From contig OZ024743.1 in the NCBI GenBank assembly GCA_964016885.1, positions 11,284,001 to 11,348,000 of the forward strand: a DNA stretch of 64,000 bases, read 5' to 3'. Position numbers and translations under genes: made by a program. Every line of letters starts with the position of its first letter. Position 1 is the first letter of the stretch. Shown piece after piece: positions 1-64,000 of the stretch. This DNA is from Eledone cirrhosa (taxonomy: Eukaryota). The notes under the pieces were generated by a model. That model was not told the origin of the DNA. It saw only the letters and a program-made list of their open reading frames with translations, and did no database searches.

Positions 1-148
1 ACAGGTTAAATCGTCAGAAATGGACACTTGAGGATTACAAATATATATAAAATTAATGAAAACCACAAACACACATATATATATAACATACCTAACACGT
101 ACACATAAATATTTATTTAAATACTCATGTGTGTGTGTGTATGTATGC

Positions 149-222
<74 letters not shown>

Positions 223-491
223 TATATATATAATTTTATAATATAATATATTCAATATATCATGTATATTATGTTGTATTATATTATAGTATATTATATT
301 TAAGACATTTTTCTTTCATTGTACCTATTTCTGTTTTCACTACTTTAGCAATAATTAATAATTATGGCAATAAAAATACTATAGGTTCGTTTATTTCAGC
401 TAAAGCGACAGGTGTTGAGACATCGCATGCACAATTGAAAATTAACACCCATGTAGCATACGTGAATCGAAAGTTGGGAAAATTTAATTGA

Positions 492-720
492 ATCGTCCAT
501 GGTTTCCTACCATTCCATGATACTTTACAATATATTCAACATTCTGATTCTGAAGATGAAACTGCGAATGACACACATAGATTTAGGATACGCTTGTTTC
601 AAACTAGGTATAAAGAATTAATAAGTAAATATGAAAAATCATTAATATATATGATCAAACTAGAGCACAGTCCTGTTCTCAATACATGTTTGAAGGAAAA
701 GCTGTTCCCTATTTATGCAC
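492..720 (+). pseudogene. Possible N-terminal fragment of a Penelope-like element ORF
   Basis: Stop-free frame ...RYKELISKYEKSLIYMIKLEHSPVLNTCLKEKLFPIYA running into a (TG)n tract; resembles from memory the K-x-I-x-KYEK...N-x-CL-x-E-x-L-x-P-x-Y start of Naiad-type PLE ORFs. Confidence 0.4.
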
Positions 721-742
721 ACATTGTGTGTGTGTGCGCGCG

Positions 743-853
743 CAGGTTCGATCTATAATAGGTATTGCCTCGAGCTGATCGATAGTGAAACATATGTAAT
801 ATTTTATTAAATATGTTATGATGCAACACTGAATGCTTGTTCCGTATCCTTAT

Positions 854-857
<4 letters not shown>
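743..857 (+). mobile_element. 5'-truncated PLE terminal-repeat relic with the 3' half of a hammerhead (GAA-ACATATGT-A)
   Basis: Shares CAGGTTCGATC, GCCTCGAGCTG, GAAAC..TGTAATAT and GCAACACTGA blocks with 62397-62510; ends in (TA)n. Confidence 0.6.
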
Positions 858-945
<88 letters not shown>

Positions 946-2000
946 AGGATACGGAACAATTTTGTGTGTGCCTTACTTATGATTATCCTAAGAAACGCTA
1001 ACCATTTATATTAAACTAGCATTTTTCAACCTTTTATGTGAAGATGGTTGAATCCCTTTGACCTACGAAATTTTAACCTGCTATCTTCTTCTCCCTTTTC
1101 TTCTTCTTCTTATTATTATTACAGCTACGGCCATCACTGTAGTACATATTACATTTATTTAAGCACAAAGTCACCCGTTAGCCATATCACTAACAAATGT
1201 ATAAAATTATGTTTCACCGATATATAAATTATCACTTTCTGGATAAAGGTTGTTGTTGAACATACTTGACAATATTTAGAATTCCGACTTAAAAATGACT
1301 TCCTAACTTTAACAACGAAACGTTTATCGAAAATTAAAAATGTTGCTTCACTGCATATAATTTCGCTCTCCGGCTTCTTTTAAATTATTTAACGAAGTGG
1401 TGAGAGGAGAGCCATCGGTGTCATTATCATCATCTATTTAGCTGCCAAAACCTTATTTGCTGCCTGTGTATTAATTACATTTCATACCCTAATTTGTTGC
1501 CATTACACAGAACAGGTACTAATATCACTTTCAAATTATACAAGTAGCAATGATTATTCTACATGACTGTCCTCTATTACTCAATATATTCCCCTGCAAG
1601 AGTATATAGTTGTTGTAAACTTATGTATTTAAGGTATTACTATTGATTCTTACGTTCACATTTCTGTGATTTATCATGTCAAATTTTGACACCTTCTCCA
1701 CCACAGACATTCTGGTGGTTTAGAGGAATGAAGTGTATATACAATACTTTCTAATTTAGGCACAATGCCAGCAAAATGAGGGAGGATATATTCGACTAAA
1801 TCGACTACGGTACTTGACTTGTTCTTTATTTTATCTATCCAGGAAAGTTGAACAACAAAATGGATGTCAATGGAATTTGAATTCAAAACATAAAGAACCA
1901 GAAAATTATCGTAACGAATTTAATCCGACACTTTAACAATATAGTCAGTTCACCCCGTTAATAGCAATAATGAATTATACTTTAAGCTCATGACCAGTAA

Positions 2001-2170
2001 TTTTAGGATAGATGGAAGTCGATTATATCAACCCAGTTCTTAACTGGTATTTTATTTTTATCGAACTCGAAAGGATAAAAGGCCTTGGTGGGATTTGAAG
2101 TCAGAATATTAAAGAAAGTAATTAGATAAACCACAGTTTTTCTTCCGTTGCTCTACCGATTCTACAATTT
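2001..2170 (-). mobile_element. tRNA-head SINE, diverged copy
   Basis: ACTGGTATTTTATTTTTATCGA...GGATTTGAAGTCAGAA...CTCTACCGATTCT matches the reverse complement of the SINE found many times in the window. Confidence 0.75.
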
Positions 2171-2739
2171 ATGTCCTCATTTTACTATAATTATTTCAAT
2201 TGGTTATTGGAATAGCAGCTTTCGATTTAATAAGTGGGAATGAAGGATTTTTTTTTAAATCTTTAACTGCCTTACAATCCAAAGACATTCTGAAGCAGCG
2301 AAGTTTGTTTCTTAAATATAAAAAGGCGTTTTAATTTTGTTGGCGTGGGAATATTTTGGTATTTTGTGTTATCTATTGAAAAAAAAAAAAATGATGGCAA
2401 ATGCCATAACAATGAAATACACCTCACATGAAAACAAAAAAGAACTTTCAGAGACGAATATTTACGACAAAAAGAAGGAAGAAACTAATTTATTGTCACA
2501 AAACATACATAAATAAATATGTTAGCATTTAATGAAAATATAATCAGCATTACAGACAACATATTTGATTTGGATAAGAAAATTACAAAAGAAAAAAATG
2601 AATAGTTTTATCAACAGGGAGTTTTTAAATGTGGACAATACCCAATACTAGAAAGAACAATTGCAAACAGTATTAGCAAACTGCATCTCCTTAAATGAAG
2701 TATTTATTTGAGACCATGGGAAAAACAAAACTGACGTAC

Positions 2740-2813
2740 CTGTGCCGAGCTAAACGTGAGGAAAGGTTTTAATGGCGAGGTCTTCGGAGCTGTTGACTTC
2801 TTCGTGACTGAGG
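2740..2813 (-). CDS. Candidate internal exon of a host gene (74 nt, xSVTKKSTAPKTSPLKPFLTFSSAQ)
   Basis: Acceptor gtcctgtttcAG| and donor CAG|GTACGT on the minus strand; one open frame; higher GC than flanks. No homology recognised. Confidence 0.4.
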
Positions 2814-3987
2814 CTGAAACAGGACGTTAGGCAGAGATGATCCACAGAACAACCACTCGTCGATTCATACATAGATGAAAACAACACAAACGTGGTGATA
2901 TTGTTAGTAATATAAACTAAGTATTATAAACTTGTCTTTAAGTTTGTGAAGCAATATGGGCAGGTGCTAATAGTGTAGTTTACGAAAAACGACATGTGAC
3001 TAGGAGGAATCTGTTTCAACTTTCGATTCCTTATATCTTTTCAAAGACACGGGGCCATTCTGAAGCTATGCTCCATCAAGGATGACGAAACTAGACGATG
3101 GAGGCTGAAACTGAAAAGTAGACAACCCGGTTATACTTTTCGTAGCTAAAAAAATCATTTTAAACTTTATTGCCCCAAGGTCTTGAAAAACTAAGATGTA
3201 CAACAACATTCGCATGACTATTTGATTTCAGTTCCAACATTACCACAGCTCGGAACAACAAAATCAGTACAGTAGGTCAATTGGTCTCAGAAGCTGGCCA
3301 AGAATCTGAAGAACATCCTCCTGTGGCTAGAGATATAAGACAACCTAGAGAAGAGCTCTTTGTGAAACATAATTTCAGAGAAGTTCTAAGTGACATATGA
3401 CAAACATGGAGATCAGATAGAGACTTATAATCTAAACTTTAGATTCTCAATGGGGGCCGTTTCGTAGCTCCAGGGGGGCGTTATGCAGTAAGGGTGGGTT
3501 AGGGGGCGCTTTGCAGTAAGGGGGCGTTTGAAACTTTGAGGGCGCTAGAGGCCCCTTAGTTTGGTAAGTTTTATAAGTCATATTTGTACGTCTCTTAGAC
3601 AGTCAGTGATTTGAATGAAGAAAACAAAGAAAATAAATTAAAGAAGCTTATCAACGAATTCCCTAGGGGGATAAAAGAAAATCAAAAGAAATCAAAGCGA
3701 ATGAAAGGAAGGACTACTTCAACAGAAATGACAAGAAGAAGCAATGGTGGTGAACATACACACACATACATACACACACACGTATATACACATACAAACA
3801 CACACATATATATATATACACACACAGGCCGGCGTTAGTGTTTGATGAAGTTGAGAACCTGGTCAGCTTTCAGCCAGAAGTGTGGTATTTAATCTCCCTA
3901 GATAATAAAATCTGGCGACAAAAATGTTCTCCTTACCAAAAAAAGAAGACATAGATCATATCAACATCCTTACACACTTAAATATGA

Positions 3988-4644
3988 ATGCATGTATATA
4001 TACAAATGTCATTAGCTAAGATCTTTCTTTCCCTTATTACGAAGTATTTTCCCCCTACACATAAATATAGTAAATTTTTTAATAGAAATACTATTAAATT
4101 TTTTTACTCTACGACTCCTAACCTTGCACATAACATCACAGCTTCAAATTTAGCTAAACTACCTAGCCGTAGGAACACGTGCAACCCTGTAGTTAGTACT
4201 AACTGTAATTGTAGGAATCGGGTTGATTGCCCCCTATCCGGGAAATGCCTCTCTAGTAACATTGTCTACAAATGTAAGGTTGTAATACCCACGTCCCGTA
4301 GGGCCTACATAGGGTTAACTGCCAATAGAATCAAGCAGCGTCTTTACATGCATTCCCATTCTTTTCGTTACCCTCTAAGAAGGAATATGACGTCACTTTC
4401 AGCTTATATCTGGAGTCTAAAAGACAACCACACCCAATATAAGTTACACTGGGAGATCCTAGCTAGGGCTAGATCGTATAACGGAAATAAAAGACCATGT
4501 GACCTCTGCGCCGCTGAGGCCCTGGAAATACTCTACGCCACAGACCACATCTTAAACAAAAAATCTGAGGCAATTTCGGCTTGTAAACATAAATTTCACA
4601 AAACTTTCCTGTATTACAGCCCCACGTTATACCCTAACGGATAG
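3988..4644 (+). CDS. C-terminal part of a Penelope-like (Naiad-type) ORF: linker plus GIY-YIG endonuclease, 5'-truncated
   Basis: CxCx5C linker (CNCRNRVDC), IVYKC...AYIGLT, conserved R, H..SF, CDLC...E, LNKKSE and CKH motifs; no RT core. Confidence 0.88.
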   Translation: MHVYIQMSLAKIFLSLITKYFPPTHKYSKFFNRNTIKFFYSTTPNLAHNITASNLAKLPSRRNTCNPVVSTNCNCRNRVDCPLSGKCLSSNIVYKCKVVIPTSRRAYIGLTANRIKQRLYMHSHSFRYPLRRNMTSLSAYIWSLKDNHTQYKLHWEILARARSYNGNKRPCDLCAAEALEILYATDHILNKKSEAISACKHKFHKTFLYYSPTLYPNG

Positions 4645-5645
4645 TACGATCTATACGTGGATATTTTACGTCTTGATGTGGGCGCTAAGTATATGTTTTG
4701 TTTATACCTTTACTTATTTGCATAGGTAAGTATATATTACCCATATGTTTTGTGAAGGTACGTATACCTTCTCGTACGTATATTTGATTGTTATGGCGTA
4801 TAATTTTATATATTCTGGTACATATGGTTTGGCTATGTGTATACGGGAGTTTTGCGTCTGTGTGAGTATGCAGGTTCGTACGTATGTATGGTGTGTGTAT
4901 ATGTGTACTTCATGTTTTGGTTGATTTACTTCTCCGAACATTCGTGTATTTACATGTAGGTATGTGTGTGCGCTTGTTATATACGTATTTATTTATTTAT
5001 ATACGTTTATATAATTATTTATTTATTTGTATACACGCATACACACACACACATATTTATATGTGCGTGGTTTTGTATACCTATGGTAAGTTTTTGCGTA
5101 TGCTTGTGTATGTACGTATTTGTTTGCGTGTATGTATTTATTTATTTCTATTACTTCTGTATTGTATTTATTTACTTTGTTCTTAACTCTGTAGCGGAGA
5201 TTCATTCGGTCTCCTAGTTAGAATTTTAGTCTACGATTTCTGCTATACCATTTACGTGGTTTTGTCTTTGCGTGCTATTGTTCTCCACGCTCCACATATG
5301 ACGTATTATCTTCGTTTTTTTCGTTCATTGCCAGAGAACATCTCTATGCACCACCTAAGAGAACATTAGTCTACGACCTCCTTTATGCCATAAACGTGGT
5401 TCTGTCTTTGCGCGTAATTGTTTTTCACCGCTCCACATAATGACGTATTATTCGTTTTTTCCCGTTCTTTGCCAGCGAACGTTTCCACGAACCAAAGTAT
5501 CGTCTTCCTGTCTTCCTCCGGTTGCAACGTTTTTTTGAAATATCCAGTTCTGCGTTTACAGATTGACTTTGTTAGTTTCAGAAGATCCCGTTAAGGGTGA
5601 AAGCAGCGATTCTTTGCTTAAACTTTAATCTGTTATTTTAATAAA
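4005..5645 (+). mobile_element. 5'-truncated Naiad-type PLE with about 1-kb 3' region ending at (TA)n
   Basis: GIY-YIG ORF followed by a T-rich 3' region, a two-copy ~140-bp repeat (5226-5493) and a terminal hammerhead fold. Confidence 0.75.
5574..5624 (+). ncRNA. Type I hammerhead-like ribozyme with variant core CAGAAGA
   Basis: Stem I AGTTT/AAACT; core CAGAAGA; stem II CCC-GTTAA-GGG; GAAA; stem III AGCA/TGCT; CUU triplet with predicted cut after 5619. Confidence 0.65.
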
Positions 5646-5716
5646 AAATATATATATATATAGCGGCGATGAATTAGTTTTGCGAGGTTTTTTATATGAA
5701 ATCGTGTGTCGAAAAA

Positions 5717-6079
5717 AATATTGTTATACTTGGGGAGGGTCATATTTGTGTAATATTGTGTAATATTGTGTAATATTTGTGTAATATTGTGTAATATTGT
5801 GTAATATTGTGTAATACAACAGGAGGAAAATATAACACCACTGACGATGTTGCAGATGTGCAACGAAAGATTTATGATAAACTATGTATATGTGTTTGTG
5901 TCTATATTGTATCTGTATTATTTTTGACCGTCGGTCAGTCAATGGCAACATTGAGGACCGAGTAAGTTAGATTACCGATATAAAAGACACAGAAGCGAGA
6001 AGCGAAAACCAACCAAACAGTGAGTGTGTTCTGTTATTAATTCTGGCAATATTACACAAATATGACCCTCCCCAAGTAT

Positions 6080-6090
<11 letters not shown>
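5717..6090. mobile_element. Fold-back PLE relic (about 43-bp inverted arms) with internal (TAATATTGTG)n and a hammerhead
   Basis: ATATTGTTATACTTGGGGAGGGTCATATTTGTGTAATATTG and its reverse complement at about 6048-6088. Confidence 0.75.
5837..5878 (+). ncRNA. Minimal type I hammerhead ribozyme (PLE-type)
   Basis: CA-CTGACGA-t-GTTGCA-gatg-TGCAAC-GAAA-GATT-TA-TG: intact core, 6-bp stem II, near-palindromic stem III, weak stem I. Confidence 0.75.
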
Positions 6091-6119
<29 letters not shown>

Positions 6120-6176
6120 TAAAATAACAGATTAAAGTTTAAAATAACAGATTTTAGTCTTCAATTTTATTATTAT

Positions 6177-6224
<48 letters not shown>

Positions 6225-6232
<8 letters not shown>

Positions 6233-6683
6233 ACAGGAGGCTGGACTGGTGTAAATCCTTGAAAAGTTTATTATACTATGATCACTTCAATGACCGGGTT
6301 CCGTATGAATCCGGTGATATCATCAGGTATTCGAAATATAACAAAGGAATATATAAAATCCATGGGTCCGAAATCAGAGACAGAGAGGACGACTGACCAA
6401 CTAGCTGCTTTCACCTCGGTCAGTCGCTCTCAAGAATACCTGATGATATCACCGGATTCTTACGGAACCCGGTCATTGAGGTGATCATGGTATAATAAAC
6501 TTTTCAAGGATTTACACCAGTCCAGCCTCCTGTTATTTTATTTATAATAATTAACTCCGTATTAGCCCCACCAACTACACAAACGAAGACGGGTGAACTG
6601 CACTACGTTGAGTATTCTCCATAATATTACATCAAGATTGACCATACGGAATGACCAATTCTATCCAGTGGTGAACCAACAAA

Positions 6684-6686
<3 letters not shown>
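6225..6686. mobile_element. Fold-back PLE relic: 108-bp inverted arms (6225-6332 / 6434-6541) plus 3' extension, between (TA)n tracts
   Basis: Near-perfect inverted arms; each contains ATAC-CTGATGA-(long stem II ACCGG/CCGGT)-GA(A/G)G-TGATCA-T(A/G)-GTAT hammerhead relic. Confidence 0.8.
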
Positions 6687-6720
<34 letters not shown>

Positions 6721-6723
<3 letters not shown>

Positions 6724-6965
6724 GTGTGACAAGAAGCTTGTTTCCCAACCACATATTTCCGGATTCAGTCTCACTGCCCGAGCCGACCAAAGCCCTGTGA
6801 GTGGATTTGATAGATCGAAACTAAAAGAAGCCCGTCGTATATATGTATATATGTCTGTGTGTGTCTTTGCGTTTGTGTTTGCCCTCCCACCAATGCTTGT
6901 TGGTTTGTTGACGTCCCCATAATTTACCAAGGTGATGCTCCAGCATGGGCGTAGTCCAGAGACAG
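6721..6965 (+). mobile_element. SINE of a second family, internally deleted
   Basis: tRNA-like head (AAGAAGCTTGTTTCCCAACCAC..GGATTCAGTCTCAC) and GCCGACCAAAGCC.TGTGAGTGGATTTG..AGAAGCCCGTCGTATA body; a related piece lies at about 59200-59272 (minus). Confidence 0.6.
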
Positions 6966-7109
6966 AAAAAAAGTAAAATATATATATGTGTGTGTGTGTG
7001 TGTAGAAGAGGGGTCTCAAACTCAAGGACACAAAAGGGCTATTACGTCCTGGAGGAGAGGCACAGTGAGCCAAACGTGGTGGTGGATGAACATTTTCACC
7101 AGTTATAAT

Positions 7110-7323
7110 CATTTCTACTATAGGAACAAGGCATGAAATTTGGGGTTTAGGGTTCAGTCGATTGCATCGATCCTAGTACACAACTGGTACTTAATTCATC
7201 GACCCCAAAAGGATGTAAGGCAAAGTTGAGATCAGCGGAATTTGAACTCAGAACGTAAAAACGGAAGAAGTACCGTTAAACATTTCGCCAGATGTGCTAA
7301 CGATTCCACCACCCCGCCGCCTT
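7110..7323 (-). mobile_element. tRNA-head SINE with 18-bp TSD
   Basis: TSD ATTTTCACCAGTTATAAT at 7092-7109 and 7324-7341; B-box GAGTTCAAATTCC on the minus strand. Confidence 0.9.
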
Positions 7324-7384
7324 ATTTTCACCAGTTATAATGCGATATGAAATATTGGTTCTATCACGGGCCACAGATAAGTAG

Positions 7385-7432
7385 TTTATCTCCAACAGAG
7401 GGCTCATGTGTGAGCCCTCTGTTGGAGATAAA
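7385..7432. repeat. Perfect 22-bp-arm hairpin
   Basis: TTTATCTCCAACAGAGGGCTCA-tgtg-TGAGCCCTCTGTTGGAGATAAA. Confidence 0.9.
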
Positions 7433-7710
7433 TAGATAGATAGATAAGTTTCTTTTATTTGCCACTAGGGCATCAAAAGTGGGACAAGTACAAAGGGGGG
7501 AGTTTACACAAAAAGGCGTCCTCAATAAGGAGGAGGCAATAACAAAATATAAAAATAAAATAAGATATAACAAAAAATAAAATTTTTAACAAAATCCTCA
7601 ATAGAGAGGAGGCGCCTTGGGGGGTCGCACACACCCCCGAAAAAAGTGTGCAACCCTTTTCCTCAGGAGCACAGAGAGGGGGTGCTCCCTCGTTCCTTCC
7701 TCTTTTCCAC

Positions 7711-10700
7711 CTACAGGCTTATGTAAAGAGAAGGCCCATTCACACGGGCCATTCTCGCCACTTTCACCCACCTTTCATAAAAACGACTGGGGTGCAGCAC
7801 CTCTCTCTCCATCCTGATCCTTCTTCCGAAATGATATCGGAAGAAACAGACCAGTTGTTGGCCAGAGAGAAAGGTGCCTGACCTCAGTCCTTTCAGACGC
7901 GTCCACCATACAACCTCTTTCGCCATGGCTATTACGCACAGAAACACCGCCTCTGCTTCATCTTTGAAGGGGGGAGGCGGCTTGATCATTACAATAGACT
8001 CGGTGGTCAACCGGATCGGTCCCACCCTTGACAGCAGTTGTTCGACATAGCCCCACAGATCGGCTACGCCCGAGCAGTGTACCAATGCGTGTGCAACGGT
8101 TTCCTCGTCGCACACGCATCTGGGACAGATCTTTTTGGCGGGGTCCCTACCCGGGCGCCCGTGTCTGTAGAGCCTTTCTCGAACGGGTAAAGCCCCTCGG
8201 TAGCACTGCCAGGCCAGGGACTTCTGGAAGTTGTCCATAGGTCCCGGGCTGAATGTCCTACCGAACAGGCTGGCCAGTTCGTCCTCCTCCATGTCTAGGG
8301 CTTCTCCGAGGGCGTCGTCGCACCTGCTGCGTACCAGCCCTCTATAGAATGTTGCGGTGGAGTCTCCACTGATAACCGGATCCGCCTGCCAGAGGGCGGT
8401 GAGCGCCTGGGCACACTCAGTGTGCCAGGCGCCCAGTTTTCTCGGTCTTTGCTTGACCCAGGATTGCAGCTCGGTGAGTGAGACGAGTCTGGGAAAGGTT
8501 CGTCTCACAAACGAGGCCCACACCGGTTGTCCGGTGAGGAATACGTAGAGGTGCCGTAGCCTTAATGCGTGTTTACGCATCATTAGCCACGGCATCCCCA
8601 GCCCTCCTTTCGAAGGGTGTTGACAGCAGATGGATCTCCTCACCATAGGAGCCCGCCTCTTCCAAAGGAATTGGAAGAGCGCGCGCTCCATCTTGGTGAG
8701 GGTTTCCCTTGGGCAGGGCACTACGGTCAGGCGGTAGTAGATGACGGACGCTATATAAGTGTTCGCCACCTCCGCCCGACCTTTCAGGGATAGTTTGCAA
8801 CTGGCCCACTTCTGGGTCAGTGCAAACACCCTGTTCGTAACCTCCGCCCAGTTTTTCTCCACCTGGAGGTCCGGTCCGAACCAGACCCCGAGCAACTTCA
8901 CCGGGCCCTCCGTCCAGCGTCCGACGACGCCATCAGAGGGCATCGGTCTGCCCCTCCACGTGCCGAGTTGCAAACCGATCGACTTGTCCCGGTTCAGCTT
9001 AGCCCCTGTGAACTTTTCGTACTCCTCCAGTAAGGTGCCGACCGCCTCGATTTCGGAGGCCGTTGACACCATCACTGTCACATCATCGGCGTAGGCTGAC
9101 ACCGCTTTCCGCAATCCCGGTTCCAAAGGGATGCCCTGCAACAACTCCAACTTCCGCAGTAGTGGCTCGAGAGTCAACACATACAGAAGGGAGGAGAGAG
9201 GGCACCCTTGTCGGATGGACCGCGCGATTTTGAACGGCTCCGAGAGGTAGCCGTTCACCTTGACCCTAGAGCAGATGCGGCTGCTGTGCATAGCAGTGAT
9301 CCAGCCCCTGAAAACGGGTCCGAAGCCTGCCGCCGCTAGCACCGCATCCAGGTAACCATGGTCGACCCTATCGAACGCCTTAGATTGATCCAAGTTGATC
9401 AGAGCCCCACCAAAGCCGGGTTCGTTCCCAACCCTCTCTATGATGTATCGCATGAGGTGGAGGTTGTCATGGATGGACCTGGACGGGATAGCGCATGTCT
9501 GCGCATCTCCCACCAGGTTGCCCACGACAAGCGCCAACCTCTTTGCTAGCACCTTGGCCAAAATCTGTAACTCTGTATTTAGCAGAGTTATGGGCCTGAA
9601 GTTACTTATTTCGTCCCCCTTGTTCTCGTCCTTCCTCACTAGCGTGACTACGCCCTTGGTCACAGTACAGGGAATTCTCCCGTTCTGTTGCCAGTTGCAG
9701 TAGACCGCCTCGAGGAGATCGGGGAACAAGTCCGGCATAGCTAGATATAATTCGTAAGGAAGACCATCGAGACCCGGGGATTTGCGTTTGCCGCATTGGC
9801 TCAGCACGTCCTCTATCTCAGCGGCCGAAATCGGCTCCTCGCAGGACTTCGCCTCCCTGTCCGAGAGGCGCGGCAGGCCGTCGAGGTATGGACCGAAGTC
9901 CACGTTCCCAACCGGCTCCCCGCCCCTCCCGAACAGTCGGGCAAAGTGCCTTTGAAAGGCCTCACACATCTGCTTAGGCTCAAGAATCGCCCGTCCATCC
10001 AGGTCTCGCAAAGACCGGATGGTGGATTTAGTTCCACTGTTGGCCTCTGTCACGCGGGCCCAGCTAACAGCTTTGGCCCCCTCGTTCCCTAGAGCACGTA
10101 TTTTACTTCGGACAACGCAGCCTTCGTGCTTCGCGTCGAAAAACTGGCTCAAAGCCGTTCTCGACGCTAGCACTCTGGCCACGTCGCCGCTTCTAATTGC
10201 CTCTTCTACTCTATCTATTAGCTCCCTTTCCTTCCTATTCCTATCCGCAGCTAGAACCTTACTAAATTCAATCGAGACTACTCTAATCTCTCTCTTTAGA
10301 GATACCCACCACCTGCTGTTGACGATCGCTCCAGTCAACCGTTCCTTAACTAACGTACTAATCCGATTCCTGTAGGCTCTACTTGCCGGCAAGGACAAGT
10401 TGAGCTTCCAGTAACCGGGGCCCTGTCTATGAGGTCTGTCAAGGTTGACCATGCAGGTCACTAATTTGTGGTCTGAATAGCCAACCATGCGCATTTTTGG
10501 ACAACTTAAAACGTCCTTATCCTTAATTCTAACTAAGAACCTATCTAGGTACGACCTAGATGATCCGCTACGATTTGCCCAAGTCCAGGTTGGCGCAGTC
10601 GGAAAATCTAGTCGATATCTATCGGCCAGGTCAAATCGACCGATTAACCCTTTGAGGCTATTACACCCCTCTCTATCGGGGCAGGCCCCTACGTAGTCCC

Positions 10701-11148
10701 AGCGTGCATCTAGGATACCATTCCAGTCCCCCACTAATAGCAAGGAGCGGGACGTCCCTAGAAAAGTCTCCAGACGATGGAAGAAGTCCGGCCGCATTGA
10801 CCCGAAAGGGCCGTAGGCGGCTACCAACCTAAACGCTCCACCTTTACCACTGCCAAGGTCCAGAACCACTAGTCGACCCTCCGGGTCCAAATGTACCATC
10901 TGTGTTGCGAGACCCAGATGTTTTTGCAGCAGAACGACAACTCCACCCCCGCCTCCGGGCTGACAGAGAGATGCGTGCATCTCAAAGTCATCAAAGGTGG
11001 GGGCCAGCTGTCGCACGTTGCTGATCCGGGCCTCGCAAATAACCATCACATCTATACGTTGTGACCTGAGGTCATTTAGAAGCATTGCTTGCTTCCAAGT
11101 TGAGCCCAGGCCACGCGCATTTAAACAGCCTACTCTTAGCATAGCCAT
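7711..11148 (-). CDS. LINE ORF2: APE endonuclease, reverse transcriptase and C-terminal zinc-binding region (1145 aa from first ATG)
   Basis: EN motifs LNARGL, GDWN, YLDRF, SDHK; WKLN; RT motifs KSPGLDG, FRPITLLN, LDQSKAFDRVDH, RQGCPLS, YADD; CPRC...ETVAHALVHC. Confidence 0.96.
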   Translation of the reverse strand: MAMLRVGCLNARGLGSTWKQAMLLNDLRSQRIDVMVICEARISNVRQLAPTFDDFEMHASLCQPGGGGGVVVLLQKHLGLATQMVHLDPEGRLVVLDLGSGKGGAFRLVAAYGPFGSMRPDFFHRLETFLGTSRSLLLVGDWNGILDARWDYVGACPDREGCNSLKGLIGRFDLADRYRLDFPTAPTWTWANRSGSSRSYLDRFLVRIKDKDVLSCPKMRMVGYSDHKLVTCMVNLDRPHRQGPGYWKLNLSLPASRAYRNRISTLVKERLTGAIVNSRWWVSLKREIRVVSIEFSKVLAADRNRKERELIDRVEEAIRSGDVARVLASRTALSQFFDAKHEGCVVRSKIRALGNEGAKAVSWARVTEANSGTKSTIRSLRDLDGRAILEPKQMCEAFQRHFARLFGRGGEPVGNVDFGPYLDGLPRLSDREAKSCEEPISAAEIEDVLSQCGKRKSPGLDGLPYELYLAMPDLFPDLLEAVYCNWQQNGRIPCTVTKGVVTLVRKDENKGDEISNFRPITLLNTELQILAKVLAKRLALVVGNLVGDAQTCAIPSRSIHDNLHLMRYIIERVGNEPGFGGALINLDQSKAFDRVDHGYLDAVLAAAGFGPVFRGWITAMHSSRICSRVKVNGYLSEPFKIARSIRQGCPLSSLLYVLTLEPLLRKLELLQGIPLEPGLRKAVSAYADDVTVMVSTASEIEAVGTLLEEYEKFTGAKLNRDKSIGLQLGTWRGRPMPSDGVVGRWTEGPVKLLGVWFGPDLQVEKNWAEVTNRVFALTQKWASCKLSLKGRAEVANTYIASVIYYRLTVVPCPRETLTKMERALFQFLWKRRAPMVRRSICCQHPSKGGLGMPWLMMRKHALRLRHLYVFLTGQPVWASFVRRTFPRLVSLTELQSWVKQRPRKLGAWHTECAQALTALWQADPVISGDSTATFYRGLVRSRCDDALGEALDMEEDELASLFGRTFSPGPMDNFQKSLAWQCYRGALPVRERLYRHGRPGRDPAKKICPRCVCDEETVAHALVHCSGVADLWGYVEQLLSRVGPIRLTTESIVMIKPPPPFKDEAEAVFLCVIAMAKEVVWWTRLKGLRSGTFLSGQQLVCFFRYHFGRRIRMEREVLHPSRFYERWVKVARMARVNGPSLYISL

Positions 11149-11172
11149 GTTGGTAGTGAAGAGAAAAGGCAC

Positions 11173-12960
11173 TTACCTCTCTGCGTCCCGGGTATCGGGC
11201 TGCACAATTTCCATTAGGGTGGGGGATGGGTTGTTGGGTGGGGTGGTGGTTTGTGGAAGTGTGGGGGCATCAGTGTGATGTGTGGTTGGGGAGCTTGGAG
11301 TTGTGTGGGTGTTTGGGGAGGGGGTGGGATAGTTTTTTAGGAGGACGCGGTTAATGGGCCCGACGCAGGGGGGACCCACGTCCTCTTTAAAATTGTTTTT
11401 TAAAGTTTTATAGGTGTCCTGTGGGGCCTTAATCATTTTGAGGTGGGGGAAATCCCCTGCCTGGGTGAAGTTAGGCCCTTGTGTTTTTATTAGATTGTTG
11501 TTGTACACAATGTTTAACAGTTTTTTGTTTCTTGTATTTATGTATGTGTATGCATGTTTTTGTTTTTGTGTGGTGTTTTTTGTTTGCTGTTGTTGTGAGC
11601 TCTTTTGTGTTGGTGTCAGTGTTATGTTTTGGGGAGGGGTTTTTTTCATTTGTGTGTCTGAGGTGTGTTTTCTTTTTTTTCTTTTGATTGTGTGGAAGTG
11701 CTCCTCCTCGTCTGACGACGAACTAGGGTCATCTTCCGCGTTGGAAGGGAGGGGTATATTTTCGGGTTGTGTTTGCGGTACGGGTGTTTTGGAAATTGTT
11801 TTTGTTTTTTGAGTGGAGGGGATGGGTTGGACATTGTTTTGTTTTGGTTTGAGCTGTGGTGGTTGTTTTTGTAGTGGTAGTTGTGGTGATTGTGTTGGTT
11901 GTGCAGTTGTTGGTGGTGTAGGCAGGATTGGGGTTTTCTTATTAAGTTGGGGACAGACAGCCCTCAGGTGACCTCTGGTTCCGCAGAGGTAACACGAGGG
12001 CCGTCTACCCTCAACGGTAATGTTGATGAAGGTTAGATCATCCAGTATGACGCGTTCAGGGATCTGGGCGATCCTTTCGGGCCTCATTTGAACTACAAGT
12101 TCGAGGCTCGTTCCACTGAACGCGTCACCCGATGCCTTTCCCATGGACACCAGCATGTCATCCTCCAGGTCCAGAAAACCTGTCAAAACCCACCATATGT
12201 CCATAATCGGCAGGATGGTGTGGATTTTTATTTTTTGTGTTCTTCTACCCATGTACGTAGGGTAGAAGGTGTATGCGGTGGATGTGATTGGTTTGATGGA
12301 CAGTTTCACTGCTGTGTCCCTGTCCTTCATGAGAATGGATAGACTCCCGTAGAGTCTATCCTTCTGAATGAAGGTGATGTCCTTCATGACGTCTTTTAAA
12401 ACCAGCTCTATCTCGCTCTGTGATGGTTGAGCTGGTTTTTTACTTTTGTTCGAGATTGTCCTAAACATGACCGTGTTTAGGAGTCTCTGGCTTTTTAGTT
12501 CCGGGGGGGAATGGATTGTGAATGAACCATTTTCCCCGTACACTATATATTTTTTCGCATCCGCCAGTAGCTCCTTCGCTTTTGTTATATCTACTGGCAG
12601 ATAGTCGAGGGTTTTCCTTGTCGTCTCGGCGAAGGAGAAATTTTGTTTGTTTGTGTTGTTGTTGTCGTTGGTGGTGTTGTTGTTATCATTGTTGTTGTTG
12701 TCACCGTTATTGGTCTTGTTGTTGTTATTGTTATTGTTATTGGTGTTGTTTTCGTCCGTCGCATTGTTGTTGTTGCTGTTGCTGCTGGTTCTTTGAGTTG
12801 TTGCCATGGCAACGTCAAGTTGTCGGTTAACAGGTGGAGAGAATTCTTCCTCTGGCTGACCTTTCTTCTTGACCTCTGCTACTGTGACAGTGGCAGGGGG
12901 AAGCTGTAAGTTCATCTTCCCCTTTCCTCCTTCGAATTTTGGTGAAGAAGCTTCGGCCAT
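11173..12960 (-). CDS. LINE ORF1 (595 aa), nucleic-acid-binding protein with CCHC zinc knuckle
   Basis: Directly upstream of ORF2; CYLCGTRGHLRAVC knuckle; Asn/Thr-rich N-terminus; basic KRKKRK patch. Confidence 0.9.
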   Translation of the reverse strand: MAEASSPKFEGGKGKMNLQLPPATVTVAEVKKKGQPEEEFSPPVNRQLDVAMATTQRTSSNSNNNNATDENNTNNNNNNNNKTNNGDNNNNDNNNTTNDNNNTNKQNFSFAETTRKTLDYLPVDITKAKELLADAKKYIVYGENGSFTIHSPPELKSQRLLNTVMFRTISNKSKKPAQPSQSEIELVLKDVMKDITFIQKDRLYGSLSILMKDRDTAVKLSIKPITSTAYTFYPTYMGRRTQKIKIHTILPIMDIWWVLTGFLDLEDDMLVSMGKASGDAFSGTSLELVVQMRPERIAQIPERVILDDLTFINITVEGRRPSCYLCGTRGHLRAVCPQLNKKTPILPTPPTTAQPTQSPQLPLQKQPPQLKPKQNNVQPIPSTQKTKTISKTPVPQTQPENIPLPSNAEDDPSSSSDEEEHFHTIKRKKRKHTSDTQMKKTPPQNITLTPTQKSSQQQQTKNTTQKQKHAYTYINTRNKKLLNIVYNNNLIKTQGPNFTQAGDFPHLKMIKAPQDTYKTLKNNFKEDVGPPCVGPINRVLLKNYPTPSPNTHTTPSSPTTHHTDAPTLPQTTTPPNNPSPTLMEIVQPDTRDAER

Positions 12961-13192
12961 TTAAAAAATATTGACTTTTCAACAAGAAAAAACTTTTTTT
13001 TTGTTTAACTATTTCGCCTAAAGGCGTAGAATATTTTGAGAGACTGACCAGATCAAAGTTTGACCTGGCAGTCCCTCTACAAAATGGTACAAAAATTAAA
13101 GTTATCAGACAAGAATTTCTATAGAAATTTAAACAGAACTTACTCAGCAAGTTATACGCGTGTGTCCATCCCAGAGATAGATAGATAGATAA

Positions 13193-13233
<41 letters not shown>

Positions 13234-13294
13234 CGTGTACCAAACACACACACATTTCTTACACTCTCTGTCCCTCCCTCTTTCTCTCTTCATT

Positions 13295-13336
<42 letters not shown>

Positions 13337-13516
13337 GAGCGTTGTTATTTGGCGTTGTTGAAAAGATCAGTGGCTTTTGACCTGGAAACAAAAAACTGTA
13401 GAAAAAATTATTTCTGTACCCAAACCAAGGCACAAACACACACAAGTTTGTGTGTGTGTATGTGTGTGGGGGGGGGGGGGGGTCTATGTGTGTTTGTGTG
13501 TGTCTGTGTATCTATC

Positions 13517-13579
<63 letters not shown>

Positions 13580-13993
13580 GATACAAATACTACTTTCTCA
13601 CTGTCACCAAGCTTCTCAATTCATTCGCTGCTAAATATTTGATTTTTCTACGAGGTATTTGATTTTGCAAGGTACTATTTTTCCCCTGAGTTTGTGATTT
13701 CAGAGAAAGGTAAGAAATTCTTCATATTTTACATCTTTTGTATTTTGACTTTACAGTTTGAATTGTAGAATTGTTTATCCAATCAAAATATTACAACATC
13801 TAACAGTGAAATATAGAATTTAAAAAAAAAAGCTTTTTCGACTGAAATCAAGTCTTTGAGAACATTCACGTCTATTTTTCAAAAATATATAATTTGAAAT
13901 AGTTTGCTTTAGTTTAGGACTGAAACTTTTTTTGTATTTAATTCGTACGGGTATTTTTTAAAGATCTTTTTAAAGATTCTAACATAACTTGAT

Positions 13994-14450
13994 TTGGCCC
14001 ATTACGTGCACTGCGGCATTCATATTGCTCAACTTATTGTAACTAAGTCTGTACAAGCTTCACTTATCAAAAATGTTCTAGGTTGCGTGAATGAATTGCG
14101 GAAACTATATAGTACGTCAGGAAAATTTAAGCAAGCGTATTTATCACAACATGATGAAGAAAATGAAGTATCGTCACCACGCTCCTTAACACCTGTGTGC
14201 CCTACTCGATGGCTAACAGGACTTTCTGCAGTCAAAGCCCTTCTTGACAATTATTCAGATGTCCCTATTTCTTTACAAGAGGCAACAAATGAGTTTGGCA
14301 CCAACATTGCATCCAGAGCTAATGTTATTCTTACGTGTCACTCTCCGGGCCAATGTGTTCTTGGATTGTACGTTGTAATTCCATTACTTCAATTCCTTGA
14401 AGGCTTGAAGAAATCTTTTCAAAGTACCACCTTCAATCTAGGTAGCATGT
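13994..14450 (+). pseudogene. hAT transposase fragment, Tip100/ZMYM1-like subtype
   Basis: YVHCGIHIAQL (CxxH motif), VCPTRW, ASRAN.IL. Confidence 0.75.
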
Positions 14451-14453
14451 TGC

Positions 14454-15203
14454 TTCTTTGAACTGTTCGACTCTATCATTGAGTTTCTTCGAGGACGCAA
14501 CACAGAAATGTATAAAAAAAACGATCGATGTGAGGCAAGACTGCGCCTACCTCGCCGACATCTTCGACAAATGCAATAGCCTCATTATGGCTTTGCAGGA
14601 GGAGAAGATCACCTTGTTTAAAGCAAGGAATGCTGTGAAAATATTCCTGGCCAAATTAAAAGTCATCGAAAGGAATTTTTGTCGACGGGAATTCTATAAT
14701 TTTCCTAGTGTCGCCAACGTTCAAAACATTGTGAGCGATGACCAACTCCAAACTTATACCGCGCACCTCCGTACACTACAAGACAACATGAGAGAACGGT
14801 TTGTCGACCTTTTGCAGATGGACATCCCAATGTGGATAGCAGATCCCTTCATAGCTAACGTCGACGATTTCGACGTTAAATTTCAGGAAGAATTAATTGA
14901 ACTTCAGACAGATGACATTATCAAAATTAAATTTTTGCCAAAATAGGTGAACCCCTTTTTTGGATGTAAGAGGAAATTCAGCGTCGATTTCCACTCCTAC
15001 ATGCAGAGGCTAAGAGATTTGCTTTGCCTTTTCCTAGCTCATACTTAGTCGAGAGGGGGTTTGGCGTTGTTTCCAGACTGCATAGTAAGTCTCGCAACCG
15101 CTACAATGTGATTGCATGTGGAGATCTCCGGCTACAGCTCACGAAAATCCAGCCTGACGTCAAAGAGTTAGCTAAACTCCATGAAGCTCAAGGGTCCCAT
15201 TGA
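14454..15203 (+). pseudogene. hAT transposase C-terminal half, Buster/Charlie (ZBED5/SCAND3-like), frameshifted
   Basis: FELFDSIIEFL / AYLADIFDK / RFVDL..WIADPF / QEELIELQ / PFPSSYLVERGF / GDLRL..HEAQGSH*. Confidence 0.9.
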
Positions 15204-16619
15204 TACGAGGTCAAAGTAAGTCGATTTTTTTATTTGTAGTTGCAATCTGACTGGACTGGAAACCATCTACCACAATTCACTTACTCATTTGTTGTATATA
15301 TTTTACCGTTTACTAATGAATATACCCTCTTACGTGGTCATGAAAACCCTCTTGCGTGGTCTCTAAGCTCACAAAGCGGAGGGGACATCAAGTTAGATAT
15401 CAACATTTATTCTGTCAGTTTCATTAAAGGGAAAATTGGAAAGCTTTGAAATAATACAATTGCCACTTTCTTCCAGATAAGAGCACTCTTTGGATAGACA
15501 GAGTTGCTCTTGTATAAATGTTCAAAATAGCTGGTATCGTCTGGTGGGAATATAACAAATTCAACTGGTCCTTATTCATAAAAAAGAACATTTATGTTCC
15601 TTTTTTTGAAATTTATATACTTCCTTTCAAGGAATGTATTTATACTTTCAACTGCCTGCAATGGTATCTTTGGAATATCGTTAATCAATTTTTTAGTAAT
15701 CTACTGATATCAAAATCAGTAGTATATTGAAAAATGGAAGAATAGGGTAGGGGGCGTTTCGTGATTTTTGGGGGAAAAGGGGGGCGCTTGGCCGAAATGG
15801 GTTGAGAACCTTTGATCTAAAGAACAATTAGGTGTTTCTACGAGACAAACTGTTTCGGGCCACCAACAAGATTTATGGTTGCTGCAAAGGATCAGCCAGA
15901 GAGAAGGTTGTGGAATAATACTGTAGACAGAATCATGAATGCTGAGAGATTCACAAAGAATGAAAGGAGTGGGGAAGTAAAGTATAATATCAAATAGCTT
16001 GAAAAGGGGTTATGAGTCCGCTCAACATAGCATGAGGAAACGTTGAAAGGAGGATGGTTGTAAATATTCTGTCAAAAGAATCAGGTATGTTATGTTTTTT
16101 CCAAATGCAAAGCAATGAGTTAGAGACAATCGAAACGTTGTTGTATAATGCACTATTATAGCAGAGTCTGTGTATAACCTAGAAAAGAAATTGCAGGCGA
16201 GGAAAGAAAATCTAAAGTCAAATAGACTCAGAATAAAATAAGCAAAGCCTAATGTTTTAATAACTAGGAAAGAAGACAAGACCCAGGGAAATGTCTGTAT
16301 TCAATACTCACTAAAGGGGTATGTAGAAATTATATTCAGGGTACTCAATTCAAAATCAAGAGATGAAGGTGGGGTAGCTGGTAGGCTAAAAGAAAAAGTT
16401 AATTTGTATTTTAGTCAGCAGTCAGAGCTCCCCGCCCCAACAAAAAATATTAAGTCATTTCCAATGCTCAAATAGCTCCATAAAAGTAATTGCTTCTGTA
16501 ACCTAATCAGCAATTGGAGGGGGGGGGGGGGCTTTGAAACACATAAACTAGAATAAGGAAAGGATGGAAAAAGTTTAGGGATTTGTTACATCTACTTGCG
16601 ACAATAGGATTCTCCGAGT

Positions 16620-16975
16620 AAAAGTGATATGGTATGATGTTTGCGTACGTAGTGTTGTACAGGATGTGTAATGTTAGAGCATATGAACAACAAATTACAG
16701 ATGAGCTGAGAGAATGATTGCGCTGGTATGGACATGTAATGCGTATGGATCAGGCCAATAGACTAAATATGTTCCAGAATTCTATGTGATAGAAAGCCGT
16801 AGAAAAGGAAAACCAAGGAAGAAATGGAGAGAAGTAGCGAAAGCTGATCACAGGATGCTGAACATCGCAAAGAAGATAACAAAAGAATACAACAAATGGC
16901 AAGGCGCTGTTTTGGACAGAGACGGCCCGGCCCATGCAAGCATGGAAGTGTAGGCATCAAAAAGTGATAATGTTT
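16620..16975 (+). mobile_element. RTE-clade LINE 3' end, degenerate
   Basis: LRWYGHVMRMD...RKGKPRKKWREV translation and CCCATGCAAGCATGGAA tail; relic probably extends back to about 15823. Confidence 0.75.
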
Positions 16976-17018
16976 GTATACGCACGTACACACACACACA
17001 CAGAAGTCTATACGTTTA

Positions 17019-17065
<47 letters not shown>

Positions 17066-17072
<7 letters not shown>

Positions 17073-17574
17073 TATGTATACGTACATACATATATGTATA
17101 CAGACGTACAGTAGTATGTATATATATATATATACATACATGCACACATATATATATATATGTACGTATGGATTCACCGAACATTTATTATAATGCTCGG
17201 TGTGTTTGTAAACAAACATCCCGAATTAAGCCGTACAGTGTCTAGCAACCATCGTTGCTCATTTGTTCAACACTGACAAAGGAACGCTGTACTAGTTTCA
17301 AGCTTATTAGCTATCGTCAGCTATCGTCAGCAACGTATACCTTCCTGCCAGATGATTGAACGTCTGAAAGTATATACTTTCCTTATGCATATTAACGGCT
17401 GAGCAGCCTAATTTGCATATCGAGTGAGTTACAAACACACCGAGCATTATAATAAATGTTCGGTGAATCCATACGTACATATATATATATATATATATGT
17501 GCATGTATGTATATATATATACATACTACTGTACGTCTGTATACATATATGTATGTACGTGTACATACTTATAT
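17066..17574. mobile_element. Fold-back element (about 145-bp inverted arms) around a hammerhead-containing spacer
   Basis: Arms about 17066-17211 / 17429-17574, including mirrored internal microsatellites; flanked by (TA)n. Confidence 0.85.
17284..17336 (-). ncRNA. Minimal hammerhead ribozyme with palindromic stem III
   Basis: ACGTTG-CTGACGA-(TAGCTGACGA duplication)-t-AGCT-aata-AGCT-t-GAA-ACTAGT-A-CAGCGT; 6-bp stem I, GUA triplet. Confidence 0.8.
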
Positions 17575-17627
17575 TTAAGTAACAGTCGTACTAAGAGTGA
17601 GAAATGAAATTTCGTTTCATTTTTTCC

Positions 17628-17701
<74 letters not shown>

Positions 17702-17842
17702 TTTCGGTTATTTATCAAATATTTCTTCATAGGAGCCTTTATTCTTATAGCCTGGTCTAATTGATTTTTTGTATGGTTAATTATGCTAATTGGGAGAGGA
17801 AATTGTATATATTTTATCTAATAATTCTAAGGACATGATTTA

Positions 17843-17912
<70 letters not shown>

Positions 17913-18233
17913 AAACAACGGATAGACGGACCGTCCCATCACCTCAGTGGAAATCAATATGGCTTCGGCATATATATATATCCGAATAAGGTGAAACATT
18001 TGTTCTCGGTACGCTGAACTAACTGCTGTGGAACTACTTCTACCAAACTCGTCCCATGGACTGAGTGCTCTACTACTGCGGATATAACCTATCAGTGTTC
18101 TACTATTTTATATATATATATATGTACATACATATATATATACATATATATATACATTTATATATACATTTATATATACATATATATATATATATATGGA
18201 GGTGGGTAAAGTATGTATGTGCAGCATAATAAT

Positions 18234-18420
18234 TGTTTCTACTTTTGGCACAAGGCCAGCAATTATCCCAGTGTATTACTGGTACATTATTTTATCGACC
18301 CCGTAAGGATGAAAGACGAAGTTAACCTCGGCGGGATTTGAACTCAGACCATAAAGAGATGTAACTCTTTGCTGCAAAGCATAGCGTCCGACCCTCTACC
18401 AATACTGCCAATCCACGGCC
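18234..18420 (-). mobile_element. tRNA-head SINE (young subfamily) with 17-bp TSD
   Basis: TSD ATGTGCAGCATAATAAT at 18217-18233 and 18421-18437. Confidence 0.92.
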
Positions 18421-19474
18421 ATGTGCAGCATAATAATGATCAAGAACTCTACATGAGAGGACTCTATATCAGTTGAAGAGCTATATATTTATATAATAAT
18501 TATATTACATATTGTTTCGGCTTCCGTCTGGTTTCATAACTGAACAGATGATTTCTTTATTTTGGTGGAGGAGATAATACATCTCTTCACCTGCTCGGAG
18601 TTGATATTGAGACAGTTTTAAGAAAAAAAATCTAAACCTAGTATTAAGTGGCCTTTACGTAAATTTACTATCTCCTCATAATAACTACTTAATCGGAAAT
18701 AAACAGAAAAAATTATATTAAGTTTTTATCAAGAATACATATATGCTTATAACTGCCCCTTATACTCTTTACCAACCGTAGATAAATTTACTATAGTAAA
18801 TGTGACATGGATTTAATGAAATATGGTTATTTCGTACTGACGATGTTAAAGCAAGCGGAAGCGGTAAGCTATATATGGAAATTAGAGAAATGTGTGAGAC
18901 GAATATTACAATGTATTCATATACATATATATCCAGCCGAATCAATTGACGGCGTTTGCTACTGAGAGAGCCCGTTTGAAGGCGTGTTTGAGGACTCTAC
19001 TCCCACGACCCTACCAAGAATAGTATATTCTCCCAAGCATAGTATACACTTCTTCCCAAGAAGAAGTATATAGATATATAATCATATGATATTTACGTGT
19101 TACCCTATATATTGAAAGAAAATGAAGAACCTTAATCGATTTTTGACAGTTAATTGATCTCCTCACAGGTGTCTAATTGAATGATCAACCACAGATAAAT
19201 GCACATCTTATGTTTCTACAGATGTGCATGTGTCGTTTATCTCAGCTGCTTAGTGCATGATTTAATATATACTATATACAGCTAGCTACCAGCGTAAACA
19301 CTAATACGTCCATTTAACTTATGTGTGTTTGGTGTGTAACTCCAAATTACTGGTTTGCTCTTGTTAATCCAAGCTTCTCTCTTGTATGCGTTCGATTAGT
19401 CAACTCAACTAACACATAAAGACGAGAAAGTGGAGTAAAGATGGAATGAATCACTGATGGAATGAATCACATTA

Positions 19475-19652
19475 TTCAGTATCGGTAGAGCGTCAGACAC
19501 CATGCTTTGAAGAATAGAGTTCTGGCCATTTACGTTCTGGGTTCAAATCCCTCCGGGGTTAGCTTTGCCTTTCATCCTTACGGGTCGATAAAATAAAGTA
19601 CCAGTAATGGGTTGGGGTAATTGCTGGCCTTGTGCCAAAAGTAGGAACAATT
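19475..19652 (+). mobile_element. tRNA-head SINE (young subfamily)
   Basis: CAGTATCGGTAGAG..GGTTCAAATCCC..GCCTTTCATCC..GTCGATAAAATAAAGTACCAG. Confidence 0.9.
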
Positions 19653-19885
19653 ACAAATATTGAGTACTTTTTGTTCTCTCTATACACCCATTACATACAC
19701 GCGTGCGCGCGTTCATAAGACACAGTCGTCTGAGGACATATGCATGTAGTCTATAGTCTTTATCTCGCTTTGTTTTGTCTTTCGCTCACACACATAAACA
19801 CATGTATGGACACCAACACGTAATGATGCACATACACAAACACACACACACACGCATACACACACACATACGCATACACACACAC

Positions 19886-19940
<55 letters not shown>

Positions 19941-19946
<6 letters not shown>

Positions 19947-20026
19947 GTCCCAAAATGTATACACATTTTTATTAGCTTTTATTAGAATGCTGATAAAGTG
20001 TGTATATATTTTTGAGGGACACCATG
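19941..20026. mobile_element. Tiny Tc1/mariner-type MITE
   Basis: AGGGTGTCCC...GGGACACCATG ends, TA flanks, imperfect palindrome throughout. Confidence 0.65.
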
Positions 20027-20039
20027 TATGTCTATGTAC

Positions 20040-20070
<31 letters not shown>

Positions 20071-20811
20071 TATATAAATTCATACTCACACACGCACACT
20101 AATACATGCAGACAAGTACATACGCAAATAATACACGAACACGAATACACATGCGTGTGCGCAGACGCACTCACACACAAGCACATTCGTTCACACAAAA
20201 ACGAACAACTTGTTTGACGCCATTAAAATAGTTCGTCGTCTGCCTTTTCAAGCCAACCTTGCCAACAGTTGAACGGTTGGGTTTCTATCCAAAAGAGCAG
20301 ACGGATAAATAAAGCTGCTCGGACACCTTAAGTTTTGAAGATTTGCCAAAATATGTTACAATTGTCTCTGAAAACACACACAATTTTCTCTTTATATTAA
20401 CACGCATATATCTACACGCACGCATGGGTAAAGGCAAATCTATATACACATTATTCCTTACGCATATAAATATACATAGATTCATCCAAACATATACAAA
20501 ACTATACACACACGTATACAGAAATACAAATACAAGAACCGAGTTATTATGGATAATTGTTCATATTAAATTTTATAAGTTATAATCTATAATATATAAA
20601 CTTACAATTTATGAGTTTATAAATAATTTATTGTACCTGATAAAGATACGGTCTTTTTCTTCTCAAGTTAATTCCCCTCCCTCTCTTCTTCTCTTAGTCG
20701 TCACCAATGAATAAACTTTTCTACTATCCTGTCTCCAACTAATTTGTAAATTAATATTACTTACTCTAGGTGTTGGGGTGGCAGCTGAAGCAGTGGGTCA
20801 GCAGATTAAGA

Positions 20812-21443
20812 ACTCTCGGGTCTCAAATAATGCCCCCCGTCCCCGCCCCCCGACGTTATTCATTTTTCAAATTTTCCCAACAGCCACTCTTATTCCACCC
20901 CTCCCGCTGCTTATTCAATTTTGCTAATCTGTCTCAGGTGAAAATTTATTTTAAGTGGTAGCGTTCCTGTTACAATTCATTTTCTCTACACATTTAAAAA
21001 ACATTATACATGACAAAACAAATACATTACTAGAAATCCCATACATTATAAAATAAGGGCGCTGGATTGGCAGTATCAATAGAGCGTCAGACACCATGAT
21101 TTTCAGCATAGAGTTATGGTCCTTTACGTTCTGAGTTCAAATCCCGCCGAGGTTAACTTTGCCTTTCATCCTTACGGGGGTCGATAAAATAAAGTACCAG
21201 TAATGCACTGGGGTAATTGCTGGCTTTGTGCCAAAAATAGAAACAAATATAAAATAAACAGGATGGGTTGGGGTTTTAATATGTAAACTAAACGACTGAT
21301 TCTGGTTTTTAAAAAAAAATCAACGGTGACACCCTAAAAAAATAACTGTTTCCTCCGCTCCCCTTGTTTATTCCAGCTCCCCGCTTATTCCAACTCCCCC
21401 GTTTATTCCAGCCCGATCCCTCTATTATTGGGGACCCGATAGT
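20812..21443. mobile_element. Non-autonomous TIR DNA transposon interrupted by a SINE
   Basis: ACTCTCGGGTCTCAAATAA / TTATTGGGGACCCGATAGT inverted ends; repeated CCCC..TTATTC subterminal motifs. Confidence 0.65.
21058..21246 (+). mobile_element. tRNA-head SINE (young subfamily)
   Basis: Full head-body-tail match; ATAAAATAA on both sides. Confidence 0.92.
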
Positions 21444-21472
21444 AACTTACATTGGGGGTGTGGTGGGGGGGA

Positions 21473-21517
21473 GTAGTGGTAGTAGTAGTAATAGTAATAG
21501 TAGTAGTAGTAGTTGTT

Positions 21518-21549
<32 letters not shown>

Positions 21550-21644
21550 TGTTGTTGTTGTTGCAGCAGCAGCAGTAGTAATAGTAGTAGTAGTAGTTGT
21601 TGTAGTTGTTGTTGTTGTTGCAGCAGCAGTAGTAATAGTAGTAG

Positions 21645-21688
<44 letters not shown>

Positions 21689-22819
21689 GCAGCAGCAGTA
21701 GTAATAGTAGTAGTAGTAGTCGTAGTAGTTGTTGTTGTTGTTGTTGTTGCAGCAGTAGTAATAGTAGTAGTAGTTGTTGTTGTTGTTGTTGTTGTTGCAG
21801 CAGTAGTAATAGTAGTAGTTGTTGTTGTTGTTGTTGTTGTTGCAGCAGTAGTAGTAGTAGTAGTAGTTGTAGTAGTAGTTATTGTTGTTGTTGTTGTTGT
21901 TGCAGCAGCAGTAGTAATAGTAGTAGTAGTAGTAGTAGTTGTAGTAGTTGTTGTTGTTGTTGTTGTTGCAGCAGTAGTAATAGTAGTAGTAGTTGTAGTA
22001 GTAGTTATTGTTGTTGTTGTTGTTGTTGCAGCAGTAGTAGTAATAGTAGTAGTTGTAGTAGTTGTTGTTGTTGTTGTTGTTGTTGCAGCAGTAGTAATAG
22101 TAGTAGTAGTTGTAGTAGTAGTTGTTGTTGTTGTTGCAGCAGTAGTAATAGTAGTAGTTGTAGTAGTAGTTGTAGTAGTAGTTGTTGTTGTTGTTGTTGT
22201 TGCAGCAGTAGTAATAGTAGTAGTTGTAGTAGTAGTTATTGTTGTTGTTGTTGTTGTTGCAGCAGTAGTAGTAATAGTAGTAGTAGTAGTAGTTGTAGTA
22301 GTTGTTGTTGTTGTTGCTGTTGCAGCAGCAGTAGTAATAGTAGTAGTAGTAGTAGTAGTAGTAGTTATTGTTGTTGTTGTTGTTGTTGTTGTTGCAGCAG
22401 TAGTAATAGTAGTAGTAGTAGTTGTTGTTGTAGTTGTTGTAGTTGTTGTTGTTGCTGTTGTTGCAGCAGCAGTAGTAATAGTAGTAGTAGTAGTAGTAGT
22501 AATAGTAGTAGTAGTTGTAGTAGTAGTTGTTGTAGTAGTAGTAGTTGTTGTTGTTGCAGCAGCAGCAGCAGTAGTAGTAATAGTAGTAGTAGTTGTTGTT
22601 GTTGTTGTTGTAGTCGTTGTCGTCGTTGTTGCTGGTGTTGGTGTTGTTGTTGGTGTTGGTGTTGTTGTTGTTGTTGTTGTTGTTGCAGCAGTAGTAATAG
22701 TAGTAGTAGTTGTTGTAGTAGTAGTAGTTGTTGTTGTAGTTGTTGTTGTTGCTGTTGTTGCAGCAGCAGCAGTAGTAATAGTAGTAGTCGTAGTTGTTGT
22801 TGTTGTTGTTGTTGTTGTA
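21473..22819. repeat. Compound trinucleotide array (GTA/GTT/GCA) with higher-order unit
   Basis: Recurring (GTT)n(GCA)1-4(GTA)2-3 ATA (GTA)n module. Confidence 0.95.
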
Positions 22820-23069
22820 ATTTGTAGGCTACAAATATGTCAGATCAGGTCATTGCTTATTCTCATTACAGAGGGTCGGGGATTATGGATAATTGCACAA
22901 ATGCAACTCCGCTGGTTCCTCACATTCATCACGACCCTACATTCCCCCAGCGTTCTTCCGTCCGATCCCTGATGTCAACAGTTCAGCTTCGCCTTCATCT
23001 TACTTTCAGTCTTCTGCTATCTATGTAGTCGTGTGCTAATATAATTAATCAATTTCAAATATAGTCTTT

Positions 23070-23425
23070 GCAGTAACATTACTCGATAGAGTGCGTTGCT
23101 CGGAGATCGGAGATTTCACTCCAGGTAGAGCCGCTACTTCTCCGAATTGAGAGATCACAGCTCTGATGCTATGGACATGTGGTTAGAATGTCTAAGGAAA
23201 GAATCGCTGGACAGATTTTACCAGCAAAACCAACCGGCAGGAGAACCAGGAGACCCCGAGCAAGATGGTTGGATAGCATCCCTGAGCTTGGCTGATCTCG
23301 CTTGGGGGTCCATCCGCATCAGTTGCAAACGATTGCTTCTGAAAGGACCCGCTGGAAGAGTGTTTGAGGAATCTACCCACATGACTCTCTCGGGAATATG
23401 TGGGCGAAGAAGAAGGAAAGAAGAA
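23070..23425 (+). mobile_element. RTE-clade LINE 3' end
   Basis: LLDRVR..EI../VEPLLLRIERSQL*CYGHVVRM...PTGRR..RPRARWLD; GAA-repeat tail. Confidence 0.8.
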
Positions 23426-24120
23426 TTTTAAATATTATCGTATTAGCGAAGTGGAGCAAGTCGTAAAGCTTCTAGGGAGTTAAGATTGTTATGAAATATG
23501 GATTATCAATCAAGACAAGTTCAAATAGATTAAGGATTAGCATCCTTGGAAAAGGCAAAAAATATTTTCCACCGATGCTTCCCTTATGAAGGAATTTTTA
23601 TTTCTTGATGTATCAGACAATTGTTATCTCAACAATGTTAGCTAAAGTCACATCTGTCATGTTTATCTATGAGTTTTATTGCTGCTATCCTGGATGCTAC
23701 TGGAAGAATACAAAGATTGTTTTCTGTTCCCTATTTTCGGTGTTTTACAAAACACCATCTTGACTGCTAGATACTGACAAGTTCGCTATAACTGCTTGGA
23801 CACCTAACGAAAAGAGCTGGAAATTATTTCGTCAAGCACGCTGACAATTCCAATTATTCACCGCTTTAGGCTGATATTTTATTTTATAGAAAACAGAAGA
23901 GTGGATAGCAAAGTTGGGCCCAGTTGTATTTGAACTCAAAACGGACTAAATGTGATGGTTATTGACGCTTTATTTATTAGGTTACAGTTTTTCTAAGCTA
24001 TCACTATAATATTTAAGTGCTCAGGAGTTACACAGTTATGTAATTGGGTAAATATTTGTTCAAAATATCTGCGGCGCAATAATTATTTATGCGCATTACT
24101 TTTTTGTTATTTCATTTGGG

Positions 24121-24490
24121 TAAGACGATGGATTAGCAGAATATTTAGAGAGTAGGACAAAATGTTTTGCGGCATTTGTTCTGACTCTTTACAGTCTAAG
24201 TTCAAATTCCGCTGAGGTTAACTTTGCATTTTCACCTTTCGAGGTGAAATAAAGTACCAGTAAATTACTGGAGTTAGTATAATAAACATCCCCTTCCCCA
24301 CAAACTGTTCGCCTTGTGTCTAAATTAGAAATCATTAACTCATTTGGGGAAGGCGGGGGATTTACAGAATCGTTAGAGTGTAGGACAAATACTTCGCACT
24401 ATTTATACCAGCTCTTTACGTTTTGAGTTCAAAACCCGCTGATGTCAACTATTCCTTTCATCCTTCAGGGATCGATAAAATAAAACTGCC
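24121..24490 (+). mobile_element. Two tandem older tRNA-head SINEs
   Basis: Two A/B-box heads (24125, 24352); TCATTTGGG duplicated before each. Confidence 0.8.
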
Positions 24491-25416
24491 CTGGCCTCGT
24501 ATTCTGGTTGATTTCTAATATAAATATAGAATAACATATGCAAAGTCTCTAACAAGTAGAGTACTACTAGTAATGCCAACTAATACAAACGAGCTTCACT
24601 CGTATCTAGTCTTTAACTTCAGTTTCTGGAATCAAGAAACAATATTGACCATCTCAATAAACTAAATCAAACAATACTGGAAGAAGATTCTTTCATCAAA
24701 GGGTTCATTTGGAAGTATAAAAAATTAAATAATATTCACCTGTTAGTTAACGGAGTTTATCCATCCCAAACCGGCGTGGTATTTAAATAATATGCATGAG
24801 TACTTCGAGCATCTTAGTGAATATTTTTATATCAAGGACAATATGACGGGTTCATAATGACGCTAAACATAGCAGCCATAAAACCTGTCTATCAATTCAA
24901 CAATTAAGGAGTAGAAAATATCACACAGAAGGTTATTATATACAAAACATCTCAATGAAAAGATAGCTAAAAGTATCTTAATATCTTTATATTAGTGAAA
25001 TAACATTTTGTGTTATATATATACACACACATATATATATTTATATATATATGCCTATCGTAATTGAGCTTGCACGAGATCAGCTGTTATGCTTTAAGAT
25101 AAGGTGTCTTTATACATGTGGGGATTAGTTGTAATTTCAATTATAAGATTGTCTTGTTTATTCAACGTAATTTGTAAGATGCAAAGATTTTTCCTTCTGT
25201 CAAATAGTTTGTCCGTTTGTTTTTTCTGAGAATGTATATTTGTTTTAGATATTACTATATTACAAGTAAAGATCTGTGAACATTTGTCAGCTACGTTTCT
25301 ATTTCATACTGCCGTAGAATGAATATACATTTCGACTTATATATTAAAAGAAAAACTGTTTAGTGTCAAAATAAACAACAGACTATTTCTATTAGAAACA
25401 AAATAAAATAATATAC

Positions 25417-25490
25417 CATTAGTGCCTTGAAGAAAGTTGACCAACATTCAGTTGTAGAACTTGTGTTGAGTGCATTTCCAGCCATTATGT
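25417..25490 (-). CDS. Candidate internal exon (74 nt, xIMAGNALNTSSTTECWSTFFKALM)
   Basis: Acceptor ttcttgttcttcAG|, donor ATG|GTATAT (weak); one open frame. Confidence 0.35.
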
Positions 25491-25590
25491 CTGAAGAACA
25501 AGAATTGATTTTGAACAAATACATGTAAAAATAAACACACACGCACACACACACAACACACACGTGCGCGCGCACGCACACACGCACACA

Positions 25591-25622
<32 letters not shown>

Positions 25623-25623
25623 C

Positions 25624-25736
<113 letters not shown>

Positions 25737-26704
25737 GCAATACGAATAGTAATGTAAAATTTCAAAATACTTTTTTTTTTTTTTTTTTTATTGAACCTAT
25801 ATTTTCCAAAATGTAATCAATGTGTGTGAAGGATAATTCTCACCTTGAACCTAAACAAGAAATTGTCTTCGATTAGGAAATTCTTGAACAGCATGAAGCA
25901 GTAACAAAACATCAGCAATCAGAATTTAGTGTAGTAACATCATCGTGTGAGTAGATTACTTCTGGTGCTCGGCAATCTTTGAAGAATAATGCATGAGCTC
26001 ATAATTTAGAGGTTGGTAAATAAAGTGCTAGTCCAGGACAGGGGATTGGAAAGATTGTTATAACACCAAATGAGAGGTCTTGTTATATCTCTTTCAGCTC
26101 TTCGTTTTCTGAATGCAAATTCTCTACAAATACATTTGTGGCATAAGTTCGTAAGGGCTCTTCCAGCGTACATGACAGAATGTTCAATTCATAGTCAGTT
26201 TAAGAGTTTGTTATGGGTGTGACCGGCTATAACGCTAGACAGAGAATGGTAGAGAAGGTAATATAAGAGAACACTGAAAAAACGACAATGAAAATGAACG
26301 ACAGTGTAAGAAAAGGTTAAAGCATATTAAATTAATCTCTTATATTACTGCTACTTATTCCTTCATTTCATAAACATTAAAAACCAAGTCGATATTGGCA
26401 GAATTAGAACCCAGAACAAAAACTACATAAAACTGTAAGTCAACTCTCTTCACTTATTAAATTACATCGTTGAAAACAATATCTCACATATTGTAAGATT
26501 AAAAACTATAATACGACAGGAATCATGAAAGATAATTCATTGTTTGTTTTGACAAAAGTAAAACCAATTTTACGCTTAATTCTTTCATTCGTCTGAATTA
26601 CATGAACTTGTCATACTGTAAATGTTAATTTTTTTTCATCACATTTGTTCTATAAATACTAACAGAAACAAAATCAAATAAAATCTCATGGGTTTTGTTC
26701 AATC

Positions 26705-26776
<72 letters not shown>

Positions 26777-26783
26777 ATATATT

Positions 26784-26830
<47 letters not shown>

Positions 26831-26893
26831 ATATATATTTTTATATTTATATATATATATATATATATTTTTATATATATATATATATATTTT

Positions 26894-26953
<60 letters not shown>

Positions 26954-26982
26954 AATATATAAATATATATTTATATATATAT

Positions 26983-27014
26983 TTTTTAACTATGCACCCT
27001 TCTCTCATATTCAG

Positions 27015-27076
<62 letters not shown>

Positions 27077-27112
27077 GGCACTGAATATGAGAGAAGGGTG
27101 CATAGTTAAAAA
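26983..27112. repeat. 40-bp inverted repeat centred on (TA)n
   Basis: TTTTTAACTATGCACCCTTCTCTCATATTCAGTGCCATAT and its exact reverse complement. Confidence 0.9.
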
Positions 27113-27841
27113 TATTGCAATACAGTGTTTCTTCTCAGTGTCGATTTAATCTGAAATCTGTGGAGGATAATATTGCATTTCTTTTTAATTCAGTATTTAA
27201 TAACTTCTGATTTCTCTTAGTAAGTTATATACTTAATGGTGCGAGCATATAATTGATAAAACTTACCTGGTATTTTACTGGTACTTATTTTATCGACCCT
27301 AGAGGGATGAAAACAAATTTAATCCAGATGGTGTTGAATTTAAATAAAGAAGCAATGAAAGTTTAATATGCCTCTATATATCATATATAAGTACATAGTA
27401 TCCATTTCTTGAATAGGTACATGAGACTATGGGACGTCCGACGGGGAGATCTCCAACCCACTTTGGGGTGGGTGAGAGATGTCTTCTCTTGTAAGAATGG
27501 GTATAGCTTTCATTATGTAAGATCTCTCCATTTTGCCTCATTTCTACCCGCTTTGGGGCACTTTTGTAGATGGTATTCCTTGTATGGGTTTTAGAGGTTC
27601 ACATATATAACCTGAATCTAAAGTTTCACTTGTGTCATGCAAGAACATGAGAAAACTACAAAATGGGTGGATTATATCCGACTAATAAATACAAACTAGA
27701 AATAAAAAAGTAGTAATATTTTGGGGAAGATTTATTTTGATTTGATGATCTTTGAAAGAAACTATTAGTAACTACTGTTTAGCTAACACTCTAGTTATCA
27801 TAAATGAGTTATGCACACACCCACACGCACACATATATATA

Positions 27842-28932
27842 CCAGATAGAAAAATGCGTACAGCAAAAAAAAGTAATATTGTTGGAATATAAACCTTTAA
27901 AAATACAGGACAAGAAACTAAAATAAAACTTTAAAAGAATAGGACAAGAAACTAAGATAAAACTTTAAAAGAATAGGACAAGAAACTAAGATAAAACTTT
28001 AAAGAATTGGACAAGAAATAAAAAAATTTACAATAATATTAGTGGCAAAATTTTTATTGGTAAAAAATCGAGTTCCACATTCATAGGCTCTGGGTTCCAC
28101 ATTCAGAGGTCGTCGTCAGACCGGGGATCATTTGATCCTGGTTTGAACACCAATTGGGCCATAACCATACTCCTATTTCATCATTCGGCGACACGCCTCA
28201 TGTGTCATGCATAATGTGAATGGGCCCATGGGCCCATGAGCACATATCTTGAGCAGCAGCGGACGGTCTTGTCGTCCCGCTCATCCTTGATCTTGACCAA
28301 CCCGTCCATCTTCTCCTTGCATCTTGTCCTTGAGTTCAAGTCCGGCAGTCCAGATGAATGCGTGCCACAGCTTTCTGGTACAGGAAGGGGGGGCAGGAGG
28401 ACTGGAGGGATGACGGGACAGAGGGAGGGAGGACCGGTGGTTGAGGGAGGTGCCGTAGTCGGTGGTCAGAGTCGACATCTTGTCCCGGTCGTCTTCTCCA
28501 TCTTCGTCTGGTGTTGCGGGACCAGAAGTGCATTCTTGGAGGAGACCTGCAGCTGCATCGGCCAATTCTTCTTGCAATGGTCATTCTGACGGAGCAGAAC
28601 TGCTCAGCCAACCAACCCTAACCAGAACCAACCGCTCAGGGGCAACGCACAATGAGAGCATGACAATTATTATGCACTAATCAAGAAGATACTGGGGCAT
28701 AGTACAGGAAACGAATAAAAAAATTTTGCCACTAATATTATTGTAAAATTTTTTATTTCTTGTCCAATTCTTTAAAGTTTTATCTTAGTTTCTTGTCCTA
28801 TTCTTTTAAAGTTTTATCTTAGTTTCTTGTCCTATTCTTTTAAAGTTTTATTTTAGTTTCTTGTCCTGTATTTTTAAAGGTTTATATTCCAACAATATTA
28901 CTTATTTTTGCTGTACGCATTTTTCTATCTGG
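27842..28932. mobile_element. Fold-back transposon-like element with about 215-bp modular TIRs and GC-rich cargo
   Basis: TA|CCAGATAG...CTATCTGG|TA; each arm has about 3.4 copies of a 34-bp unit; arms nearly identical. Confidence 0.85.
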
Positions 28933-29318
28933 TATATTATTTTTTAAGGCAATGCAAGCAACAATTATCTAATAATTAAATGATCATAGTGAATTACTGA
29001 CAAGTTATTGACATTTTAAAGTTCTTTTGAGTATAATTGCAATCTAGTTGAGGCAACTGGCTTAATGACAAAGCTACGTCATTTCTGGATTACCTCCCCT
29101 AGCGTCACGCTTACTACTCACTCACTTGAACACAAGATTTATCAGCAAACTTTGATTATAAACTTTTTCCCGCTGGACCAAATTTCTAGATTTTTAAGCC
29201 AAAAGATGCGTAATGATCTACTGTTCATGCTCATATAAGTTTTATCTCAATTAAATAAAGTAGAGCCGCGCTGTACTGTCATAAACAGACGATTACCAAC
29301 GAAAACACGACCACAACA

Positions 29319-29357
<39 letters not shown>

Positions 29358-29488
29358 ATAAATCTACCAAAATATACGGTAGTGTCCAATCCGTATGAAG
29401 AACTCAATGTAATCCAAATATCATGAAAAGAGAAGATGTATTCAAAAAATGTTTCGATGAAAATCACAGGAAAACAGAGTCAAGATAA

Positions 29489-29577
29489 ATTAATAAAAAC
29501 AATGAATAAAAACCATGAATAAAAACAGAAACAGTTCCTGAACTGTTTCTTTGTTTTTATTCATTGTTTTTATTAAT
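29489..29577. repeat. Imperfect palindrome adjoining (TA)n
   Basis: ATTAATAAAAACAATGAATAAAAAC..AGAAACAGTTC-ct-GAACTGTTTCT..GTTTTTATTCATTGTTTTTATTAAT. Confidence 0.8.
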
Positions 29578-29596
29578 ATATATATATATATATATA

Positions 29597-30010
29597 TTGG
29601 TAAACGGAATAGAAAATGCTGACAAATTGTTCACAGTTGAAAAATGGTTTAATTAGGAATAAAAGAGTATTAGTGATTGTATGGGTTAGTATTCAGTTGT
29701 GGTTTTAAGTTTTTAAGTTTTTACCGGTTGCGCATTTCTAAATGCTTTTCAAAAATAATTTTGAGATAGAGTGTCCGTGCTGTTTGCTCTGATCTGATTA
29801 GAAAACTAATCAGATCAGAGCAAACAGCACGGACACTCTATCTCAAAATTATTTTTGAAAAGCATTTAGAAATGCGCAACCGGTAAAAACTTAAAAACTT
29901 AAAACCACAACTGAATACTAACCCATACAATCACTAATACTCTTTTATTCCTAATTAAACCATTTTTCAACTGTGAACAATTTGTCAGCATTTTCTATTC
30001 CGTTTACCAA
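29597..30010. mobile_element. 205-bp-arm palindrome (loop AAAA, 29802-29805) with hammerhead-like motif in each arm
   Basis: No mismatch seen between arms; TA tracts outside; TTT-TTGAAAA-GCATTT-ag-AAATGC-GCAA-CCGG-TA-AAA at 29852-29888. Confidence 0.88.
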
Positions 30011-30045
30011 TATATAATAACTTGTGTGTTACACCTCTATTCTTT

Positions 30046-30096
<51 letters not shown>

Positions 30097-30100
<4 letters not shown>

Positions 30101-30236
30101 CAGAAATAGCCGTGGAAACGGCTTCAGCTCTGACGTCGGGGTTAAACATTTTCCCATTACCCACTCTACTACCCTAAGTTTTGAGTACTCTGGTGCGTTA
30201 TGGTCCACCTGGTTCCTTACCACACCTCTTTCGTTA
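30097..30236 (+). mobile_element. Short dispersed repeat inserted in (TA)n (probable retroelement 3' end)
   Basis: Homologous to 36449-36585; both embedded in TA tracts and ending TTCGTTATATA. Confidence 0.75.
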
Positions 30237-30892
30237 TATATATATTAGTTATGATGATTTCTATATTTAGCCAAACCTCAGTTATCGGAACACCAATTAA
30301 TCGAACATAATATCAAGCCCTCATGAAATATTTAATTAGAAATTCTACTAATGACACTGGAATCATTATTTTTTATTTTTTTATTTTATACAATGGTTAA
30401 AAGGTAATTGCAATTATGGAAGAACATGTCAAATCTGTAAATGGACGTTACCGACTGGTGCGACGATCCTGTCTTTTGTTTCTAGTTATCAAACGTACTA
30501 CATTGTTGACTGGTTGTTTGATTGCTTGTTTGATCTGGAACCATCACTTTAAATAGCATTAAAATATATTAATCATATCCAATTGAATAACATGCGAGAT
30601 AGATTTAAAATCTTCATTTCCTCTAAGACTTTGTTCCTAGTATTTATATGTTACAAATAATTGAATTGATTATTGTTACCGTTTACGTGAAGGGAAAGCA
30701 AACACCGCAGACAATCGAACAGAAAAGCAAGATTTTACAATGTCTGGATCTGAGTGAAAAGGAATCAATGATTGCATAAATGTACAACACAGGAAAACTC
30801 ATGAAAATTGTGAATGTTACTTTTTACGTAATCATGTTGAATAAGGTTCAATTTTCTGAACAATCAGTTATATTTTCCTGTTATTATAATAA

Positions 30893-31076
30893 CGGTGGAT
30901 TGGCAGTATCGGTAGAGGGTCGGACGCCGTGCTTTGACGCATAGAGTTACGGCCCTTTCGATTCTGAGTTCAAATCCCGCCGAGGTTAACTTTGCCTTTC
31001 ATCCTAACGGGTTGATAAAATAAAGTTCCAGTAATGCACTGGGTAATTGCTGGCCTTGTGCCTAAAGATGAAACAA
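30893..31076 (+). mobile_element. tRNA-head SINE (young subfamily)
   Basis: Full match; ATTATAATAAC duplicated at the junctions. Confidence 0.92.
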
Positions 31077-31365
31077 TTATAATAACAATAGAAATGGTTG
31101 AATCTCCACAAGTTTCTACAGCTGCTGCCTGATAATACTGTTGCAATAAATGCTTTGTTATCTAATATCTCTGGTAGTTCTGTCAGGAAAAGTCAGACAG
31201 ACTCTAAGTAAATTAAAGCATATTTAAAATTGGCTTGCCTCTTGGATTATTCTTACTTCAAATATAAAGTGCATTTAAAATAATCTTAACTGTTTATGTT
31301 TTAAACACAAAAACACATACATGCTCGCGCGCACGCACAGATAGACAGGCGGACAGACAGAGAGT

Positions 31366-31412
<47 letters not shown>

Positions 31413-32054
31413 GGCTTGATAAACCGGCTGTTCTTTATTAGACTTGTTCTAAAAAGCCTCGTGTGAAAGTTAAAATCATGGTTGGTATATAATGAAACTT
31501 CGAGAAACGTATCTTCTTTCACATAACTTTGTCTCATGCTGAACAGGGATGTAAATCTTGGTGACGAAATTGCAAACAGAATTCATAAATCATTTTGTAA
31601 AATTACTATCTGTAACGATACATAAATTTTGACTTTAAAATGTCAACGAAATTTGCATTTTTACTGTTTTGTTGTATGTCTGTGAATTAAGGGCATCACA
31701 TTCAAAACATCTTTTAAACGATGCGTTTAGAACAAAAGTGTCTTCGACTAATTTTGCATGTATCTAAGAAAGAGTATTAGAGTGGTGTGGAGTCTTGGAG
31801 TTACCACATTTTGTAAATATAGAAGCTATTAAGGATATGAAGTCTACCTTAAATTTCATCTTAAAACGTTGAACGTTGGGAAGGAAAGTAAAATGAAACG
31901 ACAAGGTCTTTAACTCTTGGTGGAGTTATAAGGGACACGACATATCTTGAGCCTTTTAAGCCCGGTGGAGCTCATCCCCCCCCCTTTCTTCTATACACAG
32001 CTAATTTCTTCCAAAGAAGGAAAGGGAGCGAGAGAAAATGATGAAGAGAGATAG

Positions 32055-32205
32055 AGGTCGAATCGATTCCAGTACTTGTAGTTTATTTATCGAGCTCGGT
32101 TGTATGAAAGACAAAGTTGAACACGATGGGATTTAAACTCAGAGCGCAGTGATCCAGAACAAATACCGATGCATTTAATCCGATGCTCTAACAATTCGCA
32201 CACCA
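32055..32205 (-). mobile_element. tRNA-head SINE, old copy
   Basis: TTTATCGA..ATGAAAGACAAAGTTGA..GGGATTTAAACTCAGA. Confidence 0.7.
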
Positions 32206-32814
32206 GAAAATTTATTTCATAGTACACAAATGAGTAAAAGTATATTCCATGCCTCCTAACATTTTGAGGGGAAAAGCATTTATCACACAAATTGAATAAG
32301 ATGCAATTAAAAGAAACCCCACAGTTATAAATAATCCCTTTAAATGTTCAACTTGTGGCAGAGTTTTTCTTTTTAAGATTGTTCTTGTTAGCTACCCAAT
32401 GTCACATGAACTAAAGCGAGATGATGATAAATCAACCATAACTGATTCTGTAAGAGAATTATGTTAAGAGTACAAGTTGTCGAATACTCCACCGTTTACA
32501 TTGTAATTATATGAAAATACAGTTCAATTAATAGAACAAATCGTATCGTCGAAACAGTATAGTTACAAGTATAAATACATACGAACATACATACATAATA
32601 CATACATGATGGCTGTCCCCTCGTTATTGAGTATGGCTATTGCACGATATAACGTTAATAATTATTAATTAATGCTATCGTGCAATGCCTGTGCGTGAAG
32701 ATTTTTTTTAAAGTGAAGAAAGACTGTGCACTGAGCCAATCCCACTCCTTGAGCGACGGTAGCTATAATTCGAAAAGAAAAGATCAACATCATCGGTAAC
32801 TACTGAGCGGCCTA

Positions 32815-32876
32815 CATACATACATACATACATACATACATACATACATACATACATACATACATACATACATACA

Positions 32877-32934
<58 letters not shown>

Positions 32935-32948
32935 TGTATGTATGTATG
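32815..32948. repeat. (TACA)n directly abutting its reverse complement (TATG)n
   Basis: Orientation switches at about 32905. Confidence 0.9.
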
Positions 32949-33387
32949 CTCGTGTTTTTATGCCTTAGATGTGGATAGATATTTGAAAAGAGAAGGCATA
33001 GAGATTAGTGGGGAAAGTGTTAGAGAGAAGAAGAGAGCAAAAAGAACGGCGCACAATGTATGAGGTGCTTTTTTCTCTTTAAAAAAATAGTAGATAGTTA
33101 GTAATTAGACAGATATTCAGCAAGTCTGTTAAAAATTAGGAATTGTTACTCGAATACGTGCGTCTACATGACGTGTTGTCCGAAGACAGTGTACAATTCA
33201 TCAATTACCTGTCAGGTCGGCGCCTTGTAACTTAACACACTCTTGACAAATTAACTTACTGTTTAGTGAATCGTCAGCAATAGCTTCGTCATATGATACA
33301 GAGCTACATCAATGACAAAATGCGAACCTATAATCCAGAAGCTGAATATCTGACAATTTTATGTCAAATGCTGCAGTATATTTATAT

Positions 33388-33570
33388 GGCGGTGGATTGG
33401 TAGTATCGGTAGAGTCGGACACCATGCTTTCCAGCATAGTTACGTCCCTTTACGATCTGAGTTCAAATCCCGCCAAGGTTAACTTTGCCTTTCATCCTTA
33501 CGGGGTCGATAAAATAAAGTACCAGTAATGTACTAGGTAATTTGCTGGCCTTGTGCCAAAAGTAGAAACA
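33388..33570 (+). mobile_element. tRNA-head SINE (young subfamily) with 13-bp TSD
   Basis: AGTATATTTATAT on both sides. Confidence 0.92.
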
Positions 33571-34193
33571 AGTATATTTATATAGATGTTTGTGTTTATC
33601 TGTATGAGTATATGTTAGCGCACAACTGAGGTCGAGTTCTTTCTTTTCTTTTAAGGATTTATTAAGTCTTCTTATTAACCATTCAATCTACTAAAATGTT
33701 GTGGTGGTGTGTGTTTTTATATAAATCCCAGGTGGATATATTAAACATCTCACTGAATGGAGAGCTGTTTAAGTATTAGAGACTAATTAATATTTAATTA
33801 TTTATAAGCTGCTCCTCATTTGTTGAGTTGTGTCAGACGGTCTTTTGGCTGCTATTTCTAGCGTTATTATAAGCCTTAACGTAGTTCTAATACTAAGAGA
33901 CATTTGTTCACGTAACAGTTCAATTACACAACGTGTTTTTGTACAGCATGGGGGATCGGCAACTGTTATGTAAAATTTCATGATAGATATGGTCTCTTTG
34001 AATTGAAGAATACTTCCCTGACGAATTCGTGAATTCTTCATATATTGCTCTCTTCCAGTAGTTACTTCTTCCACGAATGAAACCATGGTAGGGAGATCAA
34101 TATATAAGTGGGATAGACTAACATTTTTTTTATTTTTGTCTGTCTGGGTTATACTCCCATAAATAGAGTTTTTTCACTTAAATTTAATATGTA

Positions 34194-34264
<71 letters not shown>

Positions 34265-34396
34265 GTAAGATTCTTTATGTGAAATCCTGTGTTGAAACAG
34301 ATACTATGTGTTTGGAGATTATCATTTTCCCAATTCTGCCAATAAAAACACACGCACTATTCGATTTTCACTTCACCTTTATAAAAAGTTATGTTC

Positions 34397-35800
34397 GTCA
34401 AAACTCTTTCGTCACACATTTGTGACCTCCTTAATGACATTTGTTTTTTTTCTGTGTCTTCTCTTCTTTTTGGTTTTAATCTACTTATTCCATCTTAACT
34501 AGCTGTGATACGTTTTCTTGTCTGCGCATGCGTTTTCATCTGAACCCATGCATGCGTCTATGTGTTTGGCGTGTGTATGTGTATTTTGTGTGTGTATATG
34601 TGTGTGTGTGTATGTGTGTGTGGATTTGTATATTGCACTGTTTGTATTTGTGTCTTTCTTTTCTTTTCTTCTCGTGTATCCTATTCTGTCTTCAGTAGTT
34701 AGGTTGTAGGGTGGAGGTGTTACTATTCCATTCATGTTTTCTGTTGAGGCTCGGTCTACTTTGTTGTAGCCTCCCTAGTTTGTCTTAGTGTTGTGACGAT
34801 TTTATGTGTTGATAGAATCTGAACTTATCTATCGAGCTTTATATTCTAGTTTGTTAATATAACACTGGCAAGCTGTTCTCCTCTTTTTGTTCTCGCCGGC
34901 TTTCTTTTATCCCCTCACCTATGCTGCTGGCTCTCTCTCCTATATATGTCATTGTCATGTTTCTGCAAAATCCTTCTGTACATCTTATCCTATAGACTGC
35001 ATTCTTATTTTTGCAGTTTACCAATGGACTTGTCCTACACACTAACAATTCCTAGCTGTACAAAGAGTTCTTTCAAAAGGGTATGTCCTAGTGATCAGAG
35101 ATTTTATAGAAGTTCTGGATTTTCTACTACTTTAATTCTTAGCTTCAGTTTATCTAAGGGTTTTCTGAAACGATACCCTAGTTCGTTTCCAGGGGTAGCG
35201 TTGATGAACATGACACTCTGGTATTTTGGTATTTTTCACTGCCATACCATGAGTTAGCTTTCTTATCTTCCTCTTAGTCCTTTCTATAATATTTCATGAT
35301 TTGCTCCTGTATAGCGGCCAAATCCCATTCATATCAATCTCTATGATGGTCTTGAATTTTGTCATGGCCCCTCTGTGCACCCTGGTCCTGTCTCTTTTGC
35401 TGTATCCAGAGAACTGCATGCGGTGGATGAAGTGCTGTGTGTCTTTCTAACTCTGTTGAGTTGCACATGTGGGATAAGCTTTTCATCACCCTCACAAGAT
35501 CTGCTATCAAGTTATTAAACTTAATATTATCTGCGATAGCTGAGCTCTGGTGGATCAGGTATTTGGAGGTCATGGGTTTGGTACAGTGCGGATGTGGGAT
35601 TTGGACTTTGTCATACCTTGTTTCCAGCCAGAGTTCTATCTCTAACACTATTTTCACCTGACCCTTTGTTTGACATATTTTCAACAGCTTCACGTCTTTC
35701 ATATCATCAGCCACTTTACAGAGTTCACTGGGTGTGTTTATCATATAGTTTACCAACGCTAGATGGGTTGTTGAACCCCTGACAAAACTAAAGAGCCATC
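34397..35800 (-). mobile_element. Degenerate Penelope-like element (Neptune-like): RT thumb, GIY-YIG and terminal hammerhead relic
   Basis: KPMTSKYLIHQSSA, VMFINATPG..L, IKVVE, NAVYRIRC..C..YIGE; HHR relic GTCA-TTAAGGA-g-GTCAC..GTGAC-GAAAGAGTTT-TGAC at 34397-34438. Confidence 0.8.
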
Positions 35801-36378
35801 TCGACCCTTTTGACATCATTTCTACGGTGGGATGCCTTGCCTATCACCAACCACCTTACAACGTGTATGATGGGACAGGCACGAGAGGTTATCGCTATTG
35901 ACTCAAATCAAGAGCCTTCTCTATCCTGCGGACGGAGTGGCGTGTTGCCATGTGTGGAAGGATGTGCAGAAGGAGGTGTGGGAAGTACTTTGGTGATAAC
36001 AGCTACAGGAGGCTATGACTGGTTTGTCATGATTTAGGGGTGGTAATAAGAGTAGAGTTGGCGGATAGGTAGGTGGTGACATTGCATAAAGTAGGGGTGG
36101 GGATGCACTATGAGGCTTTGAATAGCTGATAATATAAATATGTACATATATTTATGTGTGTGAAGCTTGTTTGAAAATTAAAGCGATGGTTATATTCGAG
36201 TGCCAGGTGGCAGCCACCATTATGTATGTATGTATGCAGCCATATATAAAATTCTTCAAAATAAGAAAGTCCCAAACCCTCTGTAAATATGTCTCATCAC
36301 ATTACAATTATATTTTTGAAAAGTCCACTATCCCAGTTTAAGAATTTTCATGAAAATATTCTGTAAATAGAATTTTTT

Positions 36379-36448
<70 letters not shown>

Positions 36449-36451
<3 letters not shown>

Positions 36452-36582
36452 AAATAGCCGTCGAAACGGCTTGTGCTCTGCCGTCGGGTCCTGACTCTTT
36501 TCCTATTACCCACTCTACTACCCAAAGTATCGAGTACTCTAGTGCGTTACGGCCCACCTGGTTCCTTACCACACTTCCTTCG

Positions 36583-36585
<3 letters not shown>
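36449..36585 (+). mobile_element. Second copy of the short (TA)n-embedded repeat
   Basis: Homologous to 30097-30236. Confidence 0.75.
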
Positions 36586-36619
<34 letters not shown>

Positions 36620-36620
<1 letters not shown>

Positions 36621-36990
36621 CGGTGGATGGGTGGGTGCTACACGAGAAGGCTGAGGATGGCTCTGAACATTAATCAGTATACACTGAGGATGAAAAACTC
36701 AGAGCTGTATGGGAGCATCCCAAAAGTCAGCTCAAAAGTGACACGGAGGAGACTGGGGTTAGCTGGACATGCTCACCGACATCCAGAGTTGACATTGCAC
36801 TCAGTGCTCCTTTGGGAGCCCCTACATGGACACACTAGAAGAGGAAGACCAAGGTTAACGTATGTTGATGCCCTAAGGACAGACACTGGTCTATTGGAGA
36901 CGCAGGACATGGCAGCGATAATGAGGGACAGAGACCGCTGGAGAGAACTCGTCCATGGATCTCGGGAATTTTACCCGCCTTAGAATAGAA
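36620..36990 (+). mobile_element. RTE-group LINE 3' end inserted in (TA)n
   Basis: GCYTRRLRMALN...RRRLGLAGHAHRH...LLWEP.HG..RRGRP..TYVD.L..DTG...MRDRDRW; stop almost at the element end. Confidence 0.88.
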
Positions 36991-36996
36991 TATATA

Positions 36997-37072
<76 letters not shown>

Positions 37073-38150
37073 TAGTAAAGTATTTTAGTAATTACTTAGA
37101 ATTAATAATTCTAATTATAAAGTTGTGAGTAGCATCAATAGCAGTATCATCATCATCGTCCTCATCATCATCATCATTAGCATCATTATCATAATGAACA
37201 GCAGCAAGAACATCAACAGCAGAAGCAGCAGTAATAGCAATAGCAGCAGCTAATCAGTTAATACCTTGCTTGTTAAGTTTTCTTAACCACCTGTACCATA
37301 CTTGAGGTACTGATACAACACCTCCCACTATAGCCACGACCAGGCCAGTATAAAAATCACATTTTTAACATTGCTACTTCTACTTTTAGATAAACATCAG
37401 AGGCCGACAACAGCAGAAGTAGCATTGCTCCTCTTTCCGAGTCAAACTTCCATCAAAATAATGGGGACAATGTTTTTTATTTCTCTTTGAAACTGTCAAC
37501 TTTTGGATTAATCTTTTCTTTATTCTATTTTTTTTTTCACTTTATTCGCCTGGTCACCGCCTACTTCTTTTGAGTTACCTGTAGAAATTATCAGTGATCT
37601 ATCTCTGAGCTATCTAACACCTCTAGCATCACTTTTAATTAGTTAGTTAAATCTATCATCACACACTATTTATTTCCAATTTCATTTTCCAACATACTAT
37701 TTTTATTTTTACATTTACATTTTCCAAACTTCTCTCTCTATCTCGCCTTCCCTCTCTCAAAAGAAAATAGAAAAGGCAGTTTTGTCTTTTTTAACTTTCA
37801 AAATAACTTCTATATTTCTTAAATAATAAGGATAAAGTGAAATAGAATAATACAAGATAGTTTAACATTTTATTACCCAAGTAGTGAAAATAAGATTTGA
37901 TATAAACACTATAATCAAGCTCCAAGACACCGGAGTGTGACTAAGAACAAGAGAAGGACTGTGTTGACGTTTCTATACGGAGACAGAACAAAACCTCAGG
38001 TATCCCTTAGGTAAACAGCTGACTGTGAAGAAATGATCAGCAGGTAGGTACAAATAGTTATATTTATAAAGAATTATGCCGTGGAACATTTCAGCATGTA
38101 TTGCATTATTATTTTTTTTTTTTTTATTCAACAGCCATTTCTAATATGTA

Positions 38151-38192
<42 letters not shown>

Positions 38193-38346
38193 CATTTGTT
38201 ATTAATAGTAACTCTGTTTCATCCAGGCTTCAGCGGGTTATCACTACTAATAAGAAATATTATACTGACTTTATATACATTATATGTTTCCTTAACTCAA
38301 TTCATGTTTACTGCGTTTATTACACAGGCCCACAAAAGAAAGAATG

Positions 38347-38575
<229 letters not shown>

Positions 38576-38640
38576 ATAAATTTGAAGACTAAAATCCAAA
38601 GAGGGCTCGATAAGGATGAATATATATCAAATATATAAGA

Positions 38641-38777
38641 ATTAAAATAACAGATTAAAGTTTAAGCAAAGAATCACTGCTTTCACCTTTAACGGGATCT
38701 TCTGAATGAGTTTCAGAAGGGGCCGTTAAGGGTGAAAGCAGCGATTCCTTGCTTAAACTTTAATCTGTTATTTTATT
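38641..38777. mobile_element. Mini fold-back made of two inverted copies of the Naiad 3' terminus and hammerhead
   Basis: Both about 66-bp arms match 5576-5642. Confidence 0.9.
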
Positions 38778-39328
38778 AAATATATATATATATATATAAT
38801 AGAAATTGAATTTTGAAAGATTATTTACGAAATGCTTGTACAGATATTGTACCAAAATGTAAAATCTATAAAATATCAACTGGAACTCCCGCCTCGTAAT
38901 TTTAAATAGTTTTTATTTTAACAGCAATTTAACGAATATAGACAGTTAATCCAATCACATAAAATTTATAGGAAAAATGAATGGAAGATATAATAAATTA
39001 CATACGTTACAAGAAACAACGTTAACAATAATTGTTATCCCTGGAAGATGTGAGATAAATAATTACTCTTCAATCAGCTGACAGGCAAAATTCGAAAGTA
39101 AGCACATACAACCGATAACTACGTTTAGTCTGTGTTTCCATGCCAACAGCTAAACATCACTCACAGGCGAAATAAATATAAACAGAAACATCTGAGACGT
39201 AGCGAGCAAACGAACACAACATTCTGGCTGCTGGCAGCTGATGTATGATACCTTTCTCACACTTCCCCTTTAACCAACTGTTTAGTGGTTTTGGGAAAAC
39301 TTTCTATGTGCGATTAATTCTTTCAAAA

Positions 39329-39512
39329 TAATTGTTTCTTCTTTTGGCACAAGGCCAGCAATTACACAGTACATTACTGGTACTTTATTTTATCGACCCC
39401 GTAAGAATGAAAGGCAAAGTTAAGTTAACCTCAGCGGAATTTGAACTCAGAACGTAAAGAGACGTAACTACACCGCGAAGCATGGTGCCCGACACTCTAC
39501 CGATTCTGCCAA
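39329..39512 (-). mobile_element. tRNA-head SINE (young subfamily)
   Basis: Full reverse-complement match. Confidence 0.92.
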
Positions 39513-41404
39513 AATGGAAGGAATTTAGAAGATGGTAATAGTTATGGAGGCATATTTATTGTTAAATTAATTAAGTTTATAAATTAATAAAAGCTTTCAT
39601 TTCGCTTTCATTTCAAGTCTTCGGGTTTATTAGAATTGGATTTGTGTAACGTACGTAAGTTTCCCAAGAGATTTAGTGACGTAACTGGTTATAATTGAAG
39701 CTGTGTGTCAATTTGAACTTATTTAATGATAATATTTTAACGATGGGGAGTATAAATGTGTCTGTGTCGTGGATCTGTCAGTGGAATCAGCTATATAACT
39801 GAAATGAATTTGATGCAAGCGTAAATCGAAGCTGCCTCGTAGAGTTTGCTAACCACTCTTGGAGTGGAGTTTGCTAACCATTTCTGAATGACATCGGAGA
39901 ATGGATTAGCAGAAACGAAGAACATGCTTTTGTTTATAGTTATATCCCTTTTAGATTCGATTCCTTCCTGGGTCGGTAAAGAAAGTATCATTAATAAATT
40001 GAGCCCCTATAATCCGCTGTTTCCTTTGCCAAAATTTGAGTGTATTGTACCGTTATTAGAAATAAATGACATCGGTTAATTGACGATATATTCGTGGGAC
40101 AAAGTGGAGAAGAATTAAATCCAGAGTCACTAGCTCGGTACCTATCTCAAATACTTTTCCTTCTACAAGTCTGTGGTCACTTCACCTACTAATAATAATA
40201 ACTACATTAACCTGAAATCACACCTAACTGTCATAAACATGTCTATCCAGGATCATGTATTATAATTCTGGATACACAACATCTTAAAACAAGACTGGAT
40301 GATCATGATTGGAATACCTTTAAAGATAGGATTTTTAGCCACAGGATCTGTCGTGAACTAAACAACTTTCTTTTCTTAATGAAATACTAATTTCTTTCAG
40401 TCACATGGCCAAACTTTTTGATATACTAATTTATATATATATATATATATATACGTGTGTGTGTGTGTGTGTGTTTTATTTACAGATTTGGGTGACCATG
40501 TAAACAACCTACCTAGCCTGCAAAGACAAATGTGCCCAGATAAGCCTACAACCATTACAGAGAAGCTAAGACTTCATCGACAACGACATAACGTTATGGG
40601 AAATATAATACGCATACCATATAACTACTACTTTTTTATGACCTTGGGTGAATGAGAATGGGTAAAGTTCGTACACAAAATTGAGAAACTAAATGAAACT
40701 AAATGTTGTGATATATTTCCTGTAAGGATTTTCTCCCTCGATCATTCATTTTCAAGATTCTCCACAGTAAGGATTTATAACAAAGGCAAAAAGATTCACA
40801 TTGTTTGTGGGGTTAGGGCTACACTGGTTAGGGAACTGATTCTAGTTCTTGACCTATAGTTGTGTTATCAACCATTGTGGCAATGGCCTTCCAGGACTTC
40901 TGAGATCGATACCGTTAACATTCCGCTTAGACTGTTGTATGTCAATGACTGCATGAAATGAGTGTAGTGATGAATACAATATGGTGGATATAAGAGGAAG
41001 TGAGTCTAATGCGTCGTAAGTGCTTGAATATTAAAGATGGCACGAGAACTGCTAGTTTCATGTAGCAGAGACCATTGGAGAAAATACGGATACAACAATT
41101 CTGTCTAGTGTCTTTCTATGGATACTTTTGTGGATGTATGTGTGGATAGCAACAACACCGGCCCAAAGGTGTGTTTTACTTGCACTCTGTAGAGGGTTAG
41201 TAATTGTTTGTGCATATAGATCTGTTGATCGGTAAAGATGGAGCCTGTAACCCGCGAACTCTGAGGGGAGCCGACGCTCTGAGTGTTGATGCAATGGTAC
41301 AAAAGCACCGTTTATTTTGTCCGACTGAATAATCAGATAATACTGAAATAGATGCAGTTTGGTAAGCTTATTTGCAGACACAACATAAGCTAAGGCTTTT
41401 GTTT

Positions 41405-41761
41405 AAGTTTACTCAATCGACTTCTGGAATTGTGCGTTTTCGTGCAGTACGTTTAAATTCTGCAAGAAAGATGCGTACTTTTCAAAAAGAGCTCCACCAT
41501 CCTTTACCCATGTTGTTTCTTGGTGGTGATGAATTTTTTTTTTTTTCAGTTGTCATCACGTATTTCATATTCTTTCTAAGAGAACTTTGAAAGTATATGA
41601 AATATGTGATGTCAACTATAAATGAAATAATTTTGATCACCACCAATGGACAAGATGGTTAAAAGATGGTGAAGATCTTTTTGAAAAGTACGCATCTTTT
41701 TTGCAAAATTTAATCAGACTGCACGAAAACACACAATTCGTGAAATGGATTGAGTAAACTT
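41405..41761. mobile_element. Old palindromic MITE-like element
   Basis: AAGTTTACTCAATC...GATTGAGTAAACTT ends; arms alignable along their length (AAGATGCGTACTTTTCAAAAAGA and its reverse complement). Confidence 0.8.
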
Positions 41762-42241
41762 GATATATTTGATTGTGGTCATGCCTTTCTCAGTTGGCCT
41801 GATTAGTTCATTATAGTAAGTTCACATGTAGATGATATGAATTTCATGCAAATAGGTCGTATTAAAAGGATGCAGTGCTATATATTAGTATATACTTCAG
41901 CATATTGATGTGCACATGTGCAACTTTGCTTGTGAGATATTCTAAAAAAAAATGTAGAAGCATAGCAGCCTTGACAGAAACACTGTTGTTTTGATGGTCT
42001 TCTACGAATGCAGTATGTTTTTCGCTTGGATATCATTGAATGTGTGAATCTGTATTTTTTACTGTTTTTACTTTTTTACTGGTTTCAGTCATGAAACTGC
42101 GCTCATGCTAGGGCATTGTCTTGAAATTTACATATTTTGTATCGACGAAGATGCAATATGTATTTATATATATATATCATCATTATCATCATCATCTTCG
42201 TTTAACGTCCATTTTCCACGCTAGCATGGGTTAGACGGGAG

Positions 42242-42281
<40 letters not shown>

Positions 42282-42544
42282 GTGTGTTGCGGTTGGTCAA
42301 GATGACCCCAATGAAGTAAACCTATGATCAACGGTATTCAAACCATAACCATCCTCTCTTTTTTAGATATTGTGTATTTTGAAGAACATTGTCCATGTGT
42401 CCTTCATTTTTTAAAGAAAAAACTGAAGAGTATCATTTGAGGGAGATCTGACTATTACTTCTAAACTCCTTAAGTGACCACATTCATGTTATCTTGTAGG
42501 TTCATCATGGGTGGTGTTTTACATTTTAGTTCTGTTTTTTGTTC

Positions 42545-42638
<94 letters not shown>

Positions 42639-42788
42639 TGGGTGTGTATGGTGGTTTTTAACAGGAGGTATCTACTCATGAATCCCCATTTATATTAATC
42701 TTTTCATTTCAAAATAGTTACCGATTGCCAAATCCTGCTGACCTTAAACCTTTGATTGGTAATGTTTAAATATATATATATGTATTTA

Positions 42789-43347
42789 TCTATATATATA
42801 AAACTGAGGATGTCTGTCTGTGTGTGTGTGTGTGTGAATCCCTAAAACTCAAGAACCACCCAACCGACTGTTTTCAAACTTTACACATGTACGAAGCCTT
42901 TGTTTTTCCCTTGGATAACATCTGTGGCGTGGTGAGGGGAAATTAGCATACCTCAGCAACGGCTGGTCTTTCACAAACCACCTTGTCAAGGCTTGCACCC
43001 AGGAAAGGAACTTTCCAGGTGCACTCTCGTTGTTACTCATGACCGAAGCGGCCCTCCTCAAAGCAATCATGAAAAGTGAAAAACCGCGAATATTGGACGT
43101 GGTCCATAAAAATGCCTATAAACGTCAAAACATATCGTAAAATATAAGCCGGCAAATGCGGTATATTATTATCAATAATTTAGCGTTAAAAAGCGTGAAA
43201 AATGTATATTGCCACGAAAAAAGCCATTAAAAAACCGCGGAAGATATTTACGATTCCGCGAATATACGGTGGTTTCCACGAACAATTATTAGTTAGGTTC
43301 TAAGGAAAAATCGGCGAACAACCTGGACCACGAATGCCGGGGTACAC
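42789..43347 (+). mobile_element. Non-autonomous Helitron-like element
   Basis: A|TCTATATATATAAAA..GTCTGTCTG..ACCGA..TCAAACTTTACAC 5' end; degenerate GCCGGGGTAC 3' end lacking CTAG. Confidence 0.55.
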
Positions 43348-43826
43348 TCTCTCTCTCTCTCTCTCTCTCTCTTTTTCTCTCTCTCTCTCTATCTCTTTAT
43401 CTATCTATCTATCTATCTATCTATATATCTATATATATATATATATATATATATTGTATACGTATGCTTATAAAACAACCTGTAAACAGTTTTCGTTTAC
43501 TTTCTTTTTTTTTTCTTTTTCGGTGTAGGTGTACCCGTTATAGAAAGTTTTCGGGTCAATAAGAATAAGAAAGCTTCCACAAACATTTTCTCAGCAAAAA
43601 TTAAACTTTCATTTCAAGAGTGAAACAAAAATAAAATCTCTTATAAATCTCCAGTTGTTGAGAGAATTATTTTTAAGTAGATCCTCTTAAAATATGAATG
43701 AAATTTGAAAAACAAAGAACATTAGTTATGATATAAAGAAGAATATCGCCAGCAGAATTTCTGTTTCTTAAGTGAGAAATAGTTTAGACTAAACCAGGGA
43801 TTCACACATTACGAAATAATACATAC

Positions 43827-43949
43827 CAACAAGACACTAATGTTAACACCGACAGCAGTTGGCAACAGCAGCATAAGCAGTGCTAACAGCTCAAATATAT
43901 TGGCTCTGACGCTGGCAGAGAAACTTCTAACACGCCATTTTGGCGCCAT
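43827..43949 (-). CDS. Probable first coding exon of a secreted or membrane protein (MAPKWRVRSFSASVRANIFELLALLMLLLPTAVGVNISVLL)
   Basis: GCCATGG Kozak context, basic n-region, Leu-rich h-region, A-V-G cleavage-like site, NIS sequon, donor TTG|GTATGT in phase 0. Confidence 0.65.
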
Positions 43950-44329
43950 GGCAGGGCGGGCAATGGTGCTTGAGTCTTAGTAAAACGATCAAGGAACTCA
44001 ACATATGTACACATTCATATTACGCACATAAGCACACGCGCTGCCCACACATACTTAGGCATATTCATACTTACACACATGTGCACACAATTTACTCGTC
44101 TCATTTCTCTCTATATATGTACGTGTCTTTCTTTTTGTTCTTCACTTTCTCTCTTCATTTCACTAGCCTACTTAAAATACACTCTTGTAATAATAGAATG
44201 TACACTAAAAAGTGGTTAATATTAAAAAATGTTGTAGGAATAATATTTTCAACATTTTTATTAGTTTAATTCATAAAACTTAAAAGGGGAAGTCAATGTT
44301 CCGAAAATTGGAGGGACATAGAGTAATTT

Positions 44330-44512
44330 AATAATTGTTTCTATTTTAGGCACAAGGCCAGCAATTACCCAGTACATTACTGGTACTTTATTTTATCGAC
44401 CCCGTAAGGATGAAAGGCAAAGTTAACCTTGGCGGGATTTGAACTCAGATCATAAAGGGACGTAACTCTATGCTTCAAAGCATGGTGTCCGACTCTCTAC
44501 CGATACTGCCAA
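44330..44512 (-). mobile_element. tRNA-head SINE (young subfamily)
   Basis: Full match; ATAATTG at both junctions. Confidence 0.92.
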
Positions 44513-44699
44513 TAATTGAGGCGAAACAATAGTAAAATTGTGTTGAACTTCGATCATATTATTAACCTTCTCTCAGCACCAATTAGAGGGGTTTTCAGTC
44601 ACGGAATTTACCAGGAGACTCTTCCCTATTGAACAAATATAGACAAGACAATTCTATATTATAGCAGTTTGTTTTGTCTTGTTTTATAATATTAAAAAC

Positions 44700-45030
44700 A
44701 ATTTAATAGAAAAAAATAGATTGAGAAGAAAGAATGGAATCTAAAATAAGAATATATGAAAACCGGAAAAGGAAGAGAAAGGCAAGGGTTCTGGTGTCAA
44801 AGAAGAATAGGGAGCAGGAGGGGGAGGGGGAAGGTGGTGGGCTCTGGGCCTAGAGCACGGCGGTAATGAGGCTGCGCCCCGCGGACAAGAACGCAAAGGT
44901 ATTCCCGTGGACAATGGCCAGCGACACCCACTGCAACAGCCACCCCACCTCGCGGGCCTACTTCCTCAGATGGGCCGCTGACATTCCGATCTTGTGAAGG
45001 AACTTGGTAGTACGGAGTCCAAGTAGGCTT
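44700..45030 (-). mobile_element. 3' fragment of an RLE-type (CRE-like) non-LTR retrotransposon
   Basis: LLGLRTTKFLHKIG...REVG/LLQWVSLAIVHGN..AFL resembles the C-terminal 'LxQRLSLAIxRGN' motif. Confidence 0.6.
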
Positions 45031-45647
45031 GAGTATGTATAGTTTCGTTTATACATACATAACATTGAGTTGTCTGATCCACAAATCAATGATAACAGCC
45101 TTCTACATTCTGTTGTTGTATGACAACTCACTACCATACATGTATACACGATGTTACAGCAATATTTTTACGAATATTACCGGTTATCCTTTCGACGTGG
45201 TTAACTACACTAATTACCATTTCAACTCAATATTCTTCAAATGCCAATATTTTATTTTCGATATTGAAAAAGAAAAAACAAACAAACAAATTATTACGTG
45301 AATGCTACAAAGCATTGTAATTACCAATTCTCACACTATGTGGACCGTTATAATCTGGTCCTCTCACACACCCAGTTATGATTTTTTTTTTTCATTTACA
45401 TATTTAACATTGGTTTAGGACATACATTTTGGATAAGAGGTTATGTTTGATTTTAATTGAATCTTAGCATTTAACTGGTTCATAATATATCGACACCAGA
45501 GTATGAGAGACAAGTTCTACTTTTGAATATAATATGATAAAACGAACATATCACGAGATATTTTGTTCGTCGATTTACGAACTAATGAAACTGCCCCAAA
45601 TGATTTATGACTCCTATTTTTCCTCTTTAAGTCATCAGTTAAGACTA

Positions 45648-45828
45648 GGTGGCAGTATCGGTAGAGAGTCGGACACCGTGCATTGAAGCATAGTTACGTC
45701 CCTTTATGATCTGAGCTCAAATCCCACCGAGGTTAACTTTGCCTTTCATCCTTACGGGGTCGATAAAATAAAGTACCAGTAATGTACTGGGTATTTGCTG
45801 GCCTTGTGCCAAAAATAGAAACAATTAT
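45648..45828 (+). mobile_element. tRNA-head SINE (young subfamily)
   Basis: Full match. Confidence 0.92.
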
Positions 45829-48800
45829 TTATGCAATATGAACATCTATTCTTTTGTCAATAGTCTGACAGCAGATCGACCCTGTCTATTTTTCACAGTG
45901 AATTTGATAACATGTGTATATTATTAGTGGGATGAGTTTAGAAATAAAATAGGAGCACCAGACTGAGGTATTAATTATTACAATGTTTCATTTGAAAATA
46001 TTTTGGTAAATAGATTTCAGAGGAAATATTTCATTATAAATTGCTTATTTTTTCTACCAAGAAAAAAGTATTGTTTGAAGTATGAAAGACAATGTCCTAA
46101 AGTATTTCATTTTGTATTATAAAATCCAAAACATGTTGAAAATGGTTGTTACAATATTCGGTTACTACGTTACTTTGCGGTTTTTAAACTATAAAAAATA
46201 CAAACAGCAGTTTTTAAAGTAGATATACAGCTGAACGTATAATATTATGGAAAATAAACTAGCTACAGTAATGGTTTACTTAACAGAATATCTTCTAAAA
46301 GTGACAAATCACCAAGCAATTTATTTACTATCTCTTTGATTTTTTTTCAAGAGGCTCACCAATATTGTACACAAACAGAAGGAAATCCCAAGTATAGTTC
46401 AAACAATCCATTTATCAAGTATTATTCGCATACGGGTTTAACATTCGAAAAATCGAAAGGACGTCTATTTGCAAACTACCCACCGTACTGTTTGAAGTAT
46501 GAAAGACAATGTCCTACCCCTAATAAATCCTAACAATCAGATAATATATACTCAACGCTGTTCCTTTGTGTGTATTTGCTCATCATGTAAATAAATCACA
46601 CTATCTCTCATACAAAAGCAACTTGTCAACCCTCCTAGAAACGCATATCTGTTAACCGTGAAAACAGAAATATCATAATTTAACTATCACTCCTCTTTTC
46701 TAGACAGAAATGTAGTATATTGAAATGAATAAGAAATATAATAAAAGCGTCGATATTATTTCGTTTAAGACAACACTTGTTATTTGGTTCTTTAAAGCTG
46801 TCGTGCCATTCCAGATAAGTTAACTGATGCTGTCTCATACAACGGCAAAAAAGAAAGAATCAGTTGTTCTTTTTGAATACGTTATTCATATACCAAACTC
46901 AATAGGATTGTAGTGTATTTCTTTATTTTACTATGGGAACAATAGCCAGACAGAGCCATTAGAGCATTGAATTAGATGCCTGAGTTCATATTCATCGAGG
47001 TCAATCTAGGGTGGATAAGAAAACAAAAATAAGCCATCAAGGTTGGTGGTTTGGCGGAATGGCTACAGCATCAGCCTTGTGTTATCTGTTCTGGTTCTGT
47101 ATGTTCAGAAAAATGGGAACATGACATCACTATGATTGAAGTATCCAAGAAGTTACCTATGAAATGTTACCTCAGAGGAGGCGAGGGAACCTACACAGGT
47201 GTCATCCGTAACAACAACGACAAATAATTGTCGATTTTGTTTTAGGTGTTTTCTTCCTCTATATCTCCCCCCCCCCCTCTCTCACACACACACACACTTT
47301 CTATCTTTCTCTGGAAGAAATCTGGTATTCAGGCCTGGAGAGGGATGGGCTCCGCCAGGCTTAAAATGCCCAAGAAACGCCGTATGTCAATACGGCGCCC
47401 CTACGACTGTATCAGGAGTTATGTGATCATACATACATGATGGCTGCAAACTCTGCTAAGAGTATTGCAATCGATAGTCAAACTTTGGTGCACCTTTAGG
47501 CTATGGCCAGCCACACGAACCTGTAACAGATCTTGAACAAGCAATGCCTGTGCTTTGAATGTTTTTTTTAAGTGGGGAGAGGCCTTGCACTCGATCAATC
47601 TCATTCTCTGAGCATCGAAAACACTACCCGAAAAGGAGAACTGGTCAACATCATCGAATGCTTCCGAAGCCGCGGGGTTTTTTTTTTCAGAGTTTCCCTC
47701 TCCTAGAAAGGTGTTGTGACAACAATGGGGGGGGGGGGGGCCTTTCACTCCCAGGTATTTAAAAAAAAAAATTTAAATATTGCTATTTGGATGGCCGTTG
47801 ACTCTGCTGAGTTCCTTCGCCCTTTGCCGGGTCTTGTATTTCATCCCGCAGGGTGTCCAAATATCACCCCCCCCCCTCACCAAACAAGCTTGGTGGGGTT
47901 GCCGGTTTAGTCGCCGACGACCCGACCATGAGACAGGTTGTACTGGGTTGCATGATATCAGTAGCACTTGAGAGCGACCTGACATAAACATACATACATT
48001 CGTAATTCTGGGAATCCAAACGACATAAGCAACACCGGTTTTTAGACTGATGTATACATAAACGTACACTTATAGTGGGTGGTGGGGTGAGGATACCATC
48101 ACAAAATCACAAGTTGCTAATAAATAGAAATGATTGGGGTTCATGTTTTCCTCAATTAGAGCACAATTCTTTTTTTTTTGGTAATACAAGTGAGCAGTGT
48201 TGCGTTACTCTACTGTGATAGCGATGACAATAGATATGATGATGTAGATGTAGATGACAGTAATGAGGATTGTGATGATGGTGGACATGCTGATAATGCT
48301 GATCGCGGTGACATTGATAGTATTTTATGATGATGATGCTGATGATGTGGTTGATAATGACAATGATTGATGATAACAATGATTCCTTTAGTGATGACAG
48401 GGACTGCAGATAAGAGACATCACAAGACGAATATACAAAATATTTTAAATGGGCGAGGAGGAGTGTGGAAAATGTCGATAGAAAAAATAGAAATTATATT
48501 TACAGTAATTTCTTTGGGGGAGGTCCCAATGTAGGAAGCAGGAAAGCTCACACAATTTTAGATTGCCACAACCGACGTCGAGGACAGAATTCTCTTACGG
48601 TTTCCATCTACGGCCTATAGTCCCATGTTGACTGCAGGCCCATTCAAGTAGGAATTCTCTGCATTCTCACATATTTTCCTGCAAATATTCAGGAAGAAAG
48701 CTTTGCCCATTCTACGCTCACCTTCATCTTCAAGTGGTGTTTGAAAAATATGACGAATGTTTAGTTGGAGAGAAATATCCTTGAACATGGTCTTCAGAAT

Positions 48801-50327
48801 CCTGTCCACTACACATCAGAGTCACCAGTTAGGTGAAGACTGCTTACTCTTATCTACTAAAGGTGGACTTCATTGACAGCCGGATCCGCCCAACGCACTA
48901 TTCAGTAATAATTAAACACAGAATGTCACCATCTGCATATCTTAAAATAAGGATGGATTAACCATTAAAGAAAATAAGCACATGGCTTAGAGCACCAAGG
49001 GAAGAGGGGCACCACATAATTCAAATTAAATGAAATTGTTATTCCAGAATTATTTCTTGCAGACTATATATATCTTTTAAGTGCTTCGGGTTACAAAAGG
49101 ACCTAATCCGGCCCTGCCAGGAAGTGTGTTGATGACACTGCAATAACTGTTACTTATCCCAAACTACAATTTTCAAGTTCAAAGATGCTTAGATGTTGTT
49201 CATAATCCCTGACTTGAACATTCTTCAGAAGAGACTACTCAGTTGATATTTATTGACTCGCACCAACCATCGCCCAAACCACATTCACTTATGACCGTCA
49301 CTATCATCTTATAAAGTGCAATAGCTGACGTTCCACCATTTGCATTTTTAGTACCTAGTAACACATTTTGATCCTGAATTGCAACTCTTTAAAAAAAGAA
49401 TAGTTGTGAAAAGACTTGCCGAACAAACACGACCACACGGAGGCAAACACACGGTATTTATCCGACACCCTGCGTTCTGAATTCAAATTTTGCCGTGGCC
49501 CACTAGCATGGTACGCTTAATACATCGCCTGGTTTAACATTACCACATTGCTTTTGGATGCCTTGGTAAACCCGCTCTATAAAAAAAAAAAAAACATTCG
49601 GGACAATCCATTCTATTGAAACCAAACGATTAAAATAAACATTTACTCACTGTCCACGAATTTCTCCTGGTTTGTGCATCATTATCGAGTGATTCTGAGG
49701 TCTGTTCTACTAAGCTTTGGCATCAGATGAACCTTACAAACCGTGAAAACTATCTCTTTCCCTGAAAGCAAAAGAGCAAACGTTCCAACCTGATCAGATA
49801 CGACCTGGGATTAAGGCATGACAGTCAAGTGGTAAATAAATAACGAAGACCCTGTAAGAGCAAGACTTTCGTCATCACTTCCCGATGTTTTAGAGACAAA
49901 AATAAAAGATTACATCGACGAAGTTTGGCAGAAAAGAAAAACACAGTAAAACACAAACACCGAGTGAGAATGGGTTGAAAATTACGATTAAAAAAGAACA
50001 CTACAAAAAAATTACGTTGAGACACTATTGCCACTAGACTTCACTAGTTTCACGACACCACCATAACTACACTGCACCATTACCACTATACCACGCCACT
50101 ATAATTACACCGCTACAACTGTTCCTACCACACTAACACACGGGCCAGCAAACCCTCAGCCACTTTCAACTCAATATTGCTACTTCTACAACCACTACCA
50201 CTACTACTACTATTATTATTTCTCTGACGACAACGACGACACCAATCCCTACCACCACCACCAATAATAATAATAATAATATCATGAACGACATCACCAC
50301 CGCCACCGCTTTTCGTCGCCTCCTTAC

Positions 50328-50530
50328 CTCTGACCTTTGGAGACCAGTCAAAATTTGACAGCTTATTTAGCTGTCAAATTCAGTGTCGACTGACGGGCTG
50401 TGTGTGTGTAAGAAGAGAAGAAAAAGAAGACTGAGGAAGATCTGTGTCTCCTCTGCTGGAGCCAGATGCCCCTGATTGCTGCTAGCGCCGCGGTTTGTAT
50501 TATGTGTCGTGCGCGTGTCGTCACCCGAAT
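50328..50530 (-). promoter_or_regulatory. Candidate promoter / non-coding first exon
   Basis: Strong donor GAG|GTAAGG at 50328; local CpG enrichment; palindrome AATTTGACAGCT-tattt-AGCTGTCAAATT (50352-50380). Confidence 0.35.
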
Positions 50531-50637
50531 AACAATGAGGGGGTAGGTGTGGCCGATGCACAGGGGTTGAGGGGAAGATTTAAAAAGAAAAAAAATGAAT
50601 GTGGCAGTGGCGGCAGAAACTGCGAAACCAGTAGCAG

Positions 50638-50699
<62 letters not shown>

Positions 50700-50945
50700 G
50701 TATGTTGTATTGCCGACGCCGGAGAAAGAGGCTGGTGGGTTTGTAGGAGATGACAACAGCGGTAGCAGTAGTGGGTATGGGGTTACGTTTGTGAAGGGAT
50801 GCAGTGATGCTAACAGCAATGACTGAGAGCTGTAATAACGTTGATTTGTATGTATAGTTGTTCTTTATAGCTTCAGGCCACCCCCTTACGATCAAAGGCA
50901 TTCCAACTCTGACCATCCCGTCTATTTGAATATCAAGCATTATTT

Positions 50946-51135
50946 GGGTGGATTGGCAGTATCGGTAGAGGGTCGGACGCCATGCTTTGACGCATAGAGT
51001 TACGGCCCTTGCCATTCTGAGTTCAAATCCCGCCATGGTTAACTTTGCCTTTCATCCTTACGAGGTCGATAACATAAAGTACCAGTAATGCACTGGGTAT
51101 TTTGCTGGCTTTGTGCTGAACGTAGAAACAATTAT
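50946..51135 (+). mobile_element. tRNA-head SINE (young subfamily)
   Basis: Full match; ATTATTT at both junctions. Confidence 0.92.
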
Positions 51136-51365
51136 TTTGTCCAATGTGTAGGCTTAAAAAAAAAAGAACACACAGTATGGTACACCCTGAGGGATATTTC
51201 TCGGCTATTTCTAGCATGTCGAGAGATACCTTCATTGGTTCTTGTCGTTGTTATTGTTGTTATGATGGTGGTGATGGTGGTTACGGCGGCTGTGGTTGTG
51301 GTGGGTGGCAGCGACGGCGGTTGTGATGGTATTTGTGGTGGCGGTGTTTGTGGTGGTGGTGGTGG

Positions 51366-51427
<62 letters not shown>

Positions 51428-51570
51428 AGAATGGTCATTGTCTCTGTGGAGGAGGTTGAGGGATTGTGGCAGTGGTTAGATTGGTGGAGGTGGGATGAGT
51501 AGAGGATGGGAGGGAAAAGAATTCATTATGATAGCATCGAAGGTGGTGCACTGATGTAGCAGTATATAGT

Positions 51571-54500
51571 TGTGGTGTTGGTGGTGGTGGTGGTAGTGGT
51601 GTTGGTAGTGGTGGTGGTAGTGGTGTTGGTAGTGGTGGTGGTAGTGGTGGTGGTAGTGGTGGTGGTAGTGGTGGTGGTAGTGGTGGTGGTAGTGGTGGTG
51701 GTAGTGGTGTTGGTAGTGGTGGTGGTAGTGGTGCTGATGGCGGTGTTGGTAGTGGTGGTGGTAGTGGTGGTGGTAGTGGTGTTGGTAGTGGTGGTGGTAG
51801 TGGTGGTGGTAGTGGTGTTGGTAGTGGTGGTGGTAGTGGTGGTGGTAGTGGTGGTGGTAGTGGTAGTGGTAGTGGTAGTGGTAGTGGTAGTGGTGGTGGT
51901 GGTGGTGTTGGAAGTGGTGTTGGAAGTGGTGTTGGTGGTGGTAGTGGTGTTGGTAGTGGTAGTGGTGTTGGTAGTGGTAGTGGTGGTGGTAGTGGTAGTG
52001 GTAGTGGTGTTGGTAGTGGTGTTGGAAGTGGTGTTGGTAGTGGTAGTGGTGGTGGTAGTGGTAGTGGTAGTGGTGTTGGTAGTGGTGTTGGTAGTGGTGT
52101 GGGTAGTGGTGGTGGTAGTGGTGGTGGTAGTGGTGGTGGTAGTGGTGCTGATGGTGGTGGTGGTAGTGGTGGTGGTAGTGGTGCTGATGGCGGTGTTGGT
52201 AGTGGTGTTGGTAGTGGTGTTGGTAGTGGTGGTGGTAGTGGTGGTGGTAGTGGTGTTGGTAGTGGTGGTGGTGGTGGTAGTGGTGGTGGTAGTGGTGCTG
52301 ATGGCGGTGTTGGTAGTGGTGTTGGTAGTGGTGTTTGTAGTGGTGGTGGTGGTAATGGTGTTGGTAGTGGTGTTGGTAGTGGTGTAGATAGTGGTGGTGG
52401 TAGTGGCGTTGGTAGTGGTGGTGGTAGTGGTGGTGGTATTGGTGTTGGTAGTGGTGCTGATGGTGGTGGTAGTAGTGGTGCTGATGGTGGTGTTGGTAGT
52501 GTGGTGGTAGTGGTGTTGTTAGTGGTGTTGGTAGTGGTGTTGTTAGTGGTGGTGGTAGTGGTGCTGATGGTGGTGGTGGTGTTGGTAGTGGTGGTGGTAG
52601 TGGTGGTGGTAGTGGTGTTGGTAGTGGTGGTGGTAGTGGTGTTGGTAGTGGTGGTGGTAGTGGTGTTGGTAGTGGTGTTGGTAGTGGTAGTGGTGCTGAC
52701 GGTGGTGGTGGTAGTGGTGCTGATGGTGGTGGTGGTAGTGGTGCTGATGGTGGTGTTGGTAGTGGTGTTGGTAGTGGTGGTGGTAGTGGTGGTGGTAGTG
52801 GTGGTGGTAGTGGTGGTGGTAGTGGTGGTGGTAGTGGTGTTGGTAGTGGTGGTGGTAGTGGTGTTGGTAGTGGTGTTGGTAGTGGTAGTGGTGCTGACGG
52901 TGGTGTTGGTAGTGGTGCTGATGGTGGTGTTGGTAGTAGTGGTGCTGACGGTGGTGTTGGTAGTGGTGCTGATGGTGGTGTTGGTAGTGGTGTTGGTAGT
53001 GGTGGTGGTAGTGGTGGTGGTAGTGGTGGTGGTAGTGGTGGTGGTAGTGGTGGTGGTAGTGGTGTTGGTAGTGGTGTTGGTAGTGGTAGTGGTGCTGACG
53101 GTGGTGTTGGTAGTGGTGCTGATGGTGGTGTTGGTAGTAGTGGTGCTGACGGTGGTGTTGGTAGTGGTGCTGATGGTGGTGGTGGTAGTGGTGCTGATGG
53201 TGGTGTTGGTAGTGGTGTTGGTAGTGGTGGTGGTAGTGGTGGTGGTAGTGGTGGTGGTAGTGGTGGTGGTAGTGGTGTTGACGGTGGTGTTGGTAGTGGT
53301 GCTGATGGTGGTGGTGGTGGTAGTGGTGCTGATGGTGGTGTTGGTAGTGGTGGTGGTAGTGATGTTGGTAATGGTGGTGGTAGTGGTGTTGGTAGTAGTG
53401 GTGGTAGTGGTGCTGACGGTGGTGTTGGTAGTGGTGCTGATGGTGGTGTTGGTAGTGGTGTTGGTAGTGATGTTGGTAATGGTGGTGGTAGTGGTGGTGG
53501 TAGTGGTGTTGGTAGTGGTGCTGATGGTGGTGTTGGTAGTGGTGGTGGTAGTGATGTTGGTAATGGTGGTGGTAGTGGTGGTGGTAGTGGTGTTGGTAGT
53601 GGTGCTGATGGTGGTGTTGGTAGTGGTGGTAGTGTGGTGGTGGTAGTGGTGTTGGTAATGGTGTTGGTAGTGATGGTGGTAGTGGTGTTGGTAGTGGTGG
53701 TGGTAGTGGTGCTGATGGTGGTGTTGGTAGTGGTGGTGGTAGTGGTGCTGATGGTGGTGTTGGTAGTGGTGGTGGTAGTGGTGTTGGTAGTGGTGTTGGT
53801 AGTGGTGGTGGTAGTGGTGCTGACGGTGGTGTTGGTAGTGGTGCTGATGGTGGTGTTGGTAGTGGTGTTGGTAGTGGTGGTGGTAGTGGTGCTGATGGTG
53901 GTGGTGGTAGTGGTGCTGATGGTGGTGTTGGTAGTGGTGGTGGTAGTGGTGCTGATGGTGGTGGTGGTAGTGGTGCTGATGGTGGTGTTGGTAGTGGTGG
54001 TGGTAGTGGTGCTGATGGTGGTGGTGGTAGTGGTGCTGATGGTGGTGTTGGTAGTGGTGTTGGTAGTGGTGGTGGTAGTGGTGTTGGTAGTGGTGGTGGT
54101 AGTGGTGCTGATGGTGGTGGTGGTAGTGGTGCTGATGGTGGTGTTGGTAGTGGTGGTGGTAGTGGTGCTGATGGTGGTGTTGGTAGTGGTGGTGGTAGTG
54201 GTGTTGGTAGTGGTGGTGGTAGTGGTGCTGATGGTGGTGGTGGTAGTGGTGCTGATGGTGGTGTTGGTAGTGGTGCTGATGGTGGTGTTGGTAGTGGTGT
54301 TGGTAGTGGTGGTGGTAGTGGTGCTGATGGTGGTGTTGGTAGTGGTGTTGGTAGTGGTGGTGGTAGTGGTGCTGATGGTGGTGGTGGTAGTGGTGCTGAT
54401 GGTGGTGTTGGTAGTGGTGGTGGTAGTGGTGCTGATGGTGGTGGTGGTAGTGGTGCTGATGGTGGTGGTGGTAGTGGTGGTGGTAGTGGTGTTGGTAGTG

Positions 54501-57024
54501 GTGCTGATGGTGGTGTTGGTAGTGGTGGTGGTAGTGGTGCTGATGGTGGTGTTGGTAGTGGTGCTGATGGTGGTGTTGGTAGTGGTGGTGGTAGTGGTGC
54601 TGATGGTGGTGTTGGTAGTGGTGCTGATGGTGGTGTTGGTAGTGGTGGTGGTAGTGGTGTTGGTAATGGTGTTGGTAGTGGTGTTGGTAGTGGTGTTGGT
54701 GGTGGTGGTAGTAGTGGTGCTGATGGTGGTGTTGGTAGTGGTGGTGGTAGTGGTGTTGGTAATGGTGTTGGTAGTGGTGTTGGTAGTGGTGTTGGTAGTG
54801 GTGCTGGTGGTGGTGGTAGTAGTGGTGCTGATGGTGGTGTTGGTAGTGGTGGTGGTAGTGGTGTTGGTAATGGTGTTGGTAGTGGTGTTGGTAGTGGTGG
54901 TGGTAGTGGTGTTGGTAGTGGTGGTGGTAGTGGTGGTAGTAGTGGTGCTGATGGTGGTGTTGGTAGTGGTGGTGGTAGTGGTGTTGGTAATGGTGTTGGT
55001 AGTGGTGTTGGTAGTGGTGGTGGTAGTGGTGGTGGTAGTGGTGCTGATGGTGGCGGTGGTAGTGGTGCTGATGGTGGTGGTGGTAGTGGTGCTGATGGTG
55101 GTGTTGGTAGAGGTGTTGGTAGTGGTGGTGGTAGTGGTGGTGGTAGTGGTGTTGGTAGTGGTGCTGATGGTGGTGGTGGTAGTGGTTCTGATGGTGGTGG
55201 TGGTAGTGGTGCTGATGGTGGTGTTGGTAGAGGTGTTGGTAGTGGTGGTGGTAGTGGTGGTGGTAGTGGTGTTGGTAGTGGGGTTGGTAGTGGTGGTGGT
55301 AGTGGTGCTGATGGTGGTGTTGGTAGTGGTGTTGGTAGTGGTGGTGGTAGTGGTGGTGGTAGTGGGTTGGTAGTGGTGGTGGTAGTGGTGGTGGTAGTGG
55401 TGCTGATGGTGGTGGTGGTAGTGGTGCTGATGGTGGTGTTGGTAGTGGTGGTGGTAGTGGTGTTGGTAGTGGTGCTGATGGTGGTAGTGGTAGTGGTGCT
55501 GATGGTGGTGTTGGTAGTGGTGGTGGTAGTGGTGTTGGTAGTGGTGCTGATGGTGGTGTTGGTAGTGGTGCTGATGGTGGTGTTGGTAGTGGTGGTGGTA
55601 GTGGTGTTGGTAGTGGTGCTGATGGTGGTAGTGGTAGTGGTGCTGAAGTTGGTGGTGGTAGTGGTGTTGGTGGTGGTGGTGGTAGTGGTGCTGATGGAGG
55701 TGTTGGTAGTGGTGCTGGTGGTGGTGGTGGTAGTGGTGCTGATGGTGGTGGTGGTGGTAGTGGTGCTGATGGTGGTGGTGGTGGTAGTGGTGCTGATGGT
55801 GGTGGTGGTAGTGGTGCTGATGGTGGTGGTGGTAGTGGTGCTGATGGTGGTGTTGGTAGTGGTGCTGATGGTGGTGTTGGTAGTGGTGCTGATGGTGGTG
55901 TTGGTAGTGGTGCTGATGGTGGTGTTGGTGGTGGTGGTGGTAGTGGTGTTGGTAGTGGTGCTGATGGTGGTGTTGGTAGTGGTGGTGGTAGTGGTGTTGG
56001 TAGTGGTGCTGATGGTGGTAGTGGTAGTGGTGCTGAAGTTGGTGGTGGTAGTGGTGTTGGTGGTGGTGCTGATGGTGGTGGTGGTAGTGGTGCTGATGGT
56101 GGTGTTGGTGGTGGTGGTGGTAGTGGTGTTGGTAGTGGTGCTGATGGTGGTGTTGGTAGTGGTGGTGGTAGTGGTGTTGGTAGTGGTGCTGATGGTGGTA
56201 GTGGTAGTGGTGCTGAAGTTGGTGGTGGTAGTGGTGTTGGTGGTGGTGCTGATGGTGGTGGTGGTAGTGGTGCTGATGGTGGTGTTGGTGGTGGTGGTGG
56301 TAGTGGTGTTGGTAGTGGTGCTGATGGTGGTGTTGGTAGTGGTGGTGGTAGTGGTGTTGGTAGTGGTGCTGATGGTGGTAGTGGTAGTGGTGCTGAAGTT
56401 GGTGGTGGTAGTGGTGTTGGTGGTGGTGGTGATAGTGGTGCTGATGGTGGTGTTGGTAGTGGTGCTGATGGTGGTGGTGGTAGTGGTGCTGATGGTGGTG
56501 TTGGTAGTGGTGGTGGTAGTGGTGTTGGTAGTGGTGCTGATGGTGGTAGTGGTAGTGGTGCTGATGGTGGTGTATGGTAGTGGTGGTGGTAGTGGTGTTG
56601 GTAGTGGTGCTGATGGTGGTGTTGGTAGTGGTGGTGGTAGTGGTGTTGGTAGTGGTGCTGATGGTGGTAGTGGTAGTGGTGCTGATGGTGGTGTTGGTAG
56701 TGGTGGTGGTAGTGGTGTTGGTAGTGGTGCTGATGGTGGTGTTGGTAGTGGTGCTGATGGTGGTGTTGGTAGTGGTGGTGGTAGTGGTGTTGGTAGTGGT
56801 GCTGATGGTGGTAGTGGTAGTGGTGCTGAAGTTGGTGGTGGTAGTGGTGTTGGTGGTGGTGGTGATAGTGGTGCTGATGATAGTGGTGGTAGTGGTGGTT
56901 GTGGTACTGATGGTGTTCGTGTTGGTAGTGGTGCTGGTAGTGGTGCTGATGTTGGTGTTGGTAGTGGTGCTGATGGCGGTAGTGATGGTTGTGGTACTGA
57001 TGGTGTTCGTGTTGGTAGTGGTGT
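51571..57024. repeat. 5.45-kb (GGT/AGT/GTT/GCT/GAT) minisatellite with 12-bp building blocks and 60- and 180-bp higher-order periods
   Basis: Lines 53881 and 53941 are identical; 55981, 56161 and 56341 are identical. Confidence 0.95.
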
Positions 57025-57214
57025 GACAGCAACATTGTGGTATAGTGGGGGAGACAACTGGTGTGTGTGTATAGCGTAACGTGTGGATATATGAAGTAAA
57101 TGGTGTTGGTGTCGGATCGTAAATCGGGAGGGTGGTGTAGTGAATGGCGGTGAGATGTATGAATGACCTCCATCGGTTTCAGCGACGAATTTTCCATTTG
57201 TTCGAACATCGAAA

Positions 57215-58045
57215 CTGCCAGCTCGTGAAATTAACGTTCGTATATGTTGGCTGAGTATTCCACGCACACATACTCACTTAAAGTAATTCTCAGCTTGGCA
57301 TAGTATGTAGTTAGGCAGGTCCTGTCAATTACAATTACAACTTATTTTTGGCAACTGAGGGGACTGGAGCAATGTGAAGTAAAGGGTTTTACTCAAGGAT
57401 TCAATCTGTCACCCGGTTCGGAAACGAACAAGACCTTATGATAGTTAAACGAAGATCTTCTAAGACATGGGTGAGGTGTGTTGGGATGTGGTACATGGTG
57501 GCCCAGTTTGTCGTGGTGCGGAGTATGGTGGTGTAATAAATGGTACTCCGTCGAGGGACGGTGAGGTATCTGGTGGTACGGTGTGTGATGGTATGTTCTT
57601 TGGTGGTGCGGTGTGGAATATAATGCGAAGGACCTTCGTTGGTTTTGAGGATAAGTGTCCCAGTTGTTCGATGAATTGAATAGACTGCTCGTGAAATTAA
57701 CGTGTAAGTGGCTGACCATTCCACAAACACATGTATCCATAACGTTATTCTCGAGGAGGTTCAGCGTAACACAGTGTATGATAACTCTGGCCCTTTGTAT
57801 TACTGGGGCAAGACACTTTATTTCACGTTGATCCAGTCCACTCGGCTGGCAAAAATGAGTTTTACCTGTAATTCGAATGGCCAGCCTTGTCTCGGTCTGT
57901 GACACGCTGAATCTCCCTGAGAACTACGTTAAAGGTACGCATGATTGTGGAAAGTGCAACTGCTTACACTTTAATTTCACGAGCAGGTTGTTCTGTTGAT
58001 CGTATCAACAGGAATACTCGTCGTCGTAATCGACGGAATGCCACT
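57215..58045. mobile_element. Cluster of three copies of a third SINE family, two in inverted orientation
   Basis: GCTCGTGAAATTAACGT blocks at about 57221 and 57687 (minus copies); GGGCAAGACACTTTATTTCAC...TTAATTTCACGAGC plus copy at about 57805-58045. Confidence 0.7.
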
Positions 58046-59036
58046 AGAACTAAAACAGTCCATCCGACGGGCTCCCAAAAGGTCTCCATCGACCCAATTT
58101 CTCTCACAGGGCATAGGTCAACCCGAAGCTATGATAAATGACACTTGCCTTAACGCAGTGGGATCGAATCAGGGAACTAAAGATTTCAAAACGAACTCCA
58201 CACACAGTCACTGTTCAACTATAAAGTAATTATGTAATTATGAAAATGCGTATACTAATTAATCATAAGTCATATTATTCGTAATTAAAATTTCAGAATA
58301 ACTATTTGAGAGCACATTATAACAACTTTAGACTGATTTTACCATAAAAGTTAACATAAAAGAGTCTGCAAGAAATTGGCTATTCTCTGAAAATGGAAGA
58401 ATGTTGATGTTTTTACATTATAACTTTCGAGTTCTTGATTTTGAGCATTAAATTTTAATACTTATTTATTTATTTATTTATTTATTTATTCAATTTAAAC
58501 GTCCGTATAGAGCTAGTAAGCAATGACAGACTAAGAGACGTATCGAGTACTCCTTACAGTTGGTAATCAAAAAGACCTAGTTAGACAAGTAATAAAAAGA
58601 ATTAAATGTTAGTTTTATTTGAGTAAGTTAAGACAACAGGAATCATTATTACTGGAAATTTTTTTTGAATACTTATAAATACACATGCAATCGGAACCTT
58701 TATGATATTTTAATTAATTCTGTTTGTAAAGATCACATAAATACAAATCCTCTGAGATGGGAAGGTCTCTCTTCTACTTTGACACCCTTTAATATCCAGG
58801 GAGTCACGTCCATTCACCAACCCAAATAATTTCTAGTGGTATGAATCAGTGCATTTGAGCACTAGGAAAAGAGATATATTAAAACGTGTGTATTAAGAAA
58901 TCAAACGTTTTTTATATATTTCTAGATATTGAATAATCGATGGTGTTTTCTGAGTTCTCTGTCACCAATGGTTTTCTTGCTCTAGAACAATACTGGCTAA
59001 TTATCAAAGCCGATTATTCGGTGCAACCACAATATA

Positions 59037-59088
<52 letters not shown>

Positions 59089-59128
59089 TTTAGTAAGTAA
59101 GTTAATTTTATAATTTTCTTATTTTACG

Positions 59129-59198
<70 letters not shown>

Positions 59199-59619
59199 CA
59201 TTGGTTAACTTAGAGGCTATAGTAGAAGACACCTATCCAAAATGCCACACAGTGGGATTTAATTCGAAACCACGCAATTGACGGAAACTATGGAAACCCG
59301 TCAAATGCGTTGTATCTATAATTGAAAGACCCAGCCTTGTTATATATGTCGTACTGTCTCCGCTTGGAAATTCCGTTAAGTGTACAAACGTTCGTGGAAT
59401 ACCCAACCACTTGCACGTTAGTTTACGAGGTGGCCATACAGTTTGTCGAACAACTAGACCAAGGAAACTATGATTTCACTGGCCTTTCCCTATCTAATGC
59501 TATCTGCCCATCACATCTCCTGGCAGAACATGATGAGATTTAAACTTGAAACGAACAGAGCCAGATCAGAACTGCAAAGCATCTCATCTGACTCTTTAGA
59601 AATTCAGCCATTCCATCGC

Positions 59620-59757
59620 CCCTTTATTTATCGACACGAAAATGGTGAAAAGTAAAGCTGAATGTGACGGGGATTTGAACTCGGGGTGCAGAGAGCCGGA
59701 AGAAATATTGAAGCATTTGATCCGACGCCTTAACACTTAAAACCAATTCGCCGCCAA
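59620..59757 (-). mobile_element. tRNA-head SINE, old partial copy
   Basis: TTTATCGAC..GGGATTTGAACTC..AATTCGCCGCC. Confidence 0.7.
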
Positions 59758-59919
59758 GTTACATGAAATATTGTTAAATGTTAATATATGGGGAGACGTT
59801 ATAAAATGGTTTTACTACATAAATGTTGTACGTTACAACAGCACGTCACAAGACATGAATACTGTGGAATGTTACAAGACATTAAGTATTATCAAATGTT
59901 ACAAAACTTTACACGACGT

Positions 59920-60660
59920 GATTGAATGGCACACGTTATAATTCAATACATGAATGAATGCGGTACATTACAACACAACGCAATGCATGAATGAATGTCC
60001 GTCATTACAAAACAATTTATGATTCAATGTCATACATTACATCACTACACAATACATGAATGACGGTTAAACGTTACAACATATCCCAACACGTGAATGA
60101 AAGTCACAAATTACAACACAACAGAATTCATTAATGAATGCAACACGTTACAACACATTAGAATTCATGGATGGATACTGTAGCACAATACGTAAATGAA
60201 TAGTACACATTACAACAGAACACAATAGATGAATGAATAATACATGTTACAACACAATACAGCACATAAATGAATGCCATACGTTACAACACGTTAGAAC
60301 ATGAATGAATGTTATATATGACACCACAACAAAATTCATGAATGAATGCTACAGGTTACAACACAGCACAACGCAACACCTGAATGAATGCCATACGTTA
60401 CAACACAATTCATAAATGAATGAATGCTACACGTTACAAGTTACAAAACATGAATGAATATCATGTATGACACCACAACAGAATTCATGAATGAATATTA
60501 GACGTTACAATACAACACATTCATGAATGATATACATTACAATAAAAATAATAATACGTCAATGAATGACGCATATTACGATGCAACACATGATTGAATG
60601 TTGTGGAACGTTAAAACACGAAATGTGGCATGAATACATTTAGATGTTACAACACGTCAA
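59920..60660. repeat. Degenerate minisatellite, about 35-40-bp unit (ATGAATGAATG..ACGTTACAACAC..)
   Basis: Regular alternation of ATGAATGAAT and TTACAACAC motifs. Confidence 0.85.
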
Positions 60661-60982
60661 ACATCGTCAATGGATGGATATTATCAGACTTTGCTAAAGA
60701 TTACGGGATTTGTTACATTAAATCCTCGTGTAAATAACCGTCACTGATCCACTATGAGAAAATTATAAACCTGTATAAAACATACCAAATCTTCCGAAGG
60801 GCAACTTTCTAACCCCCCCCCCCCCCCACACACACACACATACACACACTTACTCTCTCTCTCTTTCTCCTTTTCACACACACATAGACACACACACACT
60901 CTCTCTCTCTCTCTTTCATTCTTTCTTAATATCTATCTCTCTAAATATCTATCTCTCCGTCACTTTCTTTCTCTCACCTCCT

Positions 60983-61051
<69 letters not shown>

Positions 61052-61246
61052 TTATCTATCTATCAATCTCTATCTATCTTCTTTGGAGAAACGTAATTGT
61101 ACGTGCTTACGTTTCGTTGTAAAGTGTAAATCTACACATGTATGTGTGAATGCATGTGTACGAAAATTAACGCACGCGTGTGTGTGTTTGTGTGTGTATG
61201 TTTGTGTGTGCTTGTGTGTTTGTGTGTGTGTGTATGTTTGTGTGTG

Positions 61247-61363
<117 letters not shown>

Positions 61364-61771
61364 TGTGGTCACTTAGATGTGTTTTATTATATACTGTGAC
61401 GTAAACTGCGAACGAATATTAGAGGAAGAGAATAAGATTGACATATAGAGGAGGGAGTGTGAGCTGTGTTGATGGAAACATTAAACATAACTGAACATGT
61501 GTGCTTGTGTTTAACTGTGTGTGTGTGTTGGTGATTATATGGTGTATGTGTCTATGTATGAAGCTATACGGTATGTGTATGACACTATGGTGGGTGTGAC
61601 TGTGTGTGCGTGTGTGTGGTGCTATGTGGTATGTGTGAGTGTATGTATATGTTTGGGAAAATGTGATGTATGTATGTGTTTGTGAAAATGTGGTGTATGT
61701 GCTATATGAATGTATGAGAGTATGTGTTATATGAGTTAATATGTATGTGGTGCATGTAAATATGTATAAAT

Positions 61772-62058
61772 GTTTTCTTTATTAACCACAAGGGTTGACA
61801 CAAAGTATAACATTAAGGACGGTACAGGACGGTACAGGACGGTACAGGACGGTACAAATGGGCATTCCTGCGTGTAAAAACAAAAACATAAAACCAAAAA
61901 CAAAGGATGTAACAAAGAAATGAAACAAAGGAAAATTCCCCAATTGGGGAGAGACCTCCGAGGGTCACTCGTGGAGAAAGCCCACAAAAAAGTCACGGTG
62001 ACCCTGACTACCCTCTTTCAGTTTTCTGCTCCGCTCCCCCACCAGTTCCACCGCCCCT
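61772..62058 (-). mobile_element. 3'UTR fragment of a related Tx1-like LINE
   Basis: GTTTTCTTTATTAACCACAAGGG resembles GTTTCTTTTATTTGCCACTAGGG at 7448-7470; internal (AGGACGGTAC)4. Confidence 0.55.
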
Positions 62059-62186
62059 GTATATATATATAATGTAAAAAAGAATAATGCTCTGTACCCT
62101 TTCCTAAGGGGTTGATATATCGAGCTTCTTCGTATTTGGTAATAAACTGGTATTATACCCAATTTATTCATCTCCTATATATATAT

Positions 62187-62510
62187 ATATCACACAAAAA
62201 AGAGAATCAGTGTTGCGACGAATGGAATTTATTGAACATATTTCAATCGTTTCTCTGGCGACCAGCTCGAGGCACGATCGATGTGATGATCGAACCTGAC
62301 TCTGAAAATTGCAAGGTCCTCATATACGTCTTCCTAATTAGGAAAGTCTGCTTCGTAGAATCAAGACGTATCTGAGGACCTTGCGATTTTCAGAGTCAGG
62401 TTCGATCATCAAATCGAATGTGCCTCGAGCTGGTCGCCAGAGAAACGGTTGTAATATGTCCAATAAATTCCATTCGTCGCAACACTGATTCTCTTTTTTT
62501 TTTGTGATAT
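62187..62510. mobile_element. Fold-back PLE relic with about 146-bp inverted arms
   Basis: Arms 62187-62332 / 62363-62510, with scattered mismatches. Confidence 0.88.
62365..62460 (+). ncRNA. Hammerhead ribozyme with greatly extended stem II
   Basis: Stem I GACGTAT/ATATGTC; CTGAGGA; 63-nt insert able to pair (GCGA/TCGC, CAG/CTG, AGG/CCT, TTCGAT/ATCGAA); GAAAC-ggtt-GTA. Confidence 0.7.
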
Positions 62511-62583
62511 CATACTCTGCTCTATGAGAGCATCGAGTGCTCAAACGGCCTACCGCATACGGACGCTATAAGTATCCAACACC

Positions 62584-62636
<53 letters not shown>

Positions 62637-62639
<3 letters not shown>

Positions 62640-63638
62640 TAATCTATAAAGCTCAGTGTGTGGTCATGCTCCTTCGTTATAGAAATCTGCGATATAGAAT
62701 TTCTTCAATTGAAATTTACAATTCAGTATTCGAAATAGTTTCGATTGCGTCTTTACGCAGATAATTTTTTCAATTTCACCCACAATTACGCAAAAAATAG
62801 ATAAAACTCAATATTTTACGATTTTTCTCTCTCATTTATACTGCTGAACTCTTTCTACTACCATTCAAAATCTATACAACTTCATACTGTCTGCTACTTT
62901 CTCTTTCCAAGCTTGATGGTGATACTGTCCGTTCACACCACTCCCTACTGTCTTAAATTTAGAAAACACATATCCTTTATGAGGTTACTAAACCTGCTAG
63001 AAACAGCAGCTAACTCTCCCCCATATCACACCCCTCTCCACACCACTCCCTACTGTCTTAAATTTAGAAAACACATATCCTCTATGAGGTTACTAAACCT
63101 TCTAGAAACAGCAGCTAACTCTTCCCCATATCACACCCCTCCATACTGTCTTAAATTTAGAAAACATATCTTCTATGAGGTCACTAAACCTGCTAGAAAC
63201 AGCAGCTAACTCTCCCCCATATCACACCACTCCCTACTGTCTTAAATTTAGAAAACACATATCCTCTATGAGGTCACTAAACCTGCTAGAAACAACAGCT
63301 AACTCTCCCTCATATCACAACCCTCCCTACTGTCTTAAATTTAGAAAACACACAGACAACCATGCAGAACAACTCCATTGCAGCTCTGTTGTTCGGCTGG
63401 CATCGTCTACGCGCGTGTTGCGCAAGTACTGTGAAACAATAAATTTCAACACTTTTTTGCACAGAGATAATATCCATAGGCGAAACTACAATTGTCACTG
63501 CTGGCGCAGCTCATGCTTCCAGGTCTGCAATTCATTCACCCAGTGCCTGGCAGACAAAAAAGTGCTGCCATAAAATGGGTGGTGCAACCTAACTTTGGTA
63601 ACTTAATGACCCCGAGCAACGCCGGGCTTTAATGCTAG
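62637..63638 (+). mobile_element. Non-autonomous Helitron carrying a tandem array
   Basis: A|TC 5' end; 3' hairpin CCCG-agcaacgc-CGGG then CTAG|T (63635-63639). Confidence 0.75.
62934..63352 (+). repeat. About 91-bp tandem repeat, about 4.4 copies
   Basis: CACACC.CTCCCTACTGTCTTAAATTTAGAAAACACATATCC..TATGAGGT.ACTAAACCTGCTAGAAACAGCAGCTAACTCT unit. Confidence 0.95.
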
Positions 63639-64000
63639 TATAATTATATATATATATATACACATTGATTTATTATGGCTATTGGTGAGTTGTGTTACTC
63701 TAAACTAAAGTTCCACCTGCGCACTCACAGTATCACCAGTCGTGTCTGATGATTCTGTAAGTACGCAGGTGAGACTCCAAAGTAACAAGGTTCATCACTT
63801 AGCCATAATAACGAATATTTAAACTCTACTCCGGTATTGAGTTTTCATTCTTACGTCCGTCAATAATTCACGTACTCTCAGGTCTAATTATTTTATTTTA
63901 CGTTAAAAAAAACATTATATACGACAAAAAAAAACATTATAAGAAATCCCATATTTACGAACGTAAACTATATAATTGCCGATTTCCCAATCCCCTCTAT

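Follow-up and report, generated by a model that had tools for sequence, protein, structure and literature searches.

An intact, very young L1-group retrotransposon of Eledone cirrhosa in a (GATA)n array and its probable insertion preference for TAT(C/A)T

Among APE-type non-LTR retrotransposons, specificity for microsatellites has been described for Kibi on (TC)n and Koshi on (TTC)n of teleosts as well as for crocodilian Tx1 elements on (TTCC)n/(TTTC)n (PMC4494074, PMC3812793), the mechanism of such targeting being poorly understood according to a 2013 review (PMC3812793). Sequence-specific nicking is documented for the endonuclease of Xenopus Tx1L (PMC1950540), and for Octopus vulgaris 13 L1-Tx1 families of recent activity, accounting for 421 insertions, have been reported (PMC13282606). 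Repeat-seeking LINEs of the Kibi/Koshi kind are already known, while a GATA-repeat target was not found in the literature. Here, a 64,000-nt stretch of Eledone cirrhosa DNA (the window) is analyzed, in which a (GATA)n array contains an intact full-length copy of a very young L1-group family whose APE endonuclease probably directs insertion to TAT(C/A)T.

Architecture, classification and age

As the earlier note had read them, both ORFs of the element are free of stops and frameshifts (Table 1), and they form the APE-type layout of the L1 group, with ORF1 followed by an ORF2 bearing an N-terminal APE endonuclease, an RT and a C-terminal cysteine knuckle. In ORF2, Exo_endo_phos (E 2e-8) and RVT_1 (E 5e-26) score above the Pfam cut-off, which zf-RVT (E 4e-5) fails. 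The catalytic motifs proposed from the letters are all present, the endonuclease residues N10, E39, Y112, D141, N143, D202, D226 and H227 and the RT motif YADD (686–689) aligning with human L1 ORF2p. ORF1 shows a single CX2CX4HX4C motif which is kept in both ORF1 types, albeit with a zf-CCHC score under the Pfam cut-off (E 0.05). A CCHC zinc knuckle in ORF1 is a feature of the Tx1 clade. Comparison with solved structures places ORF2 nearer to L1 than to R2, giving L1 ORF2p at E 1e-47 over aa 8–856 and R2 at E 3e-19 over the RT only, and the closest named protein match is from Argonauta hians (67%). In a quick maximum-likelihood tree of 44 RT rows, the element clusters with proteins of Argonauta and of the ATT family (SH-aLRT 100), separately from a plant L1 row, with the lone "Transposon TX1" row bearing an automatic name and the deep nodes being unsettled. 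The element is an L1-group non-LTR retrotransposon, likely of the Tx1 clade.

At its 3′ end, AATAAA is followed after 7 nt by TATC and a poly(A) tail is missing, in agreement with the earlier description. The accompanying statement that every other transposable element here is broken was checked in part and is borne out insofar as the window has no second ORF2 homologue; the one further long non-repetitive ORF in the window encodes 218 aa (3988–4644).

The family is very young and comprises about 2,000 copies. Divergence between copies is low (median 0.8%), in keeping with the recent activity suspected before, and three copy pairs at different sites are identical over 5,720 nt, an identity that could in part stem from assembly polishing. 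Among 40 unselected copies, 11 are intact. By sequence age and intact ORFs, the family is a candidate for present-day activity. Donor-like and acceptor-like splice signals at the ORF ends make splicing out of ORF2 a candidate event; a joint between the ORF1 end and the 3′ UTR is seen at none of 79 ORF1 ends in the fetched loci and is not listed in sequencing run X4 (a run of unspecified kind), both of which would still be compatible with splicing.

Table 1. Features of the element and of its insertion site, given as positions in the window.
Feature	Position	Strand	Evidence or remark
Left part of dispersed composite host repeat holding the GATA array	6686..7425	.	
Perfect inverted repeat of 22 bp that overlaps the TSD; specific to this host-repeat copy	7385..7432	.	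Absent from 14/14 paralogues
TSD, 3′ copy, 21 bp, including the variant unit	7426..7446	-	Identical to 13187–13207
3′ UTR	7447..7710	-	AATAAA at 7459–7454, no poly(A)
ORF2, 1145 aa: APE endonuclease, RT, C-terminal cysteine knuckle	7711..11148	-	
RT core (RVT_1, aa 512–755, YADD 686–689)	8884..9615	-	Pfam
APE endonuclease domain (aa 1–239); marks where the module swapped among subfamilies ends on its 3′ side	10432..11148	-	
Spacer of 24 nt, ORF1 stop to ORF2 start	11149..11172	-	
ORF1, 595 aa; ends rich in Asn and in Pro/Thr; a single CCHC knuckle (aa 322–338)	11173..12960	-	Pfam E 0.05
5′ UTR; presumed internal promoter	12961..13172	-	361 exact copies of a 5′-terminal 27-mer
5′ leader (ATCT)3-CT outside the TSD, likely copied from donor RNA	13173..13186	-	
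TSD, 5′ copy	13187..13207	-	Identical to 7426–7446
Pre-existing (GATA)n array that served as target; first nick predicted just 3′ of 13207 on the + strand	13187..13233	+	Empty paralogues
Right part of host repeat (remaining array and flank)	13208..14004	.	

Insertion sites at this locus and across the genome

When 3′ ends are counted genome-wide as exact copies of the element's last 28-mer, 1,946 are obtained, and in 1,891 of them (97%) TAT(C/A)T begins 2 nt after the 3′ end, always at this distance and in one orientation. By class, 1,652 flanks are TATCT, 239 TATAT and 55 other. Compared with a background sample of 20 × 10 kb (200 kb), which itself includes arrays created by these elements and shows TATCT at 0.28% and TATAT at 3.0% (together 3.3%), these counts correspond to an enrichment of about 300-fold for TATCT and about fourfold for TATAT. 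TATCT alone accounts for 85% of the ends (1,652/1,946), the threshold used for target-specific families being more than 20% of flanks (PMC4494074). Of 40 inspected 3′ flanks, all start with TAT, none is A-rich and 22 contain TATCTATC. The flanks are hence clearly non-random, as the earlier note had anticipated, and the family enters TAT(C/A)T sites with a single orientation, chiefly those within (TATC)n/(GATA)n microsatellites. With TAT(C/A)T as minimal site, (TA)n receives 12% of the insertions.

At the locus itself, 14 paralogues of the host repeat can be compared. Nine of these are LINE-free and have the variant unit once each, which substantiates the proposal that the 21-bp variant sequence shared by both junctions is a real TSD, and the other five hold the ends of related LINEs, placed at various points within this same array. 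The left TSD copy overlaps the perfect 22-bp hairpin, and 14 nt separate the element's GGG start from the 5′ TSD copy. A Tx1D-like host transposon was rejected, the host repeat being a composite of microsatellites and pieces which we take to be SINE-like.

Elsewhere in the genome, 21 of 27 5′-truncated copies show a 5′ match to their own 3′ flank within 35 nt, and six have neither TSD nor repeat at the 5′ junction. Outside microsatellites, TSDs of 16 bp (L079 and L187), 12 bp (L242), 11 bp (L080) and 9 bp (L081) were found, and wherever measurable the length is 9–21 bp. The TPRT signature of variable TSDs and 5′-truncated copies is therefore present.

Subfamilies have exchanged a module of 5′ UTR, ORF1 and endonuclease, with the boundary at the end of the endonuclease domain, and two endonuclease variants, about 12% apart, have the same target. 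A sister family with 60% endonuclease identity and 8,039 ends resides in (ATT)n, where target versus tail is less well established because TSD breakpoints, deduced from a single reference, are unreliable in several of 30 copies. The putative target-reading β-hairpin loop is WANRSGSSRSY in the TATC family and WTNRIGSSRSY in the sister family; since the loop is near-identical there and the diverged endonucleases share their target, a protein determinant of the target is not evident. The 5′ ends lie behind older copies in 16 of 40 cases. Among 16 background arrays, 2 were flagged as such and inspection by eye raises this to at most 4; these stacking counts, a small sample, support target reuse and no more. 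A separate (TCAA)n-targeting family was rejected, as its 3′ end occurs only twice and at one locus.

Target choice and its alternatives

The preferred explanation, with the endonuclease as presumptive setter of the GATA preference, builds on the observed insertion point, orientation, TSDs, 5′ truncation, lack of a poly(A) or TATC tail, stacking and module exchange. Insertion at TAT(C/A)T is likely due to the APE endonuclease cutting the GATA strand directly after 5′-A(G/T)ATA-3′ as the first nick, the 3′-OH of which may serve as primer, with reverse transcription beginning at the last base of the element and perhaps aided by pairing of a few read-through bases. A second nick would follow 9–21 nt further along on the opposite strand. 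Transcription of a full-length donor presumably starts at an A in upstream ATCT units, so that the cDNA would end in a few AGAT units which can anneal to the target and might thereby lengthen the array by further units. With every insertion, target is duplicated and a fresh array is left at the 3′ end, to be reused by later copies.

RNA–DNA pairing might instead be the main selector, with a lax endonuclease nicking A/T-rich DNA and priming confined to nicks whose 3′ terminus pairs with (UAUC)n read through at the 3′ end of the RNA, such that the 3′ flank would hand the target on to daughter copies. As the element lacks poly(A) and ends 7 nt past AATAAA, its RNA would likely extend into the flank; moreover, repeat units are demonstrably at the 5′ end, the hairpin loop is near-identical between TATC and ATT families and the target has not changed after endonuclease exchange. 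Nevertheless, we regard this selection by pairing as unlikely in view of 239 TATAT insertions without copied TATC and the use of lone TATCT sites in unique DNA (L079, L080, and L242). The share of TATAT is also constant over subfamilies, with 44/346 (12.7%) in the CT-ending one and 195/1,545 (12.6%) in the remainder, and eight TATAT copies among 49 do not cluster and thus point to no common TATAT donor (permutation p 0.45, low power), as expected if the protein preference is constant; a TA target inherited from particular donors is accordingly unsupported. Somewhat more doubtful still is an address carried in the LINE RNA, with transcripts starting and ending in the flanking microsatellite and pairing, not the endonuclease, deciding the landing site. 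If true, insertion in a different repeat would be enough for a lineage to switch its target, as TATC versus ATT, and the lineage would make its own target arrays longer and more numerous.

It is very improbable that (TATC)n belongs to the element itself, as a tail and head acquired during reverse transcription at otherwise arbitrary sites. An (ATCT)1–5 leader beyond the TSD is indeed found at 11 of 13 informative full-length A-type 5′ junctions but is not needed at the other two and in the B-type copies L075 and L080, and at the 3′ end this idea is refuted by empty paralogous sites, where the array already exists, and by the unique-site TSDs. Furthermore, TATC or TA is found upstream of truncated copies, and at TA or unique sites the 3′ flank starts directly with the TSD. 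GATA is hence target and not tail, considering the TSDs on truncated copies and the (TA)n-site copies without TATC tail; the earlier reading of GATA as target holds with truncated copies and empty paralogues, whereas the short ATCT leader has to be ascribed to full-length 5′ ends. Random insertion with copies merely surviving or accumulating in microsatellites, comparable to the passive accumulation of Drosophila Waldo-A/B near CA repeats (PMC3812793), is hardly credible with a motif at fixed distance and in one orientation at 97% of ends, a pattern that includes copies too young for selective filtering.

Comparison with known systems

Two young families, both represented by intact copies, coexist in one genome in different repeats, with endonucleases that are 60% identical and target-reading loops that are near-identical; together with the natural endonuclease recombinants, they represent a ready set for testing how targets are chosen. 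A LINE that supplies itself with target arrays would also have implications for how tetranucleotide microsatellites arise and for octopod marker design. The account of the L1-Tx1 families of Octopus vulgaris does not use the word "target" in its main text (PMC13282606).

With human LINE-1 (PDB 8sxt and others; E 1e-47), the Eledone family shares two ORFs, the EN-RT-Cys layout, catalytic residues, TSDs and 5′ truncation. Unlike human LINE-1, it has no poly(A) tail, a target other than TTTT/AA and a CCHC knuckle in ORF1. Waldo, Mino, and Dong belong to other clades (R1 and R4). These non-LTR elements are also microsatellite-specific, using the other repeats (ACAY)n, (AC)n and (TAA)n, respectively, the last being the target of the ATT sister family as well (PMC3812793). 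Kibi and Koshi are likewise APE-type elements with a microsatellite as specific target. The microsatellites used by the Eledone family are neither (TC)n nor (TTC)n, its target being TAT(C/A)T, mainly in (TATC)n. The descriptions of Kibi and Koshi consulted here mention neither a 5′ leader derived from the repeat nor an exchange of modules (PMC4494074, PMC3812793). Tx1L of Xenopus laevis has an N-terminal endonuclease of equal length in ORF2 (1–239) and inserts sequence-specifically into a repeat, but while Tx1L uses one site in the DNA transposon Tx1D, the Eledone family is directed to 5 bp in simple repeats wherever these occur, also inside a composite host repeat (PMC1950540).

Structure and coding capacity of the LINE

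As claimed in the earlier note, both ORFs are intact. They lie 24 nt from each other, and the catalytic residues of ORF2 match those of human L1 ORF2p (alignment at E 1e-47). In Pfam, endonuclease and reverse transcriptase (RT) score above the cut-off, and the zinc knuckles of ORF2 and ORF1 both fall under it. The described 3' end is likewise found, 7 nt separating AATAAA from TATC. Among named proteins, one of Argonauta hians is the closest homologue (67%), which points to a probable octopod host. The element is likely a Tx1 member. Residue 1101 of ORF2 is Cys, a private change of this copy, as Arg is present in 49/49 copies compared. Splice-like sequences lie at the ORF stops; at 79 ORF1 ends, no ORF2-less copy was found.

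Features of the window
Feature	Position	Strand	Remark
ORF1	12960-11173	minus	open, 595 aa
ORF2	11148-7711	minus	open, 1145 aa
Splice-donor-like sequence	11170-11178		across ORF1 stop
Acceptor-like sequence	7705-7730		at ORF2 stop
21-mer at both LINE ends	7426-7446, 13187-13207		
Composite host repeat	about 3450-4009, 6686-7425, 13208-14004, 15695-15820		dispersed; SINE-like pieces and microsatellites
Insert common to paralogues	7092-7341		presumably SINE-like; 18-bp direct repeat at 7092-7109 and 7324-7341
Perfect 22-bp hairpin	7385-7432		
218-aa ORF	3988-4644		by motif presumably resembling GIY-YIG endonuclease of Penelope-like elements; no Pfam match at E 0.1
G/T-rich tandem array	51572-56972		5.4 kb, period 24; source of spurious long ORFs
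ATT-family 3' UTR fragment	about 61770-62000	minus	followed by ATTTATAC instead of (ATT)n

GATA repeats as target and as part of the 5' end

By three tests, GATA is the target of the LINE. The flank is a dispersed repeat holding an internal GATA array, and 9 of the 14 paralogues fetched are empty and contain the variant unit just once. Hence, the 21-mer is indeed the target-site duplication (TSD) that had been suspected, of 17-21 bp when allowing for microhomology. In the other five paralogues, the array is occupied at varying positions by 3' ends of related LINEs, one paralogue bearing three stacked LINE fragments. Among 27 5'-truncated copies, a count omitting three internally rearranged ones (L071, L089, L094), 21 contain, in the 35 nt next to the 5' junction, a match to their own 3' flank, weak in one case, and six show no match. 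At (TA)n or unique 3' flanks, the duplicated sequence begins at once, TATC not being added, with TSDs of 16 bp (L079, L187), 12 bp (L242), 11 bp (L080) and 9 bp (L081).

Queries with the 3' and the 5' end each gave 40/40 scored matches at 99-100% identity. Genome-wide, counting exact pattern matches in the 3.0-Gb assembly, the terminal 28-mer of the 3' end occurs 1,946 times, and after two subfamily-specific bases 1,891 of these ends continue with TAT(C/A)T (TATCT in 1,652, TATAT in 239) and the remaining 55 with other sequence, so that flanks are not random. Since TATCT and TATAT occupy 0.28 and 3.0% of positions in the background (20 stretches of 10 kb picked at round coordinates), enrichment is about 300-fold and 4-fold, respectively, favouring TATCT about 70-fold per site. 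The 27-mer at the 5' end of type A, i.e., copies sharing 5' UTR, ORF1 and endonuclease with the window element, has 361 exact copies; (TATC)2 lies within 40 nt upstream in 38 of 40 fetched in coordinate order irrespective of flank.

In the window, 14 nt, (ATCT)3-CT, separate the TSD from the element's 5' end. Both junctions were available for 71 full-length type-A copies (36 + 34 + window). Most sit in pure repeat and are uninformative; scoring by eye left 13 informative events, with L124 and L262, whose junction is shared, taken as one. One to five additional ATCT units are present in 11 of these, and two need none (L120, L249). No ATCT leader is seen at seven informative truncated junctions (L061, L079, L081, L083, L088, L187, L197) or at two full-length junctions of type B, a subfamily with a different 5' part (L075, L080). 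We infer that transcription may start at an A of the upstream repeat. The earlier note had set GATA as target against GATA as the element's own end; the former stands, but with this leader the repeat is also, briefly, part of the 5' end. In six copies (L237, L241, L245, L248, L255, L256), a few bases unlike target or element, possibly untemplated, lie between TSD and leader.

The composite host repeat has 358 candidates at 85-94% identity, and its GATA array is repeatedly hit by these LINEs. The hairpin replaces a weaker quasi-palindrome of 14/14 paralogues and looks like a local template switch adjoining the insertion's 3' junction.

Proposed nick site and the ATT sister family

A sister family, met in flanks and background, has 8,039 exact 3' ends, and the first 30 copies are flanked by (ATT)n or a close variant. 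Its ORF2 is 60% (endonuclease) and 78% (RT) identical to that of the window. Intact copies are arranged head to tail; those at L306-L310 (G000:C1 55.42-55.45 Mb and 27.12 Mb) show several different 5' ends.

The best reading of these sequences is that the endonuclease sets the nick site: it would cut the GATA strand after A(G/T)ATA, from where target-primed reverse transcription would begin. Counting for this are the use of single TATCT sites as insertion points, the similar TATAT share in one subfamily (12.7%, 44/346) and the rest (12.6%, 195/1,545), and the lack of clustering of TATAT copies (p 0.45). Against it counts the near-identical beta-hairpin loop of the sister family, differing from type A at two positions, a loop that studies of the L1 endonuclease have used for grafting (excerpt of PMC1950540). 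Because the target flanks every donor copy, a live rival to nick-site choice by the endonuclease is that read-through RNA pairs with the primer strand and so picks the target.

Age, module exchange and known families

Both ORFs are intact in 23 of 40 full-length copies picked for likeness to the window; of 40 unselected 5' ends, 34 belong to copies that run through to a 3' end about 5.7 kb away, and intact copies number 11, extrapolating to roughly 100 of 361 genome-wide. Divergence between copies is low (median 0.8% pairwise, unselected set) and three pairs are identical across 5,720 nt with differing flanks, values of identity that assembly polishing could inflate. The nearest relative of the window copy differs at seven positions, and ORF2 codons show 22 synonymous and 7 non-synonymous differences from L108. 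At the sequence level, the family is very young and a candidate for present activity.

Many copies match the window only from the endonuclease end onward. Type B differs in 5' UTR and ORF1 (about 69% nt) and by about 12% aa in the endonuclease, whereas from aa 240 on it is about 99.5% identical. The reverse combination, a type-A 5' part followed from about 2.5 kb onward by a 3' part diverging by 3-10%, occurs in 6 of 34 unselected copies. All of these types share the target. In two type-B copies (L068, L091), ORF1 and ORF2 are fused into a single ORF (1444 and 1514 aa).

In the literature searched, no GATA/TATC-targeting LINE was found and the target is apparently unreported; earlier naming of the family is possible because Repbase, Dfam and subscription journals lay outside the search. 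L1-Tx1 expansion is described for coleoids (PMC8967140, in part), and 13 active L1-Tx1 families are given in an annotation of Octopus vulgaris, whose main text does not contain the word "target" (PMC13282606). The GATA-targeting family is real and well supported, and a useful test system; its microsatellite-specific kind is already known from the Tx1 families Kibi, Koshi and those of crocodilians (PMC4494074, excerpt) and from further cases (excerpts of PMC3812793, PMC4640811).
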